From Basidiobolus meristosporus CBS 931.73 (Eukaryota; Fungi; Basidiobolomycota): a DNA stretch of 64,000 nucleotides. Under the pieces are notes generated by a model. It was not told the DNA's origin. It ran no database searches and worked only from the letters and a program-made list of their open reading frames with translations. Shown piece by piece: positions 1 to 64,000 of the stretch. How positions within the stretch are numbered: position 1 is the stretch's first letter; each line of letters starts with the position of its first letter. The DNA lies in NCBI GenBank assembly GCA_002104905.1, contig MCFE01000259.1:46919-110918 (forward strand), given 5' to 3'. Made by a program: the position numbers and the translations under genes.

Positions 1-371
1 TTTACTGAAATCTGACCGATCGATAGGCTTGCATATACCATGTGATGTTTTCTTAATTCGTCAAATTTGTGAGCCGAGTGACTCATCATTCAGCCCGCAA
101 AGTATGTATTTACATAAGGAGAGAAAGGAGAGAGCATAGAGCAACATTATACATGATTCATCAGCATTTTGGTTACCGCAATGATTGTAGAACAGCCTTC
201 TCCAATACCCCGGATTGAACCCCGTGACCATTGCTGACCAAAATAAGGGGTTATGCCTTTGCAATAAAACAGGCCAATGCATTTGATATATAGTGTCAAG
301 TGATGGTTTAACAACCAATCTAATACACCATCAAGTTGGTGGTTAGTGGTTACTACCTCCTTTCTCAAATA

Positions 372-2694
372 ATGCCAAAATCAAATACTCAGGGAGAGTT
401 AAATTCAAGAAGTGTAGCCTCAAAGTGGAATACTAGGTATTCTTCAAGCGGCCGTCAAAGTAGAAAGGAAGAATTCGTAAAACGAAGAAAGAACTCGGTA
501 TCTGTAACGGATATCCCCCAAAATAAGCTAGATAGACGACTTGGACACAGAAACAATTTCAACGAAAAGTCTCGCGGACAATTTGGTACGAGGCGCTTTA
601 ACAGCCTTTCCAAAGAGGAGAGATTTGATTCAAATGAGAAATCAAACCTTGCATCACAACAACACAAGACCATAGGAACAAACTGTCGTTCTCGAGCCTC
701 ATACAACGTAAGGCGTCACAGATTTAGAAGTAGTACCCCACCATACGGGCCTAGTGTAAATACAGAACGCTCTTCCCCCTCTACTACTGTCTCTTATGGA
801 GAATGCGAACACAACAGTAAAAAGCGCAAGCGTACGGAGACGCCAGTGAAGAAGCCTGTTGTTGGGCATGTCCTTCCGCCTTGGTTGAAGACTGAAAGCA
901 CCTTGAGCGGAGACAATTATGAAATGTACCTTCATTCGGCACTAATTACAACATACAGTTCCCTAACAGCTTAGCTTTATAGGCTTCATCAAGAAATCCA
1001 ACATTTCGTGGAGTACATATCACCTTCCCCAGAGGAGCATGAAATGAGATTCATGGTTTACAAAAGTATTGAGCAGGTAGTTCAATCTCTCTGGCCAGAA
1101 GCGAAAGTTCGTCTATTTGGGAGCTATGATACTCAACTTTACCTTCCTACGAGGTTAGTGCACCAGAAATCCCAATTACTAATCGTTCAAAATAATCATT
1201 CCATACTGCAGCGATATAGACGTAGTAATATTTTTGCCAGATTTGGTATCCAACAACAAGCGGTATCTTTATTTGCTAGCACAAACACTGGAAACATCTG
1301 GAGTGGCAACTAAAATCCGTGTTGTGGCTAAAGCTCGCGTAAGACTGCACTCAACAATATAAGGTGTCAAGAGTTCGGGACAATTAACTTTACTTGTAGG
1401 TCCCAATTATCAAACTCCAAGAAGCAGTTTCCAGATATCAAGTAGATATCAGCTTCAATGTTGAAAATGGGGTTCAAAGTGTTCCAATCATAAAAGAAAT
1501 GGTTCTAAAGAGCCCGGCCGTAAGGCCTTTGGTGCTTCTATTAAAACAATTTCTGCTGCTACGTGGTCTGAATGAAGTGTACAACGGCGGATTGGGTTCC
1601 TATTCCATTTTGCTGATAGTTGTGAATTTTCTTCAAGTGAGCTTCCATTTAGCACTAGTAGGCGGATAATCACTGATGAGGCCTTGTATATTCCAGCTAC
1701 ACCCCAAATTATCCACTGGACAGGTTGATCCTGAAAAAGACCTTGGGCGGCTACTTGTTGATCTGTTTTTTCTCTACGGGAAAAAGTTCAACTACATGCA
1801 AGACGGGATATGCGTTGAAGGCGAAGGCTCATATTTCAACAAAGTAAGAATCTCTGATGTCTAACCCCTCTCAACAAGTAGAATTATTCTGAACAGATAG
1901 ACAAATAGGCAGAGAAAGGTTGGTCCAACTCAAAGGATCCTGGGTTGCTTTCCATTCAAGACCCTCAAGATCCGAATAACGATGTCTCTAAAGGATCCTT
2001 CGAAATCATGCGTGTCAAGCAAGCTTTCTCGAGCGCCTATGACTCGCTTACTTCGCTCTTATCTAGCCAAACTGTATCGGAGCGTAGTCAGGATAATAAC
2101 GAGAGAGGGAATGTACCTCGAAAACAAGCCTCCTCGATCCTCGATATAGTGATTGCCATCTCCCCTGGAGCAATCCAAAACCGATTCCATGTGGCGACGG
2201 AATATCAAAGACACACCCTTCAAAATAATCTCAAACTTCAATCTACTAAAGAACTACAAGTTGAGTTGGCCGAAGTGTTGCGAAAAGCGGGAATCAGCTC
2301 AACATCAATATCAGATAAACTTGGGCCGCTTCCGCCTCAATTCGACTCAATTACTCTAGGACTTCTGGACCAAAACGGCAGTCAATATGACGTTCATGAG
2401 CACGACTTTTATAACTTCTATGGACCTCCTCACCTATCAGTCCCACCATTTTATCAAGCCAATGTGTATCCTCAATCTATCCGGAATATGAACGTTCACG
2501 CCACAGGGATACCAAATGTTGGGATGAACATGGGCAGAGGATTCGGTATGGGCATGGGTATGCCAGAGTACCATCCGCATAGTGCATATTCCAACCATTT
2601 CCCACCGTTTGGTCATGGTGCTCCTTTTGGTAGAGCAGGCGGTTTAGGCGGTACGCCGCCGCCCCCCTGGGGATCTCATTTCCAATGGTGGTAG
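372..2694 (+). CDS. TRF4: Non-canonical poly(A) RNA polymerase, Trf4/Trf5/Cid14/TENT4 family (TRAMP catalytic subunit-like); 6 exons: 372-925, 983-1153, 1212-1338, 1400-1636, 1697-1843, 1909-2694
   Basis: Splicing out five GT-AG introns (57-65 nt) gives one continuous frame with the Pol-beta NTase signature LFGSYDTQLYLPT|SDIDVVI, AKAR|VPIIK, YQVDISFN, LRGLNEVYNGGLGSYS and the PAP-associated motif LSIQDPQDPNNDVSKGSF. The symbol is family-level (TRF4/TRF5/cid14). The last acceptor (1908) is the least certain. Confidence 0.93.
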
Positions 2695-3565
2695 AATAAG
2701 TATAAACAATAGATTATTGATGCACTCTTAAAGAACAAGATGACACATTCTATGTGTTATTCACCTTTAGTGCTTACTTTTCTGGTGATAATATTTCCAC
2801 TTGTATGCTCAATATCTACCATGAATAAAAAACTCTTATGACTAAGATCCGATTAATAAGTGTTCGATGACTGCTTGAACCGAAGGAGCAAATACCTGCT
2901 TTCGAGAGCTCCCAAGCTATAAGAGTGGCGAGCTGATTAGTCTAACGCTCCATATATACTCGATTGGATTTTAAGCCGAGCACAACACGAATTAGGGTAT
3001 TATTCAAGGTATTCATAACAAATTGCCTCAGACGCATTCTATCAAACGCTGCCAAGAACTAATTTACTTTTATATGCATGCATTTATAGGCGTGATGATA
3101 TGATCACCACATGTGTAAGATCTTTATTGATGATAAATTCTGAAATGCCGTGTCCGTTGTTATTTGAGACTGGACTCTATCTACAGAAACCATAGGCATT
3201 CGGAGGGATTCGAGTTTTCATGTACAGACTGCTCTCTTGTGAAAATGCTGTGCAATCACCAGAAACAAATGCCGGGAACGCTTTTCTGAATCTGTTATAA
3301 TACGAAACGATGGATGCACTAGACTCCTGGTATTGGCATGACGATTTTAATGCTGACTATTGGCTGCGGCTACTTGAACCTGGAGTCGTAGTATTATTCG
3401 ACTTGTGTAAGTGACATCATTACCTAGAATATCGTCTCAATATGGATAGTCCACCGTACTGTTGATTGGTTGCGGCTTTTGGGTGGTCACTTTATAAGAT
3501 ACTGGACTTGGCAGCAGGATACTTATTTTCTGTATCCTTCTTTAACTCTCCACAAGCCAACCAAC

Positions 3566-4078
3566 ATGACACATTTCAGCGATAGAGATGTTTTCTTAAT
3601 GATAATTGGGTTTTTCCTCCCACCCTTCTCCGTGCTGATTAAACGTGGGTGCGGCGCGGACTTTCTCATTAACATTGGTCTCTCGATGTTGGGACATGTT
3701 CCTGGTAGGTAAACAGTATCGATACATGTAAAGTCTAGATAATTAACCCTATCATTTCAAGGTATTTTGCATTGTTGGTACCTTGTGTACAAATACAACG
3801 ATTATGCCCAATCTGATCTTGAGCGAGGCCAGCAACCCTATCAACCTCTCCCACAACAACCTGCGCAAAATCCTCCTCCACCAGCAAATCATCCCGATTC
3901 GAAGAAAGCACTTGCTCAGAACGATAAGCCCAAAGCCCTTCAAGGCAATAGCAACAATGAGGGAGGGCAGAGTTCATACGGCGCCGTAACGCAAAATGGC
4001 CAAGAAAGGCCACCAAGTTATAGTGCAGTCACAGCAGGTAACGGAAATTGCATTAATTCTGACGAAATCTTTTACTAA
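3566..4078 (+). CDS. Pmp3/Sna (UPF0057) family membrane proteolipid with an extended Q/P/N-rich tail and a PPSY motif; exons 3566-3704, 3762-4078
   Basis: The spliced product MTHFSDRDVFLMIIGFFLPPFSVLIKRGCGADFLINIGLSMLGHVP|GILHCWYLV matches the Pmp3 two-helix pattern; intron 3705-3761. A further short intron (4038-4080) that would extend the C-terminus is possible but unconfirmed. Confidence 0.88.
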
Positions 4079-6520
4079 AGCGTATTCCCAAGGCCTAGCT
4101 TCCGCGCCCTCTGGTCCAATAGATGGCTCTAAAACCGGTGCTGTCAATCAAGCCAATTGATGATAAGCAACAGCTGTTATTTTTACAAGTCCTTACTCTT
4201 TGCTCTGTATACATAAACTAAGAAGATCCTGACTACTTCGTTCTGGTCACACCGTACGGTCTGATCTGGCATTTCCAGAGATGTTTAATAGTATGTGATT
4301 ACATTGACATGGACCAGCTCACGCTTTTGATTGTTGATTTTCATGTTCCTAATGGTCATTAAGCCCCATCCCTACAGTAATATCTGTAGAGTAACGCATC
4401 AAGCTGACTGTCACAACTGTTTGTGGCATTGTAAAGGCTTCTCGATACATCAGATCCACACTCGACAGTAATTTAATGAAGTGCGTATTAATGTTTGGGA
4501 ATTTTCATCTGACAGCTGGAATTAAATTCAGCCAGAGTTTAACCGAGATGGCATTGGGTATTCCAGATAACTGTATACTGGTATAGATGAGATTTGCCAC
4601 GTAAGGGATTGAACTGAGGTCATGAACAGCTGAAAGAAACGTCTGGTGAGCTCACCATCTGGTGTACTGACATCTGGAGATATGCTCCGGCAAGCTGAAG
4701 CACTGATTATGTGGCGCCAGAACAAGCACCAGGTCACAAACTAAGCTGCGTCGTGATGCACACTACTTACACAAAGCAAAAGGATGGGATGGGATGATCT
4801 CGCCAAGAAAATGGAACTTTGGATTTACCCTTTCAATGGGAGGTCATTCTGGTCATGCCTGGGCTAACAGCTGAGAGTTACATAAAGTTTCATTGCAGAT
4901 TCCTCATCTCATATACAGGATGACTAATACCGTACACGATCAGATCATACACGGATCACACTGGGATTTTGTGCTTGGCATGTAGCGAATGAACGGGCGA
5001 CCTTCCTTAGCCACATTTAAATCCTGCCTGGTTAATGTTGATGATCACCAGTAAATGAATAATGTTGATAGTGAGATGATATCAACTTGCTACAGAACTA
5101 GTTGTCTGATTAAGGGAACACGGTAAAGGCTCCCTTGATACCGATGAGAGAAACGAGCAGCGGGATTTAGATGAGGTTTGGGGAACAGCATCTTGCACAA
5201 GCCACTCGACGCTCTGCCCAATGGATACTCAGAAGTGGGTGTAGTGCAGGATGTTGTATTTGGTTTATACTTAATGGATCGATAAGCCATGGCCTGGATA
5301 CCGAAAGGTAGTAACGGCCCTGGAAATAGCACTCTATGCAAGAATGCCCAGTCTCGGGGCATGGTGATTTTTTTGATTCGTAGACTTCATCCCCAGTCCT
5401 GGCCTAATGCCTCACAGGTCGACTTTTCCCGTGTACTGCGCAAGTACGTACCGACGCTGGCTTGAGCTGAGCTGGCACGAAACCCCATAGTGTCGTCAAG
5501 AACCCCTAATTACCAAGCTTCGGGCTCATCATACTCTGACTTCATATGACAGAGTCATGCCGCCACCATAATCAGAATCAGCCATCAACCTCGACTAAAA
5601 TGCTGGGGGTCCTGTGAGGAAGAACAGCACCAAACCCTTTCGACCCTGTTTTGAGTGACGATGATTGAGTGTCACTGACCTAGATTGTCTTGGCCATTCG
5701 TACTAAAGATCCCAGTCTAATCGGGGTTCTATGATGAACAATGATCAATCAACTGTACAACCAACAGAGACAGAATTAAGATACTCATCGGCTACCCGCC
5801 AAGATCCCTGGCTTCGAATTGACGAAGATTCGCACGTAACCAATTACTCAGCATTACCCAACGCAGGTGTACGTTACAGTAAAAATAAGGCACCCTAGAT
5901 CATACCTTACCATTCAATTTACACCAAATGCTCCCCAAGACCCCGATACAGGTTGCGAGAAATTTCAGATGGTTACGAAATGAGCATCATCTCTGGCGCC
6001 ACAGTATCATATCGATGCGCTCAAGACGTCGCTCTCCTCTTCCCACCTTCGACTCCACGGCGGTATCGGAAAAATCCAATCAGGTCTAGAGGCCCAATGA
6101 TTGGCATTGTTCGAGAGCCGACCGTTAAACTGCAATAGCTTAGTATCACGCCATTCCAGAGCTTTAGCAAAGCAAACCAGCACCTGCTGTGTGGAAAGCA
6201 CTACGGGACCATTCTATTTTTAGCCAAAACCCGGCTGGGGTATGTGATTGATGGGAAATAGACAGCTATACGATAAAGGATAAGATTTATTGTTACACGA
6301 GATGTGAGAAAAGGGTGATTACATATGGAATTATGCCATTAGAACTGTACAAATGTGAATAGCGGTTGCGTAATAAATAGGAAGTTACATGGAATACTGG
6401 AGGCTCACATTGTTTTTACACAGACGGTCAAAAATACACCTTCCCCGGTCGACGGCGTTAGAGTCAATGCGGTGGGAAGTATGGTTCAGGTGCGGCGGGG
6501 CGTTAGTTACGGTTATATAT

Positions 6521-6811
6521 TTACAGCTTTGTATAGGGGTCGAAGTCCTGCTCGCTAAGGCGGCGGCTGGAGAGGCGATCGATCGAGGCGCTGATTCGCG
6601 CGATATCCATCTGAAGTTCAAAATCAATGGAGGATTCAATGCACTGATTCTCGAGGACGTGCAATGAACTGTGCTGCACATATTGCTCGAACTCGGCAAC
6701 TGCCTCCTCGCAATCATGGGAGGCGTGGGGGCCGTGGCAAAATGGGCATTCGACTTGGTTTCCCTTGAGGGAGAGTCGCTTGTAAAGACGATGAACTGAT
6801 AAGCGAAGCAT
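6521..6811 (-). CDS. Uncharacterised 96-aa CX2CX3HX4C zinc-knuckle protein, paralog A (intronless)
   Basis: ATG in CCAAAATG context with TATAAAAG ~65 nt upstream; CPFCHGPHASHDC; gap-free 69-aa alignment with the ORFs at 8685-8975 and 11229-11580. Confidence 0.85.
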   Translation of the reverse strand: MLRLSVHRLYKRLSLKGNQVECPFCHGPHASHDCEEAVAEFEQYVQHSSLHVLENQCIESSIDFELQMDIARISASIDRLSSRRLSEQDFDPYTKL

Positions 6812-6873
6812 TTTGGCGGTGTCGATAAGCAGGGATCGATTGTCGAATGGCTTTAGTTAGGTGGCCTGCCCCT

Positions 6874-6881
6874 CTTTTATA
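6874..6881 (-). promoter_or_regulatory. TATA box of paralog A
   Basis: TATAAAAG on the minus strand followed by AGGGGCAGGCCACCT, a motif shared with the paralog B promoter. Confidence 0.65.
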
Positions 6882-8684
6882 CCAAGCGATTCCAAGATTC
6901 AACCTGGATGAGCCTGCCATGGCCACAGCCAGTAGCCGCCAGGTTCTAGTGATGCTCAGATCAGCAAAAATGATCTGTACCACCTGAGCAAATCGAGACA
7001 ATGCCGGTAATAATGAACATCTGAAACTGTACGAGATCTTGGGTACGAGCAATCTCAATAGATGTCACGATCCATTCGGCAAGCCAGAATTTCGCTGATT
7101 TGCAAGCCCATTTCCAAGCCTAGATTTAGTGGTGAACGAACGAACCAAACAGACAGTTTCCGATCTTCAGGCTCGGTGGCTGGTGAGAGGCTAATCTTAT
7201 TAGTCTTCACGGATCCAAGAACCAACGATGCTCTTGTGGGTGGTGTGAAGCTACCAGGCGCCTCCGAGTGAGCTGTCTCATGGACAATAAGCCACTGCAT
7301 CTATGTTTTCATAACATTGAGAAGGAATTCTGAAACAAGGTGTCTATGTTGTGTTCAGCTCGCTGTCGTCGTCCGGGCGGGTAGGAGGCTTCGGTGATTT
7401 GCGCAAGCTGAGCCTGATGTTACCTTTGTGGTTTAATTATTCTATTACCAGAAATTGGTTCTGTGAAGGTTGCATGTAGCCCTAGCAAGGTTTCAATACT
7501 TTGCCTAGCTGCGGGGTGCAGGGTAATACACATTCGTGAGATTGACCAACAGAGTTAGGTAAGCCGCGGTACACATATCCCAAGTGCTGTGGTGCTTCAC
7601 GGAGGATGGTACCCAATGGTTGGCGAGGATAGTGGATCCTACAGACTAGCAAGCCCGCCGTGATTAGCCACGGATACCGTCCACAAAGATATTGATCCTG
7701 GAGTGTGTGATTATATGGATCCAACTCCCATATATGATCCACACATCACTGCGCTTCATCGCTTTGTAATGGAAAATACGGGTTAAGCATATGTTTTGAT
7801 GCTTACGGCGATACGTGATGGAAATGGAAACTCTACCAGAAGGCTAGGAGTTGGCCAGCTGTGAGAATGCCAGTGCAGTGCACAAAAGCTACCGGTATCC
7901 ATCCAATGTTGTGGAATCGGAATTATTCATCAAGCCCAGATTCGCTGCCAAAAATTGCTTGACGGCGGAGCAATGGTCTAGAGCCTTTTCTGAGGTACGA
8001 ATCTGATGCTACCGTTTCTCTATAGTCTTACAGGTTTTGGAGATGGACTCCCTCTCCACAAAGGCCATCACATCGTAGGGCAATTGAGGCTTTCGCCGAG
8101 GCAGTTGATTCGTCCATTGTCGGGATTGTCCTAAGTGTTCTAATTTTCTATTTCGAGAGATTTATCCTACAAGTGTGGATGGAACAGTTGATAGGCTGAG
8201 TGGACATTACACGAATGATGAGTGATTATCACTCGGGCGCTAATTATTCGTTGTAATGGGAGACGGCGAAATCCATTTTAATCTAACGAAACCTGCTAGT
8301 ATTTCTGCTTCATTGGGTAGGCAGTGATTCTGGTTTTGGAGTGTGTGCCAAGGATGAATCCATGAGACTCGCTGATGACACTGCTACAATGTTGCGCCTC
8401 TCCATGATCATATCTCTTTTTCCGCTTGATATATAATATTTCAAGCCTCAACTGACGTGCTGACAACCTGGAGGATTTCTGTTCAACCGAATGCTAGTTT
8501 ATTACCCGACCGTGGGTTCGTTCGAAATACCCATCGAACTTAATGCTCGCCTGCACTGCACAAAAACAACCGACGTAAAGGGCATGAAGTACCGAGTTCA
8601 TAATGGCGAGTGTTCGCAGCCGACCCTCGCTGGAGTTTAGGGGAAGTGGCATAGTGCAACAAGCGTGTTACAACCTGGCGAGCC

Positions 8685-8975
8685 TCACTTGTACGGGATA
8701 AAGTCTTGTCCACATAGGCGCCAACTTGCCAGCCGGCTGATGTAGGTGTGAATACGTGCTAGATCTAATTTGAACTCAAGGCTAGGCGTGGACTCTGCAC
8801 ACTGGTCCGTTAGCACGTGGTACGAACAATGAGATACATACTGCTCCAACTCAGCGATGGCTTCCGCACACTCTTCAGCAGCATGCTTTCCTTGGCAGAA
8901 GTTGCATCTATTTTGCACGCCGGCTTTAGGCGAGGCCAATTTGAGGTTGCGACGGGTGAAATGAGGAAAGGCCAT
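8685..8975 (-). CDS. Uncharacterised 96-aa CX2CX3HX4C zinc-knuckle protein, paralog B (intronless)
   Basis: CCATCATGG start; CNFCQGKHAAEEC...EQYVSHCSYHVL...RLCGQDF aligns without gaps to paralogs A and C. Confidence 0.85.
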   Translation of the reverse strand: MAFPHFTRRNLKLASPKAGVQNRCNFCQGKHAAEECAEAIAELEQYVSHCSYHVLTDQCAESTPSLEFKLDLARIHTYISRLASWRLCGQDFIPYK

Positions 8976-9130
8976 GATGGACAGTTGGTTCGAAGAGAAC
9001 TTCGCCTTGACTAGGAATACAGGTGCTGGGTGAGCGATGGCTAGGGTGTTCCCACTGCTGAAAATCGAGCAACTGAATGCGGCCCACCAATGATGGAGAT
9101 ATTAACGAGAGCAAGTGGCCAGCCCCCTCG

Positions 9131-9138
9131 TTTTTATA
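9131..9138 (-). promoter_or_regulatory. TATA box of paralog B
   Basis: TATAAAAA on the minus strand followed by CGAGGGGGCTGGCCACTT, resembling the paralog A promoter. Confidence 0.6.
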
Positions 9139-11172
9139 ATGGGATATCGATATGATGTATTGCCTGGAAGCATGCCCAAGTTGGGGCTTCGTAAACTAGT
9201 TTAGTAATGTAGGAAATGATTAAGGAAGTCTTGAATCATAGAGCTTGGATTCGCATTTCGTCAGGAGATGCTACTTGGGTTTGTCTAACCACAGTGATGA
9301 TATGGATCAACTATCATAATATCTGCGAAGTGATGACTGCATATCCCTTGGTGTGATGCTGAATCAGCAGGATATGATTCTACTGACTTGGCTGGGATCC
9401 TTGCAACAAGGGAGCAAGGTCTGGCAATGCGGATTACATCATACGTATGGGCGGTGGACTGATTAAGGGTAAGTTCTATAAGTGAACATAGCCCCAGTGT
9501 TAGCTTGCATCTTTGATTGCCTCATCTTGATCGATCTTCTACATGGCTGAGTAGCCAAAGCCCTGCGATTCACTTCCAAGCTGCTAGGCGGTGAGGAATC
9601 TAACAGTAGGATACAGATAGCATTATGGAGGTTTGACAAATTAAAAGCGAATGCATAGCCATTCTTTTCCTGTTGAGATCGCTGGATTGGTATGCTCCTG
9701 CCATACCATCTCAGTTTGACTGTTCTCGCTCAGATCTCAGGTCATGCCATGATGAACTTGGTGGCATATCTTCCATCGCCTAGAAGCACAGCATGCCACA
9801 GTCCGGAGGGGACGGGTCTTGCATTAGCATAAGCTCAAATGAAATGGTTTCTATCCGCCCAATGCTGGTCCGTCATACTGGACAGACCATGCTTCTTGTG
9901 AGGCCAGGGTTCTAACTATGAAGTCTCTGTGCCCAGCATTCTGCAGATGAGCCTTATCCAGGTAAGTCTTGCGCCGTAGGAGCTATGTGGTGGCGGAACA
10001 TATATGCAGCAGTGAAGGAAAGACCCTTGCCTAGCGAAACATTAATACGTGCTGGGATAATGGATGCAGCCTTCCCACTGCTTGTAGGAGTTTCCTGCCA
10101 ACACCATGCCACATACATGTTGACTTGGAGGTAAGCATTCATGTGAGTTTCTCATGTTATGTGATATTCCGATCCACACGTAATAACGCCATTTACGTAA
10201 GTGTATAGACATATATTGACCAACTAGACTTAAATGGCTATTTGGCTGAGGATATCCGAAATCGATGGTGTGAGAATGGGCTGGTAGCAATCAAGACTAC
10301 AGTGATTGCGTCAATAGGTAAACCGGAAAACTGATGACAGGAGCCCGTGCATGGAGGTGATTCCCAAAGGCTAATCCAAACGGGCTCGCTTGCTTCTGTT
10401 TTGGAAGCGTGGGTTAGGCGTTGCCTCGTTGGTAGGGGATGATGGGGCCATGGCGAGTAGGTGCGATAAAACAGCTTGCTAATCAGACGGCGATCAGTGT
10501 TCGGCAATGTTTCTGTATCTCAGCTTCGCCTCTTGGGCACACGGCAGGGCTGATTACTGGAGAGTCGCAGGATTTTCTTCAGGTGCTTGAAACCTTACTT
10601 GAAGACGTCTGTGACGCCCCTTTGATTCACCAATGCGAATAGTGAATAAGGCCTAGGCAGGTTTCGTATCGGCTTTCATTAATTGTTCGGTTCGAGGTGT
10701 ATCTGATGCTTAGATTAAATCAGAAACCGATGTAGTAGAGTATTCTATCGGGATGTTCTGGTTTGATCGCTGATTCTCTGTATGTTGGCGATGCCGGAAT
10801 CCTCCGTCCGACCGAGTAATATGAGGACGGCAGGCGTGCGGATGTCTTATGAAACTCCGGCTTGGGTAGACGAATACGTAGGTATGAAAAATGGAATAGA
10901 TTACTGTTCGAGATAGGTTTGAGTTGTCAGTGCATTCATGATCCCATTAATGTATAAGATTTGTTCGAATTCATCAAATGCCTGTCACTTCTCATGCCTC
11001 TACCTCATTGACATGGTTTGGATGATATGGATGAAGGTTCGATATGCGCGATATCTCATATGCGTCTCGGACTGGGCTGGACTCCACTATAAACCAAACA
11101 TCCTGTTATTTCCGTATGGTGGGCCCGTGTTTCAGGGATATTGCAACGAGCTGAGGTTCCCCATGGATGGGT

Positions 11173-11180
11173 TATAAAAG
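11173..11180 (+). promoter_or_regulatory. TATA box of paralog C
   Basis: TATAAAAG ~50 nt upstream of the ATG at 11229. Confidence 0.6.
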
Positions 11181-11228
11181 CATGTTGGCTTGCCTCTACC
11201 TCTCCTATCAACCAAATCTTGCCTTATC

Positions 11229-11580
11229 ATGATATCCAGTTCTGTCCGTAGGCTTTCGAAAAAATTCAGTTTTAAAGTAAATGACCCTATCCCCGCTGAG
11301 GTGTGCGGCTTCTGCCAAGGGGATCATGAATCTTCGGAATGCGTCGAAGCTTTGTCTGAGCTCGAGCGCTATGTTATACATAATTCCGCGCATGTTCTGT
11401 CTGACCAACGGGTGGACTACTCGGAAAGCTGGGAGTTAAGCATGGATTTGACCAAGATCTGTTCCTCTCTATACCGCCTTTCATGCCGTCGTCTGGTAAA
11501 CCAGGTAAGCATCCAGATTTTCTTTGCCAACAAGGCCCATACTGACCACCCCCTCCCAGGACTTCACCTTCAAGCCTTAG
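11229..11580 (+). CDS. Uncharacterised 98-aa CX2CX3HX4C zinc-knuckle protein, paralog C; exons 11229-11504, 11560-11580
   Basis: CGFCQGDHESSEC. Removing a 55-nt phase-0 intron (GTAAGC...ACTGAC...CCCAG, 11505-11559) restores RRLVNQ|DFTFKP*, matching the QDF C-terminal motif of A and B. Confidence 0.85.
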
Positions 11581-12973
11581 CTTGGGCTACTCAGCCATCA
11601 TTGTAATGCAGTAAATCCATGTAAATACTTGATCGCCTGAATCGAGCAAAGCTGTAAATTCGACTGAGTAGTCTAATATCATGTAGTAGCAGATTTAGTG
11701 CAATCGATGCAGACTGGGCGCCTACTATATAAAATGCTCTTCCAGGACCAGTTTTACAAGACCGAGTGTACATTACCTAAATATGCCCTCGAGGCGTTGG
11801 GGATTCGGTGGCCTCTTCGCTCATCTATTGATGGAAGAGTACTCAGAATCCCTATGAAAGAGTATCGATGCGTAACCCACGTCGGTCATTCCGCCTTTCG
11901 CGGAATGATCTATATCTGTCTCAAGTAGTTTGAAAGCCACATCCAGTAAGGTGGAATTATATTGACTTCGGCACTATAATTAGTTGGGCCTTGTCTAAGG
12001 TTGGTTTCACAAGAGAGGAAGGACTTGTCACTGGTGGGATCACAAGCATGGAAATCCCACCCTGGCGACGGGAAAACCAACATCCATGAATACCAGCACC
12101 TCGTCAACATCCGTGTCCGTGGGGTTCGTGAACCTGTCATCTGTTCAACGAAGTACACTTTGTGATCCTTGGCTCGGCACGCTTGCAGATGTGAGGGCGA
12201 AGCGGAGCGAACAACTCCACCCTTTCAAGTGACCAGTTACTGGGTGTCTGATTATCATGCAGACCTGCAGCCCATTCAAAGGCTCTACATCGCCTGACAA
12301 AACTCACCCTGTAAACATGATTAGGGGATCGATATGAGGCCGAGCACGACTTCCCTCTGATGCATCTGCGTGCTTTATAATCAGAGGCCATCCGACAGTG
12401 GTTGTGACGTGTGTAGGGTTCGGCATAGGCCAGGTCAATGGACACAAATTAGTAACTTCATCGATATGGCGGAAGCGGCCAACCGACCTCATAAACAATT
12501 TTCCGAAAGTACGACCGCTATATGGGCAATCCTTTAGGCTTCTTTGTTAAACCTATATTTATCCCATCGGGTGGCCATCATGCTATTATTAATCGGACGG
12601 GTGATGCCATGAAATGGCAAATCATTCACCCAGTAAGAGGTGTGCTTCCTAAATGTTGGCCCATCTTATATATGTTAACCTTGTGGGAAGTGGATCCAAT
12701 CAGCGGCGGGTAGTCCAAAGGCTCCCAGATGCAACCCGAGTTTGCTTAATTACAACTTTATATACTGGAACATACATTTAACAGAGGTAAGTTTGTCTAC
12801 AATTGCATCTAGTGTCTCCCAGGGGGGATTATTATGTAAAGGAGGGGAACCTAATGCCTGCTATTCGTGCAAGATATCGAATCAAAGCCATGTTGCTTCG
12901 CGTGCTTCACCAATAAGTGTAGCGAATGATAGAAAGATATCCCAAGCCAATATGCCCATGCCCACCCGAAAAC

Positions 12974-14065
12974 CTAGGCAGAAATAGGGGCTCGTGTGTA
13001 GGATGGTGGCGGCAAATTCATATAGGATGGGATGGACTGGTAGCTAGGGGGCGATATGTCCAATGATAGCTGTTCACTCGATCTCACCAGAACTGGCAAG
13101 TCCTTTTGCAGAATCACCTTCTCCCCTTGCCGTTTGTCGTTGATATGGAAAAGGATGGAAAGCTCATGCTTGACTTGGATGTACTTGGTATTTAGCGTCG
13201 GATAGACATCGGGCGGCAGTGTTAGGTCTGGAAGTAGCCGTCTTGTGTTATCGGCGCCTACAGCCCTATCGCCAAACTCGTCGAATCTAGCGCTTTTCAA
13301 TGAATACTCCTGCGTGCGGAAATCCCAGCTTCCTTCTGGCCCAGAGTAGTTGGTTGTTTCTATCAGATAGAACCGAACTTTAAGAATGTCGAGATCGCTT
13401 GTCAGCGACGTGAGATCTAGCGTGATGGGGATGTTCTGGTTGATCACCAGGGTCGGCTCGCTTACAGAGATGTGATACCGAAAACGATCCTCCCAGGTTC
13501 CAAGTGCTTCGCTAGAGTACATCAAGGCATCATCGTAGTTTAGGGAGGAGTTCCGTTGGATCACAATAGAGCGTCTAGCCTTCAAATCAAAATGAAGCCC
13601 TGGCCGCTCCACCACGGCAATCATTCGGTACTCTATGCTACCATATGGCAGGTCGGTGGACTCAGGCGTGCTGCCGTCCAGGGCCAGTTCAAAAGGATAC
13701 CTATATCTGTTTGAACTCAACGTACAGCCCCCCTGATCCGGTTGTAGAAAGGTCAACTTCCGCTGCACGATGGTATGCTCTCTACAAGTAATATCTAAGA
13801 TGATAAGGTAAGTAACTTCCCGACAGAGCGATCATGAAGGGGAGGACTTACTGTCGTTCTCGTTTAGTCTAACCTTGCCGATGAATTTGGCCCAAATAGA
13901 CTTGATTTTTAACGGGTTATGTACAGTGAGTATGATGCTTCCTCGAAGCACACAGCCGACGGACTCCTGCGGGGTTCCCTGAAGGGTGAGTAGGTCGTTC
14001 TCGATCTCGAATTCTACGGTGGCGTTTTTATTTAAGAAAGGGAAGGGCTTTTGATGTCTGAACAT
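12974..14065 (-). CDS. Alpha-arrestin (arrestin_N/arrestin_C, ART/Rod1-like Rsp5 adaptor), 344 aa; exons 14065-13852, 13794-12974
   Basis: Motifs SVGCVLRGSIILTV, YRYPFELAL, PESTDLPYGSIEYRMIAVVERPG, IQVKHELSI and two C-terminal PY motifs (SPPSY, LPPPSY); a 57-nt GTAAGT...TTAG intron keeps the frame. Confidence 0.9.
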
Positions 14066-17000
14066 ATTACGGCTATCCGAAGTGAACAAACACGATAGAA
14101 GGTATATATTATTACAAGTGGCTGGGAAAGGAATCGGTCTATGCTAAATATTCTCAGGTTAATGCCAGATCCGGCTGGTATTTATACTCGAGTGAAATGA
14201 TGTGTTTATTTTCCTCGTGCCATTGCGCATCCGAATTATGAAATGTGGTTATCGCTGAGGCATCCAAATGTGGTGAAAACACTGTCAGTGGATAGCCTCA
14301 GGAAATCGAAGATCAGTCAATCCAACTAATATAATCCCATGAATTCGAGTGGGTCGTGCATTATCACGGGCTGGGTATTCATGCCTTATATGGTATAGAA
14401 AGATACCATGGATATAGATCCGTGCTGCAGATTGGACTATTTCATGGAAGTGAACAGCAATGATGTATTTATGATGGGCAGATGTGCATACATTACTCTG
14501 ACCAGATCCCCTTTTCAGTTACGTTTATCCACATCCCACACCTTCATCAGGCAACTCACTGAAGAGCGCTCGGAACTTCAATTGGTTACCACCAATGGAG
14601 AACACACCTTGTCGGTAGGATAGCCAGGCTACACCGACCAAATCCAGCCACACGGCATGCGCCATGCATCTTGGATCTATGCACTCAACACAGCAGGCGT
14701 CTGGAGCCACGGGAAGTGCCTCATCACCTTGCAAATCCATTCGATTTATCTCGGGTAGGTAGCCATAAAGATTAACCCAGAAATTTGATGAGTAGATTTT
14801 GGGCCATTACCAAGTCGGCTTTTCGTCCGGCTGCACTAAATTCCACTGGAGTTTCAGTTGCCTCAATTGTAGGTGTAAGGGGTTTCGATAACCCAGACTT
14901 TACTCCATTAGGATCAATGGTTAGAGTTATCATCCATAGGTGGCTAGATAGGGAGTCTACACTTGCAGACCAGTAATAGTGGGTTAGAGTCGAACAAATC
15001 CATATTTCTTATCGGTTGTTTCCACCGCAAACCGCTAGCTCTACATCATTTATGTTGCTATTGTTTCAGAAATCAGAGTTACTCAGGTGATTGCCATATT
15101 TGCACCCGGGGTGGGAGATAAATGTCCCTCAGATACGTGGGCTCAGTTGGGGCCGAATTTAGATGTACATTGACGTTGTTGCGCTGCACCACTGGATTAT
15201 TCCACCATCTTGCTACAAGCATCAGCAAGGTTCGTAGGGATCCAGGGTGGAATGGGTACCCTCAGACTGTTAATGCAGACGCCCAAATAGGTTTACACCC
15301 CCAACAAGGATTGCCATGACTTACATATACGGGCGTATTGTCTGAGAATGGCTCCTGCAAGCGCCAGGATCCCAATGCCAAAAGTAGCACGCCACTACGG
15401 TGGAATTGTTTGGGCATTCGCGTTCCCTTATCAAAGTGTTACAGATAAATAAATGTACGTACTCACACTTGCCCTCTTCCAATAGGTATTGGCTCTGGAG
15501 AGATTCGGAGGAAGTTCCCACTCTGTTATCCGCAAGTATCTTTGGCAAATCGTATTGGGGCGATGAATTTCAACCATCGAAATTACCAAAGAGTGAGGTA
15601 AGGCCTGTGGAGACTGGGATTTCTAGCTGATTATCTGTAATGGTTGCGGTTCAATCATTCGTGCTATTTACATGTGGCTAGCCCAGGAAGTCCTACTTCC
15701 CCGTCGATCGATACCAGGGTAGTTGTGTTGTACTACGGAGATACGTGATGGTTGGCTTTTGCACCAATAACGCTTCGACTTCTGATTGCTTTGACTATCT
15801 ACTGCTGTAGAGGAATCAATTGATCATCTCGGTGAACGGCAACCAATAAGCCCATATGGCCAATGAGGAGTGCGGACATAGAGTTCAAAATGTGCAATTT
15901 ATCAATTGCGCGCCAGTCGGGGGATGTGATAATAGAGGAGTGGTGAATAGCCTGGCATTGAAGCGGATATCGGGTTCCAAAATATCAGGTAGTGGCACCA
16001 TACTTATCAACAGATGGTGCTCTGAGCCCGATTACAATGCGGGAGCTTGGATACCCTTCTCACAATCGCGGTATATTGAACGCCCACCATTCGATCCTAG
16101 GCTCATTGGTGTTTCACGGAGATCGGAGATCACGGGATTCTGATCAAACCATGGAGCGTCCCAAACTCAAGTCCACCAAATTTATCCAAAGCTGCAATGC
16201 TGGATCGGGGTATCTTGGTAATCAATCACAAGAGCGCCATCCATTGCCTGGAATAGTGTGAGATCTTGATGGTGAGCCAGGAATGTGTTCAATGGTAGCG
16301 GTTTTGGAGATGGAAGTAAACTCCGAGTATAGATTTGCGCCACAAACGTCTAGAGGCCCGGCTGACTAAGAGTTTTTTTTCACAACAGTGCTGCTTGGCT
16401 TCGACATGGCATAGGGATGCATTGTATATCAACGGAGAGTGAGCGCACCGCAGATGAATCAACACCATCTTGGCTAAGCAGTAGCCTAGCAAAGCATGTG
16501 CTATATTCTTTTCACGCAATTGCTCATGTCCTGGTGCAGATTAGCTTTTGCGATGGTACCAAACAGCAGACACATACCGGGATTGTTAGTGAGTTAATAG
16601 CTGCCGGTGGAGATCCTCATTGTGGCTCTGGGCTTTTGACTTCTTTGCCTCGAGATCGACTAATTAGGGCCCATGATGAAATGACGGACCCTTACTGGGT
16701 ATCTACTGGGGATGGATGCCCTGGGATTCGAAGCGGGCTTGATGGAATGGGTGTATGCGCAGTGGACATAACCACCTGGCCCTGATTGGTCTAGGTTATT
16801 TTCTACGGGACTGGATTCTCCAAGAATCTGCATTTCATCTAGAGATCAGCCATATCTGAGCGGGGTAGTTGAATTTGTTTCTATCGACCCCTTGCACCGA
16901 TACATCAAATCCTTCTATAGCCACCAACAGGTGACCCACGAATGCTTCCCAAAAGCGGGAAAATAGTCCGCTGACTAGCGAATTTCTACTGCTGTACAGG

Positions 17001-17369
17001 CCCTGGGTAGCACCGGAAGAGTGTGAGAAGCTTAGCACCTAATTGTAGGGGCATCAGGAGGTACGGCGATGGCGTATCAAACAAACCATGGTTGAACAAA
17101 ACCGCAAATGCACATTGCCATTTCAAAATTTGACTGTAAAATGCCTGCAGAACACCAGCAGAATGCCATAAAGATCCAAGTTTGATATTTATTGTAGGGG
17201 CTTACGTGGTAACCTGTGCCATGTGTAAGGCATTTTTGGGTGAAACTAGAGTGGAGTATTAGTATATACATGAAGTGAAGCATCCTGCTCTAATAAAATG
17301 TCTGCCTTAAACTATGTATCAATACCTAAATATTTACATCAGCCTGGTCACTTGTGATACTATGTCAGC

Positions 17370-17650
17370 GCCTATCTAGTGCAGTATACCAGCAATTGAA
17401 CAGTATTTGGCAAGCTCTTCAGAGCAGTATCCCTTCCCATTGTTGCTTTGTAGTACCTTTAATTAGCACCCAGTTTGTGTATCTTCCATATTTTTGAAGT
17501 GCTTGAAGGTTTCTAGAGCTTCATTACTTATCTTTAAGAAGTATACACATATATATCTTGTTTTGTCTACAAAAAATGTCATAAGTATCTTTTGGCTCCA
17601 ATAGACAGTGATTCCATGGACCCACCTACCCTACGAAATATCACACTCAT
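17370..17650 (-). mobile_element. Degenerate Ty1/copia family B integrase fragment
   Basis: The reverse complement aligns to the integrase core of the intact element (e.g. gaagctctagaaaccttcaagcacttcaaaaatatgg vs gaagctttagagacgtttaagcacttcaagaacatgg). Confidence 0.75.
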
Positions 17651-18777
17651 GGAATGCATCTTATTTTCAGCTGGTGATTTCCTTTAAGTTTTCAGTTGCA
17701 ATTTCTGGTGGAAGTAGCCAATAGCTAACTTTCAAATTTGGTATGAGTGCCAGTTGGCCTGGACTCCTCTTGGAAATTAGGTATGCTTGTCTTCCCAACA
17801 GCTAGTACCTGGGATATTGAGAGCTGTGAGTAATGAGCAGCCTGGAGATCTGCTAATATTAAGTGCTGTGAGAGTTTTGGCGATGTTGGAAGTGATTGGA
17901 AGAATAATTAGATTAAGTGTTTTGCTCACAGTTTATTAATTTCTCTGTGTCACCATATCTATCCTATTAGCTGCTGCACCCAAGTGCCTCATTAATGCCT
18001 TAGTAGGAGTTGTCTACATACTTGCTAATACTGGTGGTGGTGATGTTATGATGCCATTTGTTGGTCTTCCACTAGAGGTACTGCATTTACTACATTCTCA
18101 TCTGCCTGATCATCATGGTCAGCTTGGGGCTCCACAGCAATTCTCAGTTGCCTACTTGACTCAGAGCCTGAGGAGTCTGCATTGTTACCTTCAGTTGGCA
18201 CACTGTGAACATGGCATTTTTTGGCTGTAGCCCTGCTTGTTACATTGAAAGTCAAAGCAAGCAGTTGTCCAACTGTTTTTCTGCTGCTGTCAGCAGTGGG
18301 GTTTGGTTGGGAAAAAGACAACTTTACTTTACTTCCCTTTTGGTTTGATCCACTTATTTACATATGCCACCAAGAAATAGTGCTACATATATATGTGTAG
18401 GTGGTACCACAACTTTATTTGTAAGGCTAACTATGGAAGGTTATGATGGATCTTACATTTGTATAAGTGCAATGTCTTGAATATAAGACTCAAAATCACA
18501 TGAGTATTGCCAAAAAAGTGAAATAATAGCATTATGTTGTTGAGTGTCAAGCTGTATACCCCATGGACAACACTGCTTTAATTCAAAGCTGTAAGACAAA
18601 AGAAAAAAAGACCATGTGGCTATTGTAACAAGCCACTCACCTATGAAGCATGCAGACAGCATAGAGCAAGTATTACAAGGATCATGGCCAGTGTTTTGCC
18701 ATGCAATTCATATTTGAGTATTCATCAAGCACCACTGTCCCAACAGTATTTTGTCAGCCACTTGATACTTCTATATG

Positions 18778-19166
18778 CATGGTACTATAGGTGCTGTGCA
18801 TAAGTCCTACTTTAGGGCAAATACTCATGTATAGTGCCAGATGATACTAGTGGGCCAAGATTGTACCATGCATTTTTGCAACAAGTCAGAAACCAAGGGA
18901 GCTTGATTCAGAGTGCTATTAGTATTGTGTACTAAATACATCCCTTCAGTCCTTTGGTGCACTTACAAATTATGCACAACAGGGATTCCCAAAAAAAGGT
19001 CACAAAATAAATTTCTTCCACCACAGTGGGCAAAACACAGAGGCTGCTTTGCATGAAGATGTAGAACTATGTTTCACTCTCCATATCAATGTACATTTCT
19101 AGTTGGCCTCTCCAGGATACTTTGGCACTCATGGCTCACTGCAGCATTATCCAATAGAACAAGTTC
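18778..19166. mobile_element. Fold-back element, partial copy (loop plus one arm)
   Basis: Aligns to the loop and right arm of 45743-46452. Confidence 0.7.
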
Positions 19167-19710
19167 ATTATCTGCTTATCCAGTCTCTGGACAACTTCCA
19201 GATTTCTCTTGTCCATTGCATCTATCCATTTAGCCACTGCTTGTAATTGCCTCATTAATACTATTTTCATGAGCTGACAGCATACTTGCAGATACTGGCA
19301 CCTAACCACACAGGGCACCTTGCAAAACTGACTCAGGTGAGTTTGCATCACTTTTTGGCTTATGTCAGCCGTCTCAGTATGGCCTACAGAGTACCAATAT
19401 GCAATGAGACTACACCTGTGGAAAAAATGCCTAGTATACATAATGTAGCCAAGTGAGCCCACTAATCTTCTACTAGTGAATTATTCAATATTGTGGCTTC
19501 AGAAGTGGCATATTTGCACCAATTACAGTAATGAGGCCTTGAGGACTTATTGCTACTTCTTGCCAAGAATATTCTGGGATGCAACTTACCATGTACATAG
19601 TACAAATGGCCAACCACTATGTAGCTGGCAATATATGACCAAGAGACCATCCTGATACCAGCATACATTTACAGTTGCCTGAGATTCACATCAGAAAATG
19701 CCATTGTTGC

Positions 19711-22700
19711 TGTTGTAAGAGTCTTGGAGATATTGGAAGTGATTTGGAGAACAAGTAGATTATGTGGTTTTCACTTAATGATTTATTGAATGTAAGAGTG
19801 GTATTTATACTTTTACCTGGTCTTGGCATTACAAACACGTAGAATAGGTTAAGGAAGGTCCCAAGAACATGTGTGCAAAGTTTGGGGCTGTTTGGACAAC
19901 TTTGAGAATTTTCATGTTTTGGGTACCTGGTATTTTGGTGAAAATATTCTAAGTAAATCCCAACAAGGAATTTGGTCAGTATTCTCTAGGATTTGAAGGT
20001 GATGATCTAAGTGACTAAGTTAGGTGAATATTTAGGTGGAAATACGAATTTTTACAACACTCCCACTCAGCTAAATGTTCATACTGACTAGTCCTAATTT
20101 TGACCTAAGATATTCAAACTTGTCTCTAGCTAATGGTTTGGTAAATATGTCTGCAATCATTTCATCTGTAGAACAGTAAACTAAGCTAACTAAGCTATTC
20201 TCTATAGCTTCACGTATGAAATGATGTCTAATATCTATGTGCTTGGTTCTAGCATGAAAAGTTGGATTTCTACCTAATTGTATACATCCTTGATTATCTT
20301 GAAATAAAGTAATAGGCGTTTTTTGACATAGGCCTAAATCTGCAAAGAGCTTTCTTAACCACATTGCTTCTTTTGTAGCTTCACAGGCTGCCATATACTC
20401 TGCCTCTGTAGTAGAAAGTGCTACGGTTGGTTGCTTTCTTGAATTCCATGAAATTGCTCCTTTACAGTAAAGAAAGGTGTATCCTGTGGTGGATCTTCTG
20501 TCTTCCAAATTTCGTCCCCAATCAGCATCAGAGTATCCCACAAGATCCTGATCTGAATCATTATAAGTGTATCTTAAGCAGATATCAGCAGTTCCTTTTA
20601 GGTATCTAAAAATCCGCTTAACTGCTGCAATATGATCAGATCCATAGTTCCCATTATGTTGGCTGACAACTCCCACTGAATATGAGATATCTGGACATGT
20701 TCCAAGCATGATATACATCAGACTACCGACCATAGATTGATAAGGAAAGTCAGGGCTTTCAGATGGCACCAAGCTCTCTTGATTTGGTTGAGTTTTGACC
20801 AAGTTAAGGTTTGTCTCCATTGGGGTAGCTGCTGGTTTACAGTCTTCCATTTGGTACTTCTTTAGTATATCTTGAATATACTTGGATTGGCTTAGGGTGA
20901 TAGTCTGGGTACTTCTGTCTATGGAGAACTTAATCCCTAAGTAGTAACTAAGTTCTCCTAGATCGGACATCTTGAACTCCTTAGATAGGCTGGATTTAGT
21001 CTCTTCCAATGTTTCTAGGTTATTGGTGGCTATAATAAGATCATCCACATATAGAGCTAATAGAACTGGATTTGCTCTATCTGGCTTATAGTATATACTA
21101 TAGTCAGCATTACTCCTGTTGAAACCCAAAGATTCCAAATAAGAATCTATCTTGCAATTCCAGGCTCTCGGTGATTGTTTGAGACCATATAGTGACTTTT
21201 TAAGTTTGCAGACCAAATGGGGGTTATCTTGGTCAACAAACCCATCAGGCTGGTCCATATACACGTCTTCATCAAGTTCTCCATTCAAAAATGCAGTTTT
21301 ACATCCATTTGATGAATAAAAAGCTTATATTTGGCTGCAATAGCCAATATTAATCTGATGGAATTAAACTTGGCTACCGGTGCAAAGGTCTCAGTATAGT
21401 CAAGTCCTTTTGTTTGAGAGTATCCTTTGGCTACAAGTCTTGCTTTGTATCTTTCAATTGTACCATCAGCCTTGTATTTTGTCTTGAAGACCCATCTGCA
21501 TCCAATTGATTTTTGGTTGATTGGTAATTTGACTAAGTCCCAAGTTTGATTTTCCATCAGGGCCTGATATTCCTCAGTCATTGCAGATCTCCAAAACTTT
21601 GTCTGAGGGCTATTTAGGGCCTCTTTTACAGTCTGGGGCTCATCAATATGGACTGAATAGGCATAGACTAAGTTTGTACCCTCATTAATATAGTAATTTG
21701 GGCTATTTCTTGTCTGATTGGATCTCTGGGCATTTGATACTGGAATGATCACTTCTGGGATATTCCTGGGCCCTGATTCTGGCTGAACCACGGTTGTAGA
21801 GTCCTCTGGAGTAAAAAAAAATTCATTGTTTTGCTCTGATTCAATCCTGACAATTGGTGGACTTGAGATCAAATTTTTGTCATCATCTGATGTCATTTTT
21901 TGTGAAAATTTTGAATTTTCATCAAACAACACCTCCCTGGACTTGATAAGCTTCTTTGCTTTGGTATTGTAGAGTCTGTATGCCTTACTCTCATTGCAGT
22001 AGCCCAAAAATATGCATTTTACACTTTTTAGCTCAAATTTTGACTGATTTGCGGCCAGTTTTTTGGCATATGCTGTACACCCAAATATTCTTAGATTTTC
22101 TGCACTTGGTCTGTATCCATGCCATGCTTCAAATGGAGTAGAATAATGAAGTATTCTGTTATAACTCCTATTTTTAAGGTATACAGCAGTGGCAACTGAT
22201 TCCGCCCAAAAAACATAGGATAATTTTTGATCATGGATCATAGATCTTGCCATATCAATTATTGATCTGCTAGCTTGTTCTGCTACTCCATTTTGCTGTG
22301 GGGAGTATGGTACAGTAGTCTCTTGCTTTATCCCATGAATTTTGCAGAAGTGGATGAAGAGTTTTGAGGTATATTCTCCACCATTGTCAGAGCGTATTTT
22401 CTTGATTTTTTCACCAGTTTCTCTCTCCACTATGGCTTTAAACTCCCTGAGCTTAGACAGAGCTTCTTCCTTTCTCTCCATGAAGTAGACCCATGTGTAT
22501 CCTGTATAATGATGAATAAAAGTGATTAAATACTTCATCCCGCCTAAGGATAAATTTTGCATAGGTCCACACAGATCTGAGTGAATTAGAACTAATTTTT
22601 TTGTAGTTTTGATTAACCCAGAGATCTTGAACGGTTGTCTGGCTTGTTTCCCATATATGCAGGCTTCACAGTGCTCCAAATTAGCTGGGGGATCAATTTT

Positions 22701-24394
22701 CACTCCAGAAATTAGCTGATCTTTGATCATTTTGCGTAAATAATCAAAATTGATGTGCCTAAATCTCCTGTGCCAAAGCATTGGTGTTTCTTCATTTAAG
22801 TTACTTATATTGGCTTCCAGATATGATGGAATATAAGTCAACTTGTATAGATTCTGATCTCTGATGCCCAAAGCAATATGAGCACCATTTTAATCAGTGA
22901 TCCTGCATCCAGAATTGTCAAAACTGAAACTGAGTCCTTCTGCTGTGGCCTTGCTTACAGAGAGTAGGTTCTTGGCTATTTCTGGCACATAGAGTACTTC
23001 TTTAAAGGTCAGTGTATGGCTTCCTTCACTGCTTCTAAGGTTTACTTGGATAGTTCCTTCTCCCACTGCATCAAGTGTTCTATTGTCACCCATGAAAACC
23101 TTCTTAATTGGAATTTCTTGATATTGGGTAAAAAGTTCTTTTTGGTGTGTAAAGTGTTGAGAAGCTCCAGAGTCAATATACCACGTCTGAGAATCCTTGA
23201 TTGTGGTCATATTTAGTGCAGATATGAATAGTCTATCTTCAGTTGTTGCAGTATTTCCATATTCAGGCTTCTTTTGCTGATAATCTCTTTTTTTGAAACA
23301 CCGGTCTGATGTGTGTCCTTTCCTTTTGCAGTAGTTGCAAAATAGGTTGCTGTTGCCTTTGTAGGGTCTTGGGTACCTGCTTTGTTGGTTATCATTGCTT
23401 ATTAATGCATTTTCTTCTTCCTTCTTATTGGCGCTTGATTTTCTTAATTCTTCATCCAGGTGCCTTACATATACATAATTTAAGGTCAAATCTTCAGTTC
23501 TGGACTCTAGGGCTGATACAAGGCCCTGAAACCCATCTGTCAGGCTATTCAGGATGGTAACTATCACATCCTCATCAGTAGTTGGTATGCCCACAGATTC
23601 CATCTCATCTACCAGCAGGGTAATTCTGTTAATTAGATTTTTCATTTCTTCTCCTGGCAGCATCTTTGTAGTAAGGAATTTTCATCTCAGATACATTTTC
23701 TTGGCAGCTGAACATGACTGGTAGGTGTCTTCCAATGCTTCCCAGGCATTTTTTGCCGTTTTTGCTCTTGAGCATTGAATTAGCAATTTGTCCTTGACAT
23801 TAAGGCAAATGCAGTTAAAGGCACTTTGTTCTTTCTTCTGGTACTTTAAGGCTTCCTCCCCCACGTTTTTAGGAGGGCATTCTTCTCCCATGACAATATC
23901 CCAAAGGCCTCTTTCTTGTAGCAGCATCTTCATCTTCACCTTCCACACTTGGTAGTTAGATCCATCCAACTTTTCAGCAGAGGGAAAAATTCCAGTAATA
24001 GCAGTAGTAGACATTGCAGAGAGTGACAGCTTGGGGCTCATAACCTGTTGTAAGAGTCTTGGAGATATTGGAAGTGATTTGGAGAACAAGTAGATTATGT
24101 GGTTTTCACTTAATGATTTATTGAATGTAAAAGTGGCATTTATACTTTTACCTGGTCTTGGCATTACAAACACGTAGAATAGGTTAAGGAAGGTCCCAAG
24201 AACATGTGTGCAAAGTTTGGGGCTGTTTGGACAATTTTGAGAATTTTCATGTTCTGGGTACCTGGTATTTTGGTGAAAATATTCTAAGTAAATCCCAACA
24301 AGGAATTTGGTCAGTATTCTCTAGGATTTGAAGGTGATGATCTAAGTGACTAAGTTAGGTGAATATCTAGGTGGAAATAGAAATTTTTACAACA
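19711..24394 (-). mobile_element. Full-length Ty1/copia LTR retrotransposon, family A copy 1 (defective)
   Basis: 349-bp TG...CA LTRs (19711-20059, 24046-24394; 7 differences by eye), 5-bp TSD GTTGC, PBS GGTTATGAGCCCC (24033-24045), PPT next to 20060, domain order gag-PR-IN-RT-RH. Confidence 0.96.
20071..24014 (-). pseudogene. Copia A1 gag-pol with two premature stops and one frameshift
   Basis: Stops at 23682 (YLR*KF) and 22890 (ITD*NG), frameshift at ~21288 in MDVKTAFLNG; CNYCKRKGHTSDRC knuckle, WYIDSGASQH protease, YVDDL RT, ADIFTKPL RNase H. Confidence 0.93.
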
Positions 24395-27179
24395 GTTGCA
24401 ATGTGTACAACTTGGGAAGAATTTACCAGCATGGGAGGATGACATTGTTCTCACTTATCATATATTCCAGATATACCCTGTCTAAAGAAGCTCATGCAGT
24501 CCAACAAATATTGTTAAGATTAAACCACTGCACTCAGTATAAATCAAGTGCAAACATTTCCAATTTATTTGATGGTAAACATTACAAACAACTATATGTA
24601 AGGGCCACTCTGGGGATATTTTTGACCATGCATTTGCCTTGGCACTTAATGGACTCTCATTCTGCAAGTACTCTGCCAACAAATCCTGCTGACCACTGAT
24701 TCTTATCTGCCACTAATCCTACAATATCAGAGCAGAAGTCTGATGGTAGCCCCACTGGTATTTGGGCCTAAATTACCATTGAACCTGGATAGCTACCTGT
24801 ATCCATTGCTGGCTGAATCTTGTATGCATTCCAGCAGGATACTGGTAAATGGCCATCCAGTCAAGGGGCATATTATTATTTGCACTGGAGAAACCCCAGC
24901 CATCAGCAAGATAGCAGGCTTTGCTGGGCATAATGGATAGCATTGCTGTCAAATGTGTGAGATCCAGAGAGTTTATTCCATAGCTCAGACACATTTTATT
25001 ATCAAGACACCAACTAAGAACATTACCTTCCTGCTGAGAGAATGCACACTATTTGGCATGCAATTATAGCTAAGCGGGCAAGCTATAATCAATGGGTCAG
25101 AATTTGGAATTATTCAAAACTAGAGATACCTTCCCTACAATAATCAATATGACCCTGCAGGTGGATCCAATCTAGATTGACCATTAAGATCACTCAATGA
25201 GGCTATCATAATGCTGGCAGCTTGGAATTACTTACCCTCTGTGGTAATAGAAAGTATTCCAATACTACAATGTCTCAAGCCAATATTGCACTCATTGCAT
25301 ATCTTGCTTTTGCTATTTTAACACACAAATAAGAGATCAAGAATATCTAACTCTGAAGGACAAAGCTCAAGACCCTGACAAACAGTCCACCCCAAAGTAT
25401 AACGTCATGCAGAACACTAAGTAGCCAACACATGTTTTAAATTACAGCTCATTTGAAGCAGTACTTAAGGAGTTATGATCAAAAGAGCTCAATAACCATA
25501 TATACTAGGATTTTGTTGCAAGGATTACTCTGGCGACTTTGATTGCATATGACTTTTGTAACAGCCAATCAACTCATGTGTGATTCTCACAGGTGCTGGG
25601 CCAATTTCCAATCTGCACCATTACAATATACTAGCTTTGTATTATGTGTATTACTTGCACAATTGCCCTAAAATAGGGGAGCTCACAGTTTCCTTATAAG
25701 AGAGTATTTACTCACATAGGAAAGTGACCTTCAAATATGAAAAAGTTACTTTAAAAGTAAATAGGCCCAATAGCCAACAGAAGGTCAGCCTCTGCTGAAG
25801 AAGTTAGAAGCACCTCCTATAGTATATTCTCTGTGAAGAATCTCAAACTTGGGATTTACCTGATTTTCAGCTGGTATTCTGCTGGTATTCTAATGGTATT
25901 TTGCTAGTGTTCAGCTGGTGTTTTTGGCTCAGAATTTCAAATGCATTTTGGATGGAAGTAAATGGCAGCTAATTACCAAATTTAATATGGATGGTATTTG
26001 GCCTAGTCTCCTCCTGGAGAGTTTGTTTACTTGCCTGCTCATAAGCTAACAACAGAGGTGTAGAGAGTTGTCAATTTTAGGAAACTTGGAATTCAGCTGA
26101 TATTATGATGGTATTTTGCTGGCCTTTTCTTAATTTTTTTCTTAGGGATTTCAAGCCTAAGATTGAGGATATCAGTGAAAGTTACATCCTCTACAGGCAC
26201 ATTCAACATACAATACACCATTTCAGTAGTAATATACTGAAATTTGTTGTATACTAATGACTAGCCTTTGCATTGCAGAGCAAGCCACAAACTAATCATA
26301 ATACAACACAACACCACTTTAATATCTTTTTATGGCATTGCAATGGTGGTTTGCTGATTTTACTGCCTAATAGGCAAAAGCTTGATGGTGTGTTGGCAGT
26401 CCTTTGACAGGATTTCAATTGTATTTTAACTGTTGTATTGCAGCCTACACAGGTTTCAGCAGATCCAATCAGCCAGTGTTGTGAATAGACACAAGGCAGG
26501 AGAGTAGGGCTAGGCAAGGCAGGACCAGGAAAGGACTTAGGTGTGGATCAACAACGCAAGGTGGATTTCCAAGGCAAGGCTGTTTATTCAAGACCTGTGT
26601 TTATCAGACTAAGGAATACTTAAGGCGGGATAGGACTATGTACACTTTTTGGCTATAATGATGCCAAGAGATATTGGTTAATACTAATGGGGTTGTGGGG
26701 TGAGGAACAGCAATGGTGCTGGGGATAATGACATTGATGACATGGCACTGAAACCAGATGGGGAAATGGGTTGGGTCACCTGATCATGTGACTAAGTCAT
26801 GTGACCTGGTATTTCCTTATATAGTACTGAACTATGAAAAATACAATGGGAAGCTTCCATGGAATGTTCCATTGTGTAACAATGGTTTGGAATGGACAGG
26901 AACTTTTTGGAAGGTGGTAGAAGGTTCCAGAAGGAATCTCTTAGAAATTGAGCTAGGAAGCTAAAACTTGGCATGGGTGTTCATGGTTGTCATGTGATCA
27001 TGACAGCCAGTGCATGCAAACACTATATATGGAAAGAAACTTATTGATAATTTGATGGCCGTGATACAAACATCTGTAGGCACTGTAATAGTGATAGAGT
27101 AGCATGGTGGTGTACAGGTCCAAGGGAGAGGTACATATAACACTTCTCAAGTTTTTTGTGTGTAGAGTGTTCACTGGGT

Positions 27180-28300
27180 GCATTAACCACTGACAAAAGC
27201 TAGCTAGGAATGTGTTGGATTAGTCTCTACTCTAAATGCAAAGGGAAATAATGCCTCAAGCTTGTCAAGGAAAAATTATTGGGCTGCAACCCCCAACTAA
27301 GTTGGTGTCTTAACAGATGTATGTGCTGAGTTCAGAATTTTTGGAACATCAATGTTTGAATGCTTCCAAAGTCAAAGCAACTGTAAACTCCCACGGCAGG
27401 GACTTAATAGAAATGTAGCTGTGATCAGTAGTTACAAAGACAGAAAAGTATATTTGCCTGTACAAAACAAACCTGGGAGAGAGTCAAATATAATAAAGGA
27501 TAACTACTCAAGATCACCCACAAGAGGTCCCTACAAGGTTAGTTGGCTGCCAACACTGTGCTAGTGTATATATCCAATGGAGAGATATGTCCATCACTTC
27601 TCAAGTGCTTTGCATGTAGTGTGTTCACTGGGTGCATTAACCTTCAGCAAAAGCTAGCTAAGAATATTTGGTTTTGTCTCTACTTCAATGTGAAAGGGAA
27701 TAAAGCCACAAGATTGTCAAGGGAGTACTATTGAGCTACAATTCCCAACTTAGTTAGCATCTTGACAAAAGTATGTGCTGGGTTCAGCATCCTTAGAGAT
27801 GACAATGTACTAAAGCTTCCAAAGTCAAAGCAACTGTAAACTTCACCAGTAGGGACTGATAAAACTGCAGCTGTGGTCAATAGTTACAAAGACAGAAATA
27901 TATTTTTGCCTTACAAAAACAAACTTGGGAGAGAATCAAATATAATAAAAGATACTTAGTCTAATTATTCCTCACAAATTGTGCCTCCAAGGTCAGTTGG
28001 CTGTTGGCACAGTCTTCTGGAGTGTACTGTGGTCTGGGACTGGAGGTTCAGGTAGCAGCAGGTAGCAGTGAATATACCAATTTACAAGTAGGTATGTTGA
28101 TAAGAGAGATTATGACTTACTATTGAGGGATTGCCTCCCTTATATACTTTTCTCACAGGCTAAGTGAGTACTAATCATGGTGTTCCAGTGGGATCTGGAG
28201 ATCACTTGAAATCTCAATGACACCAGAATGTGCAAAGAAGGTTCTGAGTAGATGCCGGAAGGCTCAAAGAGGCACCACTCATCCAACCATTCAGGGATCA
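27180..28300 (-). repeat. Relic related to the LTR of the 33816-41117 gypsy element, with a ~400-bp module in two tandem copies
   Basis: The reverse complement matches ~34310-34890 (AAAAAGTATATAAGGGAGGC TATA block; CAGCCAACTGACCTTGGAGGCAC; GACTTTGGAAGC; GCACCCAGTGAACAC); the module occurs at ~27180-27560 and ~27590-28010. Confidence 0.75.
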
Positions 28301-28479
28301 GTGTTCTGAGATGTGTGTAGCATAGGAATACAATATATGGGACAAAAATGGTAGGGATGGCAATACTGTTTGGTCATTAGTCATGGGTACTTATGCAGGT
28401 GGTGCACCTTTATAATATATTTGCAATGCTGCTCATCTACTTTTTCCAATAAAACATTGTTCCTAAGATCTTGTATGCT

Positions 28480-29758
28480 GTAAGGGGGTCAGCAGAACCT
28501 AGTTACATCTATCTTTTTCATAAATTTTCTTCAGAGGTGGATGCTGGGGGTACCTTAGCTCTAAATTGACCTTGGAGGAACCATTGTCAGCTTTGTTATA
28601 ATTATTACTGACACCATTGTCATCAAAATTCTCACTTCTGCTTGATTGTAACAGCATATCCAGGATACTTCCCCCTCTTCTTGAAGCAGTTTACATCCTT
28701 GTAATCATCACCAACATGCACATGACAAATGGATAGCAACTGAAGAAGCCAGCATCCTAGTGTTTCTTGACAGCACAATGAATCATTACAATGTTGTATT
28801 CCTGCATATGGAGGGCCCAGTGTGCTAGCTTGCTGGTAAAGTCTTTAGTCCTCATCAGCCTGACCAGTGTGCAGTGGTCTGTTACAATTGAAATTAGCAA
28901 CTATGTATGTGTGTATGGGTTGTTTATTAAATATGCAACAGACTGATATTTTATCTTGGTAGCAGGGTAGCTATGTTTGTGTTTGTTCAGCAAACCTCTC
29001 ACTTTACCAACTGGGTGGAAATCATAAGGTTAGTGGTACTGTCCCAGCAAAGTATTAATACTGGTGAGGCTTACATAACAGTTAATAATAAGTCTCACAT
29101 CCCAATTGGGGACATGTAATATGAGGGGCAAGGTCAGGGAATATTTTGGCCAATTTAGGACTTCCTTTGAGGTTACAACCTCACATAGCACTGGCCTTTC
29201 CATGCCAACTTTTACAGGGGGGCTGCTATCTTTGCAAAAGTTTGTGACAAAGCAGCAATAGTGCCAGCTTGTACTAGGAATCCAGAGTGCATTGATATCT
29301 TTTGATGCTGGTATATCTTGGACAGCCTTCAGTAGCAAAGAGAATGGGTAGATCCCATCTGATAAGATCATGTGGCTCATGAATAACAGTTTGGTATACA
29401 AGAAATGGTACTTTGTGGGATGGAGTGAAGCTGGTTATTGAGGAGGGCTATCAGAACATGTTGCACACATTGCATATGTACATCTACACCCAGAGAATAC
29501 ATTATGATGTCATCCAGCTACACAAGGGCTAATTCCAACTGTAAATCTCCTAATACTGTATCAGTTATTCTTTGGAATATAGCAAGGGTATTTCACAGTC
29601 ATAGGGTAGTTGTTGCCATTTGTATAATCTAAACAGTGTAAATATGCAGTCTTAGGGCAATCTTCCAAGGCCACTTTTGCTGATAATGCCCAGATATCAA
29701 GTCAAGCAAGCTAAAATATTTAGCTCCAACTAACCTAAGTAGTCATCTTCTTGTGGTA
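28480..29758 (-). mobile_element. Degenerate Ty3/gypsy RT-RNase H fragment
   Basis: IFSLLDLISGHYQ-like RT motif at ~29650-29720 followed by decayed RT/RNase H coding sequence; cut at the right by the CACTA copy 2 terminus. Confidence 0.7.
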
Positions 29759-32672
29759 CCCTATGAAAAATAATTTGGTTCTGCAAGTAAATCCAATCCA
29801 GATCAGCCATCAAGATCCTGTTTAGAGACCATCATAATAACAGCAGCTTGGAATTATTGACCCTCTTAACAATCTTATGACAAGATGATGCCGGTATTTT
29901 GCTAATTGTACAGCCAAATAAAGGGATAAAACTTGACCATATTTTATTGGTGCTGTGACAATATTTGCATGGTATTGCTGCGGTCTTTCCGAGCTCTATA
30001 ACTATTTTAAGTGGATCCAGTTGGCCAGGACATCCAAATGCTTTATATGGCAAGAAAATTGATGGTATTTTGATGGCCTCACAGCAAGACTCTGATGGCT
30101 TTATATTGGCAGTATGACAGCCTACCGCTGGTTCTGCATAACACTCACACCTGCCACAATTAACATACTTCTATCACCTCAGCTTTATGGCTTTTTAGTA
30201 TGGTACTTGCAAAGTTGGCACTTACCTTGTACTGCTGGTAACATATGCATCTTGTAAACATATACTTGGTTGTCACCACTTGTGCCATGAATACCTCCTG
30301 AATATCCGCAAAGAACTTCTTGTTATTTAGCCATTATATTCCTTCTCCCTGCTGGATTCTAGTCCCCCTTATAGGTGTGCTCTGGCTTTTGTTTGTGTGA
30401 ATTCTGTATTGAATGGTGTAGAAGTTGGCTTGTGACCACAAGAAATCTGGCATATCTTGGTGCAGTTTTCCTGATAAGAATTAGTTGCTTGTTGCACCCT
30501 ACCCAACTTTGCATTACTTAACTGATTACCCATGCATTGGGGCTGCTTAGCTTCTTAATGCCATAGGCATAGGTGTCTCCATGTGCACATCTATCTTCAG
30601 TATTTTCCAACTCCTTCTGGCTGTCCACCATGTACCAACTCATCACATCCATGATGGACTTGAAGGTAATATTCTTGATGAGATTGGGATATGGTAGTAC
30701 CTGCAACTTGACTTGTCTTCCTATCTCCCCACACATTTGCTCCATAGGAAACTCCCAAAAGGTGAAGCAAGGCCCAATATTCTCCACACACCATGCAAGA
30801 TGGAGTAGAGAATGGATATGGTAGTGGCAGAGATCTACATTTTCCGCTTTATGTTTGTAGTATTGCTGCTCAAATCCCATCACAAACTCCTCACACAACA
30901 GCTGTAGATGCGTCAAGTTGGCATTGGTGATCCACTTCTGGATAAATATTTCTACAATGTCTACATATGACTCCCAATGCTTCCAATGTACTCCTGGTAG
31001 GAATGGCTTCAGAATGCCCCTTAAATAAATACATATCTGGTTCATCCAGTCATTGCATTTGTATTGTGGCATATGTGTATGAATATTAATTGGAGCCTGT
31101 GTGAAGTACTTAGGGTAGCAGATATTCTGTAATATCTTGCCAATTCTCTCAAATTTCTGCGGTATCCTGAAGGCTCATTTAGCTTAAAATACCCCATGTA
31201 CAATATGGTCATCAGTATAGGGATTTTGTTGAAAAGCAAATGCATTGCTCCCAGTGGAAAGCTTTTGCTCCAACAGATACCCTGTATCATAAGTATCTCT
31301 GGTTTCCAATTGATTCCATATTCTGGCCAATGGCTTATAGATTGCTAACTTTGCTGCAACTGCATGCTTACTTCTGTACATTCTCTCTGTGGAAAGATGA
31401 TGCTCTTAGTGCTGGTGTTTGGGTAATAATAATGGGTGTGAGTTATGGAGTAAATCCCCTAGATCTTACACATTCAACAGCAATACATCCATTGTGCCCA
31501 GAAAAACCCGCTAGCTTGCTGATGGATTGGGTATCTCTAATGCAGATAATAATATGCGCTTTTACATGACAGCCATTTACCATTATCCCGCTGGAAAGCA
31601 TACAAAATTCTTCCAGCAATGGATACAGGTAGCAATCCAGGTTGGACGGTGATTTAGGCCCAGATACCAGTGAGACTAACATCAGATTATTGCTCTGATA
31701 TTTTAGATGGGCGGTAGATACAGGTAGATGAGAATCAGTGGCCAGCAGGATTTGCTGGTAGAGTACTGTTTATTGAGAATCCATCAAGTGCTAAAGCAAA
31801 GGCATGGTCATACATACCATCAGAGTAGCTCTTGCTTCTTAGCTGTTTGTAATGTCTGCCATTGAATATATTGGATATGTTTGCCCTTGATTGTTACTGA
31901 GCATGGTACTGTATAGCTTTGCAATATTTGTTGTACTGCATCAGCTTCCTCATATAAGGTATGACCGGAATATATCTGAAGTGTGAACAATGTTTGCCCT
32001 CAATGGTGGTGGATTACTGACAATTTGGACACATTGCAATGGTAGCATTTTTGGATGTGAATACCATGCAACTGTTAACACATACTGGAATCAGGACAGT
32101 CTCTGGATTAAATGTTGCCAGCCGCATGACAGTTGTTCACTTGTACCATGTACATGGTAAGTTGCATCCTGGTATGATTTTGGCAAGAAGTAGTAATAAA
32201 TTCTCAAAGCCCCCATTACTGATATTAGTGGAAACACGCCACTTCTCTAGCCACAACATTACATCATTCACCAGTAGATGGATTACTGGGCTCACTTGGC
32301 TCCATAAAGTATCCTTGTCATTTGTTTCAATGGGTGTTGTCTCATGGCATATAGGGATTTGACCTGGCTCATACATGGTACTGTTGTTAGGGGAGATAGG
32401 CTCAAAATCCATCAGTTAACCTTCTTTGTCAGAGCTATAACTCTGCATGCCATATTTGGAAGGCTGAGGTGAGCCTAAAGGCATCACAAACTCACCTGAC
32501 TCAGTTTGCGCAAGGTGACAAAGATGGCCAGGTGCCAATATAGTAGCATCAACTGGCTGGCAAGATAATGTTGGTACAGTAGTGACCAATTCATAGTCAA
32601 GTATGACTTGTGTGGCAAAACACTGGCTGTGATCCTTGTAATACTTCTATGTTGTCTGCATGCTTCATGGCT
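29759..32672 (-). mobile_element. CCCTA-type CACTA element copy 2 (one terminus plus decayed Tnp2 transposase; other end deleted)
   Basis: Begins CCCTATGAAAAATAATTTGG, identical to 47180; transposase motifs HSLLHLAWCVENIGPCFTFWEFPMEQMCGEIG and GPKSPSNLDCYLYPLL; colinear with copy 3. Confidence 0.88.
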
Positions 32673-33308
32673 GTGTGAAACATAGCTCTGCATCTTCAAG
32701 CAAAGCAGCCCTGTATTTCACCCAACATACTGGGGAAAACCCATTTTTTGACCTTTTTTTTTGGATCAATGTTGTGCAGGATATGTAAGAGCAAAGTAGG
32801 ATTGAAGACATGCATCTGGTACTCAATACCCATGGCACTCTGAATTAAGCTCCTGTAGCTTATATCATGTCACAAAAATGCATGGCACTATCTTGGTCCA
32901 CTGGTACTATCAGGCACTATATTTAAATATTAGCCCTAAAGTAAGACCTATACAAAGCACTTATAGTGCCAGATAGTACCAGTGGACCAAGATAGTGCCA
33001 TGCATTTTTGTGACATGATACAAGCTACAGGAGCTGGATTCAGAGTGCCATGGGTATTGAATACCTGGTGCATGTCTTCAATCCTACTGTGTTCTTACAC
33101 ATCCTGCACCACATTGATCCAAAAAAAAAGGTCAAAAAATGGGTTTTCCCCAGCATGATGGGTGAAATACAGGGGCTGCTTTTCATGAAGATGCAGAGCT
33201 ATGTTTCACACTCAGTGGCCAAGTATAAGCTCACTTGGCCTCCCTGACACACCATGGCATCATTTGGCACTCATAGCTTAATGTGTCACTATCCAACAGA
33301 ACAGGTCT
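32673..33308. mobile_element. Fold-back (long inverted-repeat) element, left arm truncated
   Basis: Arms ~32673-32920 and 32963-33211 are reverse complements (inner 40 bp match 39/40), 42-nt loop, right end AGAACAGGTCT. Confidence 0.9.
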
Positions 33309-33815
33309 ATAGGCATAAATCTGTAAAAAGCTTTCTTAGCCACATTGCTTCTTTTTTAGCTTCACAGGCTGTCATATACTCTGCCTCTGTGGTAGAAAGT
33401 GCTACGGTTGGTTGCTTTCTTTAATTTCATGAAATTGCTCCTTTGCAGTAAAGAAAAGTGTATCCTGTGGTGGATCTTCTGTCTTCTAAATTTTGTTCCC
33501 AATCAGCATCAGACTATCCCATAAAATCCTGTTCTGAATTCTTATAAGTGTATCTTAAGCAGATATCAGCAGTTCCTTTTAGGTATCTAAAAATTTGCTT
33601 AACTGCTGCACAATGATCAGATCCATAGTTCTGATTGTGTCAGCTGACAACTCCCACTGAATATTAGATATCTGGACATGTTCCAAGCATAATATGAATC
33701 AGACTGCTAACCATAGATTAATACAGAAAGTCACAGATTTTGGATGGCACTAAGCTCTCTTGATTTTGTTGAGTTTTGAACAAGCTGAGAACTGTCTCCA
33801 TTGGGTAGCTGCCGG

Positions 33816-36800
33816 TGTAGTGGGGTCACAGTGACACCCACTGGCAGATGTGCTCATTCTCATACGTTCACTTCCCTAAAAAAAAAAGGGATTACCCCCC
33901 CTATATTAGTATCATCCCAAATTGCAATATTTTCTATTCTGTCTATGTGATTATTACTATGCAACCTGACAAACTATTTGTCACTATTAACCCATTGCAC
34001 AAGCTATTCCTATTCCTTGCCGAGATGCCAAGATAAGATAGTTACCATATAAGGCAAGTACCCCAAATGTGCCCATGTCATGTGACCATTTTGGTTTCAC
34101 AACCCTCCTATCCCACTACCATAAGAGGCAACCAAATGACACAGGGGTTTCATATTACCACTACCTGATTGGCTAGGTGCTACTATGTCTCATGGAACAA
34201 TCCGCCAAGAATTTGCGCTATTTTTAAGTTCACAATGACATGATTGGCTGTATACTACCTTCTGGAAACTTCCAGAAAGTATTTTCTAGCAAGAAATTGA
34301 GCAGCAAAAAAGTATATAAGGGAGGCTATCCCTTAAAATAAATCATCCCTCTTCCAATATTCTGACTTATTGATTAGTGAGATCACCGCTACCTATTACC
34401 ACTATTTTTTGATTTAGACCTGACAACACTCCCAGGAAACCGCGCTGACAGCCAACTGACCTTGGAGGCACTACTTGTGAGGAATACTCAGAGTAGGTAT
34501 ATTTTATTATATTTGTTTGTTTTCCCAAGTTTGTTCTTATACAGGCAAAGATACTTTTCAGTCTTTGTAACTATTGGTCAAAGCTGCATTCTTATCAAGT
34601 CCCTGTTGGTGGAGTTTACAGTTGTTTTGACTTTGGAAGCTTTAGTACATTGTCATCTCAAGGGATGTCAAAGCCATTATAAACTTTTGTTAAGACGCCA
34701 ACTAAGTTGGGGATTGTAGTTCAATAGTATTCACTTGACAAGCTTGAGGCTTTATCCCCCATCACATTAGATTAGACAAAAGACCCAGTATTCCTAGCAA
34801 GCTTTTGCCAGAGGTTATTGCACCCAGTGAACACCCCACACAGATTCACACTTGAGAAGTGTTGGCTGTATTTTGCCCTTTGGACTTATACACCACCACC
34901 TATTTGGCAACCAACATGGGGGGTTCATACAAGCTCCCTAGGACCCAACAAGATTTACCCAAAGATTTGAGCCGTTACCCATTTATTGAAACAAGACTAC
35001 CAATATTATCAAGACTACAACACCAACCTACCCACCCAAAATGAACTCTATGCCATTACCACTCTCACATGGAGCCCCACAGTTTGATGGAAAGAATGTG
35101 GAGAGCTTCATATACAAATGGGAGAAGCTCTGCAAGATGTGCAGCCTATCTGAACAAGAAATGGCTGAAGACTTCCCCTACTACTGCACTGATGATATTA
35201 CTACTAAGCTTCTCAGACAAGGAGACATTCTGACTGACTGGACCTTAATGAAGACCTACCTACAGACCAAGTATGGCAGACCCCAGATATACTATGGAAT
35301 TGAGGACCTCCGACACTTTGGAAGGATGGGACTCTCCAAGCTACCACTTGAAGAGTTCATTCAACAATATGAAGATATGGCCAAGCCACTCCTAGAGTCC
35401 CAGGTGATAACTGAGTTTACCATGACACTTTACCTTGCACAAGGGCTTCCCCAGGAATTGGCAAGGAAAGTTGACCTACATGCAGCCAAGGATTGCAAGT
35501 CTGGCATTCCTTGCTTTGCAGAGATGAAACGTGTACTTCTAGAGGCAAAGCAAACTTCTAACTTTATGAGACTCCTGACATCTAATCTGCCAGACCAGCC
35601 AACCAAAAAGCCAAAGAGTGCTGTTGCTGACAATCATACCTACACTACCAACAGAATTGACCAATTTGCTGAACAGCTACAAAAGCTAGCCCTCAAGATT
35701 AATGGCTCAGCTGAGGTAGCTACTGAGGGCCAAAGAGCTTTGCCTAGACACTGCATTTGGTGTGACTCTACTCAGCATGCCAGACAAGAATGCTCCGAGC
35801 TTAGCAAGCTACTTAGAGAAGGAACAGTACAGTTTGATGCTGATGGAATGCTTGCTGATAAGGAAGGAAAAAGGATTCCCACTAATTTCCGAAGAGGCGG
35901 AATGAGAGCCCTTTTCCAGAAGTCTGACTCAGCAACTAGAAAGATTACTGTTGATGCCCCTATTGAGACTCATACAGTGAGTCCAAACAGCCCTGACAAC
36001 AGAAAATACAAAGTAGACACCTTTGCTACTAAGAGACACCTTCCTGAAGAACCTGCCAAACCCATCCTTAGAAGACCACAGTTTGAAGAGCCTGAGGTTA
36101 TTATTGACAAGAGGCCTGGAACACTGCCTACCCAAGACCCATTACCTCACTTTCAGATGACCTCAAAGATAGCAGGCTACTCAAGCCCCCAATTGATTAC
36201 TGAGAAACTACTGAAGCAGAACCTCACTTTGTCAGTTGGAGAAATCATGAGTGTATCACAGTCTGTTAGGAAGACCTTTGATGAGCAGCTTAGAACAAGA
36301 AGACAAGCTGTTGAACATATGGACACCCATATAATCCAGACAAACCATGAAGACCACAAAAAGGATGACAACGCTACCAAATATAAGACCTTTTACTCAG
36401 TTGCAACTGCTGTGGTGAAAGGGTATATTTATGATGACCCTGTTGACTGCCTTATTGACAGTGGTTTGGAGATTTGTGTTATGCCGCTAAACTTCTGGAA
36501 GACGCTTAGAAGCAAGGAGCTACTACCTGTTGATAGAGATATTGGATGAAACATGACTGATGCAAACTCAGGATCTAGTCCACTCTAAGGTGTAGTGCAC
36601 AAGTTCCCTATTGAGGTACAAGGAATCAAGGTCTGGCTTCCCCTCTTTATCTGCCAGAAGGCAAACTTTGACCTTCTGTTAGGCAGACCATGGGAGACCA
36701 GTACTAAGGCTACAACCACCAACTATTCTGATGGGTCAGTGTGGTACACTATACAAGGATCCAACCCAGGACTACAGTCAACATTCTGTGGGGTAACACC

Positions 36801-39800
36801 CAACAATAAGAGGACACATACCACCTGCCAGAAGACAAATCTTGTTATAGAAGAAGATGAGGAGCCTGACAATATACACCCCAACAGTTGGAGCTGCTCA
36901 TTAGGTATACAGGAGCAGACAGCTATGGTTTGCACAAAATACAAGACAGTAGAACAGAAGATTAGACCATCACTTACACCTTTAACTGATGGATCTTGAC
37001 CTGTTGATTACATCAGACCACCAGAAGGAACACCAGAAGATATACGACTTACACCTGAGAGACTTAAGCAACTTATCATTGGTGATGGAAACCTAACACC
37101 GGAGGAGATCTTACTATTTGAAGAAACCCTGATAAGGCATGATAAGGTTTTCTCATATAACAACAAGGAGATGGGACTCTTAAAGACATTGGTTGAAAAA
37201 CCTATCAAGATTCATACAGTGCCCCACACACCCTGGTCATTTAAGCCTTACCCACTACCTAGAGGACTCCAAGCTGATGTGCATGACCTACTTAAGAAGA
37301 AGATTAAAGCTGGTATCCTAGAACCTTGCCATGGACCTTATGCTAACAGATGGTTTGTGACCAAAAAGAAGAATGGGAAGCTCTGATTCATTCAAGACAT
37401 GCAACCTGCAAATGCTGTCACCATCAGAGATGCTGCAATACCTCCATCTATTGATGACTTTGCAGAGAGCTTTAGTGGTCACTCCATCTACTCACCATAT
37501 GATCTCTATTCAGGATATGACCAGATTCCCCTAGATGAGACATCAAGAGATGTGTTTGCACTCCAGACACCATTTGGACTGTTAAGAATGACAAGACTCA
37601 GCCAAGGGGCAACAAACTCCGTGGTTCAGTTCCAGAGATGCATGGTGAAGGTGCTCTACCAGTTTATACCTGAGAAACTTGCTGTCTTTGTTGATGACAT
37701 AGGCATCAAAGGACCAAAACTCCGGGACACAACTGAAGTTATGCCTGGAGTAAGAAAGTTTGTCTATGACCATATTTCAGACAATGATGCCATATTAGGA
37801 GCCATTGAAAAAGCTGGACTCACCATCAGTGGTGAGAAAAGCAGCTTTGGTGTATCAGAGATATCCATTGTTGGACAAAAATGCAACACCTTTGGTCGTT
37901 CACCTGGAGACTCCAAGACACAAAAGATATGCAACTGGCCTACCCCCACAAATCTAACACAAGCTTGTGGCTTTGTGGCAGCCTGTGGGTTCTTTAGGAT
38001 CTGGATCCCAAGATTTTCTGAGATAGCAGAACCAATCTACCAACTACAGAGAAAGAATGCCCCATTTAACTGGGGAGAAGAGCAAGAAGAAGCCATGCAA
38101 TTACTAAAAGAGGCCTTAGTATCTCCACCAGTTCTGAGACCTCTTGACTATCAGAACACTGAATGCCCACCTATCTTGACAGTGGATGCAAGCCCTATAG
38201 GAGCTGGAGCACTACTTGGCCAAGATGATGAAGATGGCAACCGCTATGCCTGCAGATATGAGAGCTGCCTCTTCTCTCCTAGAGAACAAAGATACTCACA
38301 GATTAAGAGAGAGCTACTAGAAGTTGTGAAGATGCTGAGAAAGCTGAAGTCACATCTCTACATGACACATTTCATCCTGGAGACAGATGCTAAGTCACTT
38401 ATAGGAATGATCAACAAGCCTGATCTACCTGATGATGCCACAAATTGGTGGATTGCCTGGCTGAAAATGTTTGACTTTGAGGTCAGACATATCCCTGGCA
38501 AGACAAATGTTGTGGCCAATGCACTCTCCAGGAAGGGACCACAGTTGTCTGAAGATATGGACCCTGACTTTGATGACATAATTGATGCAGAAATCCGACA
38601 ACTACACGTGAAGAAGCCCAGCAACTCTACATGGAACACCATTCAAGACTATCTGAGAACCTTAGAGAAGCCACCAGGAATGAGCCCACATGATTTCAGA
38701 AAGCTCAGGAAGAAGGCCCATCACTTCTACATAAAGGATGGCCACCTCTTCAAACAAGTAAAGCCTGGACAGACACCAAGGAGAGTTATAGTTGAGCCCC
38801 AAGAACAACTGACTATTATGTCAAGCCTTCATGAAGGAAGACCCGGTGGTCATAGAGGCAGAGATGCCACTTACAATGTTGTTTCCAGTAGATACTACTG
38901 GGAGCATATGTATCATGATGTCCAACACTTTGTTGAGTCTTGTGACATTTGCCAAAGAAGTTCAATCAAGAGATATGAGGAGCCGCTCCACCCAACCTAC
39001 ACACCTTGTCTATGGCAGAAGGTTGGCATTGACCTGGTCCACATGCCAACTGCTGGAACCAAGAAGTACCTTGTTGTTGCCAGAGATGATCTGAGTGGGT
39101 GGGTAGAAGCTCAAGCCCTATCCAATAACAAAAGCCACACCATATGGAGATTTATTCTTGAAGATATAATATGCAGATTTGGCTGCATCAGCCAGTTTGT
39201 TGCTGACCAAGGAGAAATGACTTCAAATTTGATCCTGGAACTCTGCTCACAATACAAGATTCATATTGCTTTCACCACCGCTTATCACTCACAGGCCAAT
39301 GGAATGGTTGAAAGAGGCCATGGCCCGTTGGTTAACTCCCTAGTCAAGAGCTGCAACAACATGACACTACAGTGGCCTACACAACTTCATCTAGCACTCT
39401 GGGCAGATAGAATCACTACAAAATGCAGCACAGGTCTATCTCCATTCAAATTGCTTTATGGACATGATTGCATTCTTCCCATAGAGCTTGACTCAATATC
39501 CTGGAACATGCTAGAGTGGAGAACTACAAAGAGTACAGAAGAACCACTGACTACACGCATCAAACAGCTTGATCACCATGAACTTGATATTACCCAAGCA
39601 TGTACTAAACTCAAAGAGACAAGACTTCAGAACAAGGAACCATTTGACAAGTCACATAGACTTAGACCAAAACCATGACTGCAAGGAGATCCAGTACTGC
39701 TCTATGATTCCACTTTAGACAAGCAGTGGAGTTGCAAATTTGACAATAAATGGTCTGGCCCATTTATTATCTCTAAGGTGATTGGAAATGGAAGCTACTA

Positions 39801-41117
39801 CTTGTCTGAGCTTGATGAAACACCGCTAAGAACACCTGTGGCAGTAAACAGACTTAAGCTATTCAAGCACCGGAATTTTGCACATCACATTTAGTTTGCT
39901 TTGACCTGAGTTCAAAGCTGAGAGGGGGGTGGATGTAGTGGGGTCACAGTGACACCCACTGGCAGATGTGCTCATTCTCACACGTTCACTTCCCTAAAAA
40001 AAAAAAGGGATTACCCCCCCCTATATTAGTATCATCCCAAATTGCAATATTTTCTATTCTGTCTATGTGATTATTACTATGCAACCTGACATACTATTTG
40101 TCACTATTAACCCATTGCACAAGCTATTCCTATTCCTTGCCAAGATGCCAAGATAAGATAGTTACCATATAAGGCAAGTACCCCAACAGTGCCCATATCA
40201 TGTGACCATTTTGGTTTCATAACCCTCCTATCCCACTACCATAAGAGGCAATCAAATGACACAGGGGTTTCATATTACCACTACCTGATTGGCTAGGTGC
40301 TACTATGTCTCATGGAACAATCCGCCAAGAATTTGCGCTATTTTTAAGTACACAATGAAATGATTGGCTGTCTACTACCTTCTGGAAACTTCCGGAAAGT
40401 ATTTTCTAGCAAGAAATTGAGCAGCAAAAAAGTATATAAGGGAGACTATCCCTTAAAATAAATCATCCCTCTTCCAATATTCCGACTTATTGATTAGTGA
40501 GATCACCGCTACCTATTACCACTATTTTTTGATTTAGACCTGACAACACTCCCAGGAAACCGCGCTGACAGCCAACTGACCTTGGAGGCACTACTTGTGA
40601 GGAATACTCAGAGTAGGTATATTTTATTATATTTGTTTGTTTTCCCAAGTTTGTTCTTGTACAGGCAAAGATACTTTTCAGTCTTTGTAACTATTGGTCA
40701 AAGCTGCATTCTGATCAAGTCCCTGTTGGTGGAGTTTACAGTTGTTTTGACTTTGGAAGCTTTAGTACATTGTCATCTCAAGGGATGTCAGAGCCATTAT
40801 AAACTTTTGTTAAGACGCCAACTAAGTTGGGGATTGTAGTTCAATAGTTTTCCCTTGACAAGCTTGAGGCTTTATCCCCCATCACATTAGATTAGACAAA
40901 AGACCCAGTATTCCTAGCAAGCTTTTGCCAGAGGTTATTGCACCCAGTGAACACCCCACACAGATTCACACTTGAGAAGTGTTGGCTGTATTTTGCCCTT
41001 TGGACTTATACACCACCACCTATTTGGCAACCAACATGGGGGGTTCATACAAGCTCCCTAGGACCCAACAAGATTTACCCAAAGATTTGAGCCGTTACCC
41101 ATTTATTGAAACAAGAC
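33816..41117 (+). mobile_element. Ty3/gypsy LTR retrotransposon with long (at least 1.18 kb) terminal repeats; 3' end truncated; no chromodomain seen
   Basis: Direct repeats 33816-34997 and 39934-41117 (about 20 differences by eye) starting TGTAG; PPT AGAGGGGGGTGGA at 39921-39933; domain order gag-PR-RT-RH-IN. Confidence 0.94.
35041..39894 (+). pseudogene. Single-frame gypsy gag-pol with five in-frame stops and no frameshift
   Basis: The ORF pieces at 35041, 36595, 37171 and 37399 share one frame; CIWCDSTQHARQEC knuckle (DUF4100-like gag region, recognised by eye), LIDSG protease, FVDD RT, DAS/TD RNase H, HHCC and core integrase, GPF motif. Confidence 0.92.
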
Positions 41118-44100
41118 CATCTGGCTTATAGTATATGCTATAGTCAGTATTACTTCTTTTGAAGCTAAAGGTTCCAAATAAGAGTCTATCTTTCAATTCC
41201 AGGCTCTTGTTGGTTGTTTGAGTCCAAATCAAGATTTTTTAAGCCTGCAGATCAAATAGGGGTTATCTTGGTCAGCAAACCCATCAAGCTGGTCCATATA
41301 CGCATCCTCATTAAGTACCCCATTCAAAAATGCAGCTTTTACCTCCATTTGATGTATAAAAATCTGTATTTGGCTGAAATAGCCAATATATATCTTATGG
41401 AATTAACCTTGGCTACTGGAGCAAAGGTCTCAGTTTAGTCAGGTCCTATTGCTTCAGAGTATCCTTGGGCCACAGGTCTTACTTTTGATCTTTCAGCTGT
41501 ATCATCAGCCGTGTATTTTGTCTCAAAGCTGCATCTTCATACAATTGATTTTTGGCTGAATGGTTACTTGACTAAGTCCCAAGTTTGATTTTCTATCAGG
41601 GCCTGATATTCCTCAGTCATTGCAGATCTCCAAAACTTTGTCTGCAGGCTATTAGGGCCTCTTTTAGGGTCTGAAGCTCATCAACATGGACTGAATAGGC
41701 ATAGGCTAGGTTTGTACTCTCATTGTTATGGTAATTTGGGCTATATCTTGTCTGTTTGGTTCTCCAGGCATTGAATACTGAAATGCCCACTTCTGGGATA
41801 TTCCTAGGCACTGATTCAGGCTGTATTATGGCTGTAGAGTCCTCTGGAGTGAGAAAGCTCCAATTGTTTTGCTCTGATTCAATCCTGACTATTGGTAGAC
41901 TTAAGATCAAATCTTTGTCATCATATGATGTCATTATTTGTGAAAGTTTTTATTTTTAATCAAAGAACATATCACTGGACTTGATAAGCTACCTTTCTTT
42001 GGTGTTGTAGAGTCTATATGCTTTGCTTTCATTGCATAGCCTACAAATAAGCATTTACACTTTTTGGCTCAAATTTTGACTGATAACTGGTCAGTTTCTT
42101 GGCAAATGTTTTACACCCAATATTCTTGGATGTTCTGCACATGATCTGTATCTATACCTAGCTTCAAGTGGAGTAGAATCTTCAAGTTTCTGCTATAACT
42201 CCTATTTCTAAGGTATACAGCTGTGGCAACTGATTCTGCCCAAAATTTATAGGACAATTTCTGGGCAGGAATTGTTGATCTTGCCATATAAGTTATTGAT
42301 CTGTTTGCACATTCTACTACTTCATTTTGCTGTGGAGAGTGTTGTACAGCAGTCTCTTGCTTTAACCCATGAATCTTGCAGAAGTAGATGAAGAGTTTTG
42401 AGGTATACTCTCCACCATTGTCACAGCGTATTTCCTTGATTTTTTCATCAGTTTCTCTCTCCACCATGGCTTTAAGCTCCCTGAGCTTAGACAGAGCTTC
42501 TTCTTTTCTCTCCATGAAGTATACCTACATGTATATTGTATATTCATCAATAAAAGTGATTAGATACTCAACCTGCCTAAGGATAAATTTTGCATAGGCC
42601 TACACAGATATGAGTGAGTTAGATCTAAACATTTCTTAGTTTTGGCTAGCCCAGAGCTCTTGAACAGTTGTTTGGCTTGTTTCCCATATATGCAGGCTTC
42701 ACAGTGCTCCAAATTAGCTGCTGGATCAGTTTTTACTCTGGAAAATAACTGATCTTTGATCATTTTGGGCAAATACTCAAAACTGATGTGTCCCAATCTC
42801 CTGTACCAAAGCATTGGTATTTCTTCATTTAAGTTACTGATAGCTGCTTCTAAATATGATGGAATATAACTTAGCTTATATAGATTCTGATATCTGATAC
42901 CCAAAGCAATATGAACACTATTCTGATCAGTGATCCTGCATCCAGAATTGTCAAAGCTGAAACTGAGTCCTTCTGCTGTGGCCTTGCTTACAGATAGTAG
43001 GTTCTTACCTATTTCTGATACATGGAGTACTTCTATAAAGGTCAGTGAATGGCTTCCTGCACTCCTTCTAGGGCTTACTTGGATAGCTCCTTCTCCCACT
43101 GCATCAAGTGTTCTATTGTAACCCATGAAAATGTCTGTGATTGGAGTTTCTTGATATTTGGTAAAAAGTTCTTTTTGGTGTGTAAAGTGCCGATATGCTT
43201 TAGAGCCAATATGTTGCATTTGGGAATTCTTATTTATGGTCATATTTAGTGCATATATGAATAGTCTATCTTTAGTTGTTTCAGCATTTCCATATTCTGG
43301 ATTTTTCTGCTGGCTACCTCCCTTTTTCAAGTACCAGTTTGATGTGTGTCCTTTCCTTCTGCTGTAGTTACAAAACAGATTGCTATTGCCTTTGAATGGT
43401 CTTAGGTATATCCTTTGTTGGCTATCAATGCTTATTAAAGCATTTTCCTCTTCCTTCTTATTGGCACTTGCTTTTCCTCATTCTTCATCCAGGAGCCTTT
43501 CATATACACAATTTAAGGTCAAATCTTTAGTTCTGGACACTAGGGCTGATACAAGGCCATAAAACCTGTCTGTCAGGCTATTCAGGATGGTTACTATCTC
43601 ATTCTCATCAGTAGTTGGTATGCCCACAGATTCCATCTCATCCGCCAGCATGGCAATTCTGTTGATTATACTTCTCATTTCTTCTCCTCACAGTATTGTT
43701 ATAGTAAAGAATTTTGGTTTATGATACATTTTCTTAGCAGCTGAATATGACTGGTAGGTGTCACTTAATGCCTTCCATGCATTCTTTGCTGTTTTTACTC
43801 TTGGGCATTGTATTAAAAGTTTATCTTTGACATTAAGGCAAATGCAGTTAAAGGCACTTTGCACTTTATTCTGATACTTGAAGGCTTTCTCTCTCACATC
43901 TTTAAGGGGGCATTATTCTCCCATGACAATATCCCAAAGGCCTCTTTCTTGTAGCAGCATCTTCATTGTTACCTTCCACATTTAATAGTAAGATCCATCA
44001 AACTTTTCAGCAAAGGGAAAAATTGCAGTAATAGCAGTAGTATACATTGCAGAGAGTGACAGATTATGGCTCATAATCTGTTGTAAGAGTCTTGGAGATA

Positions 44101-44659
44101 TTGGAAGTGATCAGGAGGACAAGTATATTAAGTGGTCTTCACTCAAAGATTTATTGAATGTAAAAGCAGTATCTATACTTTACATGGTCTTGGCATAACA
44201 AACATGTAGAATACTTTAAGAAAGGTCCCATGAACATGTGCACATAGCTAGGGGTGTTTGGACAACTTTGAGAATCTTAATGTTCTGGGTACCTGGTATT
44301 TTGGTAAAAATATTCCAAGTAAATCCCAAAAAGGTATGTGGTCAGTAACTCCTAGGACTTGCAGATAATGATCAAACCAACTAAGTTAGGTAAATATCTA
44401 GGTGGAATTACAAATTTTTACAACAATGAAGACCTATGTTTACTACATAATAATCTGCTTTTCCTTCAACTTGAATCATTTCAATAATATATCTCACTGG
44501 CAGGGGCTTAGGTGATAGACAAGATGTTACAAAATGGGAGTGTGCACAAGTTCCAATGATGGAAAATGGTCTAACTAGGTAAGAACCAGACCTGAGCAAT
44601 GAGTTAGAACAAGAACCAGTACTCACCAATATGCTGAAGTCCCAAGTGAGAGAGTACTG

Positions 44660-44940
44660 TCATTTCTGCACTTTAGCTACTTACATTGGCTCTCCGATAT
44701 GATGGAACAAAAGTGAGCCTATATAGATTTGGATTTCTGATACCCAAAGCAATATGGACACCATTTTGATCAGTGATCATGGATCCAGAATTATCAAAAC
44801 TGATATTGAGTCCTTCTGCTATGGCACTGATTGCAGAAAGCAGGTACTTGGCTATATCTATTACATATGAGTACTTCATTGAAGGTCAGTGGGTGGTCTC
44901 CTTAACTACTCATAAGTGCTATTTGAATTGTTTTCTGTCC
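44660..44940 (-). mobile_element. Third, highly decayed copia A fragment (protease to pre-integrase linker)
   Basis: AEGLNISFDNSGSMITDQNGVHIALGIRNPNLY matches AEGLSFSFDNSGCRITDQNSVHIALGIR of A2. Confidence 0.75.
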
Positions 44941-45742
44941 TACTAAACCAAGTGTTCTGTTCTTAGAAAAGTAACTGTTATGATCTTGTCAAAAGGCCCT
45001 AGCTAAACCTAATTCCCATGGCTCAGAGGTACTGATGCCATGAGGACACCCTACAACTAGCAAGCTATTGCCACTTTGTCACTCTTTTTACTTCCTGACT
45101 CAAGTGTTGCTCCTGCATTTCACACATACAAATTGGCTTACTTATCATATATTTTCAGTTGCTAATTAATTGTAAGTTGTACTGACCTATACAAGTCCCT
45201 ATACCTATCACCAACATAAAGCCTGACCTCAGACTCTACAAGTAACTCCATTACAATCTGACACCCACTAGCACTTTGGCCAAAATGCCCTTTTCTATAG
45301 CTTTGAAGGTAACTCTATGGCTTTGAGCAGTTGTACATTTGCTAGTTCCCATATGATCTTGTCTTCAGCTGATACTACAAGGTATTGCATCACATGTGCC
45401 AGTCTTTACAATGAGTCTTTGCTATGTCCAAGTGCATGTTCTTGAGCAATGTGCTCTGAGAGGTGTTGCAACTTCCAGGCGTGCCTATAGATACTCCAAA
45501 ATTCATCTGTAGCCACTTTAATTGCCCTCTGATACTACAATCTATCAGAGGTCTCATACTTGGAATTCATCTGATGCTCAGCTGATATTCTGCTGGTGTT
45601 TAAATGTTATTTGACAGGTGATTTTGTTCAATTTTAAATTGTAATTTTTGATGGAAGTAGTAGTTGGCCAATTCTTAAATATGGCATAGATGCTAGCAGG
45701 CCTAGTTTTCTCCTAGAAGATCTGACTGCATGCCAGCACAAT

Positions 45743-46452
45743 AGACTTGTTCTATTGGAAAGTGCCACATTGAGCCATCAGTACCAAATAGTGCCATTGT
45801 GTGCCAGAGACACAACATACCAAAATTTTGCCACAGGGTGTGAAACATAGTTCTTCATACTCATACCAAGTGGCCCCTCAGTTTCACCCAATGTGCTAGG
45901 GCAAATCCATTTTTGACCTTTTTCTTAGCATCAATGTTGTGCAAGATGTTTAAGAGCACAGTAGGACTGAAGTTATTTATCTGGTACTCAATAACCATGG
46001 CACTCTGAATCTAGCTCCTGCAGCTTGTAACATGTCACAAAAATATATGGCTTTATCTTGGTCCACTTATACTATCAAGAACTATAAGTGCTTTGTATAG
46101 GTTTTACTATAGGGCCAATATTTAAATATTGTTCTGGTTAGTACCATTGGATCAAGATGATGCCATGCATTTTTGTGACATGTTACAAGCTGCAGGAGCT
46201 GGATTAAGGGTGCCATGGGTATTGAGTACAAGATAGATATCTTCAGCTCTTTTCTGCTCTTACAAACCCTACTCAACACTGATACCAAAAAAGGTTAAAA
46301 AATGGATTTTTTCCACCACATAGGGTGGAACACTGGGCCTGCTTTATATGAAGATAAAGAACTATGTTTCACACTCTAAGGCCAAGTATAAGTCCACTTG
46401 GCCTCCCTGGCACACTATAGCATCAATTGGCACTATCAAACAGAACAAGTCT
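45743..46452. mobile_element. Complete ~710-bp fold-back element (non-autonomous, MITE-like), termini AGACTTGTTCT...AGAACAAGTCT, 3-bp TSD AAT
   Basis: Arms of ~330 bp are imperfect reverse complements around a ~44-nt loop (46085-46128); AAT at 45740-45742 and 46453-46455; no coding capacity. Confidence 0.85.
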
Positions 46453-46559
46453 AATAGCTAGTAGTTGAGATCTTGTGAAATATCACTTTTGAGGAGCTTA
46501 GAGTTTAGCTGATATAGTGATATATTTACATTGGCTTTAGGTCAGATTTCTTCTTGTGG

Positions 46560-46760
46560 GCAATGTTGTTGCTCTGTCTGTCAGTAGCATTCTCACCCTG
46601 CCTATAATGGATGATGTGGAGACTGCTGTAGACAAATGGTCTTTCTCTGCCAGCTCATCTATCTCACTGGAGTGTAGCTCAACTAGCTGTGCTTCTAACT
46701 CTTGATAAAATAGCTGTTTTCTGCTTGGTGATTTGCCTTGACTATTATGGAGCTCAGCCT
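46560..46760 (-). mobile_element. Fragment of the CACTA accessory ORF
   Basis: The reverse complement aligns to 56860-57040 (RKQLFYQELEAQ vs RKQLFSQELEAQ). Confidence 0.7.
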
Positions 46761-46769
46761 GTTCAGGCT

Positions 46770-47179
46770 AACAGTGCTGATTGCTGAGAACTACATCCTT
46801 TTCCAATATAGCATCTCCATGTCTTCAAGCAGTGTATTATAGTAAGCATCTCCTGCTCACACACTGCATGGCTTTGTTCTGCTGAGTTCAGCTTCTTGGA
46901 TTCAAAGGCAATGCGGTATACCTTTCCCTTGTGCTCTTGGCTCAACCTCCACCAATTGCATAATCTGAAGCATCTGTGCACCAAGTAAACTCTTTTCTGA
47001 AGTCAGGTATTCTTAAGTTTGGCAGCTTAGCAAGCTCATTCATGAGCATCTGAAAAGCAATATCACAGGCTATGTACCACTTGTAGGTATTGTCTTTCTT
47101 GAGAATATCAGTTAAACGGACAGCAATACTTGCAAAGGGCTTGACAAGTTTCCAATAATAATAAACTGTTCCAAGTAAT
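46770..47179 (-). mobile_element. Old Ty3/gypsy host element, RT thumb to RNase H part (continues at 57774)
   Basis: Joining across the AAT TSD restores ELRT|LLGTV..YWKLVKPFASIA..LTDILKKD; TDASDYAIGG and IAFESKKLNSAEQ RNase H motifs. Confidence 0.85.
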
Positions 47180-47380
47180 CCCTATGAAAAATAATTTGGT
47201 CCTGTGGGTGGATCCAGTCCAGATCATCTGTCATGATCCTGTTCAGAGACCATCATAATAACAGCAGCTTGGAATTAGTGACCCTCCTGACAATCATATA
47301 ACAAGATCATGATGGTGTTTTGCAAATTTTACAGCCAAATAAAGGGATAAAACTTGACAACTTTTGATTGGTGCTGTGAC

Positions 47381-50300
47381 TGTTGCAATTTAAGAAGTGA
47401 TTTGGATATAAGGAACTTATCAAGAAATAGTGATAATAGTTGAACTGTTGTTTATTCATAAAGAAGCTCAGTATTTATACCTTTGTAGAAGTAATACAGC
47501 TGCAACACTAAGTAGGGAGGGTTTCTCAATATTCAGGAGCATTCTGTAACAGTTTCAGGGTTAGTACATAATGTTTGGTAATAGTGCTAATTTGATCCTG
47601 ACTATAGGGGAATAATCATAAGATCATATATCTGGAGAAAGTGGCGAAGTAAAGGCAGTAAATGAGTCCTACAGTGACTAAGACTAGCCTAGAATTGTTA
47701 AGTAAATTTTTTGCTGCTGAATGATACCAAATAGTCCAATATTTCAACACTCCCCCTCAACTAAATAATTTTTTAATCCCAATTTCTCTCTAAGGATCTC
47801 AAACTGTGGCCTAGCTAGTGGTTTTGTCAATATGTCTGCCACCATTTTGTCAGTTGGGCAGTAAACCAGCTCTACTAAGTTATTTTCTACAGCTTCCCTC
47901 ACAAAGTGATGCTGTATATCAATGTGCTTAGTTCTGGCATGATTAGTAGGATTTCTAGCTAATGAAATACAACTTTGATTATCCTTGTAAATACATGTTG
48001 GTTCACCTGAATTAAAACCTAAGTCTTTGAATAATTTTCGTAGCCATATAGCCTCCTTAGTTGCTTGACATGCAGCCATATATTCGGCTTCAGTTGTAGA
48101 TAGTGCCACAGTTGGTTGTTTCTTGCAATTCCAAGTAATAGCTGCACCAGCATAAAGAAATACATAGCCTGTGGTAGAGCGTCTGTCAATCAGATCTCTA
48201 CCCCAATCTGAATCACTATAACCATCAAATTTTTGCCTATTAGCTGCTCCAGAGTATTCCAGTACCATATTTATGGTACCTTGTAGATATCTGAAAATCC
48301 GCTTAACTGCTGCAATTTGATCTGATCCATAATTCTGCATGAATTGACTGACTATTCCAACTGCTACTGCAATATCTGGACGTGTAGACACCATCAAGTA
48401 CATTAGGCTACCGACCATTGATTGATAGGGAAAGTTTTGGTCCATATTTGAGCCGTTTTCATCCATAACTGGCTGAGATTTGCTTAATTTCAGGTTATTG
48501 TCCATAGGGGTTGCTGCAGGTTTGCAATTTTCCATTTTGAAGCGTCTAAGAATGTCCCTGATGTACTTAGACTGATTCAGCACAATTTTCTGCGTAGGTA
48601 TGTCAAATTTGACCTCAATTCCAAGAAAATAGCTCAATTTTCCAAGATCTTTCATCTCAAACTTGCTGAAGAGATCTGATTTCGTCTGTTTAAGTGCCTC
48701 TTGATCACTTGTAGCTATAATTAGGTCGTCCACATAAAGAACTAGGATGATCACACCCTTTTTGCGCTGTTTCACATATATACTGTGATCTGCAGTGCTA
48801 CGAGAGAACCCAATTTCCTCTAGATATGTGTCAATCTTGTTATACCATGCTCTGGGTGCCTGCTTAAGCCCATACAACAATTTTCTAAGTTTGCACACCT
48901 TATGGGGGCTTTTTGGATCGGTAAAACCTTCTGGTTGCTCCATATATATAGTTTCTTGCAAATCCCCATTTAGAAAGGCTGTTTTGACGTCCATTTGGTG
49001 TAGATCTAGACTGTGTACAGCTGCCAGGGCTAGAACTGTCCTAATAGAGTTAAACTTGGCAACCGGAGCAAATGTTTCCTTAAAGTCTAGTCCCTGGATC
49101 TGGGAATAGCCTTTAGCTACCAATCTAGCCTTGTACTTATCAACGGCACCATTTGAGGTTATCTTGATCTTATAGACCCATCTACATCCTATTGGCTTTC
49201 TCCCATTTGGTAAATCTACCAGTTCCCACGTTTTTGCCTTGATCAGTGATTGGTACTCCTCCTGCATGGCTTGTTGCCACTTAGTAGCATCTGGACCTTG
49301 CATTGCCTGTTCCAGATTCTGAGGTTCGGCACATAAGGCAAGATAAGCTTCTTCATGATCATTGGATGTCTGCCACCAGGATCCAGGGGCATTTCTTATT
49401 CTGGTAGATCTCCTAACTGGGATAATCTGTTCTGATCTGGAACTGGTAGAAGTATCTTCCATCTCTGGCTGGATTTGGTACGTATCTTCTTCATTTGTGT
49501 TGATTGCATCATCAGGCAGCTGGCCAATGATTTCTGTGGCTTTCTGATCTGAATTCTCCTCAAATACAACGTCCCTGCTCTTGATCAGCTTCTGAATTTC
49601 GCCATCATACACTCTATACCCTTTAGTACCTTCACAATACCCAAGAAAGATCCCTTTTCTACTCTTTGGTTCCAACTTTGAGCGTTTTTTGTCAGGGATG
49701 TGATAAAAGACATCACTGCCAAAGATCCTGAGGTGCTGGAGATCTGGTTTTTTGCCTGTATATGCTTCAAAGGGTGTAGAATCACGTAGTGCTGTTGTTG
49801 GGCATCTGTTCTTGATGTATACAGCGGTAGCAACAGATTCAGCCCAAAACTTGTAGTCCATTCCCTTATCATGTAGCATAGATCTTCCCATCTCTACTAT
49901 TGTTCTGTTTGCACGTTCTGCTACTCCATTTTGCTGTGGAGTATGAGGAACTGTGGTCTGTTGAAGTATACCAGTAGACAAGCAGTATTTTGCAAACTCC
50001 TTTGAGCAGTATTCTCCTCCATTGTCACTTCGTAGTACCTTCAATTTACACCCAGTTTGTGTTTCTGCCATGTTCTTGAAGTGCTTAAACGTCTCTAAAG
50101 CTTCATCCTTTGTTTTGAGGAAGTACACCCATGTATATCTTGTCTTGTCATCAATAAACGTCATAAAGTATCTCTTGGCTCCAAAGGACAGTGTTCTCAT
50201 GGGGCCACATATGTCTGAGTGTACAATAGCCAATATTTCGGTGGTATTGATGCCTTCTGAGCTCTTGAAACGTTGCCTAGCTTGTTTGCCATATGAACAT

Positions 50301-52066
50301 CCTTTACAAACATTCAATTTGATCGGAATTGAGTATTTTAGGCCCAAAACAAGCTGATTTTTCACCAATTGGCTCATTTTCTGTTCCCCTATGTGTCCTA
50401 GCCTCCTATGCCACGTCTCCCAGTTGGTTTCATCGGTTTCAGCAATGTTGACATACTCAGGTACAATGATCTTGCATTGTAACTTGTATATATTGTGATC
50501 TCTGATTCCCGAAGCTAATTTTTGTCCATTTTCACTCAATATTGAGCAGCTCAGCTTAGTAAAAACGAATTTCAGTCCCTGAGTAGTTGCTTTACTGACT
50601 GAGAGTAGGTTCTTAGCTATTCCAGGTACATAGAGTACGTCAGTCAGTTTTGCTGTTGTTGCCCCTGAGTTATCACTCATATTTAGTTGTATGGACCCAC
50701 TGGCGGTAGCTTCCAATGCAGAGTTATCTCCCAGATAAACCTTTCTTACGGGAATAGTCTTTAAGTTGCTGAACCAATCCTTTATACCACAAATATGCTG
50801 TGATGCTCCAGAGTCAATATACCATTCATTACTTCGGTTACTTGCACTCTCTTGTACAGTGACAAATAGCTGTTCATCAGTAGTTATATGGTTTGCCTGC
50901 TCTAGTTTCTGTTTTTCGTCTGCTTGTTTCTTCTTGCATTCTCTTGCCCAGTGTCCTGGCTTCTTACAGTAGTTACAGCAGCCAGGTTTTCTTCGGTTTT
51001 GTTGCTTTCCCTTCTTTTCTGTATGCCTTTCTGAACTGAATAAAGCATTATCTTCAATTTTCTCTGCTTGGTCATTACGTCTGAGTTCTTCATGGAGAAG
51101 TTTTCCTTTGACATAGTCTAAAGTCAAGTTGTCTTCTCTGCTTTCAAAAGAAAGTATGAGTGGCTCATACTCGTCTGGTAGGCTGCAAAGCAGACAGAGT
51201 ATCTTTTCTTCATCATCTACACCAGCATTAATACTGTAAAGTTCTTCTGCAAGTGTCTCCATTCTGGTAATGAGTTGTAGCATGTCATCATCTGGCTTTT
51301 TTCTCATGTTGAAGAACTTTCGTTTCAAATAAAGCTTGCTTGATACTGACTTTGCTCTAAAGATCTTCTCCAAGGATTCCCATGCTGCTTTGGCAGTATT
51401 TGAGGCATGGATTTGTCCAATGAAGGAGTCTTGCACATTGATGCATATTGCATTGAAGGCCTTTCTCTCCTTCTCTTGAAACTTCTCCACATCTTCTGCT
51501 GTTCCTTTGGGCTCAACTTCCTTTCCTGTTACTATATTCCAAAGCTTTCTTTCCTCAAGGTGGATCTGCATCTTGATTCTCCAAAGTCTGTAGTTCTTCC
51601 CATCAAACCTCTCCTTTACAGGGAAGATGTTGGTATTGCTTTGTTTGCTGGTAGAAGTCATCTTTAGAATAGATTAAGGCAATCGGGGCTCATAACCTGT
51701 TGCAATTTAAGAAGTGATTTGGATATAAGGAACTTATCAAGAAATAGTGATAATAGTTGAACTGTTGTTTATTCATAAAGAAGCTCAGTATTTATACCTT
51801 TGTAGAAGTAATACAGCTGCAACACTAAGTAGGGAGGGTTTCTCAATATTCAGGAGCATTCTGTAACAGTTTCAGGGTTAGTACATAATGTTTGGTAATA
51901 GTGCTAATTTGATCCTGACTATAGGGGAATAATCATAAGATCATATATCTGGAGAAAGTGGCGAAGTAAAGGCAGTAAATGAGTCCTACAGTGACTAAGA
52001 CTAGCCTAGAATTGTTAAGTAAATTTTTTGCTGCTGAATGATACCAAATAGTCCAATATTTCAACA
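47381..52066 (-). mobile_element. Intact Ty1/copia LTR retrotransposon, family B copy 1
   Basis: 369-bp LTRs (47381-47749, 51698-52066) with no difference found by eye, TSD GTGAC, PBS GGTTATGAGCCCC (51685-51697), PPT AGTTGAGGGGGAG (47750-47762). Confidence 0.98.
47744..51661 (-). CDS. Copia gag-pol polyprotein, 1305 aa (gag, CCHC knuckle, protease, integrase, RT, RNase H)
   Basis: Uninterrupted ORF with CNYCKKPGHWAREC, WYIDSGASQH, WHRRLGH, HSD/SDNGGEY/AE integrase triad, YVDDL and ADILTKPL. Confidence 0.97.
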   Translation of the reverse strand: MTSTSKQSNTNIFPVKERFDGKNYRLWRIKMQIHLEERKLWNIVTGKEVEPKGTAEDVEKFQEKERKAFNAICINVQDSFIGQIHASNTAKAAWESLEKIFRAKSVSSKLYLKRKFFNMRKKPDDDMLQLITRMETLAEELYSINAGVDDEEKILCLLCSLPDEYEPLILSFESREDNLTLDYVKGKLLHEELRRNDQAEKIEDNALFSSERHTEKKGKQQNRRKPGCCNYCKKPGHWARECKKKQADEKQKLEQANHITTDEQLFVTVQESASNRSNEWYIDSGASQHICGIKDWFSNLKTIPVRKVYLGDNSALEATASGSIQLNMSDNSGATTAKLTDVLYVPGIAKNLLSVSKATTQGLKFVFTKLSCSILSENGQKLASGIRDHNIYKLQCKIIVPEYVNIAETDETNWETWHRRLGHIGEQKMSQLVKNQLVLGLKYSIPIKLNVCKGCSYGKQARQRFKSSEGINTTEILAIVHSDICGPMRTLSFGAKRYFMTFIDDKTRYTWVYFLKTKDEALETFKHFKNMAETQTGCKLKVLRSDNGGEYCSKEFAKYCLSTGILQQTTVPHTPQQNGVAERANRTIVEMGRSMLHDKGMDYKFWAESVATAVYIKNRCPTTALRDSTPFEAYTGKKPDLQHLRIFGSDVFYHIPDKKRSKLEPKSRKGIFLGYCEGTKGYRVYDGEIQKLIKSRDVVFEENSDQKATEIIGQLPDDAINTNEEDTYQIQPEMEDTSTSSRSEQIIPVRRSTRIRNAPGSWWQTSNDHEEAYLALCAEPQNLEQAMQGPDATKWQQAMQEEYQSLIKAKTWELVDLPNGRKPIGCRWVYKIKITSNGAVDKYKARLVAKGYSQIQGLDFKETFAPVAKFNSIRTVLALAAVHSLDLHQMDVKTAFLNGDLQETIYMEQPEGFTDPKSPHKVCKLRKLLYGLKQAPRAWYNKIDTYLEEIGFSRSTADHSIYVKQRKKGVIILVLYVDDLIIATSDQEALKQTKSDLFSKFEMKDLGKLSYFLGIEVKFDIPTQKIVLNQSKYIRDILRRFKMENCKPAATPMDNNLKLSKSQPVMDENGSNMDQNFPYQSMVGSLMYLMVSTRPDIAVAVGIVSQFMQNYGSDQIAAVKRIFRYLQGTINMVLEYSGAANRQKFDGYSDSDWGRDLIDRRSTTGYVFLYAGAAITWNCKKQPTVALSTTEAEYMAACQATKEAIWLRKLFKDLGFNSGEPTCIYKDNQSCISLARNPTNHARTKHIDIQHHFVREAVENNLVELVYCPTDKMVADILTKPLARPQFEILREKLGLKNYLVEGEC

Positions 52067-52099
52067 GTGACAATATTTGCATGTTATTGTTGCTATCTT

Positions 52100-55001
52100 T
52101 CAGCGCTTGATTACTATTTTAAGTGGATCCAGTTGGCCAGGACCTCCAATTGCCTTATATGGCAAGAAACTTGACGGTATTTTGACGGCCTCACAGCAAG
52201 ACTCTGATGGCTTTTTCTTGGCAGTATGACGGCCTGCTGCTGGTTCTGTATAATGCTACTGTACCAATTTACCAAATGGTATTTCCTTTTTCTACCTCCC
52301 CTTGTGCAATTCATATATTCCACTGTAGAATCACCTTTCTTTATTTGCTTACCCACTACTACCTTGGGTATTCCATATATAGTTCAAGTCAAAAAAAAAC
52401 TATGACCTCCTGCTTACTAACCTCTACAAACATGCACACCTGCCACAATTGACATACTTCTATCACCTCAACTCTACGCCTTTTGGTGTGATACTTGCAA
52501 AATTGCTATATACCTTGTACTGCTGGTAGCATATACATCTTGCAAACATATGCTTGGTTGTTGCCACTTCTGCCATGAATACCTCCTGAATATTGGCAAA
52601 GAACTTCTTGCTATTTAGCCAATATATTCCTTCTCCCTGCTGGATTCTTGTCCCCCTTATAGGTGCGCTCTGGCCTTTGTTTGTGTGAATTCCATATTGA
52701 ATGGTGTAGAAGTTGGCTTGTGACCACAAGAAATCTGGCATATCTAGGTGGGGTTTTCCAAGTAAAAATTAGTTGCTTGTTGCACACAACCTAACTTGGC
52801 ATTACTTAACTGAATACCCACGCATTGGGGCTGCTGTGCTTCTTAACGCCATAGGCATAGATGTCTCCATGTGCACATTTGTCCTCAGTATTTTCCAACT
52901 CTTTCTGGCTGTCCTCCATGTGCCAACTCATCACATCCATGATGGACTTGAAGATAATATTCTTGATGAGATTGGGATATGGTAGTACCTGCAACTTGAC
53001 TTGTCTTCCTATCTCCCCACACATCTGCTCCATAGGAAACTCTCAAAAGGTGAAGCAAGGCCCTATACTCTCCACACACCATGCAAGATGGAGTAGAGAA
53101 TGGATACAGTAGCGGCAGAGATCTACACGCTCAGCTTTATGTTTATAGTGTAGCCACTCAAATCCCGCCACAAACGCCTCACACAACAGCTGTAGATGCG
53201 TCAAGTTGGCATTGCTGATCCGCTTCTGGATAAATATTTCTGCAATGTCCACATATGACTCCCAATTCTTCCAATGTACTCTTGGTAGGAATGGCTTCAG
53301 AATACCACTTGAATTAATACATATCCAGTTCATCCAGTCTTTGCATTTGTATTGTTGCATATGCATATGAATATTAATTGGAGCTTGTGAGAAGTACTTA
53401 GGGTAGCAGATACTCTGTAATATCTTGCCAATTTTTCAAATTTCTCCGGTATCTCAAAGGGCTCATGTAGCTTGAAATGCCCCACGTACAACTTGGTCAT
53501 CAGTATAGGGATATTTTTGAAAAGCATATGCATTGCTTGCAGTGGAAAGCTTTTGCTCCAACAGATACCCTCTATCTTAAGTATCTCCGGTTTCCAATTG
53601 ATTCCACATTCCGGCCAATGGCTTATACCTTGCTAACTTTGCTGCAATTGCATGCTTACTTCTGTATGTTCTCTCTGTGGAAAGATGATGTTCTTAGTGC
53701 TGGTGTTTGGATAATAATAATGTGTGTCAGTTATGGAGTAAATCCCCTGGATCCCACACATTCAACAGCAATACCAATCATTGTGCCCAGAAAAACCTGC
53801 TATCTTGCTGATGGCTGGGGTATCTCCAATGCAGATAATAGTATGCACTTTTACATGACAGCAATCCCCTGGATCTCACACATTTGACAGCAATACCATC
53901 CATTGTGCCCAGAGAAACCAGCTATCTGCTGATGGCTGGGGTATCTCCAATGCAGATAAAGATATGTGCTTTTATATTACTGCCATTTACAGTTATCCCA
54001 CTGGAAAGCATACAAAATTCATTCAGCAATGGATAAAGGTAGCTATCCAGGTTGGACGGTGATTTAGGCCCAGATACCAGTGAGACTGCCATGAGATTAT
54101 TGCTCTGATACCGTAAGATGGGCGGCAGATTCAGACTGATGAGACTCAGTGGCCAGCAGGATTTGCTGGTAGAGTACTTGTTTAATGAGAATCCATCAAG
54201 TGCTAAAGCAAAAGCATGGTCATACATACCTTCAAAGTAGCCCTTGCTTTTTAGCTGTTTGTAATGTCAGCCATTGAATATATTGGATATGTTTGCGCTT
54301 GATTGATACTGAGTGCAGTACTGTATAGCTTTGCAATATTTGTTGGACTGCATCAGCTTCCTCAGATGGGGTATGACCAGAATATATCCAGAGTGTGAAC
54401 AATGTTTTCCCTCAATGGTGGTGGATTTGTGACAATTTGGACACATTGCAATGGTAGAATTTTTGGATGTGAATGCCATGCAACTGTTAACACATGCTGG
54501 AATCAGGACAGTCTCTGGATCATATGTTGCTAGCCACATGACGGTTGTCCACTTGTACCATGTACATTGTAAGTTGCATCCTGGTATGATTTTGGCAAGA
54601 AGTAGTAATAAATCCTCAAAGCCCCCATTACTGATATTAGTGGAAAAGCGCCAGTTCTCTAGCCACAACATGACATCATTCACCAGTAGATGGATTACTG
54701 GGCACACTTGGCTCCATAAAGTATCCTTGGCATTTGTCTCAATGGGTGTTGTCTCATTGCATATAGGGATTAGACCGGGCTCATACATGGTACTGCTGTT
54801 AGGGGAGATAGGCTGAAAATCCATCAGTGAACCTTCTTTGTCAGAGCTATCACTCTGCTTGCCATATTCAGAAGGCTGAGGTGAGCCTAAAGGCATCACA
54901 AACTCACCTGACTCAGTTTGCGCAAGGTGACAAAGACAGCTAGGTGCCAACATAGAAGTATCAACTGGCCGGCAAGATAATGTTGGTACAGTAGTGACCA
55001 A
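52100..55001 (-). pseudogene. Tnp2 (Transposase_21)-type CACTA transposase, disrupted
   Basis: ALDGFSLNKYSTSKSCWPLSLISLNLPPILRYQSNNL...GPKSPSNLDSYLYPLL...IGDTPAIS; HSLLHLAW...FPMEQMCGEIG; several stops and frameshifts. Confidence 0.9.
53741..53984. repeat. Diverged 122-bp tandem duplication inside the transposase
   Basis: AATCCCCTGGATC...GCAGATA at 53741 and again at 53863; single in copy 2. Confidence 0.85.
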
Positions 55002-55419
55002 TGAATGGTCAAATATGACTTGGTTGGCAAAATACTGGCCGTGATCCTTGTAATACTTCCTATGCTGTGTGCATGCTTCATGGCTGGGAGGCTTGCCACA
55101 ATAGCCACATGGTCTTTATTCTCTTCTCTTACAGCATTGAGTCAAAGTAGTCTTTCCCATAGGGCAAACAGTTTGACCTTCATCAACATAATGCTATTAT
55201 ATCACTTTTTGGTCAATACTCATGTGAACTTAAGACAGTCTTGTATTTGAGACATTGCACCTACATGAATGTAAGATTCAATGATGACCCACCATAGTAA
55301 GCATTATAAATAAAGTTGTGGCACTACATACTCACATATATATAACACTATTACCCCTTTGGTTTGACTCACTTCCATATATATGCTGCCAAAAAATAAA
55401 GCAAAGCTGTCTGGTTCTT

Positions 55420-57337
55420 AACCAAACCCTACCGCTGATGGCAACAGAAGAATGGTTGGACAACAGCTTGCTTTGACATTCAGTGCAACAAGTGGGGCTA
55501 CATCCAAAAAAGGCCCTGTGGACAGTGTGCCCATTGAAGGTAATAATGCAGACTCCTTAGGCTCTCAGTCAAGTAGGCAATTGAGAACCTCTGCGGAGCC
55601 ACAAGCTGACCATTATGCTCAGGCAGATGAGAATGTAGCAAATGCAGTACCCTCTGTTGAAGATCAGCAAGTGGCCACAATAACATCACCACCACCCATA
55701 TAGGCAAGTATGTTGTCAGCTTATACCAAAGCATTAATGAAGCAATTAGGTGCGGTGGCTGATAGGATAGATGCAATGGCCTAGAGAAATCAGGAAGTAG
55801 TCAAGAAACAGGATAAGAGGATAATATGTGTAGAGCAATCAATATCCCAGGTAGAGAAAGCAGTATCTTTGCTGCAAATAAGGAACTCAAGTAGCTCAAT
55901 GTCAGAGCCAACTATTTAGCCATTTCCCAATGTAACAGCAGAGGAACACCGTACAGTCTTTGAAGCACAACAACAGTGCCCAAAGTGAAGCCCACAGAAA
56001 AACCTATCACAGCATGGGAGGGAGACAATGTGGTGTTTATACCAAAGCCTAAAAATCAAAAGACATTGAAGATCTGTGAAGCCATTGAGTGTAATAATGA
56101 AGAGTGGGCTACTATACATGAGGCCATCAGAAGTCTAGCATGCCATCACCTTAAGGCTGGCATACCATGGGACCATAAGGAACTCAAGGCCAAGCAGAAT
56201 GCACTTGACTTGTTCCATGAGCATTATCCTGGATTCAAACAGGCAAACGGATTTTGGGTCAGCATTGGTATGCTAAGAAAGTATCTTAAGAATAGCAGAA
56301 ACTATCAAAGGCAGAAGAGCAAGGGTGCCTTGGCTAAAAACCAGCAGCTTCCTCAAGAGCCTGTTACAAGCAGGGCCAAAAGCTCCAGACAAGCATCAAA
56401 GAGACATCAGGCAGCTGGAAGAGTGCAAATTAAAAACCAGCAGGCAGACATGAATGCACCAGCACAACATTTATCAAGGAAACAGCATAGTACCACTCAA
56501 GAAGCACCCAGTCAAAGTAGCAGTGAAGGACCTGGCAGTGATAAAAACCAGCTGCTTTTACAGGAGCCCATCACAACTACAGTTAAGAGCTCAAAACAAG
56601 CTGAAAAGAAACGTCAGGTTGCCAGAAGAGTGCCAACAAGGGACAAGCAGGCCAAAACAGATGCGTCAGAGCAGAACTTATCCAGGAGAAAATGTAGTTC
56701 TTTACAAGAAGCACTCAGACAAAGTAGCAGTGAAAGACCTGGCAGTGATAAAGGAAAAGGTAAAGGGAAAAATGTCTACCCAAGCCTGAGACAGGGAGGC
56801 ATGCAAAAAAAACTGCAGTTCTTGCCAATTAACACCACAAGCCAGGAACAGACTGAATCCCACCATAGCCAAGAAGAATTACCAACAAGAAAACAGCTGT
56901 TCTCACAAGAGTTGGAAGCGCAGCCAGGTGAGCCACACTCCAGCAAGGTAGACAAGTCTGCTGAAAAGGGCAATTTGTCTACCACAGCCTCCATTGTTGA
57001 CAGTGTGGAGATCCCACTGACAGACAAGGTCACAATTTCAAAAGCTCAGAAGACTATCACAATGCCTTCAGTGGAGTTTTGAAACATCAATAGGCACACC
57101 AAGAGGTTGCAGCACTTCTTCAAGAGCAGTGCTCAAGAAAATGCACTGGAATATTGCAAGGATTTATTTTAAAGACTGGCAGATGAGGAGCTAGACCTTG
57201 CAGTGCTGACTGAAGAACAGGACATGTGGGAACCAGTGAATGAACAGTGGCATAAAGCCGTTGGGTTCCTGCCAAAGTCATGGAACCAGAGTGTTACAGC
57301 AGAAATACTTATTGAGTGGTGGATTTTAATGGTGTGA
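55420..57337 (+). pseudogene. Accessory (non-transposase) gene of the CACTA element, divergent from the transposase; ~600 codons with stops and one frame break
   Basis: The frame reads through single stops from ~55420 to ~55980 and from 55976 to 57337; homologous pieces at 18046-18321, 19170-19330 and 46560-46760; lies inside the TIRs. The 5' boundary is approximate. Confidence 0.75.
56338..56751 (+). repeat. 207-bp (69-aa) tandem repeat, two copies, in the accessory ORF
   Basis: NQQLPQEPVT...SSSEGPGSDK followed by NQLLLQEPIT...SSSERPGSDK. Confidence 0.85.
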
Positions 57338-57773
57338 CTTGTTGAGTGTGGGGTTGGGCTTAATGTTAGTGTAGGGTATAGAGACTTGTATAGTTCAATA
57401 CAATTGGCAATTGAGGTACAACTGAAGTTTCAATGGAAATAAATCAATTTGTACGCATGCAAAGTAAGAGAAATGGTTGAGTCAGGAAGTAAGGAGTGTG
57501 AAAAAGAGGCAACAGCCAATCAATTCACACAAATGTAGGAGGCAATAGAGTGTCCAGGATCAGAAAGTGAGCAAATTGGCAGGGAACCAATCAAAAGCCA
57601 TTTATACATTGTTGTGATGAAAAATTTTGATGAAGTTTTTTGAGAAATCTGGGGTGCAATTATTTTTCAACGGTCTCTGGATGGAGTCCTGACAAGATCA
57701 GTACCTCTTAGTCACAGGACATTAACTTTGTGACGGCCTTTTGACGGGATCATCTCAATAATTTTTCTTAGGG

Positions 57774-59166
57774 AATGTTCTGAGCTCTAATATGACATGG
57801 GGCTGCTTCAGATTCTTGATGGCTTCAACCTTCTTGGGGTCTAAGGTCACTTCTGTGCTAGTCACTATGTGTCCCAGATGTTTGACATGTTCCTTAAAGA
57901 ATTCATGCTTGGCTAGCTTGCCACAAAGGTTGTTCTCTATTAGCCTCTTCAAGACCTCTCCAAAGTGCACCAAGTCATTCTTTTCTGTCTTGCAGTATAT
58001 CAATATGTCATATAGGTAGATGATCACAAATTTGTCTAAGAACTCCTGGAAGACAGTCCGCATCAGGGTCATGAATGTTGCAGCGGTATTGATGATACCA
58101 AAACTCATGACTAAGTACTTGTAATGTCCATATCTGGTCCCAAATACCATCTTTGGGATGTCTTCTGCCTTCACCTTAATCTGGTTGTATCCTGACAAGA
58201 GGTCAATCTTGCTGAATATTGTGGCTCTGTTGAGATGGCCCAAAAGTTCATCCATCCAAGGTATGGGGTTGTCACAGCAACTGAGTTACAGGCTATGTAG
58301 TCAATGCACATCCTGAGTGTTCCATCCTTCTTCTTGATAAAAAGTACTGGTGCACCCAAAGTTGACTTGCTGAGTCTGATATATCCCTGCTCCAGTAACT
58401 GATCTATTTTTTGCTTCATCTCCTCCATCTCTAATGGACTTATTGTGTAAGGTCTCTTACTTGTTGGAGAGCTATCTCCCATTTTAATGGCATGATCTAT
58501 GTCTCTGACTGGTGGTAGGCTTACAAGGTCATCTGGATATATGTCTGAATATTCCTTCAAAAGAGGCTGGACCATCTGGGGCACTGGAGTCAAGGAATCC
58601 TCCTGTAATACTGCCATGAGGAACATCTGAGTGCCTTTTCTTAATGCTCTACAGAACTGTGTCATTATAAGTTCACTTGTTTCACACACACTGGAATTGA
58701 CCAATTTAAAGTCCAGTTGGCCAGGTAATAGCTTATAGGTCATGTTGTCCTTCTGGATCTGAGTAGCATGGGTTCTCCAGTTGATTGATGGATTACAACA
58801 AAATAGCAAGGTTTTACCAAGTACAAGGTCAAACTTAGAGTTCCCAAATATATAGGCCTGTGGATCTTCTTCATTGTTAATGATCTTCATCCTTACTGGC
58901 TGAGTAATACAATTATTTATGTGAGAGTTCCCATCAGCTGTTGAGAGTGGAGTTGAATTGATGGGTTCTCAGTCAATTCCAGCTTTCAAAGCAAATTGCT
59001 CTGACATGTACTTGCTCCTGAATCAATAATGATCTTGGCAGGTACTCCATTGATTACTCCACTCAACTATAATAGCTTTCCTGAGCTTAAGGTCATCTGG
59101 GATAAGTATTCTTTGTCATATGAAAGGTGAGTATGGAGTGTTCTTCAAGTTCATTGCCCATGTTAC
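57774..59166 (-). mobile_element. Old Ty3/gypsy host element, protease to RT part
   Basis: FSKIDLLSGYNQI, FVIIYLYDILIY (decayed YLDD), KKKDGTLRMCIDY. Confidence 0.9.
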
Positions 59167-62100
59167 TGTTGAAATATTGGACTATTTGGTATCATTCAGC
59201 AGCTAAAAATTTACTTAACAATTATAGACTAGTCTTAGTCACTGTAGGACTCATTTACTGCCTTAACTTTGCCACTTTCTCCAGATATATGATCTTATGA
59301 TTATTCCCCTATAGTCAGGATCAAATTAGCACTATTACCAATCATTATGTACTAACCCTGAAACTGTTACAGAATGCTCCTGAATATTGAGAAACCCTCC
59401 CTACTTAGTGTTGCAGCTGTATTACTTCTACAAAGGTATAAATACTGAGCTTCTTTATGAATAAACAACAGTTCAACCATGATCACTACTTCTTGAAAAG
59501 CTCCTTATATCCAAATCACTTCTTAAATTGCAACAGGTTATGAGCCCCATTTGCCTTAATCTATTCTAAAGATGACTTCTACCAGCAAACAAAGCAATAC
59601 CAACATCTTCCCTGTAAAGGAGAGGTTTGATGGGAAGAACTACAGACTTTGGAGAATCAAGATGCAGATCCACCTTGAGGAAAGAAAGCTTTGGAACATA
59701 GTAACAGGAGAGGAAGTTGAGCCCAAAGGAACAGCAGAAGATGTGGAGATGTTTCAAGAGAAGGAGAGAAAGGCCTTCAATGCCATATGCATCAATATGC
59801 AAGACTCCTTCATTGGACAAATCCATGCCTCAAATACTGCCAAAGCAGCATGGGAATCCTTAGAGAAGATCTTTAGAGCAAAGTCAGTATCAAGCAAGCT
59901 TTATTTGAAACAAACGTTCTTCAACATGAGGAAGAAGCCAGATGATGACATGCTACAACTCATTACCAAAATGGAGACACTTGCAGAAGAACTCTACAGT
60001 ATTAATGCAGGTGTAGATGATGAAGAAAAGATACTCTGTCTGCTTTGCAGCCTACCAGACAAGTATGAGCCACTCATACTTTCTTTCAAAAGCAGAGAAG
60101 ACAGCTTGACTTTAGAATATGTCAAAGGAAGACTTCTTCATGAAGAACTCAGATGTAATGATCAAGCAGAGAAAATTGAAGATAATGCTTTATTCGGTTC
60201 AAAAAGGCATACAGAAAAGAAGGGAAAGCAACAAAAACAAAGAAAACCTGGCTGCTGTAACTACTGTAAAAAGCTAGGACACTGGGCAAGAGAATGCAAG
60301 AAGAAACAAGCCAACAAAAAACAGAAACTAGAGCAGGCAAACCATATAACTACTGATGAACAGTTATTTGTAACTGTACAAGAGAGTACAAGTAACTAAA
60401 GTTATGAATGGTATATTGACTCTGGAGCATCACAGCATATTTGTGGTATAAAGGATTGGTTCAGCAACTTAAAGACTATTCCCGTAAGAAAGGTTTATCT
60501 GAGAGATAACTCTGCATTGAAAGCTACCACCAGTGGGTCTATACAACTAAATATGAGTGATAACTCAGGGGCAACAACAGCAAAACTGACTGACGTACTC
60601 TATGTACCTGGAATAGCTAAGAGCTTACTCTCAGTCAGTAAAGCAACTACTCAGGGACTGAAATCTGTTTTTACTAAGCTGAGCTGCTCAATATTGAGTG
60701 AAAATGGATAAAAATTAGCTTTGGGAATCAGAGATCACAATATATACAAGTTACAATGCAAGATCATTGTACCTGAGTATGTCAGCATTACTGATACTGA
60801 TGAAACCAACTGGGAGACGTGGCATAGGAGGCTAGGACACATAGGAGAACAGAAAATGAGCCAATTGGTGAAAAATCAGCTTGTTTTGGGCCAAAAATAC
60901 TCAATTCCAATCAAATTGAATGTTTGTAAGGGATGTTCATATGGCAAACAAGCTAGGCAAGGTTTCAAGAGCTCAGAAGGCATCAATACCACCGAAATAT
61001 TGGCTATTTTACACTCAGATGTATGTGGCCCCATGAGAATACTGTCCTTTGGAGCCAAGAGATACTTTATGATGTTTATTGATGACAAGACAATATATAC
61101 ATGGGTGTACTTCCTCAAAACAAAGGATGAAGCTTTAGAGACGTTTAAGCACTTCAAGAACATGGCAGAAACACAAACTGGGTGTACATTGAAGGTACTA
61201 CAAAGTGACAATGGAGGAGAATACTGCTCAAAGGAGTTTGCAAAATACTGCTTGTCTACTGGTATACTTCAACAGACCACAGTTCCTCATACTCCACAGC
61301 AAAATGGAGTAGCAGAATGTGCAAATAGAGCAATAGTAGAGATGGGAAGATCTATGCTACATGATAAGGGAATGGACTACAAGTTTTGGGCTGAATCTGT
61401 TGCTACTGCTGTATACATCAAGAACAGTTGCCCAACAACAGCACTACGTGATTCTACGCCCTTTGAAGCATATACAGGCAAAAAACCAGATCTCCAGCAC
61501 CTCAGGATCTTTGGCAGTGATGTTTTTTATCACATCCCTGACAAAAAACACTCAAAGTTGGAACCAAAGAGTAGGAAAGGGATCTTTCTTGGGTATTGTG
61601 AAGTTACTAGAGGGTATAAAGTGTATGATGGCAAAATGCAGAAGCTGATCAAGAGCTGGGACATTGTATTTGAGGAGAATTCAGATCAGAAGCCACGGAT
61701 ATCATTGGCCAGCTGCCTGATGAAGCAATCAACACAAATGAAGAAGATACATACCAAATCCAGCCAGAGATGGAAGATACTTCTACCAGTTCCAGATCAG
61801 AACAGATTATCCCAGTTAGGAGATCTACCAGAATAAGAAATGCCCTTGGATCCTGGTGGCAGACATCCAATGATCATGAAGAAACTTATCTTGCCTTATG
61901 TGCCAAACCTCAGAATCTGGAACAGGCAATGCAAGGTCCAGATGCTACTAAGTGGCAACAAGCCATGCAGGAGGAGTACCAATTACTGATCAAGGCAAAA
62001 ATGTGGGAACTGGTAGATTTACCAAATGGGAGAAAGCCAATAGGATGTAGATGGGTCTACAAGATCAAGATAACCTCAAATGGTGCCGTTGATAAGTACA

Positions 62101-63849
62101 AGGCTAGATTGGTAGCTAAAGGCTATTCCCAGATCCAGGGACTAGACTTTAAGGAAACATTTGCTCTGGTTGCCAAGTTTAACTCTATTAGGACAGTTCT
62201 AGCCCTGGCAGCTGTTCACAGTCTAGATCTACACCAAATGGATGTCAAAACAGCCTTTCTAAATGGGGACTTGCAAGAAACTATATATATGGAGCAACCA
62301 GAAGGTTTTACCAATCCAAAAGGCCCCCATAAGGTGTGCAAACTTAGGAAATTGTTGTATGGGCTTAAGCAGGCACCCAGAGCATGGTGTAACAAGATTG
62401 ACACATATCTAGAGGAAATTGGGTTCTCTTGTAGCAATGCAGATCACAGTATATATGTGAAACAGCTCAAAAAGGGTGTGATCATCCGAGTTCTTTATGT
62501 GGATGACCTTATTATAGCTACAAGGGATCAAGAGGCACTTAAACAGACAATATCAGATCCCTTTGGCAAGTTTGAGATGAAAGATCCTGGAAAATTGAGC
62601 TATTTTCTTGGAATTGAGGTCAAATTTGACATACCTACGCAGAAAATTGTGCTGAATCAGTCTAAGTACATCAGGGACATTCTTAGACGCTTCAAAATGG
62701 AAAATTGCAAACCTGCAGTAACCCCTATGGACAACAACCTGAAATTGAGAAAATCTCAGCCAGTTATAGATGAAAATGGCTCAAATATGGACCAAAACTT
62801 TCCCTATCAATCAATGGTTGGTAGCCTGATGTACTTTATAGTGTCTACACGTCCAGATATTTCAGTAGCAGTTGGAATAGTCAGTCAATTCATGCAGAAT
62901 TATGGATCAGATCAAATTGCAGCAGTTAAGTGGATTTTCAGATATCTACAAGGTACCATAAATATGGTACTGGAATACTCTGGAGCAGCTAATAAGCAAA
63001 AATTTGATGGTTATAGTAATTCAGATTGGGGTAGGGATCTAATTGACAGACACTCTACCACAGGCTATGTATTTCTTTATGCTGGTGCAGCTATTACTTG
63101 GAATTGCAAGAAACAACCAACTGTGGCACTATCTACAACTGAAGCCAAATATATGGCTGCATGTCAAGCAACTAAGGAGGCTATATGGCTACAAAAATTA
63201 TTCAAAGACTTAGGTTTTAATTCAGGTGAACCAACATGTATTTACAAGGATAATCAATGTTGTATTTCATTAGCTAGAAATCCTACTAATCATGCCAGAA
63301 CTAAGCACATTGATATACACCATTACTTTGTGAGGGAAGCTGTAGAAAATAACTTAGTGGAGCTGGTTACTGCCCAACTGACAAAATGGTGGCAGACATA
63401 TTGACAAACCCACTAGCTAGGCCACAGTTTGAGATCCTTAGAGAGAAATTGGGATTAAGAAATTATTTAGTTGAGGGGGAGTGTTGAAATATTGGACTAT
63501 TTGGTATCATTCAGCAGCCTAAAAATTTACTTAACAGTTCTAGACTAGTCTTAGTCACTGTAGGACTCATTTACTGCCTTAACTTTGCCACTTTCTCCAG
63601 ATATATGATCTTATGATATTCCCCTATAGTCAGGATCAAATTAGCACTATTACCAATCATTATGTACTAACCCTGAAGCTGTTACAGAATGCTCCTGAAT
63701 ACTGAGAAACCCTCCCTACTTAGTGTTGCAGCTGTATTACTTCTACAAAGGTATAAACACTGAGCTTCTTTATGAATAAACAACAGTTCAACTATTATCA
63801 CTATTTCTTGATAAGTTCCTTATATCCAAATCACTTCTTAAATGCAACA
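59167..63849 (+). mobile_element. Ty1/copia family B copy 2 (full-length, defective)
   Basis: LTRs 59167-59535 and 63482-63849 (about 14 differences by eye), TSD GTTAC, PBS GGTTATGAGCCCC at 59536, PPT before 63482; colinear with B1. Confidence 0.96.
59572..63487 (+). pseudogene. Copia B2 gag-pol with stops and frameshifts
   Basis: Stops at 60397 (CGA to TAA) and 60709 (CAA to TAA), frameshifts near 61700 and 63370 relative to B1. Confidence 0.93.
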
Positions 63850-64000
63850 GTTACTGTGCTCAAGGGCTTCAATGAGGTGGAAGGTTCTTGATGGCTGGTG
63901 TCCATTTCTTCTCCAATTGCAATACTTTGCCATATGTCCCTGCTGCTTGCAATTAAAGCAAAGTCCTTTCTTCACACATACTTCTGAGACAGGATTCTTC
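63850..64000 (-). mobile_element. Old Ty3/gypsy host element, gag zinc-knuckle part (runs off the window)
   Basis: The minus strand encodes GLCFNCKQQGHMAKYC; contiguous with 59166 across the GTTAC TSD. Confidence 0.8.

Follow-up and report, generated by a model that had tools for sequence, protein, structure and literature searches.

Knuckle-bearing microproteins of Basidiobolus, apparent derivatives of a long fungal family with GoLoco-like motifs and possible partners of G-alpha

What are three small paralogous genes of 96, 96 and 98 codons in the fungus Basidiobolus meristosporus CBS 931.73, where do they come from and what might their products do? The genes, here called g1, g2 and g3, emerged from the ORF list and from splice reading of a 64-kb window (the whole stretch of DNA that was analysed, 64,000 nucleotides of contig MCFE01000259.1). 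An earlier note, made from the letters alone, had taken them for an unrecognised, lineage-specific family of zinc-binding microproteins.

The gene g1 (6521-6811, minus strand) is intronless, encodes 96 amino acids and is absent from the public annotation. The second gene, g2 (8685-8975, minus strand), also intronless and of 96 amino acids, corresponds to P0002 and is the sole one of the three in the public assembly annotation. The third, g3, lies on the plus strand, is likewise missing from the public annotation and is spliced: exon 1 (11229-11504, 92 codons) covers the leader, the knuckle, motif 1 and motif 2 through its invariant Gln, a 55-nt GT..AG intron (11505-11559) follows in phase 0 immediately 3' of this Gln codon and holds a fungal-type branch site, and exon 2 (11560-11580) adds six codons and the stop, giving a product of 98 amino acids. 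The exon-2 residues are identical to the C-terminus of Basidiobolus ranarum P0015, which is annotated with the same splice. Genes of 96-98 amino acids had been proposed at these positions and were recovered there, g1 and g2 as ORFs and g3 as a spliced gene. The TATA box attributed to each was also found on the coding strand, 70 nt 5' of the ATG in g1 (6875-6881, minus strand), 163 nt in g2 (9132-9138, minus strand) and 56 nt in g3 (11173-11179, plus strand); of four B. ranarum relatives, three likewise have a TATA-type box (at -56, -81 and -54), for a background density of about 0.5 per kb per strand.

An ungapped block of 69 residues, bounded by the first Cys and by the Asp-Phe that follows the last Gln, is common to the three products, and the 28 invariant positions reported for it were retrieved as 26 columns of alignment A1 plus two residues of g3 exon 2. 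Their similarity is not a matter of chance, because pairwise tblastn E-values range from 1e-10 to 4e-25 and no stretch in the rest of the 64-kb window falls below E 0.4 against the three proteins. The genes lie in the genic part of the window, free of transposable elements (TEs) as described before and of normal CpG content (observed/expected 0.74-0.80 at 1-15 kb); the ratio is 0.06-0.25 in the TE-rich part at 19.7-64 kb.

Comparison with B. ranarum documents selection on these genes. The product of g1 shares 70% identity with P0001 (pN 0.163, pS 0.853) and that of g3 shares 74% with P0015 (dN/dS ~0.10); over the orthologue pairs pN is 0.15-0.16 and pS 0.68-0.85, with saturated silent sites. 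This dN/dS check, with replacement differences of ~0.16 per site relative to B. ranarum, supports the notion of old paralogues under purifying selection. Reading frames are intact in both species, the alignment between them is confined to coding DNA and the blastn match of the g3 region to L002 ends where exon 1 ends. The B. ranarum region L001 carries the three genes in identical order and orientation, and alpha-arrestin genes adjoin the microprotein genes there, in the other B. ranarum region and in B. meristosporus. An exhaustive HMMER census with the microprotein profile gave 14 matches, among which the knuckle-bearing ones are found only in B. ranarum and B. meristosporus, in agreement with lineage specificity. 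The genes g1-g3 belong, as paralogues of expressed type maintained by selection, to a microprotein family specific to Basidiobolus.

Each microprotein begins with a leader of about 20 residues, basic and rich in Ser, and continues with a CX2CX3HX4C knuckle and two tandem motifs of about 24 residues, both made of an amphipathic helix and a short extended segment with the pattern hydrophobic-x-x-Gln. On the minus strand, the g1 knuckle (C22-x2-C25-x3-H29-x4-C34) occupies 6710-6748, motif 1 (residues 36-59, the helix end and the extended segment closing at the invariant Q56) 6635-6706 and motif 2 (residues 68-91, with the invariant R84 and Q88) 6539-6610. The family and motif alignments place the same elements of g2 at 8868-8906 (C24-C36), 8793-8864 (residues 38-61) and 8697-8768 (residues 70-93) of the minus strand, and those of g3, all within exon 1 on the plus strand, at 11304-11342, 11346-11417 and, for the part of motif 2 that ends with the invariant Gln, 11442-11504. 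The family-wide invariants are C22, C25, H29, C34, Q56, R84 and Q88; the four ligands, and with them the fixed knuckle noted before, are kept in all 10 aligned members, as are Q56 and Q88.

In the AF2 model (pLDDT 74.5, and 86-89 over residues 21-40, the knuckle region of g1), the knuckle is followed by a helix (31-49), a loop, a second helix (62-86) and a tail, with a non-helical segment after each of the two helices. The last knuckle Cys falls within the first turn of the long helix and the knuckle caps helix 1; its probable role is to bind zinc and to stabilise the beginning of this helix. A second metal site had been envisaged in an HxSxH helix. This idea does not survive the wider alignment, in which H47 (Leu, Ser, Thr or Gln in other members) and S49 are not kept and H51 is the only near-invariant residue. 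The HxSxH positions align instead with Arg/Lys positions of motif 2 and of GoLoco-like motifs, and by alignment the HxSxH helix belongs to motif 1, the first member of an internal duplication of ~24 residues: motifs 1 and 2 can be aligned without gaps and, on that comparison, are duplicates of one another.

The family is unrecognised inasmuch as Pfam, PDB and Foldseek searches and tblastn of the window revealed no named Pfam family, no solved structure and no gag or TE relationship. It is, on the other hand, not unrelated to everything, for its helical two-thirds are homologous to a repeat unit of a long, uncharacterised family widespread in early-diverging fungi. The members of the latter, all labelled 'hypothetical', measure 400-700 amino acids, combine a conserved N-terminal half with about seven motifs and a near-invariant PPxY-type motif, and are encountered in chytrids, Mortierellomycotina, Mucorales, Glomeromycotina and Calcarisporiella (for example Radiomyces P0014, Calcarisporiella P0008, Mucor P0023, Rhizophagus P0039 and Geranomyces P0063). 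Comparison of the microprotein with the long family by hhalign (96.8%, E 2.7e-10, 57 columns) pairs g1 residues 37-93 with P0014 residues 383-439, comparison of the respective motif profiles is in register (93.4%, E 2.6e-7) and exhaustive HMMER with the microprotein profile recovers P0008, P0010, P0011, P0012 and P0014 at E 1e-7 to 7e-4. At the level of sequence, these results establish the homology of the double motif with the pair formed by motifs 3 and 4 of the long family.

Gene structure points the same way. A phase-0 intron follows the homologous Gln (that of motif 4 in the long family) in g3, P0015 and P0004 and in L004, L005, L008 and L010, four long-family genes from four orders; g1, g2 and P0001 have no intron after the motif Gln. 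Since this intron is common to both families at the same codon boundary, the microprotein gene stems from a piece of a long-family gene and later acquired its knuckle. In g3 both the intron and the Arg behind the motif 1 Gln survive from the ancestor; g1 and g2 have lost the two. The repeat unit, the intron position and phase and an aromatic residue after Gln-Asp are common to the two families, whereas the long proteins lack the Cys/His knuckle and a microprotein-type leader, and the microproteins comprise an excerpt of two motifs preceded by a new leader and a new knuckle, and are devoid of the N-terminal half and of PPxY. By these comparisons the microproteins are derivatives of the long family, not full members of it.

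The likeness of the long-family repeat to a known motif bears on function. PF02188, the Pfam GoLoco family, matches 19 of the 30 long-family members at E<=0.1 (best 1.8e-5), every score seen falling below the gathering cut-off of 25.1 bits; no other Pfam family is matched by more than two of the 30, and precomputed PF02188 matches exist on two long-family members. Long-family motif profiles built from three and from seven proteins, with motif instances chosen by the pattern hydrophobic-x-x-Gln-[Arg/Asp/Glu] and hence biased in their last five positions, were compared with 177,635 PDB sequences and matched only GPSM2/LGN GoLoco chains (E 3e-4 to 1e-3), with nothing besides GoLoco peptides below E 1. 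Other proteins with solved GoLoco chains, for example RGS14 (PDB 1KJY, 2OM2 and 3QI2; PMC2954821, PMC3285607), are not among the PDB matches of these profiles. By profile, the motifs of the long family, and of that family only, are closest to animal GoLoco/GPR motifs, and we lean towards regarding them as GoLoco-type.

For the microproteins the GoLoco link is transitive, because neither the products of g1-g3 nor five relatives from B. ranarum/B. meristosporus are matched by PF02188 even at E<=10 and the profile of the microprotein motifs by themselves retrieves no GoLoco chain from the PDB. A pooled profile of long-family and microprotein motifs still matches the LGN GoLoco (E 2.7e-3). The second step of the link consists of sub-threshold Pfam scores and of a 20-residue match at E ~3e-4 to one protein, LGN. 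According to the AF2 model and the alignment, the GoLoco-type layout, an amphipathic helix and then an extended segment with an invariant Gln at its end, is present in the microproteins. They resemble the GPSM2/LGN GoLoco (PF02188; PDB 4G5Q, 4G5O and 4JHR) in the ~20-residue amphipathic helix followed by hydrophobic-x-x-Gln and in the Arg that g3 motif 1 retains after this Gln, and differ from it in being missed by PF02188 and by the solved peptides, in having mostly Cys or Asp at the arginine finger and in their fungal host. The arginine finger is the Arg directly after the GoLoco Gln and contacts GDP (PMC12329598). It is found only in motif 1 of g3, P0015 and P0009; its position is taken by Cys in motif 1 of g1 and g2 and by Asp in every motif 2 of the window (Asp or Glu in every motif 2 of the family), which makes five of the six motifs of the window in which it is replaced. 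Convergence is possible, because published surveys (PMC3971589, PMC2954821) report GoLoco from animals and choanoflagellates alone. With these qualifications, the GoLoco-like homology makes concrete the 'small adaptor' suggested in the earlier note, with G-alpha as a candidate partner.

The likeness to GoLoco could also be convergent and the double motif an interaction module for a partner other than G-alpha, a candidate being some component of the alpha-arrestin/Rsp5-type ubiquitin-ligase trafficking system. PPxY is a WW-domain ligand, and both the near-invariant PPxY-type motif of the long family and the alpha-arrestin neighbours in the two species speak for such a partner, although this adjacency may be one inherited arrangement copied in a single regional duplication. 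The lack of a direct PF02188 or PDB GoLoco match for the microproteins, the mostly absent arginine finger and the placement of GoLoco outside fungi by surveys (PMC3971589) also favour it. We nevertheless consider it rather unlikely, as GoLoco peptides alone are matched below E 1 by the long-family profiles across the PDB and Pfam GoLoco is the sole recurrently matched family.

It is less probable still that the molecule is a zinc microprotein centred on its knuckle, serving in nucleic-acid binding or as a general adaptor, in which the helices would be no more than scaffold and His/Glu might form a second metal site. It is true that no residues are more strictly conserved than the four ligands, that AF2 is confident in this part and that the single Foldseek match, far from significant (E 7.4), is the CCHC knuckle of Lin28. 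As in the CCHC knuckles of retroviral nucleocapsid and Lin28 (Pfam zf-CCHC), the ligands follow the order Cys-Cys-His-Cys within 13 residues, but their spacing is 2-3-4 versus 2-4-4, the Pfam scan at E<=10 yielded no zf-CCHC for the window proteins and no zf-C2H2 for these or for five relatives from B. ranarum/B. meristosporus, and the knuckle profile matched no solved knuckle in the PDB. Furthermore, H47 and S49 are not conserved, Q56, R84 and Q88 of the helical part show the same invariance as the knuckle, the history of that part is older, independent and knuckle-less and the whole microprotein is acidic to neutral; nothing points to the nucleic-acid binding evoked before. The UniRef label of P0001, C2H2 zinc finger, is a source name only and was rejected on the same scan, P0001 itself lying outside it.

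The stretch ahead of the knuckle contains 4-7 Lys/Arg and 0-2 Asp/Glu in each member and is rich in Ser/Thr, and AF2 places a helix at residues 2-12, in keeping with a basic N-terminal mitochondrial presequence of ~20 residues on a small organellar zinc protein. This reading is very unlikely: P0007 and the second unit of P0005 carry the same basic segment at an internal position, a leader of this kind is missing from the homologous long family and the segment equally fits basophilic-kinase sites (Arg-Arg-x-Ser) or a membrane-binding helix. An origin as domesticated fragments of a retrotransposon Gag, evoked by the CCHC-type ligand order and by the copia- and gypsy-type elements abundant in the window from 19.7 kb onward, is barely credible given the X3 spacing in place of the X4 of CX2CX4HX4C, no Pfam zf-CCHC or gag match at E<=10, a best tblastn match to the TE ORFs of the window at E 0.49, no LTR or pol context, cellular neighbours in conserved synteny, a genic CpG content and a nearest TE sequence that starts only at ~19.7 kb. 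Chance ORFs or decaying, functionless pseudogenes, to which the unannotated state of g1 and g3 might point, are close to refuted by frames intact in two species, pN far below pS, conservation limited to coding DNA, a conserved splice and the TATA boxes.

We are highly confident that g1-g3 are real genes descended from the long fungal family; their ancestry is well supported, their function inferred. That the microproteins are small G-alpha-binding modulators with a derived knuckle and weak or no GDI activity is, as a whole, a plausible explanation, if not quite a probable one; G-alpha binding as such, which is suggested by analogy, is possible though doubtful. The microproteins would bind GDP-bound G-alpha like Pcp2 and GPSM3, small proteins of animals with little beyond their GoLoco motifs. 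Pcp2/L7 and similar small animal GoLoco-only proteins have been described (PMC3939015), and a large G-alpha repertoire is reported for Mucorales (PMC6936849). The microproteins share with Pcp2/L7 and GPSM3 the size class and short, largely extended or helical, tandem motifs (one to three GoLoco in the animal proteins), but no direct sequence relationship to either is detectable; unlike the microproteins, known here from sequence, the animal proteins have no zinc knuckle and a demonstrated GDI activity. In the proposed complex, modelled on the GoLoco mechanism (PMC12329598), the helix would lodge in the switch II/alpha3 groove of G-alpha, and the segment with the Gln would pass across the nucleotide pocket. 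Because the arginine finger is mostly replaced, the microproteins of Basidiobolus would sequester or compete for G-alpha rather than strongly inhibit GDP release.

The three paralogous microprotein genes of the window comprise g1 (6521-6811, minus strand) and g2 (8685-8975, minus strand), both intronless and encoding 96 residues each, and g3 on the plus strand, which begins with an ATG at 11229, ends with a TAG stop at 11578-11580 and consists of 92 codons, an intron and six further codons. This intron (11505-11559, plus strand) is 55 nt long, interrupts the frame in phase 0, is bounded by GT..AG and carries a fungal-type branch site. The three open reading frames proposed in the earlier note were all recovered, g3 with this single intron. 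Their products align without gaps from the first Cys onward, and the 28 invariant residues previously counted are reached by the 26 invariant columns of alignment A1 plus two residues of g3 exon 2. The genes match one another by tblastn at pairwise E values of 1e-10 to 4e-25, and the rest of the window never falls below E 0.4. TATA-type boxes, also claimed for each gene, precede the ATG codons by 70 (g1), 163 (g2) and 56 nt (g3), and three of four relatives from Basidiobolus ranarum have them at comparable distances; the background density of these heptamers is about 0.5 per kb per strand. The promoters of g1 and g2 (6855-6881 and 9108-9138, both minus strand) have in common a G-rich stretch that lies immediately 3' to the TATA box and terminates in GGCCAC; g3 has none. 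The window matches contig MCFE01000259.1, and the g2 product has the exact sequence of an annotated protein of B. meristosporus CBS 931.73; the public annotation of this species calls g2 as a gene and omits g1 and g3. An exact-sequence look-up of the g1 product returned no record in the protein collections searched, and a word-index protein search with g1 found one relative.

Comparison with B. ranarum informs on the selection acting on these genes. One contig of this species (L001) carries three family genes in the same order and orientation as in the window, adjoining two arrestin genes. On another (L002), P0015, the nearest relative of g3 (74% identity), adjoins the closest relative of the window arrestin (80% identity); the annotated splice of P0015 is that of the g3 model and the final six residues are identical. 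In the searches, g3 was represented by its exon 1, and P0015 took the place of the spliced product. The purifying selection suggested in the earlier note was borne out by Nei-Gojobori estimates, with pN 0.163 and pS 0.853 between g1 and its relative P0001, and pN 0.153 and pS 0.676 (dN/dS about 0.10) between g3 exon 1 and P0015. Between the two species, blastn aligns only g3 exon 1, stopping where the exon does, together with the coding part of the arrestin gene, one repeat and one 38-nt upstream block. From the conserved array, the shared splice, pN values far below pS and the near-restriction of alignment to coding sequence, we conclude that g1, g2 and g3 are protein-coding genes under purifying selection. 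The 38-nt block (window 10905-10942; L002 4159-4193), located some 290 nt before the g3 ATG, shows 84% identity to the corresponding B. ranarum site within non-coding DNA that otherwise cannot be aligned, and counts as a candidate regulatory element.

Judged by arrestin and g3, orthology falls to L002 in B. ranarum, and L001 is an older paralogous region. At odds with this assignment, g1 finds its best relative on L001 (70% identity), and the 4.4 kb upstream of P0015 on L002 contain no gene resembling g1 or g2. The conflict could result either from differential gene loss after a regional duplication or from an assembly that splits linked DNA. The middle gene of the L001 array (8459-8728, plus strand) is unannotated and its second motif is degenerate, carrying an insertion and an altered tail and having lost the Arg and Gln-Asp-Phe positions; this gene may be decaying.

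Mapping of the public annotation onto the window places a nucleotidyltransferase/PAP-type gene (924-2184), a 65-aa gene (2488-2788) and a Pmp3-family gene (3566-4160) ahead of g1, g2 and g3. An alpha-arrestin gene with Arrestin_N and Arrestin_C domains (12974-14065, minus strand) follows directly downstream of g3, and one or two arrestin genes adjoin microprotein-family genes in L001 and L002 too. From about 19.7 kb to its end, the window is occupied by copia- and gypsy-type LTR retrotransposon copies, as classified by Pfam: a copia-type copy split into four ORFs by three interruptions (about 20.07-24.17 kb), a gypsy-type copy (about 35.04-39.68 kb), a copia-type fragment (42.56-43.33 kb), a copia-type copy with a single uninterrupted 1305-aa gag-pol ORF (47.74-51.66 kb), a reverse transcriptase fragment (about 57.76-58.26 kb) and a copia-type copy split into three ORFs by two interruptions (59.57-63.40 kb). 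The location of the microprotein genes in a CpG-rich, transposon-free half was correctly described: the CpG observed/expected ratio is 0.74-0.80 in the genic part (1-15000) versus 0.06-0.25 in the transposon part (19701-64000), where TpG is raised. Low CpG and raised TpG restricted to repeats are typical of methylation-driven CpG decay. The uninterrupted copia copy shows the highest ratio of the transposon part (0.25), which suggests that it is the youngest.

An exhaustive HMMER search with the family profile over 1.84 billion representative proteins found 14 proteins. Those bearing the CX2CX3HX4C putative zinc knuckle come from B. ranarum or B. meristosporus only, in agreement with the lineage-specific family previously postulated; they measure 94-100 aa, except for a 177-aa tandem form and a 168-aa form. 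The former (P0005, K493DRAFT_347119), encoded elsewhere in the B. meristosporus genome, contains two knuckles and two motif pairs in tandem and shows that the unit formed by a knuckle and a motif pair can be repeated. Across ten family members, C22, C25, H29, C34, Q56, R84 and Q88 are invariant (g1 numbering), and the microproteins are probably zinc-binding. In the HxSxH stretch, H51 is near-invariant and H47 and S49 vary; the second metal site that had been proposed there was rejected on these grounds. Weak cytochrome matches raised the possibility of a heme-binding CxxCH, which was rejected because a His follows the second Cys in only some paralogues. Pfam scans of the three proteins gave noise only (DUF2024 and DPC2, E>0.1), so that at this level they belong to no named family, as the earlier note had it. 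AlphaFold2 modelling of g1 on the family alignment (mean pLDDT 74.5, pTM 0.34) predicts a weak helix at residues 2-12, a confident knuckle running into a helix at 31-49, a loop at 50-61, a helix at 62-86 and a loose tail. A pTM this low, together with the pairing of helix and tail in each of two units, fits linear binding motifs better than a compact fold; a Foldseek search of the PDB with this model returned no match below E 7.

The proteins without a knuckle among the 14 are long and match only profile positions 52-95 or so, several times each. A search seeded with one of them uncovered proteins of 400-700 aa in Mucorales, Glomeromycotina, Calcarisporiella, Modicella and the chytrid Geranomyces. 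This long family (loci L004-L010; proteins P0008, P0014, P0012, P0063, P0039, P0010 and P0023; alignment A4) spans chytrids, Mortierellomycotina, Mucorales, Glomeromycotina and Calcarisporiella, and every member is labelled hypothetical. Its N-terminal half is conserved, its members have a near-invariant PPxY-type motif, and about seven motifs of some 24 residues occupy the C-terminal 230 residues or so. No animal protein was among the matches listed in a profile search with the long-family alignment. Comparison by hhalign of the microprotein alignment with 30 long proteins gave 96.8% probability and E 2.7e-10, placing g1 residues 37-93 on residues 383-439 of the Radiomyces protein P0014, which correspond to its motifs 3 and 4. 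The two microprotein motifs (motif 1, g1 residues 36-59; motif 2, residues 68-91) align with each other without gaps and both are in register with the long-family motifs. Of the family reading in the earlier note, lineage specificity and probable zinc binding therefore stand; the second metal site and the lack of relationship to known proteins do not, the helical part being homologous to the long family.

Gene structure provides a second line of evidence. A phase-0 intron lies directly after the motif-2 Gln codon in g3 and in the B. ranarum genes for P0015 and P0004, and a phase-0 GT..AG intron lies directly after the motif-4 Gln codon in four long-family genes, from Calcarisporiella, Radiomyces, Rhizophagus and Mucor. 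This motif-4 Gln is the residue that hhalign equates with Q88 of g1. Profile homology together with an intron shared after the homologous Gln strongly supports descent of the microprotein gene from an excerpt of a long-family gene. Directly after the Gln of motif 1, g3, P0015 and P0009 share an Arg with the long family; g1 (residue 57), g2 (residue 59), P0001, P0004, P0006 and the unannotated gene of B. ranarum have a conserved Cys there. Both the intron and this Arg, present in g3 and missing from g1 and g2, were kept by the former and lost by the latter two.

In the long family, the repeated motif itself points to GoLoco. The Pfam GoLoco model, whose gathering cut-off is 25.1 bits, matched 19 of the 30 long-family members at E<=0.1 (best 1.8e-5) in stretches coinciding with the motif instances; no other Pfam family was matched by more than two of the 30, and precomputed PF02188 matches exist for two members. 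Motif-only profiles were searched against all 177,635 distinct PDB sequences. A profile of 19 long-family instances retrieved three GPSM2/LGN GoLoco chains (E 3.2e-4 to 8e-4, the next match being at E 1.4), and one of 38 instances from seven long proteins retrieved these three chains again, as its sole matches at E<=10. Relevant PDB matches came from motif-length profiles only: sequence searches with a three-protein profile, with whole P0008 or P0012, or with the whole long-family alignment gave nothing relevant. We therefore consider with moderate confidence that the long-family motifs are of GoLoco type. In the microproteins, the Pfam GoLoco model found no match even at E<=10 and a microprotein-only motif profile retrieved no GoLoco chain from the PDB; pooling microprotein and long-family motifs weakened the LGN match and kept it (E 2.7e-3). 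In solved GoLoco complexes, the Arg following the motif Gln, or arginine finger, touches the GDP beta-phosphate (PMC12329598), whereas in the window microproteins this Arg is missing from five of the six motifs and occurs in motif 1 of g3 only. GoLoco has been described as restricted to animals and choanoflagellates (PMC3971589) and is said to have arisen in metazoans (PMC2954821); literature searches pairing GoLoco with early-diverging fungal genera found no paper linking the two. Most likely, as judged from these comparisons, the microproteins derive from a GoLoco-like repeat family of early-diverging fungi, of which they are a new form with two motifs and a knuckle cap.

By analogy, a function related to G-alpha is plausible. 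The microproteins would bind GDP-bound G-alpha as do small animal GoLoco proteins such as Pcp2 (PMC3939015). The motif helix would occupy the switch II/alpha3 groove of G-alpha, with the Gln segment placed over the nucleotide. Since the arginine finger is mostly replaced, a competitor or sequestering role would be expected rather than strong inhibition of dissociation. The knuckle would hold zinc and secure the beginning of helix 1, and the leader preceding the knuckle, Ser-rich with 4-7 Lys/Arg and 0-2 acidic residues, could serve as a membrane-binding or kinase-regulated segment.

The foremost rival explanation retains the module and gives it a partner other than G-alpha, perhaps tied to the neighbouring arrestins; the recurrent adjacency may reflect functional linkage or merely inherited synteny. 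Another centres on the knuckle, acting in nucleic-acid binding or as an adaptor: its Cys and His residues are invariant, and a knuckle-only profile matched no solved knuckle in the PDB. Mitochondrial targeting comes next and has to be set beside the basic leader. Domestication of a Gag protein is close to excluded, a transposon origin having been rejected on the Pfam scan, which gave no gag match, and on tblastn against the rest of the window. Non-function is likewise close to excluded, given pN values far below pS.

If the G-alpha reading is preferred, one may tentatively envisage, as a scenario we hold to be possible rather than probable, that GoLoco-type regulators existed in the fungal-animal ancestor, persisted in chytrids, Mucoromycota and relatives in the form of a protein with seven motifs, and were trimmed to knuckle-capped two-motif microproteins that multiplied in Basidiobolus. 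To our knowledge, the control of early-diverging fungal G-alpha genes is little understood. Fungi outside Dikarya possess unusually many of these genes, twelve in Mucor circinelloides (PMC6936849). If the scenario were true, they would have a class of G-alpha regulators missed by surveys based on Pfam cut-offs, and the origin of the GoLoco mechanism would move back to the opisthokont ancestor, or else a striking convergence would have taken place. The Basidiobolus microproteins would then represent a new architecture, with a linear motif for G-alpha binding anchored by a metal knuckle. Whatever becomes of the G-alpha link, two of the three microprotein genes are missing from public annotation and, even if this link fails, two uncharacterised and selectively maintained fungal families are now defined. 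Thanks to the shared intron, the microproteins offer a clear and traceable case of a family that arose from part of a larger gene.
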